Of a stretch of 15,999 nt of DNA, positions 1-15,999 are shown piece after piece. The stretch's first letter is position 1. The number at the start of each line of letters is the position of its first letter. The position numbers were made by a program, and so were the translations under genes. A model generated the notes under the pieces. That model did no database searches. It worked only from the letters and a program-made list of their open reading frames with translations, and was not told where the DNA came from. Source of the DNA: Candidatus Methylomirabilis sp. (GTDB taxonomy: Bacteria > Methylomirabilota > Methylomirabilia > Methylomirabilales > Methylomirabilaceae); assembly GCA_041498975.1 (NCBI GenBank), contig JBGQJI010000051.1, forward strand, positions 1-15,999, read 5' to 3'.

Positions 1-1
1 C

Positions 2-217
2 AAGATGTGTGTATTGGCCTGCCCGTTTGGGGCCATCGAGCTGTTCCCGGACCACGGAAAGGCCGAGAAATGTGACCTCTGCCTCTCAATCGACGGCGAT
101 CCGGAGTGCGTGAAATTCTGCACGCCGGGCGCTCTGCTCTTCACCGATGAGGATCTGAGCGCGAAAGCAAAGACGGTGGCCACGGCCCTTCGATTGAAGG
201 AGATCTTCAGGCGGTAG
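2..217 (+). CDS. 4Fe-4S dicluster (DmsB/HydN/AorA-like) electron-transfer protein, C-terminal part (5' truncated by window edge)
   Basis: KMCVLACPFGAI and AEKCDLC...PECVKFCTPGAL are the third and fourth Cys clusters typical of four-cluster ferredoxin subunits; the frame is open from the window start. Confidence 0.85.
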   Translation, partial: KMCVLACPFGAIELFPDHGKAEKCDLCLSIDGDPECVKFCTPGALLFTDEDLSAKAKTVATALRLKEIFRR

Positions 218-305
218 GCCATAGCCTGCCGGGCTGGAGAGGAACGCCCCACAGAGGGGCCTCGATCCGAGGAGGAGTTCCCACACCCCCTTGACGCTGG
301 GCTTC

Positions 306-587
306 ATGGCTGAGGTGAGATTCCTGGGGGAACTCCGGAAGGCCGCTGGAGTCGCCACGTTCTGGATCGATGCCCACACGGTTGGAGAGCTGCTGGAGCA
401 GTTGGGGCGGGTCACGGGCCCCAGATTCCAGGAGTTCGTGTTTGAGGGGAGCAAGCTGCAGGAGGATGTCGAGGTGCTGGTCAACGGCCGGAATATCTTG
501 TTCCTGGATGGACTCGAGACGGGCTTGGCTCCCTTCGACCAAGTGACACTGTTTATCAACGGCGTCCGGCGATTCCCAGGCGGATAA
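306..587 (+). CDS. MoaD/ThiS-family ubiquitin-like (beta-grasp) sulfur carrier
   Basis: MAEVRFLGELRKAAG...TVGELLEQL...VLVNGRNI.FLDGLETGL...D.V pattern with C-terminal GG; start ATG306 (TTG291 possible). Confidence 0.85.
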   Translation: MAEVRFLGELRKAAGVATFWIDAHTVGELLEQLGRVTGPRFQEFVFEGSKLQEDVEVLVNGRNILFLDGLETGLAPFDQVTLFINGVRRFPGG

Positions 588-592
588 CCAGT

Positions 593-1855
593 ATGGGTAA
601 ACTTCATCACGTCATCATCGGGGCGAGCGCGGCCGGGCTGGAGGCCGTGGAAGCGATTCGCCGCGTGGACAAGGAGTGTCCGATCACGGTCGTCTCGAAG
701 GAGCCGATGCCGCTCTATTCGCGGGTCGGGCTGACCCACTTCATCTCCCGCGAGGTCGGCTACGACGGGATGCAGATGCGGGATGACAGCTATTTCGACC
801 AAATGAGGGCGCGAGGCTTAATGGGCGTGGCGGCCCTCTCCGTCGATCCCAAGGCACGGCGGGTGAAGCTGAGCAACGGCGAGAACCTCGCCTACGATAA
901 TCTGCTCGTCGCATCTGGTTCCCATGCCGTCACCCCTCCCATTCCAGGGACGGATCTCGAGGGCGTCTATCCGTGCATCACCAATATCGATGCCAAACGC
1001 ATCGATGACGCGATCCCCAACGTCAAAGAGGCGGCCGTCATCGGCGCCGGCCTGATCGGGATCCAGGCGGTTGACGCCCTCGCCCGCCGGGGCCTGAAGA
1101 CGGCCGTGATCGAAATGATGCCCCATATCATGCCCGCCATGGCCGATGCCGTGTCGGCGACGCTGGTGGAGGAAGAGCTTCGAGGGGCCGGCCTGACGGT
1201 GCGGTCCGGCGTCCGGGCGACAGAGCTTTTGGGAAAGAACGGCCACATCACCGGCGTCAAAATGGAGACCGGCGAGGTCATCCCGTGCCAGCTTCTCGTG
1301 ATGGCCGTCGGAGTCGCGCCCAACGTCGATTTTCTTGACGGGACCGGCGTGAAGATGAACCGCGGCCTCATCGTGGACGCCCATCAGCGGACGAGCCTCG
1401 AGGGGATCTATGCCGCAGGGGACGTCGCCGAGACCGTGGATATGCTCAGCGGGGAGCGGCTGATGAACGCCATCTGGCCTGAGGCGCTGAACCAGGGGCG
1501 GATCGCCGGGCTTAACATGGCGGGAGTTTCCACCGCCTATGAAGGGTCGATGGCGATGAATGTCACGGCGGTCCTGCACATCCCTGTAGCGTCGATCGGC
1601 CTCTGGAATATGAAGGATGGGCGCTACCAAATCCGCGAAGTCCGGGATGACCGTAGGCGTCTGTACCGGAAGCTGGTCTTCGATGGGGATCAGCTCGTGG
1701 GCGCGATGTTGCTGGGACGGTTCGAGGATTCCGGCATTCTCCACAACATGATCCGAACCGGGACCACCTTCGGCTTGAAACCGCAGCACCTCGCGCCGGC
1801 CACGGTACGCTGGGGGACCGTCCTTCGCACGATCGACAAGGCGGGCAAGCTGTGA
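593..1855 (+). CDS. FAD-dependent pyridine nucleotide-disulfide oxidoreductase (NirB N-terminal / AorC-like NADH-linked subunit)
   Basis: N-terminal FAD fold HVIIGASAAG, YDNLLVASGS, NAD-binding VIGAGLIG, IYAAGDVAE, C-terminal YRKLVFDGDQLVGAMLLG. Confidence 0.9.
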   Translation: MGKLHHVIIGASAAGLEAVEAIRRVDKECPITVVSKEPMPLYSRVGLTHFISREVGYDGMQMRDDSYFDQMRARGLMGVAALSVDPKARRVKLSNGENLAYDNLLVASGSHAVTPPIPGTDLEGVYPCITNIDAKRIDDAIPNVKEAAVIGAGLIGIQAVDALARRGLKTAVIEMMPHIMPAMADAVSATLVEEELRGAGLTVRSGVRATELLGKNGHITGVKMETGEVIPCQLLVMAVGVAPNVDFLDGTGVKMNRGLIVDAHQRTSLEGIYAAGDVAETVDMLSGERLMNAIWPEALNQGRIAGLNMAGVSTAYEGSMAMNVTAVLHIPVASIGLWNMKDGRYQIREVRDDRRRLYRKLVFDGDQLVGAMLLGRFEDSGILHNMIRTGTTFGLKPQHLAPATVRWGTVLRTIDKAGKL

Positions 1856-1868
1856 GAAGAGGTACGGT

Positions 1869-1904
1869 GAGATTGCCGCGCTCGTTTCAGTCGCTCGCAA
1901 TGAC
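1869..1904. repeat. Short palindromic REP/RPE-like intergenic element (half copy)
   Basis: GAGATTGCCGCGCTCGTTTCAGTCGCTCGCAATGAC; ATTGC/GCAAT stem; resembles the GATTGC...CTCGCAATGAC palindromic repeat family as I recall it. Confidence 0.5.
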
Positions 1905-1927
1905 AGCACAATGAAGACCTGGCTCAC

Positions 1928-2170
1928 ATGAAGATCGAGGTGCAGCTCTACGCCACACTGTTCCAGTACCTGCCGAAAGGAGCGCAGAATCGCAGAGCGA
2001 TGATGGAGTTCGGCGACGGCATCACGGTTGGCAAGGTCATGGATCAGCTTGGCATTCCGAAAGAACACCCGAACCTGGTGCTCGTCAACGGCATCCACGC
2101 CCAGGACGACGTCCCGCTCAAGGACGGAGATGTCCTTGCGGTATTCCCGCCCCTGGCCGGCGGCCGGTAG
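1928..2170 (+). CDS. MoaD/ThiS-family sulfur carrier protein, C-terminus PPLAGG-R
   Basis: MKIEVQLYATL...LVLVNG...LKDGDVLAVFPPLAGG; canonical MoaD-like pattern followed by one extra Arg. Confidence 0.9.
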   Translation: MKIEVQLYATLFQYLPKGAQNRRAMMEFGDGITVGKVMDQLGIPKEHPNLVLVNGIHAQDDVPLKDGDVLAVFPPLAGGR

Positions 2171-2294
2171 GGGTTCAGGCCTGCCAGGGATCTGCTGAGC
2201 GTGACCGCCCCCTTGACAGCCACCCTGATCCTTTCCGAACCGCGCGGCACCTTCCTTGCCTGAAAACACTCCATGCCGACGGAGGAGCGGAAGT

Positions 2295-2621
2295 ATGCAC
2301 TTCATCGATCCGAACGAGACCTTGAAGAAGCAGTTGGCGCCCGGCGTGACATTGAACCTCGCCTGGGGCGATACGCTCATGCTGTCAGTCGTAGAACTGG
2401 AGCCCGGGTCCATCGTGCCGATGCACAGCCACCCTCATGAGCAAGCCGGCATCGTTCTGGAGGGTGAATTCGACCTCACCATCGGCGGCGAGACCAGACG
2501 GGTGCGGAAAGGCGACATGTACATTATTCCCGGCGGTGTGGAACACGCCGTTGTCACCGGGAATGAAAAGGCCGTCGCCCTCGACATCTTCCATCCGATC
2601 CGTGAGGAGTACACGTCGTGA
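2295..2621 (+). CDS. Cupin domain protein
   Basis: Cupin motifs PMHSHPHEQAGIVLEG and GDMYIIPGGVEH; GGAGGAG RBS upstream of ATG2295. Confidence 0.9.
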   Translation: MHFIDPNETLKKQLAPGVTLNLAWGDTLMLSVVELEPGSIVPMHSHPHEQAGIVLEGEFDLTIGGETRRVRKGDMYIIPGGVEHAVVTGNEKAVALDIFHPIREEYTS

Positions 2622-2641
2622 ATCCCAACGCGCCATCCCAG

Positions 2642-2699
2642 CCTCCCCTCATCCATACCTTCTCCCCTAGAGGGGAGAAGGCGAGATTGAGGGGTGAGG
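2642..2699. repeat. Intergenic palindromic stem-loop (REP-like)
   Basis: Perfect 11-bp inverted repeat CCTTCTCCCCT-AG-AGGGGAGAAGG (2658-2681), enclosed by CCCCTCA/TGAGGGG arms. Confidence 0.65.
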
Positions 2700-2718
2700 A
2701 CTGGCCTGGGGGAGAAAA

Positions 2719-3531
2719 ATGGCGCGGCAACTGAAAGGTGCGGCTGTCCTGATCACGGGCGCCTCATCGGGAATCGGAAAGGCGGCGGCGCTCGCTTTTG
2801 CGAGGGAGCGGGCGAGGCTCCTGCTGGCCGCGAGGCGCCGGGACCGGTTGGAGGAGGTAGCCGCGGGGGTCCGCGACCTGGGTGCCGAGGTGGTGGTGGT
2901 CCAGACCGATGTGGCCGACAGGCGGGAGGTCCAGTCGGCTGTGACCAGCGCGGTGTCCGCATTCGGCCGGCTTGACATCCTGGTCAACAACGCGGGGATC
3001 GGCTACTTCGGCTTGCTGGAGGACACGCCGACCGAGGCAATCGAGGCGCTCTGGGCCGTCAACATGATGGGGACGATTTACGCAACGCAGGCGGTCATTC
3101 CGCTGATGCGGAAGCAGGGGGGCGGCCACATCATCAACATCGCCTCGGTGGCCGGCAAGCGCGGCGCCCCCGGCAACAGCATCTACTGCGCCACGAAGTT
3201 CGCCATGGTCGGGCTGTCGGAGGCGCTGCGGGTGGAGTTGCACGGAAGCGGCATCAAGGTGAGCCTGATCTGTCCCATCACCACCAGCACCGAGTTCTTC
3301 GAGGCCTCATCGGCCCGCTCGAAAAGATTCCACCCGCCGACGGGCCCGATGCAGACAGCGGAGAAGGTGGCCAGGGCTATCATCCGCTGTGCCCGGCGGC
3401 CCCGCCCGGAGGTGATCGTCTTTCCCCCGGCCAGAATCCTCGTCCTGATTAACGCCCTTTCGCCCCGCCTGGCCGACCGGATTTTCCTGGGATTGCGACG
3501 TAGGCTGTTCAGGGGATTGGACGATCATTAG
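2719..3531 (+). CDS. Short-chain dehydrogenase/reductase (classical SDR)
   Basis: TGASSGIG, LVNNAG, catalytic S...YCATK; GGGGAG RBS upstream. Confidence 0.95.
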   Translation: MARQLKGAAVLITGASSGIGKAAALAFARERARLLLAARRRDRLEEVAAGVRDLGAEVVVVQTDVADRREVQSAVTSAVSAFGRLDILVNNAGIGYFGLLEDTPTEAIEALWAVNMMGTIYATQAVIPLMRKQGGGHIINIASVAGKRGAPGNSIYCATKFAMVGLSEALRVELHGSGIKVSLICPITTSTEFFEASSARSKRFHPPTGPMQTAEKVARAIIRCARRPRPEVIVFPPARILVLINALSPRLADRIFLGLRRRLFRGLDDH

Positions 3532-3950
3532 ATGAGGGGGGATGCTTTCAGGTGTTCATGCGCCTTGACCAGGAGGTCGCGGGAGTTCTTGAAGGTCAGC
3601 CGTTCGAGCGCGGTGTCGTAGGGCAGCCAGTCGAACCCGATGTGCTCGGAGGAGAGGGCGACTTCGGAGTAAGTAGTTTCTGCGAGAAAGTAGATGACGA
3701 CCTTGAAGATCCCGATCCCTTTCTGCCGGAAAAAATAGCGAAGCGTCTCCTTATAACCGTCCAGGAATCGGACCTGGGGGATCCCGGTCTCCTCCTTCAG
3801 CTCTCGCCTGGCCGTCTCCTGGGCATCTTCACCGGCCTCGATATGCCCTTTTGGGAAGTCCCAGTGACCGGACTCGTAATGGAGGAGGAGAAAATGGGGC
3901 TGCGGCGCTCGCCGGAACAGGATCACCCCTGCCGAGATCTCGCGCGGCAT
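3528..3950 (-). CDS. Nudix hydrolase, probable asymmetric diadenosine tetraphosphate (Ap4A) hydrolase
   Basis: Complete Nudix box GHIEAGEDAQETARRELKEETGI; FLLLHY..GHWDFPKGH and LSSEH..FDW resemble NUDT2/archaeal-type Ap4A hydrolases; AAGGAG RBS. Confidence 0.85.
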   Translation of the reverse strand: MPREISAGVILFRRAPQPHFLLLHYESGHWDFPKGHIEAGEDAQETARRELKEETGIPQVRFLDGYKETLRYFFRQKGIGIFKVVIYFLAETTYSEVALSSEHIGFDWLPYDTALERLTFKNSRDLLVKAHEHLKASPLI

Positions 3951-4052
3951 GTTGCGTCAGCTCCTTTCTGTCACTTTCCCCTGTCCCTAGCACGCACGAA
4001 GCGCGCTGGACAGTTACACTTCTTGCTTCCCTCAGAACCTGGGTTCATGCTA

Positions 4053-4058
4053 TATAAT
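4053..4058 (+). promoter_or_regulatory. Perfect sigma70 -10 box immediately before the ATG (probable leaderless transcript)
   Basis: TATAAT at 4053-4058, five bases before ATG4064; no SD sequence and no convincing -35. Confidence 0.6.
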
Positions 4059-4063
4059 ATCAC

Positions 4064-4381
4064 ATGAGCAAACATCCGGCGTTTGATCGTCCCTTCACCG
4101 TTTACGGTATCAACTTGGTGGTCCGGGTCCTCCGGGAACCGCCGGATACCCTGACGCTGCACTGCCCGCGCGGCGCCTCCATCAGATACGGCAGTGTGGT
4201 GGCGAGCGGTGACGGTTTTGATGAGGGGTCCAACTCCTTCCGAGAAATGCCCCCGCTGGAAGCGATCGTCGCCTTCGAGGAGGCGTCCGAGGGGGTGGAA
4301 GGGCATTACTTCTACCGGGACAACGAGGAGTATCGGGTCCTCTCCCTGGATTCGATCATCATCGCCTTTCCGCAGCCGTAG
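4064..4381 (+). CDS. Divergent GroES/Cpn10-like protein (orphan co-chaperonin fold)
   Basis: Aligns by eye to E. coli GroES: GSVVASGDG~GEVLAVGNG, IVAFEE~IVIFND, DNEEYRVLSLDSII~DNEEVLIMSESDIL; 105 aa. Confidence 0.7.
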   Translation: MSKHPAFDRPFTVYGINLVVRVLREPPDTLTLHCPRGASIRYGSVVASGDGFDEGSNSFREMPPLEAIVAFEEASEGVEGHYFYRDNEEYRVLSLDSIIIAFPQP

Positions 4382-4438
4382 CCATCCCTACCCCGTTCTC
4401 ACCTCGCCTCTGGGCCTGCCGAGGGCCGTCCAGGTTTC

Positions 4439-4467
4439 TTGACTTCCGCCTGTATCGGGTCTAGCAT
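4439..4467 (+). promoter_or_regulatory. Putative sigma70 promoter for the kimA-GNAT operon
   Basis: TTGACT-N17-TAGCAT. Confidence 0.6.
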
Positions 4468-4540
4468 ACCACCGTCTTCCCGGGTCGTATGATGCCGAGT
4501 CCACATTTTCCTCTCCTTGGCGAGAACGAGGAGGAGGGGC

Positions 4541-6364
4541 GTGCCACTCTCGACGCTGAAGCGGAAACTTATCGGGACGCCTCTGAGGACCGCTGAGGCC
4601 TTCCACGAACGTCTCTCGAAGTTCGCCGCCCTCGCCGTTTTCTCCTCCGACGCCCTCTCGTCGGTCGCCTACGCGACTGAAGAGATCCTGCTGGTCCTCA
4701 TTGTGGCCGGCTCACTAGGGCTGCCCTGGTCCTTGCCCATCTCCGCAGCCATCGCCCTCCTCCTCCTGATCGTGACCACCTCCTACCGTCAGACGATCCA
4801 TGCCTATCCCTCCGGAGGCGGAGCCTACATCGTGGCGAAGGACAACCTCGGCGTGTATCCGGGCCTCATCGCAGCGGCCGCCCTTCTGATCGATTACGTC
4901 CTGACGGTGTCGGTCAGCGTGGCCGCCGGGGTGGCCGCGATCACATCAGCGCTGCCGATCCTCTACCCGCGCCGGGTCTATTTGGGCATTCTCTCCATCG
5001 GCCTGATCACGCTGGCCAATCTGCGGGGGGTCAAGGAATCCGGCCGGATCTTCGCCATTCCCACCTACCTCTTCATTTTCAGCTTTGCCGCGATGATCGG
5101 GGTCGGGCTCGCCCAGCATTTTTACTCCGGCGAAAACGCGGTGTCCGTCCTCACCTTCACCCAGCCCGCGCAGGAACTGACCCTCTTCCTCCTTCTCAGG
5201 GCCTTCGCCTCGGGCTGCACCGCTCTTACCGGTGTGGAGGCGATTTCGAACGGCATCCAGGCGTTCAAGTACCCGGAGTCGAGGAATGCCAGCATGACCC
5301 TCATGTGGATGGCGGGCATCTTGCTCACCCTCTTTTTGGGCATTACCGTCCTCTCTCACCTGCACCACGTCGTCCCGCGGCATGGCGAAACCCTCATCTC
5401 CCAGCTCTCTCGCGACATCTTCGGGAGCGGGATCTTCTACTATCTGATCCAGGCGGCGACCGCCATGATCCTGATCCTCGCCGCCAACACCAGCTTCGCC
5501 GACTTCCCCCGTCTGTCTTCGATCCTGGCGCGCGACCGGTTCCTGCCCCATCAACTGGCAAGCCAGGGAGATCGCCTCGTTTACTCGAACGGGATCATCA
5601 TCCTGGGGGTCGTTGCCTCTTCTCTGATCTGGCTGTTCAGTGGCGAAACGCACGCCCTGATCCCGCTCTACGCCGTTGGAGTCTTCCTCTCCTTCACACT
5701 GTCTCAGGCCGGGATGGTGCGGCACTGGCTGGCGCTGCGCACCTCCGGATGGCGACGGTCTGTCACCATCAACGGGCTGGGCGCGGTCTCGACCGCCGTC
5801 GTTCTGGCGGTGATCGCGGCGACGAAGTTCATCCATGGCGCCTGGATCGTCATCGCGCTGATCCCTCTGATGACCATGGGCTTCCGCAGGATCCACGAAC
5901 ATTATACCCTGATGGCAAAGCAGCTCTCGCTGCAGGGCTTCGAGCCGAGGAAGTTCCGGGAACAGATCGCGCTGGTTCCGGTCTCCGGGATTCATCGGGG
6001 GGTCGTCACCGCGCTGCAATACGCCAAGACCCTCTCGCCTCACGTGGAAGCGGTCTACGTGGATCTCGACGTCGAAGCGACAGAGACGCTTCGACGGCAT
6101 TGGGATACCTGGTCCGGCGGGACCGGTCTCGTGATCCTCGATTCGCCCTACCGCTCGGTCCTCGGGCCGTTGCTGGAGTACATCGAGGGGTTGGAAAGGG
6201 GGCACCCGGACGCTCTGATCACCGTCGTCCTGCCTTCGGTCGTTCCCGCCCGATGGTGGCACAATCTGCTCCACAACCAGACCGCCTGGTTCATCAAGGG
6301 CGCGCTTCTCTTCAAGAAGCATGTGATCGTGGTTACCGACGTCCCGCATTATCTGACGCAATAG
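4541..6364 (+). CDS. kimA: APC-superfamily KimA/YdaO-type potassium transporter
   Basis: LKRKLIGTPL, SSDALSSVAY, LLIDYVLTV, ALTGVEAISNG, NTSFADFPRL, many TM helices and a soluble C-terminal domain (SPYRS, LLHNQTA); GAGGAGG RBS before GTG4541. Confidence 0.85.
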   Translation: MPLSTLKRKLIGTPLRTAEAFHERLSKFAALAVFSSDALSSVAYATEEILLVLIVAGSLGLPWSLPISAAIALLLLIVTTSYRQTIHAYPSGGGAYIVAKDNLGVYPGLIAAAALLIDYVLTVSVSVAAGVAAITSALPILYPRRVYLGILSIGLITLANLRGVKESGRIFAIPTYLFIFSFAAMIGVGLAQHFYSGENAVSVLTFTQPAQELTLFLLLRAFASGCTALTGVEAISNGIQAFKYPESRNASMTLMWMAGILLTLFLGITVLSHLHHVVPRHGETLISQLSRDIFGSGIFYYLIQAATAMILILAANTSFADFPRLSSILARDRFLPHQLASQGDRLVYSNGIIILGVVASSLIWLFSGETHALIPLYAVGVFLSFTLSQAGMVRHWLALRTSGWRRSVTINGLGAVSTAVVLAVIAATKFIHGAWIVIALIPLMTMGFRRIHEHYTLMAKQLSLQGFEPRKFREQIALVPVSGIHRGVVTALQYAKTLSPHVEAVYVDLDVEATETLRRHWDTWSGGTGLVILDSPYRSVLGPLLEYIEGLERGHPDALITVVLPSVVPARWWHNLLHNQTAWFIKGALLFKKHVIVVTDVPHYLTQ

Positions 6365-6373
6365 GAGGAGGAC

Positions 6374-6958
6374 ATGAATGCCCCTTCAGCCTCACGCTAT
6401 CCTAAGACGATCAAACTCAAGGACGGGAGCGAGGTACTCGTCCGGTTCATGGATCAGGGCGACCAGGAACGCCTTCTGGACCTGTTCAAGCGTGTTCCGG
6501 AGGCGGAGCGGGTGTTCTTGCGCGAGGAGATGGCCAGGCCTGAGGCGGTTGAGGCCAGGATGCGGGCCCTAGAGCGCGGTCGGTTCACCGCCCTCGTGGC
6601 AGAGGCCGGAACGAGGGTCGTCGGCGAGGCAGTCCTTCAGCGTCGCCCGACCCATTGGCTCCATCATGTCGCTGAAGTGCACGTGGTCGTCGATTCGGCC
6701 TATCGGCGGGTGGGGCTGGCGCACAACCTGCTATACGAGCTCTTAGATCTGGCGAGAGACCAGGGGATCGAGACCCTCCTGGCGGAGATGATGTCCGAAC
6801 AGGTCGCGGCCATCAGCCTCTTCGAGCGGCTCGGCTTCAAGCGGGAGGCGGTCTTCCGGGAGCTCGTCAAAGACCTTCACGGCAAGCGGCACGACCTAGT
6901 GATCATGACCCGCGATCTGACCGTGAAAGGGAAGCGTTCGTCGGGCTGGTTCTGGTAG
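6374..6958 (+). CDS. GNAT-family N-acetyltransferase
   Basis: Acetyl-CoA motif VVVDSAYRRVGLA and C-terminal AISLFERLGF; GGAGGAGG RBS overlapping the upstream TAG. Confidence 0.9.
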   Translation: MNAPSASRYPKTIKLKDGSEVLVRFMDQGDQERLLDLFKRVPEAERVFLREEMARPEAVEARMRALERGRFTALVAEAGTRVVGEAVLQRRPTHWLHHVAEVHVVVDSAYRRVGLAHNLLYELLDLARDQGIETLLAEMMSEQVAAISLFERLGFKREAVFRELVKDLHGKRHDLVIMTRDLTVKGKRSSGWFW

Positions 6959-7081
6959 GTAACCCGCGCTGTCAGTGCCGTTCCGACTTGTTGCGGCGAA
7001 TGGTAGACATGGATGCCGCCAGGCAAATCTTCAAATAATTCCCGATCCCTCAGTGTTCCGGCGTAAAGAGTTGGAGCGGCA

Positions 7082-8038
7082 CTAGCCGCACTCCCCCAAT
7101 CTTTTCAGAAGCCCCAAAATCTCATCTCTCGTCGGAAGCGATTCCTGCGTGCCGCGTTTGGTCGTGGCCAAGGCCCCGGCGGCGTTCGCAAAGCGCGCAG
7201 CTTCCTCCAAGAATCGGGCGTCCCGGAGGGCGCCCAGTGGCTCCCGAACGGCCAGCGCCGCGGCAAGCGCACCATTGAACGCGTCGCCGGCCGCGGTAGT
7301 ATCGATAACCCTGACCGGCACTGCCGGCAGATACCGGACGAACGATTCGGCGCACAGCAGCGCCCCCAAGGCGCCCAGCGTGACGATGACGACACGAGGG
7401 CCTCGAGCCAGCAGGGCTCTTGCCGCGTCTTCAGCGCCATTCGGATCGCGGACCACGATCCCTGTGAGGGCCTCTGCTTCGGTTTCGTTTGGCGTCAGCA
7501 GATCGATGTGACGGAGGAGACTCTCCGGCAAGGTGCACGCCGGCGCTGGGTTCAGGATCGTGGTCATCCCACATGCCCTCGCAAACCGCAACGCGCGCTC
7601 TACGGTGGCGATCGGAATCTCGAGTTGCAGGAGCATGAGGGCCCCAGAATCAAGGAATGTCTCGTTCCCATCGATCGTTCCGGGCAGGAGGGATCGATTA
7701 CTGCCCGGCGCCACGGCGATCTGATTCCGCCCCTGCCGATCGACGACGATGAGAGCAACGCCCGTCGGGGCCGAGTCATCCCGGAGCAGCCCCTCTGCTG
7801 GCAGGCCCGCTGCGACGAGGTCTCGATAGATCCGGTCACCGAAAGGATCGCGCCCGAGGTTCGCGAGGAACCGGACTTCGGCGCCGGCCCTGAGCGCCGC
7901 GATTGCCTGATTCGCCCCTTTGCCGCCATCCGCGAGGAGCAGCTCTCCACCAAGCACCGTCTCTCCCTCCCGCGGCAGGTGCTCCACGGCGACGGTCAGA
8001 TCGAGATTCGCACTGCCGATTACGACAACTGCCGGCAT
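7082..8038 (-). CDS. rbsK: Ribokinase (PfkB family)
   Basis: VVVIGSANLD, GGKGANQA, NPAPA, PNETEA, DTTAAGDAFNG. Confidence 0.93.
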   Translation of the reverse strand: MPAVVVIGSANLDLTVAVEHLPREGETVLGGELLLADGGKGANQAIAALRAGAEVRFLANLGRDPFGDRIYRDLVAAGLPAEGLLRDDSAPTGVALIVVDRQGRNQIAVAPGSNRSLLPGTIDGNETFLDSGALMLLQLEIPIATVERALRFARACGMTTILNPAPACTLPESLLRHIDLLTPNETEAEALTGIVVRDPNGAEDAARALLARGPRVVIVTLGALGALLCAESFVRYLPAVPVRVIDTTAAGDAFNGALAAALAVREPLGALRDARFLEEAARFANAAGALATTKRGTQESLPTRDEILGLLKRLGECG

Positions 8039-9006
8039 ACCCGCTCCAAGTAAAGATCCACGAATCGCCTGCTATCCACCTCCACGCACACCTGAAGGTT
8101 CGGCGGCTTCTTCCATCCCCCCTTGATCGGGCGCCTATCAGCGATCGTGCTCCCTTGGGAGGGCCCGGCCGCCGTTTCCACCTCGATATGAAATGGCCGG
8201 CGCCTCACGAGCGAGTGATCGATCACGATCCCGACGGCAAGCGGGTCGTGGAGTGGAATCGCAGCCAATCCCGTCCGCTCTTGTTCACGCCTCAATAGCC
8301 GTTGAGTCGAATCACAGACGAACTGGGTCACCCGATTCCCGATGGATCGAATTGATGCGTCGATCTTCTCCAGCGTGAGGATGGCCTGCTGCGTCACATC
8401 AAGCGGGACGAGGGTGATCGGAAGTCCCGAAGTAAAGGCGATCTCTGCCGCGTCGGGGTCTACGTACATGTTGAATTCTGCGCATGGCGTCACGTTGCCC
8501 GGCACCGCGATCGCTCCGCCCATGATGACGATCTCCTTGACCCTTGCCATCTTCGTCGGGGACGCAAGGATCGCCGTCGCCAGATTGGTGAGGGGGCCGA
8601 TGCAGACCAGGATGATCTCGCCCGGCGCGGAACCGATCAGTTCTGCGATCATCGCCGGAGCGTCCTCTCGCGTCACGGATCGTTTCGGGTCAGGGTACCG
8701 GGGCAGTCCCTCCCTGGTCCTAAAGCGGTATAGCTCACCTAACCCGTCCTCACCATGGTATTTGTGGGCCGTGAGGAGCACCTTCTTCAACGGGTGTCCG
8801 GCGCCTGCCACCACGGGGGGTCGTGGGTGGGAGTCGATCACGTCGAGGATCAAGCAGGCATTTCGCGCCGCCTGCCCCACCTCGACGTTGCCGGCCACGG
8901 TCGTGATCACCTCGACCGACAGCTCCGGCGAGGCGAGGGCCAGGATCAGCGCCAAGGCATCGTCGATGCCAGGATCCGTGTCGATGATCACGCGCGTCGG
9001 AGTCAT
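8020..9006 (-). CDS. Inosine/uridine-preferring nucleoside hydrolase (Rih family)
   Basis: DTDPGIDDA Ca-binding motif, HGEDGLG, GPLTNLA, AEFNMYVDPDAA, LHDPLAV; overlaps rbsK by 19 nt. Confidence 0.93.
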   Translation of the reverse strand: MTPTRVIIDTDPGIDDALALILALASPELSVEVITTVAGNVEVGQAARNACLILDVIDSHPRPPVVAGAGHPLKKVLLTAHKYHGEDGLGELYRFRTREGLPRYPDPKRSVTREDAPAMIAELIGSAPGEIILVCIGPLTNLATAILASPTKMARVKEIVIMGGAIAVPGNVTPCAEFNMYVDPDAAEIAFTSGLPITLVPLDVTQQAILTLEKIDASIRSIGNRVTQFVCDSTQRLLRREQERTGLAAIPLHDPLAVGIVIDHSLVRRRPFHIEVETAAGPSQGSTIADRRPIKGGWKKPPNLQVCVEVDSRRFVDLYLERVCRQLS

Positions 9007-9410
9007 TTCTTTTTTGTCCCGCCGCGATTGTACTCAAGTTCAGCCGAGCTTGCCAGATTGATGTTGGATTGCAATGCAACGTCTCCAATTGCGGGGCAGA
9101 GCTGGGCTAAATCCTATCCGCCAGGAAACCGGATTCCATATGCAGCGCAAAAGCCTCCGGATAGTTAGAGGTGGGTTACTAAGGTGTCAAAGGTGTGAGA
9201 GGAACGTCGCGTTTGGCAAGTAGATGATCGGGCTTTCAGCCCTGTACCCTTTGGTGCAGATTAGTAGTTGTAATCCACACGGGTCACCTGATCGTGGGAG
9301 GCGTTTGAGACAGAGCTTGACACCTTGCGGAGGCGAGATGGTGCCTTCGTAGGTAGTCGTGATGGTCCGCGGGTGAGCATAGGAGTTCAGCCCTCCCCCG
9401 CAAGTTCAGT

Positions 9411-9426
9411 TGGCGCACTATATGCA
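9411..9426 (+). promoter_or_regulatory. Putative sigma54 (-24/-12) promoter
   Basis: TGGCGC-ACTAT-ATGCA; exact GG-N10-GC spacing, close to the TGGCAC-N5-TTGCA consensus. Confidence 0.6.
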
Positions 9427-9501
9427 TAACGCCCTCTTGGGCCGACCCGGCCTGCGAGGGCGTTGGTACTTTAGGGCTCCGGGAGGGGAGGAGGCCCTGA
9501 T

Positions 9502-9567
9502 ATGAGGCGGGTGGGCCTGCAAAGGCTGAAGGACCTCCGCGACAAGACCTTCATCGGGTCACCATGA
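9502..9567 (+). CDS. Putative 21-aa small ORF (MRRVGLQRLKDLRDKTFIGSP)
   Basis: Strong SD GGGGAGGAGG 7 nt before ATG9502, downstream of the sigma54 motif; no recognisable homology. Confidence 0.3.
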   Translation: MRRVGLQRLKDLRDKTFIGSP

Positions 9568-9719
9568 TGCGGCCACGAGAGAGCCGCTGAGGCGGCCGTC
9601 GGAATAAGCGGAAGGTCGCTGTGACGCACGTCAGTAAGGAGCGGGGGACGGCACCGACACCCGGCTCAACACCAATGGACTTGGGCTAGAACAGCCCACC
9701 AGCAGGCAGGAGGAAACCG

Positions 9720-11825
9720 GTGTTGACAACACCGCACAGGATGGCACTGGGGGACCCGGAGCGTCGGGGCTGGGTGCCATTCTCTATTGATGGTCACGGT
9801 CCTCGATGGGCAGTTCGACTCTTGCTGGGTGTATGGCTTAGTCTAATATTGGTCGCTCGCCAAGGGAACGCAGCCGCCGAGGGGGTTCCAAGGGAGCTTT
9901 ATCAGAAAGCCTTTAGCGAGGGATCGGTAAGAGTGATTGCGCAGCTCCGGGTCCATACGACAGCGGAAGGACATCTTGAGGGCGCCCAAGCCGTAAGGTC
10001 ACAACGAAACGACATTGCTTCGGTTCGATCCACTGTACTCGCAGAGCTGGGAGGCAGTAGCCACCGAAAGATCCGAGAGTTCGAGACGATCCCCTTTGTG
10101 GCCTTGGAAGTGGGGCTTGATGCTCTATCCAAGCTTGAAGAGTCGATGAATGTCGTGGCGCTAGAGGAGGACCGCCTTGAGAGCCTCTTGCTAAGCCAAA
10201 GCGTCCCGCTCATAGGGGCCGACCAAGCCTGGACGGACGGCTTTGATGGCACGGGCATGGTGGTGGCCATTCTCGATTCCGGCGTCGATAAGACTCTTGC
10301 CTTCCTTTCAGGAAAGGTAGTGGAAGAGGCGTGCTTTTCCGCAAATGGGAGCTGCCCGAATGGTCTGAGCTCGCAGACCGGGAGCGGCGCAGGCGTCCCG
10401 TGCACCTATGCACCGAATGGCTGTCGGCACGGCACGTTCGTAGCTGGGATCGCGGCTGGGGCGGGGTCTAGTTTTTCTGGCGTGGCCAGGGGTGCCCGGC
10501 TTATCGTTGTTCAGGTTTTTTCTCGGTTTATAGGAGGCAATTGTACCGGCGAAGGCGAAGACCCCTGTGCGAAATCTTTTGTGTCCGATCAGATCGCGGG
10601 CCTGGAGCGGGTCTTTGCTCTGAGGGCTCAATACGCTATTGCAGCAGTCAACATGAGCATAGGCAGCGGAAGATTTACTTCTCCCTGTGACAGCACGCAA
10701 GCGGCCAGCAAGGCGGTGATCGACAACCTGCGGTCGGTAGGCATAGCCACAATCGTTGCATCAGGGAATGACGGATTCCCCGATGGCATCGATGCACCGG
10801 CCTGCATCTCCACCGCTATCAGTGTCGGGTCCAGCACCAAGGCCGATACTGTCTCGTCCTTCTCAAACTCTGCGTCCTTCCTTTCGCTCTTGGCCCCGGG
10901 GGAGTCGATCATCTCATTCGTCCCCGGCGGTGGCCTCGCCATCGGTAGTGGTACTTCGTTTGGGGCGCCCCACGTGACTGGGGCCTGGGCCATTCTGAAG
11001 CAAAGGAACCCTAGTGCAACGGTTGGTGAGGTGCTGGCGGCTTTGACGAGTACCGGGCTACCAATCACCGACCCGAAGAATGGCATCACCAAACCACGTA
11101 TTCGGGTAAACCTGGCCCTTCACACTTCTTCGCCGCTTGCCGCTCAAGCTTTCGTCACCCGCCTCTACGAGCAGGTCCTCAACCGCGAGCCTGACTCCGA
11201 CGGCCTGCAGGGCTTCATCGACCAGATCGCCGAGTTCGGCTCGGTGGTCCCGACCGTGCTCGCCTTCTTCCAGTCGCAGGAGTTCCTGGGCCGCAATACT
11301 TCCAACGCCCAGTTCCTCACGATCCTCTATCACACTTTCCTGGACCGGGACCCCGACCCCAGTGGCTTCAATGCCTTCCTCGCGGATCTGCAATCGGGCC
11401 TTCGGACCCGGGACAACCTCCTTGACATCTTCCTCGACTCGCACGAGTTCGCCAGCCTGGCGAGCTTCCTGCCGCCCCAGGACCCGGTGACCGCCTTCGT
11501 CACCACCCTCTACGTCCGGATCCTGGGTCGGGGGCCAGACCAAGCGGGCCTCCAGGGCTCCGTGACGCAGCTCGAGCAGACCCGCACGGTCTTGCCCACG
11601 GTGAACTGCTTCCTCGCCTCCCAGGAGTTCCTGGATCGCCACGCGACCAACACTGAGTTCGTCACGCTGCTCTACCGGGTCTTCCTCAACCGCGTTCCAG
11701 ATGCCGCTGGCCTGACGGGATTTGTGGCCACGCTCAACCAGGAGGCCGTCACTCGAGCCCAACTCGCGTCACAGTTCGCCGCTGCGCCCGAGTTCCAAGC
11801 AATCCAGCATCAGTTGTTCCCCTAG
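9720..11825 (+). CDS. Secreted S8 (subtilisin-like) serine peptidase with C-terminal DUF4214-like repeats
   Basis: AGGAGG RBS before GTG9720; hydrophobic signal-like segment; propeptide; triad ILDSG / HGTFVAG / GTSFGAPHV and oxyanion ASGND; four FV..LY...L.R.PD..G repeats. Confidence 0.9.
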   Translation: MLTTPHRMALGDPERRGWVPFSIDGHGPRWAVRLLLGVWLSLILVARQGNAAAEGVPRELYQKAFSEGSVRVIAQLRVHTTAEGHLEGAQAVRSQRNDIASVRSTVLAELGGSSHRKIREFETIPFVALEVGLDALSKLEESMNVVALEEDRLESLLLSQSVPLIGADQAWTDGFDGTGMVVAILDSGVDKTLAFLSGKVVEEACFSANGSCPNGLSSQTGSGAGVPCTYAPNGCRHGTFVAGIAAGAGSSFSGVARGARLIVVQVFSRFIGGNCTGEGEDPCAKSFVSDQIAGLERVFALRAQYAIAAVNMSIGSGRFTSPCDSTQAASKAVIDNLRSVGIATIVASGNDGFPDGIDAPACISTAISVGSSTKADTVSSFSNSASFLSLLAPGESIISFVPGGGLAIGSGTSFGAPHVTGAWAILKQRNPSATVGEVLAALTSTGLPITDPKNGITKPRIRVNLALHTSSPLAAQAFVTRLYEQVLNREPDSDGLQGFIDQIAEFGSVVPTVLAFFQSQEFLGRNTSNAQFLTILYHTFLDRDPDPSGFNAFLADLQSGLRTRDNLLDIFLDSHEFASLASFLPPQDPVTAFVTTLYVRILGRGPDQAGLQGSVTQLEQTRTVLPTVNCFLASQEFLDRHATNTEFVTLLYRVFLNRVPDAAGLTGFVATLNQEAVTRAQLASQFAAAPEFQAIQHQLFP
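11142..11822 (+). repeat. Internal tandem duplication of a ~115-aa DUF4214-like unit
   Basis: AQAFVTRLYEQVLNREPD (11142) and VTAFVTTLYVRILGRGPD (11487) are 345 nt apart; each unit has VxPTV..F..SQEFL.R...N..F.T.LY..FL.R.PD. Confidence 0.8.
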
Positions 11826-12206
11826 GAGTTGAAGGTTGCTGCGAGCCCTCGGTGCGAGTTACACCCCCGCAACCTACAGCGAGGGCCTGTGATTACTTCT
11901 CCCACTCTTAGCCGGTGCCGGTAGCAAACGCATTCCGTTCTTACATGCCGCCCTAGATAACTTCCGCTAGACGCTAGCTTGTAGGCTCGCCCGTGCCCAT
12001 CGCGCGGAGAGAGTCGTCCGAAGCTATCTACTCGGGGTGACCATCTTGATGAAGGGGGGATTCCCGTGATTCAAGGAGGCCTTTAACGGAGATGCGGCGT
12101 TGGGAAGGGCGGGCGGTCTCCTAATTGTCAATGCTGGTAAAGCCAAAAAGCCGGATTACGCTTCGGGAGTTAACCCTGCGGTCGCGAAAGGCTTCAAGGA
12201 GACGTC

Positions 12207-13169
12207 TCACAGGTATTGGCCGTAGCGGATCTTTTCGATCACCTCCTTGGTCCGGCGATACTGCTCGATCACCTTCTGGACGTCCTCGGTGGAAACCAGG
12301 CCGGGCTGCTGGCCGCTCCCCTCCAGCCGGACTTTCTCCTCCAACGCCCGCTGGATGATCTCGGCGATGTCGGCCCCGCTCAGCTTCACCATCCGGGCGA
12401 TGACCGCATCGTACTGCAGCTCCAGGAACAGCTTCCGCCCCGCCCTCGCCTCTGCCCTGGCCTGATGGATGCGAAAGATCTCCGCCTTCTCTTCCGCCTC
12501 TGGCAGTCCGACCTCGATAAAGCGGTCGATGCGCCCGGGCCGGACAAGCGCCGCATCGATGGCGTCGATCCGGTTGGTGGACGCCACAACCATCAGTTGT
12601 CCGGTGTCGCCCAGATCGTCCAGGTTCTCGGCCATGGTGTTGACCAGCCGCCCGCCCGCTGCCCTGGCCTCTTCGGGAAGGAAGAGCCGCTCGACGGAGA
12701 GGGCATCCAGTTCGTCGAGGAAGAGGACGGTTCGCCCGTTCTCCTTGACAGCGGTGAACACTTCCTGAAAGAGCTCTCCCGACTCGCCGCGTAACTTCGA
12801 CACGATATTGTTGAGTTTGAGGTGCAAGAAGACCGCCCCGGCCTCGCGGGCCAGCGCTTTGCTGAGGAGGGTCTTCCCGGTGCCGGCGGGGCCATACAGA
12901 AGCACCCCCTTCGGCGGCTTTGTCCCCCAGCGGAGATGGAGGTCCGGGGACTTCAAGGCAAAGACGAGTCCTTCGATCTCTCGTTTGGGACCTGCCAAGC
13001 CGCCGATTTCCTTCAGGGAGGTCTCGGGCGTCATGGTCATCTCGACCTTCCCGCGCAGGTCGCCGTATTTCTTTTCCAGCTTCACTAGGAAGTCTTCCAG
13101 CCGCCGCCGGAGCGCCTCGCGAGTGGCTGGAGGCGGAAGGCTCAATGGGCTCAATCGCTCTGGTTTCAT
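12207..13169 (-). CDS. Single-module AAA+ ATPase (Cdc48/PAN/ARC-like clade) with C-terminal GQYL proteasome-interaction motif
   Basis: IGGL, PKGVLLYGPAGTGKT (Walker A), LFLDELD (Walker B), STNRIDAIDAALVRPGRIDR (SRH), SGADI; ends RYGQYL*; GGAG RBS 9 nt before ATG13169 (320 aa). Confidence 0.9.
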   Translation of the reverse strand: MKPERLSPLSLPPPATREALRRRLEDFLVKLEKKYGDLRGKVEMTMTPETSLKEIGGLAGPKREIEGLVFALKSPDLHLRWGTKPPKGVLLYGPAGTGKTLLSKALAREAGAVFLHLKLNNIVSKLRGESGELFQEVFTAVKENGRTVLFLDELDALSVERLFLPEEARAAGGRLVNTMAENLDDLGDTGQLMVVASTNRIDAIDAALVRPGRIDRFIEVGLPEAEEKAEIFRIHQARAEARAGRKLFLELQYDAVIARMVKLSGADIAEIIQRALEEKVRLEGSGQQPGLVSTEDVQKVIEQYRRTKEVIEKIRYGQYL

Positions 13170-13234
13170 CGGCCTGATCTCCGAATGAGCTGGCACCATC
13201 GGGCTCGAGTCCCCTGCAAGCAAGGACCGGGCTG

Positions 13235-13263
13235 ATACTATGGTCTGACCTGAACGAAGGCAA
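13235..13263 (-). promoter_or_regulatory. Putative sigma70 promoter of the AAA+ ATPase gene
   Basis: On the minus strand, TTGCCT-N17-TAGTAT. Confidence 0.55.
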
Positions 13264-13286
13264 GCGAAAACGGGAGCGCGGGCTGT

Positions 13287-13565
13287 TCAGCGCTTCCAGC
13301 CTCGCTTGAGCCATTCATACCCTTCCCGCCCGCTCAGGTAGATCCCGGCGTAGAAGATGCCCCAGCTTAGGAGAGAGCTCAGAAGGGTGACGCCTATTTT
13401 CATTGTGTCTGAAAACGGAAGGAACGGAACCACAGAATAGGCCGGGTAGACCAGGAAGCTTGCAGACATCAGGGTGATGCCCGCGATGAACCGAGCACGA
13501 TGGAGGGCGCCCTTTGGTCGCCTCTCATCCCCACGAAAAACTTCAGGGTTTATGGAGTTCCTCAC
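13287..13565 (-). CDS. Small two-TM membrane protein (resembles 'transporter suffix domain' proteins)
   Basis: Two hydrophobic helices joined by VPFLPFS...K, then G..L.GREG and a basic C-terminus; start codon uncertain. Confidence 0.6.
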   Translation of the reverse strand: MRNSINPEVFRGDERRPKGALHRARFIAGITLMSASFLVYPAYSVVPFLPFSDTMKIGVTLLSSLLSWGIFYAGIYLSGREGYEWLKRGWKR

Positions 13566-13838
13566 GTGAACTCGAACCGCGGTCCGTCGACTTCAGATCG
13601 CCGAATCCTCTCGCCCGTGGCAACCCAAAGCGCGCAAGGCAGGCGTCCGATGCCGACTGGCCCGGCCACGGGATGACCCCTCTTCAAATTCCGGGACCCG
13701 GCATCGACGATGAGGGAGGATGGAACCCCCTGGGGTCTGGGCGGAACTCATAAGAAGCGGGTTCTGGCGCAAGACACCGTCGGGAAGAGATCCACAGGCC
13801 GAAACACCGGAAGGGCTGAGGGCACAAACCCGAAGGCG

Positions 13839-15902
13839 TCAGCTCCTGCTGGGGTGGATCGTTAGCTCCTGACCCACTCGGAGCTTGGCCCGTTGAGTCA
13901 GGTCATTCCAGCGGCGAAGCTCGTCCGGCGTAACGTCATGGGCTCTGGCGATCTCCCAGAGCGTATCGCCCCGCTTGACCCGATACCGAGCCGGCGTCCT
14001 CGTCGTGGGAGCAGGAGAACCAGCAGCAACCTCCACGCTCGGCCTCGCGATCTGAGTAACAACCCGCAACGGCTGTCCAGGTTGGAGCTTGGTCCCGTGT
14101 CCCAGGTCGTTCCACCGGCGCAACTCCTCGGGCGTCACGGCGTAGGCATTGGCGATGCCCCAGAGCGTGTCCCCGCGCTTGACGATGTGGATGGGGAAGC
14201 GGGCGGGAGCGGACGCCTTGGGAGCTGAGGCTGCCGCCGTCCTGGAGGGGGTGAGTGGACCGGAGGCGATGGCTGGACCCGCCGATCCGTTGCTTTGCGG
14301 TAGTTGAAGCACCACCCCCACCCTTAACGTGTCGCTGACTTTCATGCCATTCAGTCCAGCGAGCACGGCCGCGCTGGTCCGATGGCGGGACGCGATCTTT
14401 CCCAGCGTGTCGCCCGCCCTCACGAGATACTGCTGCCCAGGACCGCGGACAACCCCTCGGCTCCTCCCCTGAGCGGAGTCGAAGGAGCGACGTCTGGGAA
14501 GCTGATCCAGGTTGGCCATCAAGAGCGGCTTGGTTCCTGGCGGAAGGAGGATCTCAGAATACGAGGAGTTCGGAGGTGTGATCCCTCGAAGCATTGCCGC
14601 GTTCAGATCACGGATCTCGTCGGGGTGGACGTTCACAGCCCGCGCAATGGAAGGCAGCTCGATGGCGCCAGGGACTGTCGCCCGCTCCACTTCCCAGGGC
14701 GTTTCAGTCGGTGGAGTGAAGCCGTACTGCTGGGGATTCTTGGATATAATGGTGATGGCCATGAAGGCGGGGACGAAGAGCTGTGTTTCCCTCGGGAGCT
14801 TCAACGACCAGTAGTCGTTGATCCCCTGCCGATTGATGGCCCGCTGAACCCTCTGCTCTCCCGCGTTGTAAGCAGCCAGCGCAAGCTCCCAGGACTTGAA
14901 CATCCCGTAAAGGTCCCTCAGGTAGGCGGCAGCCGCCCTGGTCGCCTTCTCCGGGTCGCGGCGCTCATCGTACCAGTGGGTGACCTTCAAACTATACCGT
15001 TGCCCCGTCGATTTAATAAACTGCCAGATCCCCATCGCTTTCGCCCTGGAGAAGGCGCGATACTTGAAGCCGCTTTCGATATACGCTAGATTGACGAGGT
15101 CGAGCGGAAGGCCTTTTTCCTGGAAAATGCCCCGCATCATCGGCAGATATCGACCCGACCGCTGTAAGGCCTCGTTGATCAGTTTGAACTTCCGAGTCCG
15201 AAAGAACTCGATGTAGGCCTTCACCCTCTCGTTAAGCACGACCGGCACATCGTACAAGGCGATATCCGACACCGGCTCGGGCTGAACTTGGGTGGATTGG
15301 ACGGCAGGTTCTTCATCGGGATTCACCAGGTTAGGGGTCTCATCCGTATCGGCCTCGTCCTCTTCTTTGTCTGTCTGGCCATCTCCATCTGGAGAGACGG
15401 CAGAGAGCGCTGCCCTGAGGGCGGCCGTCTCCTCAACCAGCTTCAGGCGGAGGCCATCAGGGGCCGTCTCCTCCGGAAGCTTCGAGAGGATACCGATGGA
15501 AGCCTCCAGCTCTCCCTGCGCCTTCACCCGGTCTCCCGTCTCCAGCGCTTTCAGGCCCTGGGCTGAATGACTCAGCGCCTTCTGAAGGGCCTGTCCTGAG
15601 TCCAGTCGAAGCCCGTGCTGAGTCTCGTCGAAGCGGGCCTGCTCCTGTTCGCTTTGCCGGGAGATGGCAGTATCCGAAACGGCTGTCGGAGGAGGGAGGG
15701 TCTGAGCATTTTTCGATGAGAAGAGAGCGGTGGCAATCTGATTCCCGGAGCGATTCAGCGGCTCTTGCGTCGGGGCGGGGCTGCTGACGCTGGCCGAATC
15801 CTCGGAAGGGGTGGCAGGGGTGGAAATCAGGAGCGGCAAGAGAAGGGTGAGGGTGGCGGCGACCACCACTCCCATGGGCCTTCGGAAGAACCGAGCACTC
15901 AT
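13839..15902 (-). CDS. mltD: MltD-like lytic murein transglycosylase with three C-terminal LysM domains
   Basis: SLT motifs YIESGF (catalytic Glu), [21 protein letters not shown]; LysM repeats [30 protein letters not shown]-terminal signal-like helix; AGGAGG RBS. Confidence 0.9.
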
Positions 15903-15999
15903 CTTGACCTCCTGTCAGGGTTCCTGGCAAGATGCTGGCAAGAATCAAGAAGCCGTGATTGTCCGTTCTCTCTGAACAGCCCCTTTGATAGCGGGCAGA

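Follow-up and report, generated by a model that had tools for sequence, protein, structure and literature searches.

A phylum-wide Methylomirabilota protein family with a predicted Cpn10 fold and a non-canonical mobile loop

GroES is among the most uniform proteins in biology, and extra GroES copies are normally recognisable and lie beside a groEL. In GroES rings the N- and C-terminal strands pair between subunits. Phage T4 gp31 is a lid that alters the cage for the capsid protein of the phage; its roof hairpin is missing and its mobile loop is longer. Among the members of the phylum Methylomirabilota are Methylomirabilis, a methane oxidiser that depends on nitrite, and the Rokubacteria, which are abundant in soil.

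Two further co-chaperonins are relevant here. Passages of one study describe Arabidopsis Cpn10(1) as forming inactive dimers alone and as functional only in a hetero-oligomer with Cpn20 (PMC4242682). Passages of another describe HspA of Helicobacter pylori as a GroES with a His/Cys-rich nickel-binding tail, that is, a Cpn10 fold that handles metal ions (PMC8779794).

Here, we analysed a stretch of 15,999 nucleotides from Candidatus Methylomirabilis sp., which is called the window below. A first-pass annotation, made from the sequence, had described a highly diverged GroES-fold protein in it, which we refer to as X.

The gene, its family and its surroundings

The features of the gene region are as follows.

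4064..4381, stop included (+): coding sequence of X, the predicted Cpn10-fold protein; 105 aa, ATG start
3528..3950 (−): NUDIX hydrolase gene, divergent, upstream neighbour of X (Pfam NUDIX, E 8.2e-21)
4048..4058 (+): extended −10-like promoter element TGCTATATAAT, the end of which lies 5 nt before the ATG

The frame at 4064–4381 was recovered with its ATG, 105 codons and stop, and its translation is the sequence quoted in the first-pass annotation. Within the genus, the dN/dS of the coding sequence was 0.016–0.157 in all 28 pairs compared. X is a real gene under strong purifying selection.

Homologues of X were found by profile search in 204 of the 251 Methylomirabilota genomes, in both NC10 and Rokubacteria, and nearly always as a single copy. 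The family comprises at least 382 protein clusters (90% identity) at E ≤ 1, and the copies from NC10 and from most Rokubacteria share 57–65% identity. X is a vertically inherited, single-copy, phylum-wide family, for which a quick tree was built. The gene had been called an orphan; this holds in that no groEL is a neighbour, and it does not hold for a vertical family of this size. All named copies that we saw carry the label hypothetical, as the first-pass annotation had expected of annotation pipelines. No publication was found under the identifiers CBE69876, D5ML34 or MELA_00352, and the titles and abstract openings of the listed papers on Methylomirabilis and GroES concern subjects other than the X gene. 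The family is so far unannotated, and it merits a family model and a structure. It could also serve as a clean marker gene for Methylomirabilota.

In every locus checked, X stands alone as a protein of about 100 aa. A search for longer homologues found none, which is weak evidence. Open frames of 703–808 aa in five Rokubacteria loci were rejected as fusions, being Arg/Pro/Gly-rich read-through in high-GC DNA. Three long matches from the search of representatives (P0031, P0061 and P0067) are unrelated repeat proteins, and P0051 was left out. A phage origin was also rejected: no relatives of X were found on viral contigs, and no phage genes lie nearby.

The divergent NUDIX gene adjoins X in all eight loci examined in the genus Methylomirabilis (L025–L029, L037, L038 and the window); across the phylum it lies beside X in 9 of 80 loci, and it is no neighbour in other genera. 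In the window, X is flanked by the NUDIX hydrolase and a permease. The neighbours are citrate synthase, an SDR and a MacB-type ABC transporter in genus g4, and PriA and SelA in g7. In Rokubacteria the arrangement is rmuC-X-M20-memo, with a gene for an ArgE/DapE-type M20 metallohydrolase at most 10 nt after X in 35 loci; a Memo-like gene follows in 49 of the 80 loci. With the Rokubacteria M20 protein as query, the gene was not found in four (G000, G008, G006 and G022) of the five Methylomirabilales genomes searched, and all five, the closed genome included, retain X. Therefore, the M20 protein is not an obligate partner of X. A neighbourhood survey had been suggested in the first-pass annotation as a check; it gave lineage-specific neighbours without a consistent hint of function, and no chaperonin gene was seen next to X in the window or in the related loci examined.

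The usual groES-groEL operon pairing is not found for X. As had been noted from the sequence, no groEL is adjacent: there is none in the window, and in the closed genome of a relative (G008) X lies at 2.409 Mb and groES-groEL at 2.112–2.114 Mb, about 295 kb off. We found canonical groES in 33 and GroEL in 36 of the 41 relatives' genomes. Methylomirabilis has one GroEL, the gene for which is next to groES in the closed genome. Because this single GroEL is already paired with groES, there is no orphan GroEL for X.

The region just upstream of X, TG[C/G]TATATA[A/G]TAnCAC-ATG, is kept in nine of nine Methylomirabilis upstream regions, and the sequence farther upstream is variable. A strict in-frame element (TGnTAnnnT-N5-8-start) was found in 21 of the 80 loci from the whole phylum, where the expectation is about 0.002 per locus. 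The element is unlisted in a simple sigma-70 scan, in which both hexamers are required. No Shine-Dalgarno sequence was seen upstream of the ATG, and thus the mRNA of X may be leaderless or nearly so, with a transcription start deduced from the position of the promoter element. No CIRCE-like site with up to three mismatches was found in the window, and heat-shock control through CIRCE was rejected. The Rfam and tRNA scans of the window gave no match.

A single RNA run with a small word share (0.06) yielded contigs that cover the X frame, one of which, 338 bases long, spans 4047–4368. Since these contigs are mostly 85–95% identical to the window, they come from relatives; DNA may be present in the library, and no contig can reveal where a transcript starts. 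They give a weak hint that X is expressed.

Predicted fold and conserved segments

An AlphaFold2 model of X was obtained with a pLDDT of 84 and a pTM of 0.76 from a shallow alignment of 21 sequences. Among the matches listed to rank 34, a Foldseek search of the PDB with this model returned only Cpn10-type chains (best E 7.9e-5). In the VIA search the model scored Z 9.3 with 4pj1_O (rmsd 4.4, 85 aligned), 9.1 with 8wuc_a, 8.8 with 7ekq_S and 7.5 with T4 gp31 (1g31_A), and the next fold reached Z 5.0. A control model, made from a genuine GroES of a relative, found the same four chains at Z 14.2, 13.2, 11.1 and 9.0, followed by 6.6. The strand order in the two models, compared as DSSP elements, is identical, with the roof hairpin included. 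Nearly all BFVD matches of the X model were viral GroES (best E 6.2e-6). Of 30 matches in the ESM Atlas, 28 fell in clusters carrying PF00166, no usable match was left after these clusters were removed, and the language-model features of X were closest to phage Cpn10-like clusters. According to these models, X has the Cpn10 beta-barrel fold with a roof hairpin.

The sequence searches gave a different picture. Pfam returned no family for X at E ≤ 1 and no Cpn10 match for 19 family members at E ≤ 10. NCBIfam returned no family, PDB profile searches gave nothing at E ≤ 10, and whole-genome searches with PF00166 found canonical groES and never the X locus. Thirteen PDB sequence matches at E 0.79–1.6 (ethylene-forming enzyme, GID4) were discarded as noise. 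In PHROGs, two of the 19 family members weakly matched 'co-chaperonin GroES'. The hhalign comparison of the X family with relatives' GroES covered 78 columns at P 0.022 (2.2%), a result limited by a GroES alignment of only 10 close sequences (Neff 1.4); another run covered 57 columns at P 0.044. The aligned blocks are LVVRVL with ILVKRL, GSVVASGDG with GEVIAVGPG, IVAFEE with ILFGKY, and DNEEYRVLSLDSII with DDEEFLIMREEDVL. The sequence signal between X and GroES is weak. Because no sequence method reaches significance, the choice between homology and convergence of X and Cpn10 rests mainly on the predicted structure.

These results bear on several proposals of the first-pass annotation. The GroES fold and the high divergence of X were borne out by Foldseek, which had been named there as a check and gave Cpn10-type chains only among the listed matches, and by VIA. 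A Cpn10 match had been looked for in both profile and structure searches; the structure searches gave it, and the sequence profiles of Pfam, NCBIfam and the PDB did not. The four blocks that had been aligned to GroES returned in the same register in the profile-profile alignment, at the weak signal given above.

Three segments of the protein were compared with GroES.

4130..4180, codons 23–39 (+): counterpart of the GroES mobile loop, LREPPDTLTLHCPRGAS, placed by hhalign and a 77-sequence alignment
4208..4252, codons 49–63 (+): roof-hairpin counterpart, GDGFDEGSNSFREMP, among the most conserved segments
4271..4315, codons 70–84 (+): acidic segment, AFEEASEGVEGHYFY, placed by conservation and the hhalign gap

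The loop of X is three residues shorter than that of GroES and ends in Cys34-Pro35-x-Gly37, in which C34, P35 and G37 are invariant in the 77 family sequences. With a 3-column gap, hhalign sets T29–L32 on G-I-I-I of relatives' GroES, so that X reads T-L-T-L at the tip and the family consensus D-V-R-V. Across the 77 sequences the loop contains 21% Pro and 9% Gly, and positions 24–33 are the most variable part of the protein; position 31 is Arg in 65% of the sequences, and positions 30 and 32 are hydrophobic throughout the family. The pLDDT of the loop blocks, which is only a proxy for order, was 85 and 79 in X and 46 in the control model; the loop is thus predicted to be ordered in X and disordered in the control GroES. 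The PLxDR motif is absent, with VYGIN in X where relatives' GroES has PLHDRI. X therefore lacks the flexible, Gly-flanked mobile loop with a hydrophobic tripeptide of the I-V-L type. The loss of PLxDRV, the replacement of GGIVL and a shorter, non-canonical loop with a Cys had all been read from the single sequence, and each is seen in the alignments. A strand that alternates as L-T-L or V-R-V might nevertheless dock on GroEL, and GroEL binding need not be blocked when a loop is pre-formed; both possibilities count against the explanation that we favour below.

In the roof segment, G49, G51, D53 and R60 are invariant in the 77 sequences, and conservation is at least 95% at D50, F52, G55, N57, F59, M62 and P63. 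It forms a short two-strand hairpin in the X model, as it does in the control. The acidic segment is four residues longer than the GroES turn, so that hhalign needs a 4-column gap in GroES. Its residues F71, E72, G80 and H81 are invariant and A70, E73, E76, V78, E79, Y82, F83 and Y84 at least 95% conserved, again in 77 sequences; the block 71–80 has a pLDDT of 65, the lowest confidence of the model. In the complex of GroES with GroEL (1AON), neither the roof nor the counterpart of the acidic segment contacts GroEL. The N-terminal segment (V13, Y14, G15 and N17) and the C-terminal strand are also highly conserved in these sequences, and the former has no strand partner inside the monomer model. 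The conserved terminal strands are only an indirect hint toward a homo-heptameric ring.

Possible functions of X

It might be supposed that the X frame is non-functional and resembles GroES by chance. Nothing speaks for this except the missing family match, and the dN/dS values, the 57–65% identity between NC10 and most Rokubacteria copies, the presence in 204 of 251 genomes and a confident fold prediction with concordant matches from three libraries make it extremely improbable; the conservation data already refute it. X could instead be a specialised co-chaperonin, either an additional lid of the one GroEL or a subunit incorporated into GroES heptamers, whose Pro-stiffened loop docks through the hydrophobic positions 30 and 32 and alters the cage for particular clients. 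The complete Cpn10 topology, roof hairpin included, agrees with this, as do the conserved N- and C-terminal strands, the position of L30-T31-L32 exactly over the I-I-I tripeptide in hhalign, and the hydrophobic character that positions 30 and 32 retain in the family. X is also as distant from GroES as gp31 (Z 9 in both comparisons), which functions as a lid, and gp31 and Arabidopsis Cpn10(1) are precedents. However, conservation is lowest at the loop tip, where Arg mostly occupies the middle position, and the loop is Pro-rich rather than Gly-rich and predicted to be ordered. Moreover, X is beside groEL or groES in none of the loci examined, the sole Methylomirabilis GroEL is already paired with groES, the window has no CIRCE element, and conservation is strongest in the roof and acidic segment, which are not GroEL contacts in GroES. 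We consider such a specialised lid unlikely.

A monomeric or dimeric small beta-barrel is another candidate. It would form no ring, would bind a metal, heme or small ligand via Cys34, His81 and acidic residues, and would have only the fold in common with GroES, by very old ancestry or convergence. Cys34-Pro35, His81, Asp53 and Glu72 are invariant in the 77 sequences, together with many more conserved acidic residues, and no significant Cpn10 signal came from the sequence searches. The zinc-binding N-domains of MDR dehydrogenases have the same fold (Z up to 5.0), and an M20 metallohydrolase gene lies at most 10 nt after X in 35 Rokubacteria loci and 49 of 80 loci have a Memo-like gene downstream. 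On the other hand, Cpn10 chains score Z 9.3–7.5 against 5.0 for the dehydrogenase domains, and the termini that would pair subunits are conserved though the N-terminal segment is unpaired in the monomer model. The M20 query also failed to find the gene in four of the five Methylomirabilales genomes, all of which have X. A ringless barrel of this kind seems quite unlikely.

Because the usual GroEL-docking loop is missing, X may be a lid-like protein in another use. Tentatively, and at a little less than an even chance, we favour the explanation that its Cpn10 fold has been turned from canonical GroEL capping to another purpose. In this explanation X would be a remote, phylum-specific relative of Cpn10/GroES with the whole beta-barrel, the roof hairpin and the conserved terminal strands. 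It would no longer be a general GroEL lid, having a shorter, Pro-rich, predicted-ordered loop with a variable tip that is mostly V-R-V. Selection would have fixed instead the Cys-Pro-x-Gly at the loop base, and also the acidic roof hairpin (GDGFDEGxNxFRxMP) and the extended, flexible acidic segment ending in His (AFEExxExVEGHYFY). X may form a small GroES-like oligomer, probably a ring, and its acidic and Cys/His surface could hold a partner protein, a metal or a cofactor through these candidate ligands. It would be transcribed from its own strong extended −10 promoter and act beside the ordinary GroES-GroEL, perhaps independently of GroEL.

A substrate-specific lid, a GroEL antagonist or hetero-oligomer subunit, and a ring repurposed for another partner had been put forward in the first-pass annotation. 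The evidence leans to the last of these, because conservation is at its lowest in the loop tip, which is mostly Arg-centred, the loop is Pro-rich and predicted to be ordered, and the conserved surfaces lie elsewhere. In its boldest form, X would be a phylum-wide second Cpn10-fold ring without a docking loop, independent of GroEL, in which the invariant Cys-Pro/acidic/His surface binds a metal, a cofactor or a dedicated client; this is possible but somewhat unlikely. If true, X would be the first cellular member of the Cpn10 family to serve a dedicated function apart from the chaperonin cycle.

Comparison with known systems

The N-domains of MDR alcohol dehydrogenases (ADH_N) share the superfold of X and are its next structural matches (Z 5.0–3.0). 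They differ from X in being fused to a Rossmann domain, and they score far below Cpn10. X stands alone, has no Pfam match and reaches at most Z 5.0 with them, and it does not belong to this group.

HspA is a canonical GroES with a C-terminal tail, whereas X is tail-less, and its putative ligands, Cys34, His81 and acidic side chains, sit inside the barrel loops. By analogy, X might bind a metal. According to the same passages of PMC4242682, Arabidopsis Cpn10(1) is an extra Cpn10 paralogue that is no lid alone, in which it resembles the reading proposed for X. However, it is of the recognisable PF00166 type and occurs in a plastid with several Cpn60 types, whereas X is far more diverged and has a single GroEL alongside.

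Bacterial GroES/Cpn10 (PF00166) resembles X in its length of about 100 aa, its acidity, strand order and roof hairpin, and is the top structural match. GroES reaches the Pfam model, whereas X stays below every threshold tried. GroES has PLxDR and a GG-I-[VI]-[LI] loop tripeptide, whereas X has VYGIN and a Pro-rich loop predicted to be ordered. A 4-residue insertion gives X the acidic EGVEGH segment, and X lies outside the groEL operon and coexists with a true groES. It is thus a GroES-fold protein that, if the models are right, escapes sequence-family models yet is kept nearly unchanged, in single copy, across a phylum.

T4 gp31 and other phage co-chaperonins likewise share the Cpn10 fold with GroES but hardly any sequence identity. 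The distance is similar, with Z about 9 between X and GroES structures and Z 9.0 between the genuine GroES model and gp31. Unlike the phage proteins, X is encoded by a single-copy chromosomal gene that is inherited vertically within a bacterial phylum. Its roof hairpin is present and its loop is shorter, and 1g31_A (Z 7.5) scores below cellular Cpn10; X is thus not of the gp31 type, which is encoded by phages, has a long mobile loop and lacks the roof hairpin. If X caps GroEL, it would correspond in cells to gp31 of the phage and would offer a natural experiment on altered lids; if it does not, it would be a co-chaperonin scaffold turned to another job.

A gene family of the phylum Methylomirabilota

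We translated the open reading frame (ORF) at window positions 4064 to 4381 of the forward strand, which encodes 105 residues, and the protein sequence quoted in the first-pass annotation was identical to this translation. The protein, here called X, is acidic: in the translation, Asp and Glu total 16 and Lys and Arg total 9. Among eight copies from the genus Methylomirabilis, all 28 pairwise comparisons gave a dN/dS of 0.016–0.157 at a dS of 0.25–2.1. X is a real gene.

Searches of family databases with X returned no Pfam family at E ≤ 1 and no NCBIfam entry at E ≤ 10. The 13 phmmer matches in the PDB (E 0.79–1.6) were all noise with no chaperonin among them, profiles of the X family gave no PDB match at E ≤ 10, and Cpn10 was found in Pfam at E ≤ 10 for none of 19 family members.

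A protein search found 20 close homologs, and a profile search found 382 clusters at E ≤ 1; none of the best 120 of these had a Pfam domain, and every named one was called “hypothetical protein”. By profile search, 204 of the phylum's 251 genomes contained X, as did 91 of the 104 high-quality genomes and 58 of the 68 genera, almost always as one copy per genome; these tallies take in the unpublished genomes G027, G066, G075 and G217. It was found in none of the 21 genomes of one family (f6), nor in a few small families. According to the named records, its hosts are NC10/Methylomirabilales and Rokubacteria, and the viral contigs searched held no relative. The homologs in M. oxyfera (CBE69876.1 / D5ML34) and M. 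lanthanidiphila (MELA_00352) are without annotation, and our literature search found no paper naming them.

In a quick tree, sequences of the Methylomirabilis genus formed a single clade (support 99), and the NC10 sequences grouped together, nested among Rokubacteria; this topology fits vertical descent. Five loci (L055, L086, L100, L109 and L119) come from MAGs labeled Patescibacteria, Binatia, Nitrosotalea or Verrucomicrobiia, and their X sequences lay on near-zero branches inside NC10 or Rokubacteria clades. Mislabeling or contamination of these bins is probable; for the Binatia, Nitrosotalea and Verrucomicrobiia labels, this follows from the near-zero branches within Rokubacteria. X is a family of one phylum, conserved across it, and no singleton.

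Expression signals and gene neighborhood

The following features of the window are referred to below.

Features of the window around X and farther 3'
3528 to 3950, reverse strand: NUDIX hydrolase gene, divergent from X
4048 to 4063: element TG[C/G]TATATA[A/G]TAnCAC, directly 5' of the X ATG
4517 to 6958, forward strand: APC-type permease gene, beginning 135 nt 3' of X, then GNAT acetyltransferase gene; both between X and the PfkB kinase gene
9007 to 9719: intergenic region of about 710 nt, 5' of the subtilase gene
9720 to 11825, forward strand: gene for a secreted-type subtilase (Peptidase_S8) with three C-terminal DUF4214 repeats

The element stood immediately 5' of the start codon in all nine Methylomirabilis upstream regions, and the DNA farther upstream was variable. 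We interpret it as an extended −10 promoter, with the hexamer ending 5–7 nt 5' of the start codon. No Shine-Dalgarno sequence was seen, and because of this and the promoter-to-start spacing, the X mRNA may be leaderless or nearly so. The pattern TGnTAnnnT was visible 5' of X in nearly all of 80 related loci; its strict in-frame form, TGnTAnnnT-N5-8-start, occurred in 21 of them, the expectation being about 0.002 per locus, a comparison that gives no probability since the loci are akin. Several NC10 lineages have a 30–40 nt leader with GGAGG instead. There was no CIRCE-like element in the window and no terminator-like site was found 3' of X. The RNA evidence is thin: in one soil RNA library, contigs from relatives cover the X ORF. 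One such contig skipped 67 nt just 3' of the X stop codon (window 4368–4436), which is most likely an intergenic length difference of another strain and no processing.

The NUDIX-X pair was present in all Methylomirabilis-genus loci examined, and the gene 3' of X was variable in the genus. The permease (615 residues, AA_permease_2 with a C-terminal extension of about 180 residues) and the GNAT gene follow X in the window and in G009; a convergent PfkB kinase gene follows elsewhere, the two genes being missing between X and PfkB in G008, G006, G012, G019 and G007. The pattern resembles an indel polymorphism of two genes within the genus. Other NC10 genera have the order citrate synthase, X, SDR, MacB-type ABC transporter, or PriA, X, SelA.

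In Rokubacteria (L104:4504-8759 and 44 further loci), X sits in a compact cluster, 3' of rmuC and followed by genes for an ArgE/DapE-family M20 deacylase and a Memo-like protein. The M20 gene was co-directional with X and 3' of it in 45 of the 80 loci, 67 of which had room for it, and the gap was estimated at ≤10 nt in 35 of these 45. It often starts with GTG, 6–8 nt past the X stop codon. The Memo-like gene was 3' of X in 49 of 80 loci and rmuC was 5' in 33. A Rokubacteria M20 query found no match in four X-bearing genomes (G000, G008, G006 and G022); thus, X does not depend on M20. None of the neighbors examined was a chaperone gene.

Farther along the window, the intergenic region has the lowest G+C (0.554 in 9001–9500), and it contained no ORF of at least 60 residues, no tRNA and no Rfam match.

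Structural comparison with Cpn10

An AlphaFold2 model of X, built on an alignment of 21 homologs, had a mean pLDDT of 84.0 and a pTM of 0.76. Foldseek against the PDB gave Cpn10-type chains at all listed ranks to 34 (best E 7.9 × 10−5, TM-scores 0.58–0.62), including GroES of several bacteria, human Hsp10, T4 gp31 and chains of 7ekq, a chloroplast ClpP complex bearing Cpn10-like co-chaperonin subunits. VIA, an all-against-all structure search independent of Foldseek, also placed four Cpn10-type chains at the top.

Top VIA matches of the X model
4pj1_O: Z 9.3, rmsd 4.4, 85 residues aligned
8wuc_a: Z 9.1, rmsd 4.5, 82 residues aligned
7ekq_S: Z 8.8, rmsd 3.4, 82 residues aligned
1g31_A (gp31): Z 7.5, rmsd 3.9, 83 residues aligned

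The next fold was the GroES-like N-domain of MDR dehydrogenases, from Z 5.0. As a control, VIA was repeated with a model of a genuine GroES from a relative, which matched the same four chains (Z 14.2, 13.2, 11.1 and 9.0), followed by dehydrogenase domains at 6.6. From these Z scores, the distance of X from cellular Cpn10 is about that of true GroES from phage gp31.

Matches in BFVD were nearly all viral “co-chaperonin GroES” entries (best E 6.2 × 10−6, TM 0.67). Of 30 matches in a feature search of the ESM Atlas, 28 fell in PF00166-bearing clusters, with a top score of 0.96 at a recognition value of 2202, which is below the tool's level for a high score to count as strong evidence. In the three clusters listed, 11–29% of the members carried PF00166, and nothing usable was left when PF00166 clusters were excluded.

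A weak “co-chaperonin GroES” match was found in PHROGs for 2 of 19 family members (best E 0.0092). When 77 X family sequences were aligned with 10 GroES from relatives, profile to profile, the alignment covered 78 columns, full-length and in a topologically correct register, and was weak (P 0.022, probability 2.2%); a smaller X alignment gave 57 columns (P 0.044). The first-pass annotation had aligned four blocks of X with GroES, and their register was reproduced here at that same weak support. The Cpn10 fold of X is well supported. Shared ancestry with Cpn10 is likely, and sequence gives no proof of it.

The ordinary chaperonin genes and the departure of X from GroES

An ordinary groES was found in 33 of 41 genomes, including 20 of 21 high-quality ones, at about 125 bits against PF00166, and its sequence shows the PLHDRI motif and KKGGIIIPD loop usual for GroES. 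GroEL was found in 36 of 41. The assembly to which the window belongs (84.9% complete, 241 contigs) yielded neither groES (PF00166) nor groEL (PF00118), the operon probably being missing from it through an assembly gap; with this assembly set aside, the counts are 33 and 36 of 40 relatives. A single GroEL match occurred in 15 of 16 GroEL-positive Methylomirabilis-genus genomes, and two in G001 (8% contamination). Four of the five f6 genomes searched (G028, G032, G035 and G038) had two or three PF00166 matches against one in most X-bearing genomes, some being fragments at contig ends; these extra matches without X may be due to genome size or to a genuine trade-off.

Loci in the closed 2.75-Mb genome G008
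2,112,361 to 2,113,860: groEL
2,114,036 to 2,114,308: groES
about 2,409,156 to 2,409,470: X

X lies about 295 kb from the groES-groEL pair. With a single GroEL and this pair elsewhere, there is therefore no orphan GroEL for X.

We consider it most plausible, though tentatively, that X, a Cpn10-fold protein, has been turned from canonical GroEL capping to another role. It would probably still be a small GroES-like oligomer, and a partner, or else a metal or cofactor, may bind to a functional surface formed by the newly fixed Cys-Pro-x-Gly together with the acidic roof and the EGVEGH segment. X departs from all sequence hallmarks that mark the GroEL-docking loop, with a normal groES-groEL operon elsewhere. 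The main alternative, a specialized lid or hetero-oligomer subunit for the single GroEL, is less likely; in its favor, the alternating hydrophobic positions 30 and 32 of X align with the GroES tripeptide, and gp31 is a precedent for so divergent a lid. Slightly less probable again is a small ligand-binding barrel that forms no ring.

The order of secondary structures in the X model, short roof hairpin included, is that of the control GroES model. GroES has an N-terminal PLxDR, whereas X has a conserved V13-Y14-G15-x-N17 in its place. The counterpart of the mobile loop (residues 23–39) is three residues shorter than in GroES; across the family, Pro makes up 21% of it and Gly 9%, and no region varies more than its tip (positions 24–33). 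The G-I-I-I of GroES corresponds to T-L-T-L in X and to D-V-R-V in the family consensus, and the middle residue (position 31) is Arg in 65% of 77 sequences. At its end, the loop carries Cys34-Pro35-x-Gly37, invariant in the family. Taking pLDDT as a proxy for order and no measurement, the loop block scored 85 and 79 in X against 46 in the control GroES, where residues 18–24 and 28–30 were below 50. The roof hairpin, GDGFDEGxNxFRxMP, is almost invariant. Compared with GroES, a four-residue insertion yields an acidic segment, AFEExxExVEGHYFY, in which F71, E72, G80 and H81 are invariant and model confidence is lowest (65). By all tools, X lies within the known Cpn10 fold class and outside the curated family. 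Both its loop architecture and its conserved surface are new, and X is confined to one phylum.

What the first reader, a model, noticed from the sequence alone, without database searches (positions are those of the whole stretch)
12207..13169. Minimal AAA+ ATPase with the GQYL proteasome-docking tail: candidate new 20S proteasome regulator
Seen: the protein ends ...IEKIRYGQYL*, has intact Walker A/B, sensor-1 and Arg-finger motifs, and has only about 45 residues (one amphipathic helix) before the AAA module. Established: GQYL is the C-terminal HbYX-type motif by which Mpa/ARC and Bpa/PafE bind and gate the bacterial 20S core. ARC/Mpa (~600 aa) and PAN have a coiled coil plus OB domain(s), and Cdc48/Cpa have two AAA rings. 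This 320-aa architecture fits none of them. It has its own promoter and is not next to pup/ubact/pafA/dop/prcAB genes in this window. Inference: a stand-alone alternative ATPase cap or gate-opener for a bacterial proteasome.
Basis: partly seen in the sequence, partly recalled or inferred. Interest (0 to 1): 0.85.

Follow-up and report, generated by a model that had tools for sequence, protein, structure and literature searches.

The report
Minimal AAA ATPase with GQYL tail
A small, well-conserved ATP-driven ring protein of Methylomirabilis-type bacteria ends in the same four residues that known bacterial proteasome activators use to dock on the proteasome, so it is probably an undescribed proteasome partner, although binding has not been tested.

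Summary
A 320-aa gene lies on the MINUS strand (13169 to 12207). It encodes a classical AAA ATPase that ends ...EKIRYGQYL.

- **Family:** It belongs to a tight family of about 310 aa. Names, where given, are mostly Methylomirabilota/NC10.
- **Tail conservation:** Among the 120 best relatives (60-97% identity), 119 end GQYL and 1 ends GHYL. All four roughly 310-aa clusters in an all-length search keep the tail; the next-nearest relatives do not.
- **Fold:** The AF2 model (pLDDT 89.6) is closest to the isolated AAA module of archaeal PAN. It has one N-terminal helix and no coiled-coil/OB domain.
- **Not a fragment of arc:** it scores 101 bits against a cut-off of 505 on the ARC model.
- **20S in the genus:** Supplementary tables of PMC10130057 annotate arc, dop, prcB, prcA, pup and pafA in two Ca. 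Methylomirabilis MAGs.

Docking on the 20S core is therefore plausible and novel, but it remains inferred. It was not tested whether the window's own genome has a 20S, whether the family co-occurs with 20S, or whether the two bind. The complex predictor was unavailable. The "own promoter" was not confirmed. In this species the pore-loop aromatic residue is replaced by Leu.

The parts
12207..13169 (-). Gene for the 320-aa single-module AAA ATPase (stop codon 12207-12209 included)
   Evidence: Translation; Pfam AAA E 1.5e-32; 120 close homologues of 308-328 aa
13179..13182 (-). GGAG Shine-Dalgarno-like element 9 nt before the ATG
   Evidence: Read from the sequence
13235..13263 (-).
   Evidence: Read from the sequence; scan found 0 sites in 11700-14000
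13065..13130 (-). N-terminal helix, residues 14-35, the only element before the AAA module
   Evidence: AF2 model, pLDDT about 91-93 in this stretch; L24 invariant in A1
12870..12893 (-). Walker A GPAGTGKT (residues 93-100)
   Evidence: Sequence; K99 171/171
12786..12797 (-). Pore-loop-1 K-L-R-G (residues 125-128). Most of the family has K-W-Y-A/G; the aromatic residue is replaced by Leu here.
   Evidence: Position 126: W 144, F 15, L 8, G 4 of 171. The 8 with L are the window and its relatives at 95% identity or more.
12711..12728 (-). Walker B VLFLDE (residues 148-153)
   Evidence: D152 171/171, E153 170/171
12531..12575 (-). Second region of homology: sensor-1 N199 to Arg fingers R210/R213
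   Evidence: N199 143/171, R210 136/171, R213 171/171
12225..12290 (-). Long C-terminal helix after the lid (residues 294-315)
   Evidence: AF2 secondary structure
12210..12236 (-). Conserved C-terminal nonapeptide EKIRYGQYL; GQYL is 12210-12221
   Evidence: E312, I314, G317, Y319, L320 in 171/171 and Q318 in 170/171. That set was selected by a ..QYL/HYL ending, so the unbiased count is 119/120 GQYL among the best hits.

Best explanation
The gene encodes a catalytically competent classical AAA ATPase that consists of little more than a PAN-like AAA module: an alpha/beta domain and a lid, preceded by one helix and followed by one helix and a five-residue tail.

Inferred mechanism: like its relatives it forms a hexameric ring. 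The C-terminal GQYL tails insert into the pockets between alpha subunits of the bacterial 20S proteasome that Methylomirabilis encodes, as the tails of Mpa/ARC and Bpa/PafE do. This opens the gate. The protein would then be a second ATP-dependent cap alongside the canonical ARC. Because it lacks the coiled-coil/OB domains that bind Pup, it would probably be Pup-independent.

Shown: the gene, the motifs, the fold, the conservation of the tail, the restriction of the family mainly to Methylomirabilota, and annotated Pup-proteasome genes in two genomes of the genus.

Inferred: hexamer formation, docking, gate opening and substrate translocation.
For: - **Tail conservation.** GQYL is kept in 119 of the 120 best relatives at 60-97% identity. 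It is kept in all four roughly 310-aa 50%-clusters at 47-62% identity, whereas 22 of the 22 other listed hits under 600 aa lack it. Both genomic orthologues, L001 and L002, have it.
- **Known role of GQYL.** It is the motif by which Mpa/ARC and Bpa insert into the alpha-ring pockets. Bpa itself was found by a genome search for this C-terminal motif (passages of PMC8223512; PMC12288473).
- **Sequence and fold.** The best NCBIfam models are PAN-type (183.6 and 181.3 bits). The AF2 model (pLDDT 89.6, pTM 0.87) is closest to the PAN AAA domain 3H4M and the PAN-Rpt5C chimera 3WHK (target-normalised TM-score 0.90-0.91).
- **ATPase motifs.** They are essentially invariant in 171 family sequences.
- **20S in the genus.** PMC10130057 supplementary file 3 annotates arc-x-dop-prcB-prcA plus pup and pafA in DAMOB1, and prcA-prcB-dop, arc, pup and pafA in DAMOB2. 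All are labelled expressed above the median. The main text places both MAGs in Ca. Methylomirabilis.
- **Dop/PafA in NC10.** PMC7947786 reports Dop/PafA homologues in candidate division NC10 draft genomes.
- **Possible orthologue.** Each MAG has exactly one gene annotated K13525, the same label JGI gives family members.
Against: - No physical or in-silico binding test was done; the complex predictor was unavailable.
- The window's own genome could not be searched for prcAB. Co-occurrence of the family with 20S across Methylomirabilota, Rokubacteriales above all, is untested. PMC7947786 calls Dop/PafA outside Actinobacteria and Nitrospirae 'very sporadic'.
- No proteasome gene lies near the gene in the window. 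None was found among the 21 larger ORFs (over 90 aa) scanned in each of L001 and L002, within up to 10 kb either side.
- In this species and its relatives at 95% identity or more, the pore-loop-1 aromatic residue is Leu (KLRG; 8 of 171). This weakens the case for a strong translocase here.
- Sensor-1 Asn and the first Arg finger vary in part of the family (143 and 136 of 171).
- Conservation extends over nine residues (EKIRYGQYL), more than pocket docking is known to need. The modelled free tail is only about 5 residues after a confident helix.
- The K13525 genes in DAMOB1/2 have different neighbours from the window, and no sequence was available, so orthology is unverified.
Confidence: 0.55

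Rival explanations
1. It is a free-standing AAA remodelling ATPase that does not work with the proteasome. The conserved EKIRYGQYL end would serve another purpose: contact with another ring or adaptor, or control within its own hexamer. The match to GQYL would be convergence.
For: No proteasome gene is adjacent in the window, L001 or L002. Nine residues are conserved, not four. The related sister group of 430-560 aa shares the preceding ...K.IGF stretch but not the Y-L end, so part of the conservation is structural. Family-wide co-occurrence with 20S is untested.
Against: An exact GQYL at the very C-terminus of a PAN-like AAA module, kept in 119/120 relatives, in a genus that encodes a 20S, is hard to explain otherwise. 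Bpa, which was found by the same logic, proved to be a real activator (PMC8223512 passage).
Confidence: 0.27
2. It docks on the 20S through GQYL but is not an unfoldase. It would act as an ATP-controlled gate-opener, or as a competitor of ARC for the alpha ring, passing only unfolded proteins or peptides.
For: There is no N-terminal substrate-binding domain. Pore-loop-1 is KLRG in this species.
Against: 159 of 171 family members keep an aromatic residue (W or F) at that position, and the Walker/SRH motifs are intact. These are the hallmarks of a working translocase. The Leu variant is confined to one recent lineage.
Confidence: 0.12
3. It is the ATPase of an IetAS-like anti-phage pair, working with the neighbouring S8 subtilase.
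For: PADLOC IetA models match the AAA protein (best 91.1 bits), and a PADLOC 'subtilase' model matches the adjacent S8 protein at 72 bits. NCBIfam IteA scores 73.7 bits.
Against: - The IetA/IteA scores are well below those for PAN (183.6), CDC48 (162.9) and FtsH (140.6), and below the IteA cut-off of 510. They reflect generic AAA similarity.
- The two genes are convergent.
- The S8 protein has a signal-peptide-like N-terminus and DUF4214 repeats.
- No S8 gene was found among the ORFs scanned beside the orthologues in L001/L002.
Confidence: 0.03
4. It is a truncated fragment or pseudogene of a canonical arc/mpa gene.
For: It shares the GQYL end and an AAA module with ARC.
Against: The pup_AAA model scores 101 bits against a cut-off of 504.75 and matches only the AAA core, residues 45-235. 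More than 100 clusters have the same 308-328 aa length and a conserved N-terminus. A separate arc gene is annotated in both Methylomirabilis MAGs. No protein of 561-2000 aa shares the tail region (weak evidence).
Confidence: 0.01

Closest known systems
[quoted passage not shown]
   Same: It gives the best sequence-model and structure match for the AAA module. It belongs to the classical AAA clade. It has a penultimate-Tyr C-terminal docking tail, the HbYX principle (PMC8223512 passage).
   Different: There is no coiled coil and no OB domain. It scores 183 bits against the cut-off of 500. It is bacterial. The tail is the bacterial GQYL, not HbYX proper.
Mpa/ARC (bacterial proteasomal ATPase)
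   Same: It has the C-terminal GQYL, an AAA module and a bacterial host with a Pup-proteasome system.
   Different: ARC has a coiled coil, two OB domains and a C-terminal beta-grasp domain (PMC12288473 passage; the architecture is partly recalled). Here none is present, and the pup_AAA score is 101 against 504.75. A separate arc gene exists in the genus.
Bpa/PafE (ATP-independent bacterial proteasome activator)
   Same: It has GQYL at the C-terminus and lies outside the proteasome locus. Bpa was discovered by the same motif logic (PMC8223512 passage).
   Different: Bpa is not an ATPase and forms dodecameric rings. There is no sequence relationship: no Bpa-type family appeared among the Pfam hits.
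Cpa (Cdc48-like protein of actinobacteria)
   Same: It is an AAA protein reported to interact with the bacterial 20S alongside Mpa (PMC8223512 passage).
   Different: Cpa has two AAA rings (recalled) and lacks GQYL. This protein has one ring and has GQYL.
Unnamed sister group of bacterial single-AAA proteins of 430-560 aa (P0135, P0139, P0143 and others)
   Same: Identity is 45-53% over the AAA module, lid and C-terminal helix. NCBIfam gives the same generic profile of PAN/CDC48/FtsH hits.
   Different: The sister group has an N-terminal region of about 200-280 aa with no Pfam family. It ends ...K.IGF plus a variable extension instead of GQYL.

Membership tests
Classical AAA ATPase (Pfam PF00004) | Match to the family model above its gathering score | tested here: met
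   113.3 bits against 21.2, residues 89-222
Classical AAA ATPase (Pfam PF00004) | Walker A Lys, Walker B Asp-Glu, sensor-1 Asn and Arg fingers of the second region of homology | tested here: met
   K99, D152/E153, N199 and R210/R213 are present and conserved in 171 relatives
PAN (NCBIfam NF003069 / TIGR01242) | Score at or above the curated cut-off (500 bits) | tested here: not met
   183.6 and 181.3 bits; only model positions about 100-373 (the AAA part) are matched
PAN (NCBIfam NF003069 / TIGR01242) | N-terminal coiled coil plus OB ring | tested here: not met
   Only one helix (14-35) precedes the AAA module; no N-domain family was found
Mpa/ARC (NCBIfam TIGR03689 pup_AAA) | Score at or above the curated cut-off (504.75 bits); OB domains | tested here: not met
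   101 bits, residues 45-235 only
Mpa/ARC (NCBIfam TIGR03689 pup_AAA) | C-terminal GQYL | tested here: met
Bacterial 20S proteasome activator (functional class: Mpa/ARC, Bpa) | Conserved C-terminal GQYL docking motif | tested here: met
   119/120 relatives; 4 of 4 roughly 310-aa clusters
Bacterial 20S proteasome activator (functional class: Mpa/ARC, Bpa) | Occurs only in genomes that encode prcA/prcB | tested here: inconclusive
   There is genus-level support only. Two Ca. Methylomirabilis MAGs are annotated with prcA/prcB/arc/dop/pup/pafA. The window's genome and the other family-bearing genomes could not be searched.
Bacterial 20S proteasome activator (functional class: Mpa/ARC, Bpa) | Binds the alpha ring and stimulates degradation, dependent on the tail | not testable with these tools
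IetA/IteA anti-phage ATPase | Score at or above the cut-off (510 bits) and an operon with an IetS protease | tested here: not met
   73.7 bits. The neighbouring S8 gene is convergent, its protein looks secreted, and it hit a generic 'subtilase' model rather than IetS.

The most novel reading that the evidence does not exclude
Methylomirabilota (NC10/Rokubacteria-type bacteria) have their own proteasome cap. It would be a roughly 310-aa hexameric AAA ring stripped to the motor module, plugging into the bacterial 20S with GQYL tails and feeding or gating it independently of Pup and of ARC. That would be a fourth class of bacterial proteasome regulator, and the smallest ATP-dependent proteasome activator known in any domain.
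Probability: 0.4. Interest if true: 0.78.

Novelty: new variant of a known kind. Interest (0 to 1): 0.66.

Why it matters
The bacterial proteasome regulators named in the reviews read here are Mpa/ARC, Bpa/PafE and Cpa, and those reviews centre on Actinobacteria. A conserved GQYL-bearing motor-only AAA ring in Methylomirabilota would matter in three ways.

- It would show that proteasomes outside Actinobacteria have lineage-specific regulators.
- It would give a minimal system for asking what an AAA ring needs in order to dock, open the gate and translocate without coiled-coil/OB domains.
- It would open a Pup-independent, ATP-dependent degradation route to direct test.

No paper in the library describes it. 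All 20 listed of the 23 papers containing 'GQYL' concern Mpa/Bpa or unrelated peptides. Searches for proteasome with Methylomirabilis, Rokubacteria or NC10 found nothing relevant.

Tried and rejected
- **Complex prediction.** The job asked for two copies of a Swiss-Prot actinobacterial alpha subunit plus residues 281-320 of the family alignment. The queue was full three times, then the tool was declared unavailable. Nothing was folded, so this gives no evidence either way.
- **Genome-contig scan with alignment A1.** Only 2 of 79 loci (L001, L002) are family members. The rest are archaeal or other AAA proteins at 31-44% identity.
- **BFN/DUF151 gene as a missing N-domain or adaptor.** This gene sits directly upstream of the orthologue in L001/L002. 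I considered this because plant DUF151-UVR proteins are enriched in a CLPC1 trap (PMC8889267). I rejected it as unlikely: both proteins begin with a signal-peptide-like hydrophobic stretch, the two loci are syntenic and so give a single observation, and the window has no such gene.
- **IetAS-like defence pair with the S8 protease.** Rejected.
- **Fragment of arc.** Rejected.
- **Search for longer proteins sharing the tail region 271-320.** None was found among 41 candidates (weak evidence).
- **Window synteny in the DAMOB MAGs.** The mltD genes there are flanked by cutA-dnaK and hypothetical genes, not by an AAA gene. The K13525 genes remain only candidate orthologues.
- **Literature that gave nothing.**
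  - PMC7203096: none of the terms 20S proteasome, UBact or Methylomirabilis occurs in the held first 300,000 characters.
  - PMC7947786 supplement.
  - PMC12138975 supplement.
  - PMC8780371: no supplement readable.
  - Searches (apart from PMC7947786; apart from PMC10130057).
- **Other scans.** Rfam and tRNA scans of the window found nothing. One search failed on a wrong frame and was not repeated.
- **Closed collections.** The genomic context of the many metagenomic family members therefore stayed unchecked.

Full report
**What is there.** The coordinates 12207-13169 hold a real gene, but it reads on the minus strand. The + strand translation is broken by stops. The minus-strand frame is open from a TTG at 13223 and contains an ATG at 13169 that is preceded by GGAG at a 9-nt spacing. 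Close orthologues begin MKPER.../MTPER..., which fits the ATG and gives 320 aa. The protein ends ...TKEVIEKIRYGQYL*. A longer ORF in another minus-strand frame (12121-13314, 397 aa) has no family match and is the usual GC-rich shadow ORF (window GC 0.58-0.65).

**Identity of the protein.**
- Pfam finds one AAA domain (PF00004, residues 89-222, E 1.5e-32) and nothing else above its cut-off.
- The NCBIfam ranking is PAN-type models first (183.6 and 181.3 bits), then CDC48 (162.9), FtsH (140.6), the ARC/Mpa model pup_AAA (101.0), CdvC (95.8) and IteA (73.7). All are far below their curated cut-offs of 500-1008 bits, so no named family claims it.
- Against PDB sequences, the best matches are single AAA modules of VAT, p97 and Cdc48, and the PAN AAA domain (6he4_H, E 2.9e-42, query residues 43-283).
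- An AlphaFold2 model built on a 59-sequence alignment (A2) is confident: mean pLDDT 89.6 and pTM 0.87. It has a disordered stretch at residues 1-8, one helix at 14-35, the alpha/beta domain, the four-helix lid, a long helix at 294-315 and a short lower-confidence tail.
- Foldseek places it closest to the isolated AAA domain of PAN (3H4M) and the PAN-Rpt5C chimera (3WHK), with target-normalised TM-scores of 0.90-0.91. FtsH, p97 and Rpt subunits follow.

**Catalytic motifs.** Walker A (GPAGTGKT), Walker B (LFLDE), sensor-1 (N199) and the Arg fingers (R210, R213) are present. I aligned 171 family sequences. This set was selected as 280-340 aa and ending ..QYL or ..HYL, so counts for the last three residues are circular. 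The counts are:

| Residue | Conserved in |
|---|---|
| K99 | 171/171 |
| D152 | 171/171 |
| E153 | 170/171 |
| R213 | 171/171 |
| N199 | 143/171 |
| R210 | 136/171 |

One departure matters. Pore-loop-1 is K-W-Y-(A/G) in most members (W 144, F 15 of 171) but K-L-R-G in the window protein. The 8 sequences with Leu are the window and its relatives at 95% identity or more, while the 89%-identical P0006 still has Trp.

**Is the tail conserved?**
- A word-indexed search of 5.8 billion clusters found 2,611 relatives at E of 0.001 or better among 8,000 scored candidates. The 120 best are 308-328 aa and 60-97% identical. Of these, 119 end GQYL and 1 ends GHYL.
- An exhaustive HMMER search of 1.84 billion 50%-identity representatives, with no length filter, listed 150 best hits. 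The four single-module hits of 308-314 aa (P0120, P0129, P0134, P0157; 47-62% identity) all end GQYL. None of the other 146 does. That includes the 22 other hits under 600 aa, which form a sister group of 430-560 aa ending ...K.IGF....
- The tail is therefore coextensive with this roughly 310-aa family.
- No protein of 561-2000 aa shares the last 50 residues (weak evidence).
- Source names, where given, are Ca. Methylomirabilis sp., candidate division NC10, Methylomirabilota, two 'Deltaproteobacteria bacterium' MAGs and one 'Acidobacteriota bacterium' MAG. The two nearest ESM-Atlas clusters (110 and 314 members) are commonest in Methylomirabilota.
- The window protein is 96% identical to a Ca. 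Methylomirabilis sp. entry.

**Genomic context.**
- In the window, the gene is convergent with a secreted-looking S8 subtilase carrying three DUF4214 repeats (9720-11825, +). It lies downstream of a 39-codon hydrophobic ORF and an MltD-like LysM/SLT gene (13839-15902, -).
- The other window genes are an FAD oxidoreductase, an SDR, an amino-acid permease, a GNAT, a ribokinase and a nucleoside hydrolase. None is proteasomal.
- The sigma-70 scan found no promoter between 11700 and 14000. I can see only an 8-of-12 match at 13263-13235.
- My single genome-contig scan was swamped by the Walker-A pattern and gave only two family loci. These are L001 (an uncultured bacterium) and L002 (Ca. Rokuibacteriota), and they are syntenic with each other.
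- In both, the orthologue ends EKIRYGQYL. Its start lies 2 nt after the stop of a BFN/DUF151-domain gene, and a 4HBT thioesterase and an ABC transporter follow.
- No proteasome family appeared among the 21 ORFs scanned in each locus.
- The BFN proteins start with a signal-like hydrophobic segment, so I do not regard them as partners.

**Does the organism have a 20S?** I could not search the window's genome. The literature gave an indirect answer.
- PMC7947786 (passages read) reports Dop/PafA homologues 'very sporadically' in draft genomes of other phyla, including candidate division NC10.
- PMC10130057 gives per-gene annotation and expression tables for two MAGs that its main text assigns to Ca. 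Methylomirabilis: DAMOB1, near M. oxyfera, and DAMOB2, near M. lanthanidiphila.
- I searched and read rows of its supplementary file 3, which was cut when stored. DAMOB1 has arc (00838, K13527), a hypothetical gene (00839), dop (00840), prcB (00841, K03433) and prcA (00842, K03432), plus pup (02005) and pafA (02945).
- DAMOB2 has prcA (02543), prcB (02544), dop (02545), arc (02679), pup (02143) and pafA (01182). All are labelled above the median TPM.
- These are the authors' automatic annotations, and I did not see the sequences.
- Each MAG has exactly one gene annotated K13525 (VCP/CDC48-type): DAMOB1_00178 at 1.90x the median TPM and DAMOB2_00559 at 0.52x. Their other 'ftsH' paralogues are true FtsH (K03798) or a y4kL-type AAA.
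- JGI gives family members the same 'transitional endoplasmic reticulum ATPase' label, so these are candidate orthologues. However, their neighbours differ from the window's and orthology is unverified.

**Interpretation.**
- GQYL is the motif by which Mpa/ARC and Bpa insert into the pockets between 20S alpha subunits. Bpa was itself discovered by searching a genome for this C-terminal motif, and it occurs only where the 20S does (PMC8223512 passages; PMC12288473 passages).
- Three facts together make docking on the 20S the most economical reading (confidence 0.55). The tail is exact and almost invariant. It sits on a PAN-like motor. The genus is annotated with a bacterial 20S.
- A canonical ARC is also annotated, so this protein would be an additional cap, not a replacement. 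Lacking the Pup-binding coiled coil, it would presumably act on other substrates or simply gate the particle.
- The mechanism beyond the sequence facts is inference. That covers the hexamer, tail insertion, gate opening and translocation.
- The Leu in pore-loop-1 of this species, the nine-residue rather than four-residue conservation, and the absence of any binding or phyletic test are the main reasons for caution.

**Novelty.**
- No family model claims the protein.
- The 'GQYL' full-text search returned 23 papers. The 20 listed concern Mpa, Bpa/PafE, Cpa or unrelated peptides.
- Searches for proteasome with Methylomirabilis, Rokubacteria or NC10 found nothing on such a protein.
- I rate it a new variant of a known kind (bacterial proteasome activators), conditional on the docking being real.

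**Not checked.**
- The later sheets of the cut supplementary file were not visible.
- bioRxiv supplements were closed, though none bears on a claim here.

Noticed in passing
window 9720-11825 (+) with 12207-13169 (-): A 701-aa S8 subtilase lies convergent to the AAA gene. It has a signal-peptide-like N-terminus and three DUF4214 repeats. PADLOC matches the AAA protein to IetA (91 bits) and the protease to a generic 'subtilase' model (72 bits). This looks superficially like an IetAS defence pair, but orientation, apparent secretion and lack of conservation argue against it.
   Followed up: partly
L001 6425-7060 and L002 9174-9722 (+), directly upstream of the AAA orthologues: A BFN/DUF151 'bifunctional nuclease' domain gene ends 2 nt before the ATG of the GQYL-AAA gene in both Rokubacteria-type loci. 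The BFN proteins start with a hydrophobic signal-like segment. Plant DUF151-UVR proteins are enriched in a CLPC1 AAA+ trap (PMC8889267). The two loci are syntenic, so this is one observation.
   Followed up: partly
window 12786-12797 (-): Pore-loop-1 reads KLRG instead of the family's K-W-Y-A/G. The Leu variant occurs only in the window and its relatives at 95% identity or more (8 of 171), so it is a recent change in this species group.
   Followed up: yes
proteins P0135, P0139, P0143, P0146, P0152, P0154, P0159, P0162 and others: These form a sister group of bacterial single-AAA proteins of 430-560 aa. They are 45-53% identical over the motor and have an N-terminal region of about 200-280 aa that matches no Pfam family. 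Their C-terminus is ...K.IGF plus a variable extension instead of GQYL. Neither their function nor the organisms they come from were identified here.
   Followed up: partly
PMC10130057 supplementary file 3, rows DAMOB1_00838-00842 and DAMOB1_02005: In the Methylomirabilis MAG, an unannotated gene (00839) sits between arc and dop, where pup usually lies. The gene annotated pup is elsewhere and is very highly expressed (33.7x the median). There may be two Pup/UBact-like genes.
   Followed up: no
PMC10130057 supplementary file 3, rows DAMOB2_01061-01067 and DAMOB1_00256-00259; window 13839-15902: In both MAGs, the MltD-like gene that neighbours the AAA gene in the window lies next to a cutA-dnaK-hsp20 run. 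In DAMOB2 this continues into dnaJ, hspR and htpX. The window ends 97 nt beyond the mltD start, so whether the same cluster follows here is unknown.
   Followed up: no
window 13287-13406 (-): A 39-codon hydrophobic ORF (MKIGVTLLSSLL...) lies between the MltD-like gene and the AAA gene. It has no family match.
   Followed up: no
window 3552-4067 and 4064-4381 (+): Two consecutive ORFs of 171 and 105 aa overlap by 4 nt and have no Pfam or NCBIfam match. They lie between an SDR gene and an amino-acid permease gene.
   Followed up: no
window 9169-9719: About 550 nt upstream of the subtilase gene contain no ORF of 60 aa or more, no Rfam match and no tRNA.
   Followed up: no
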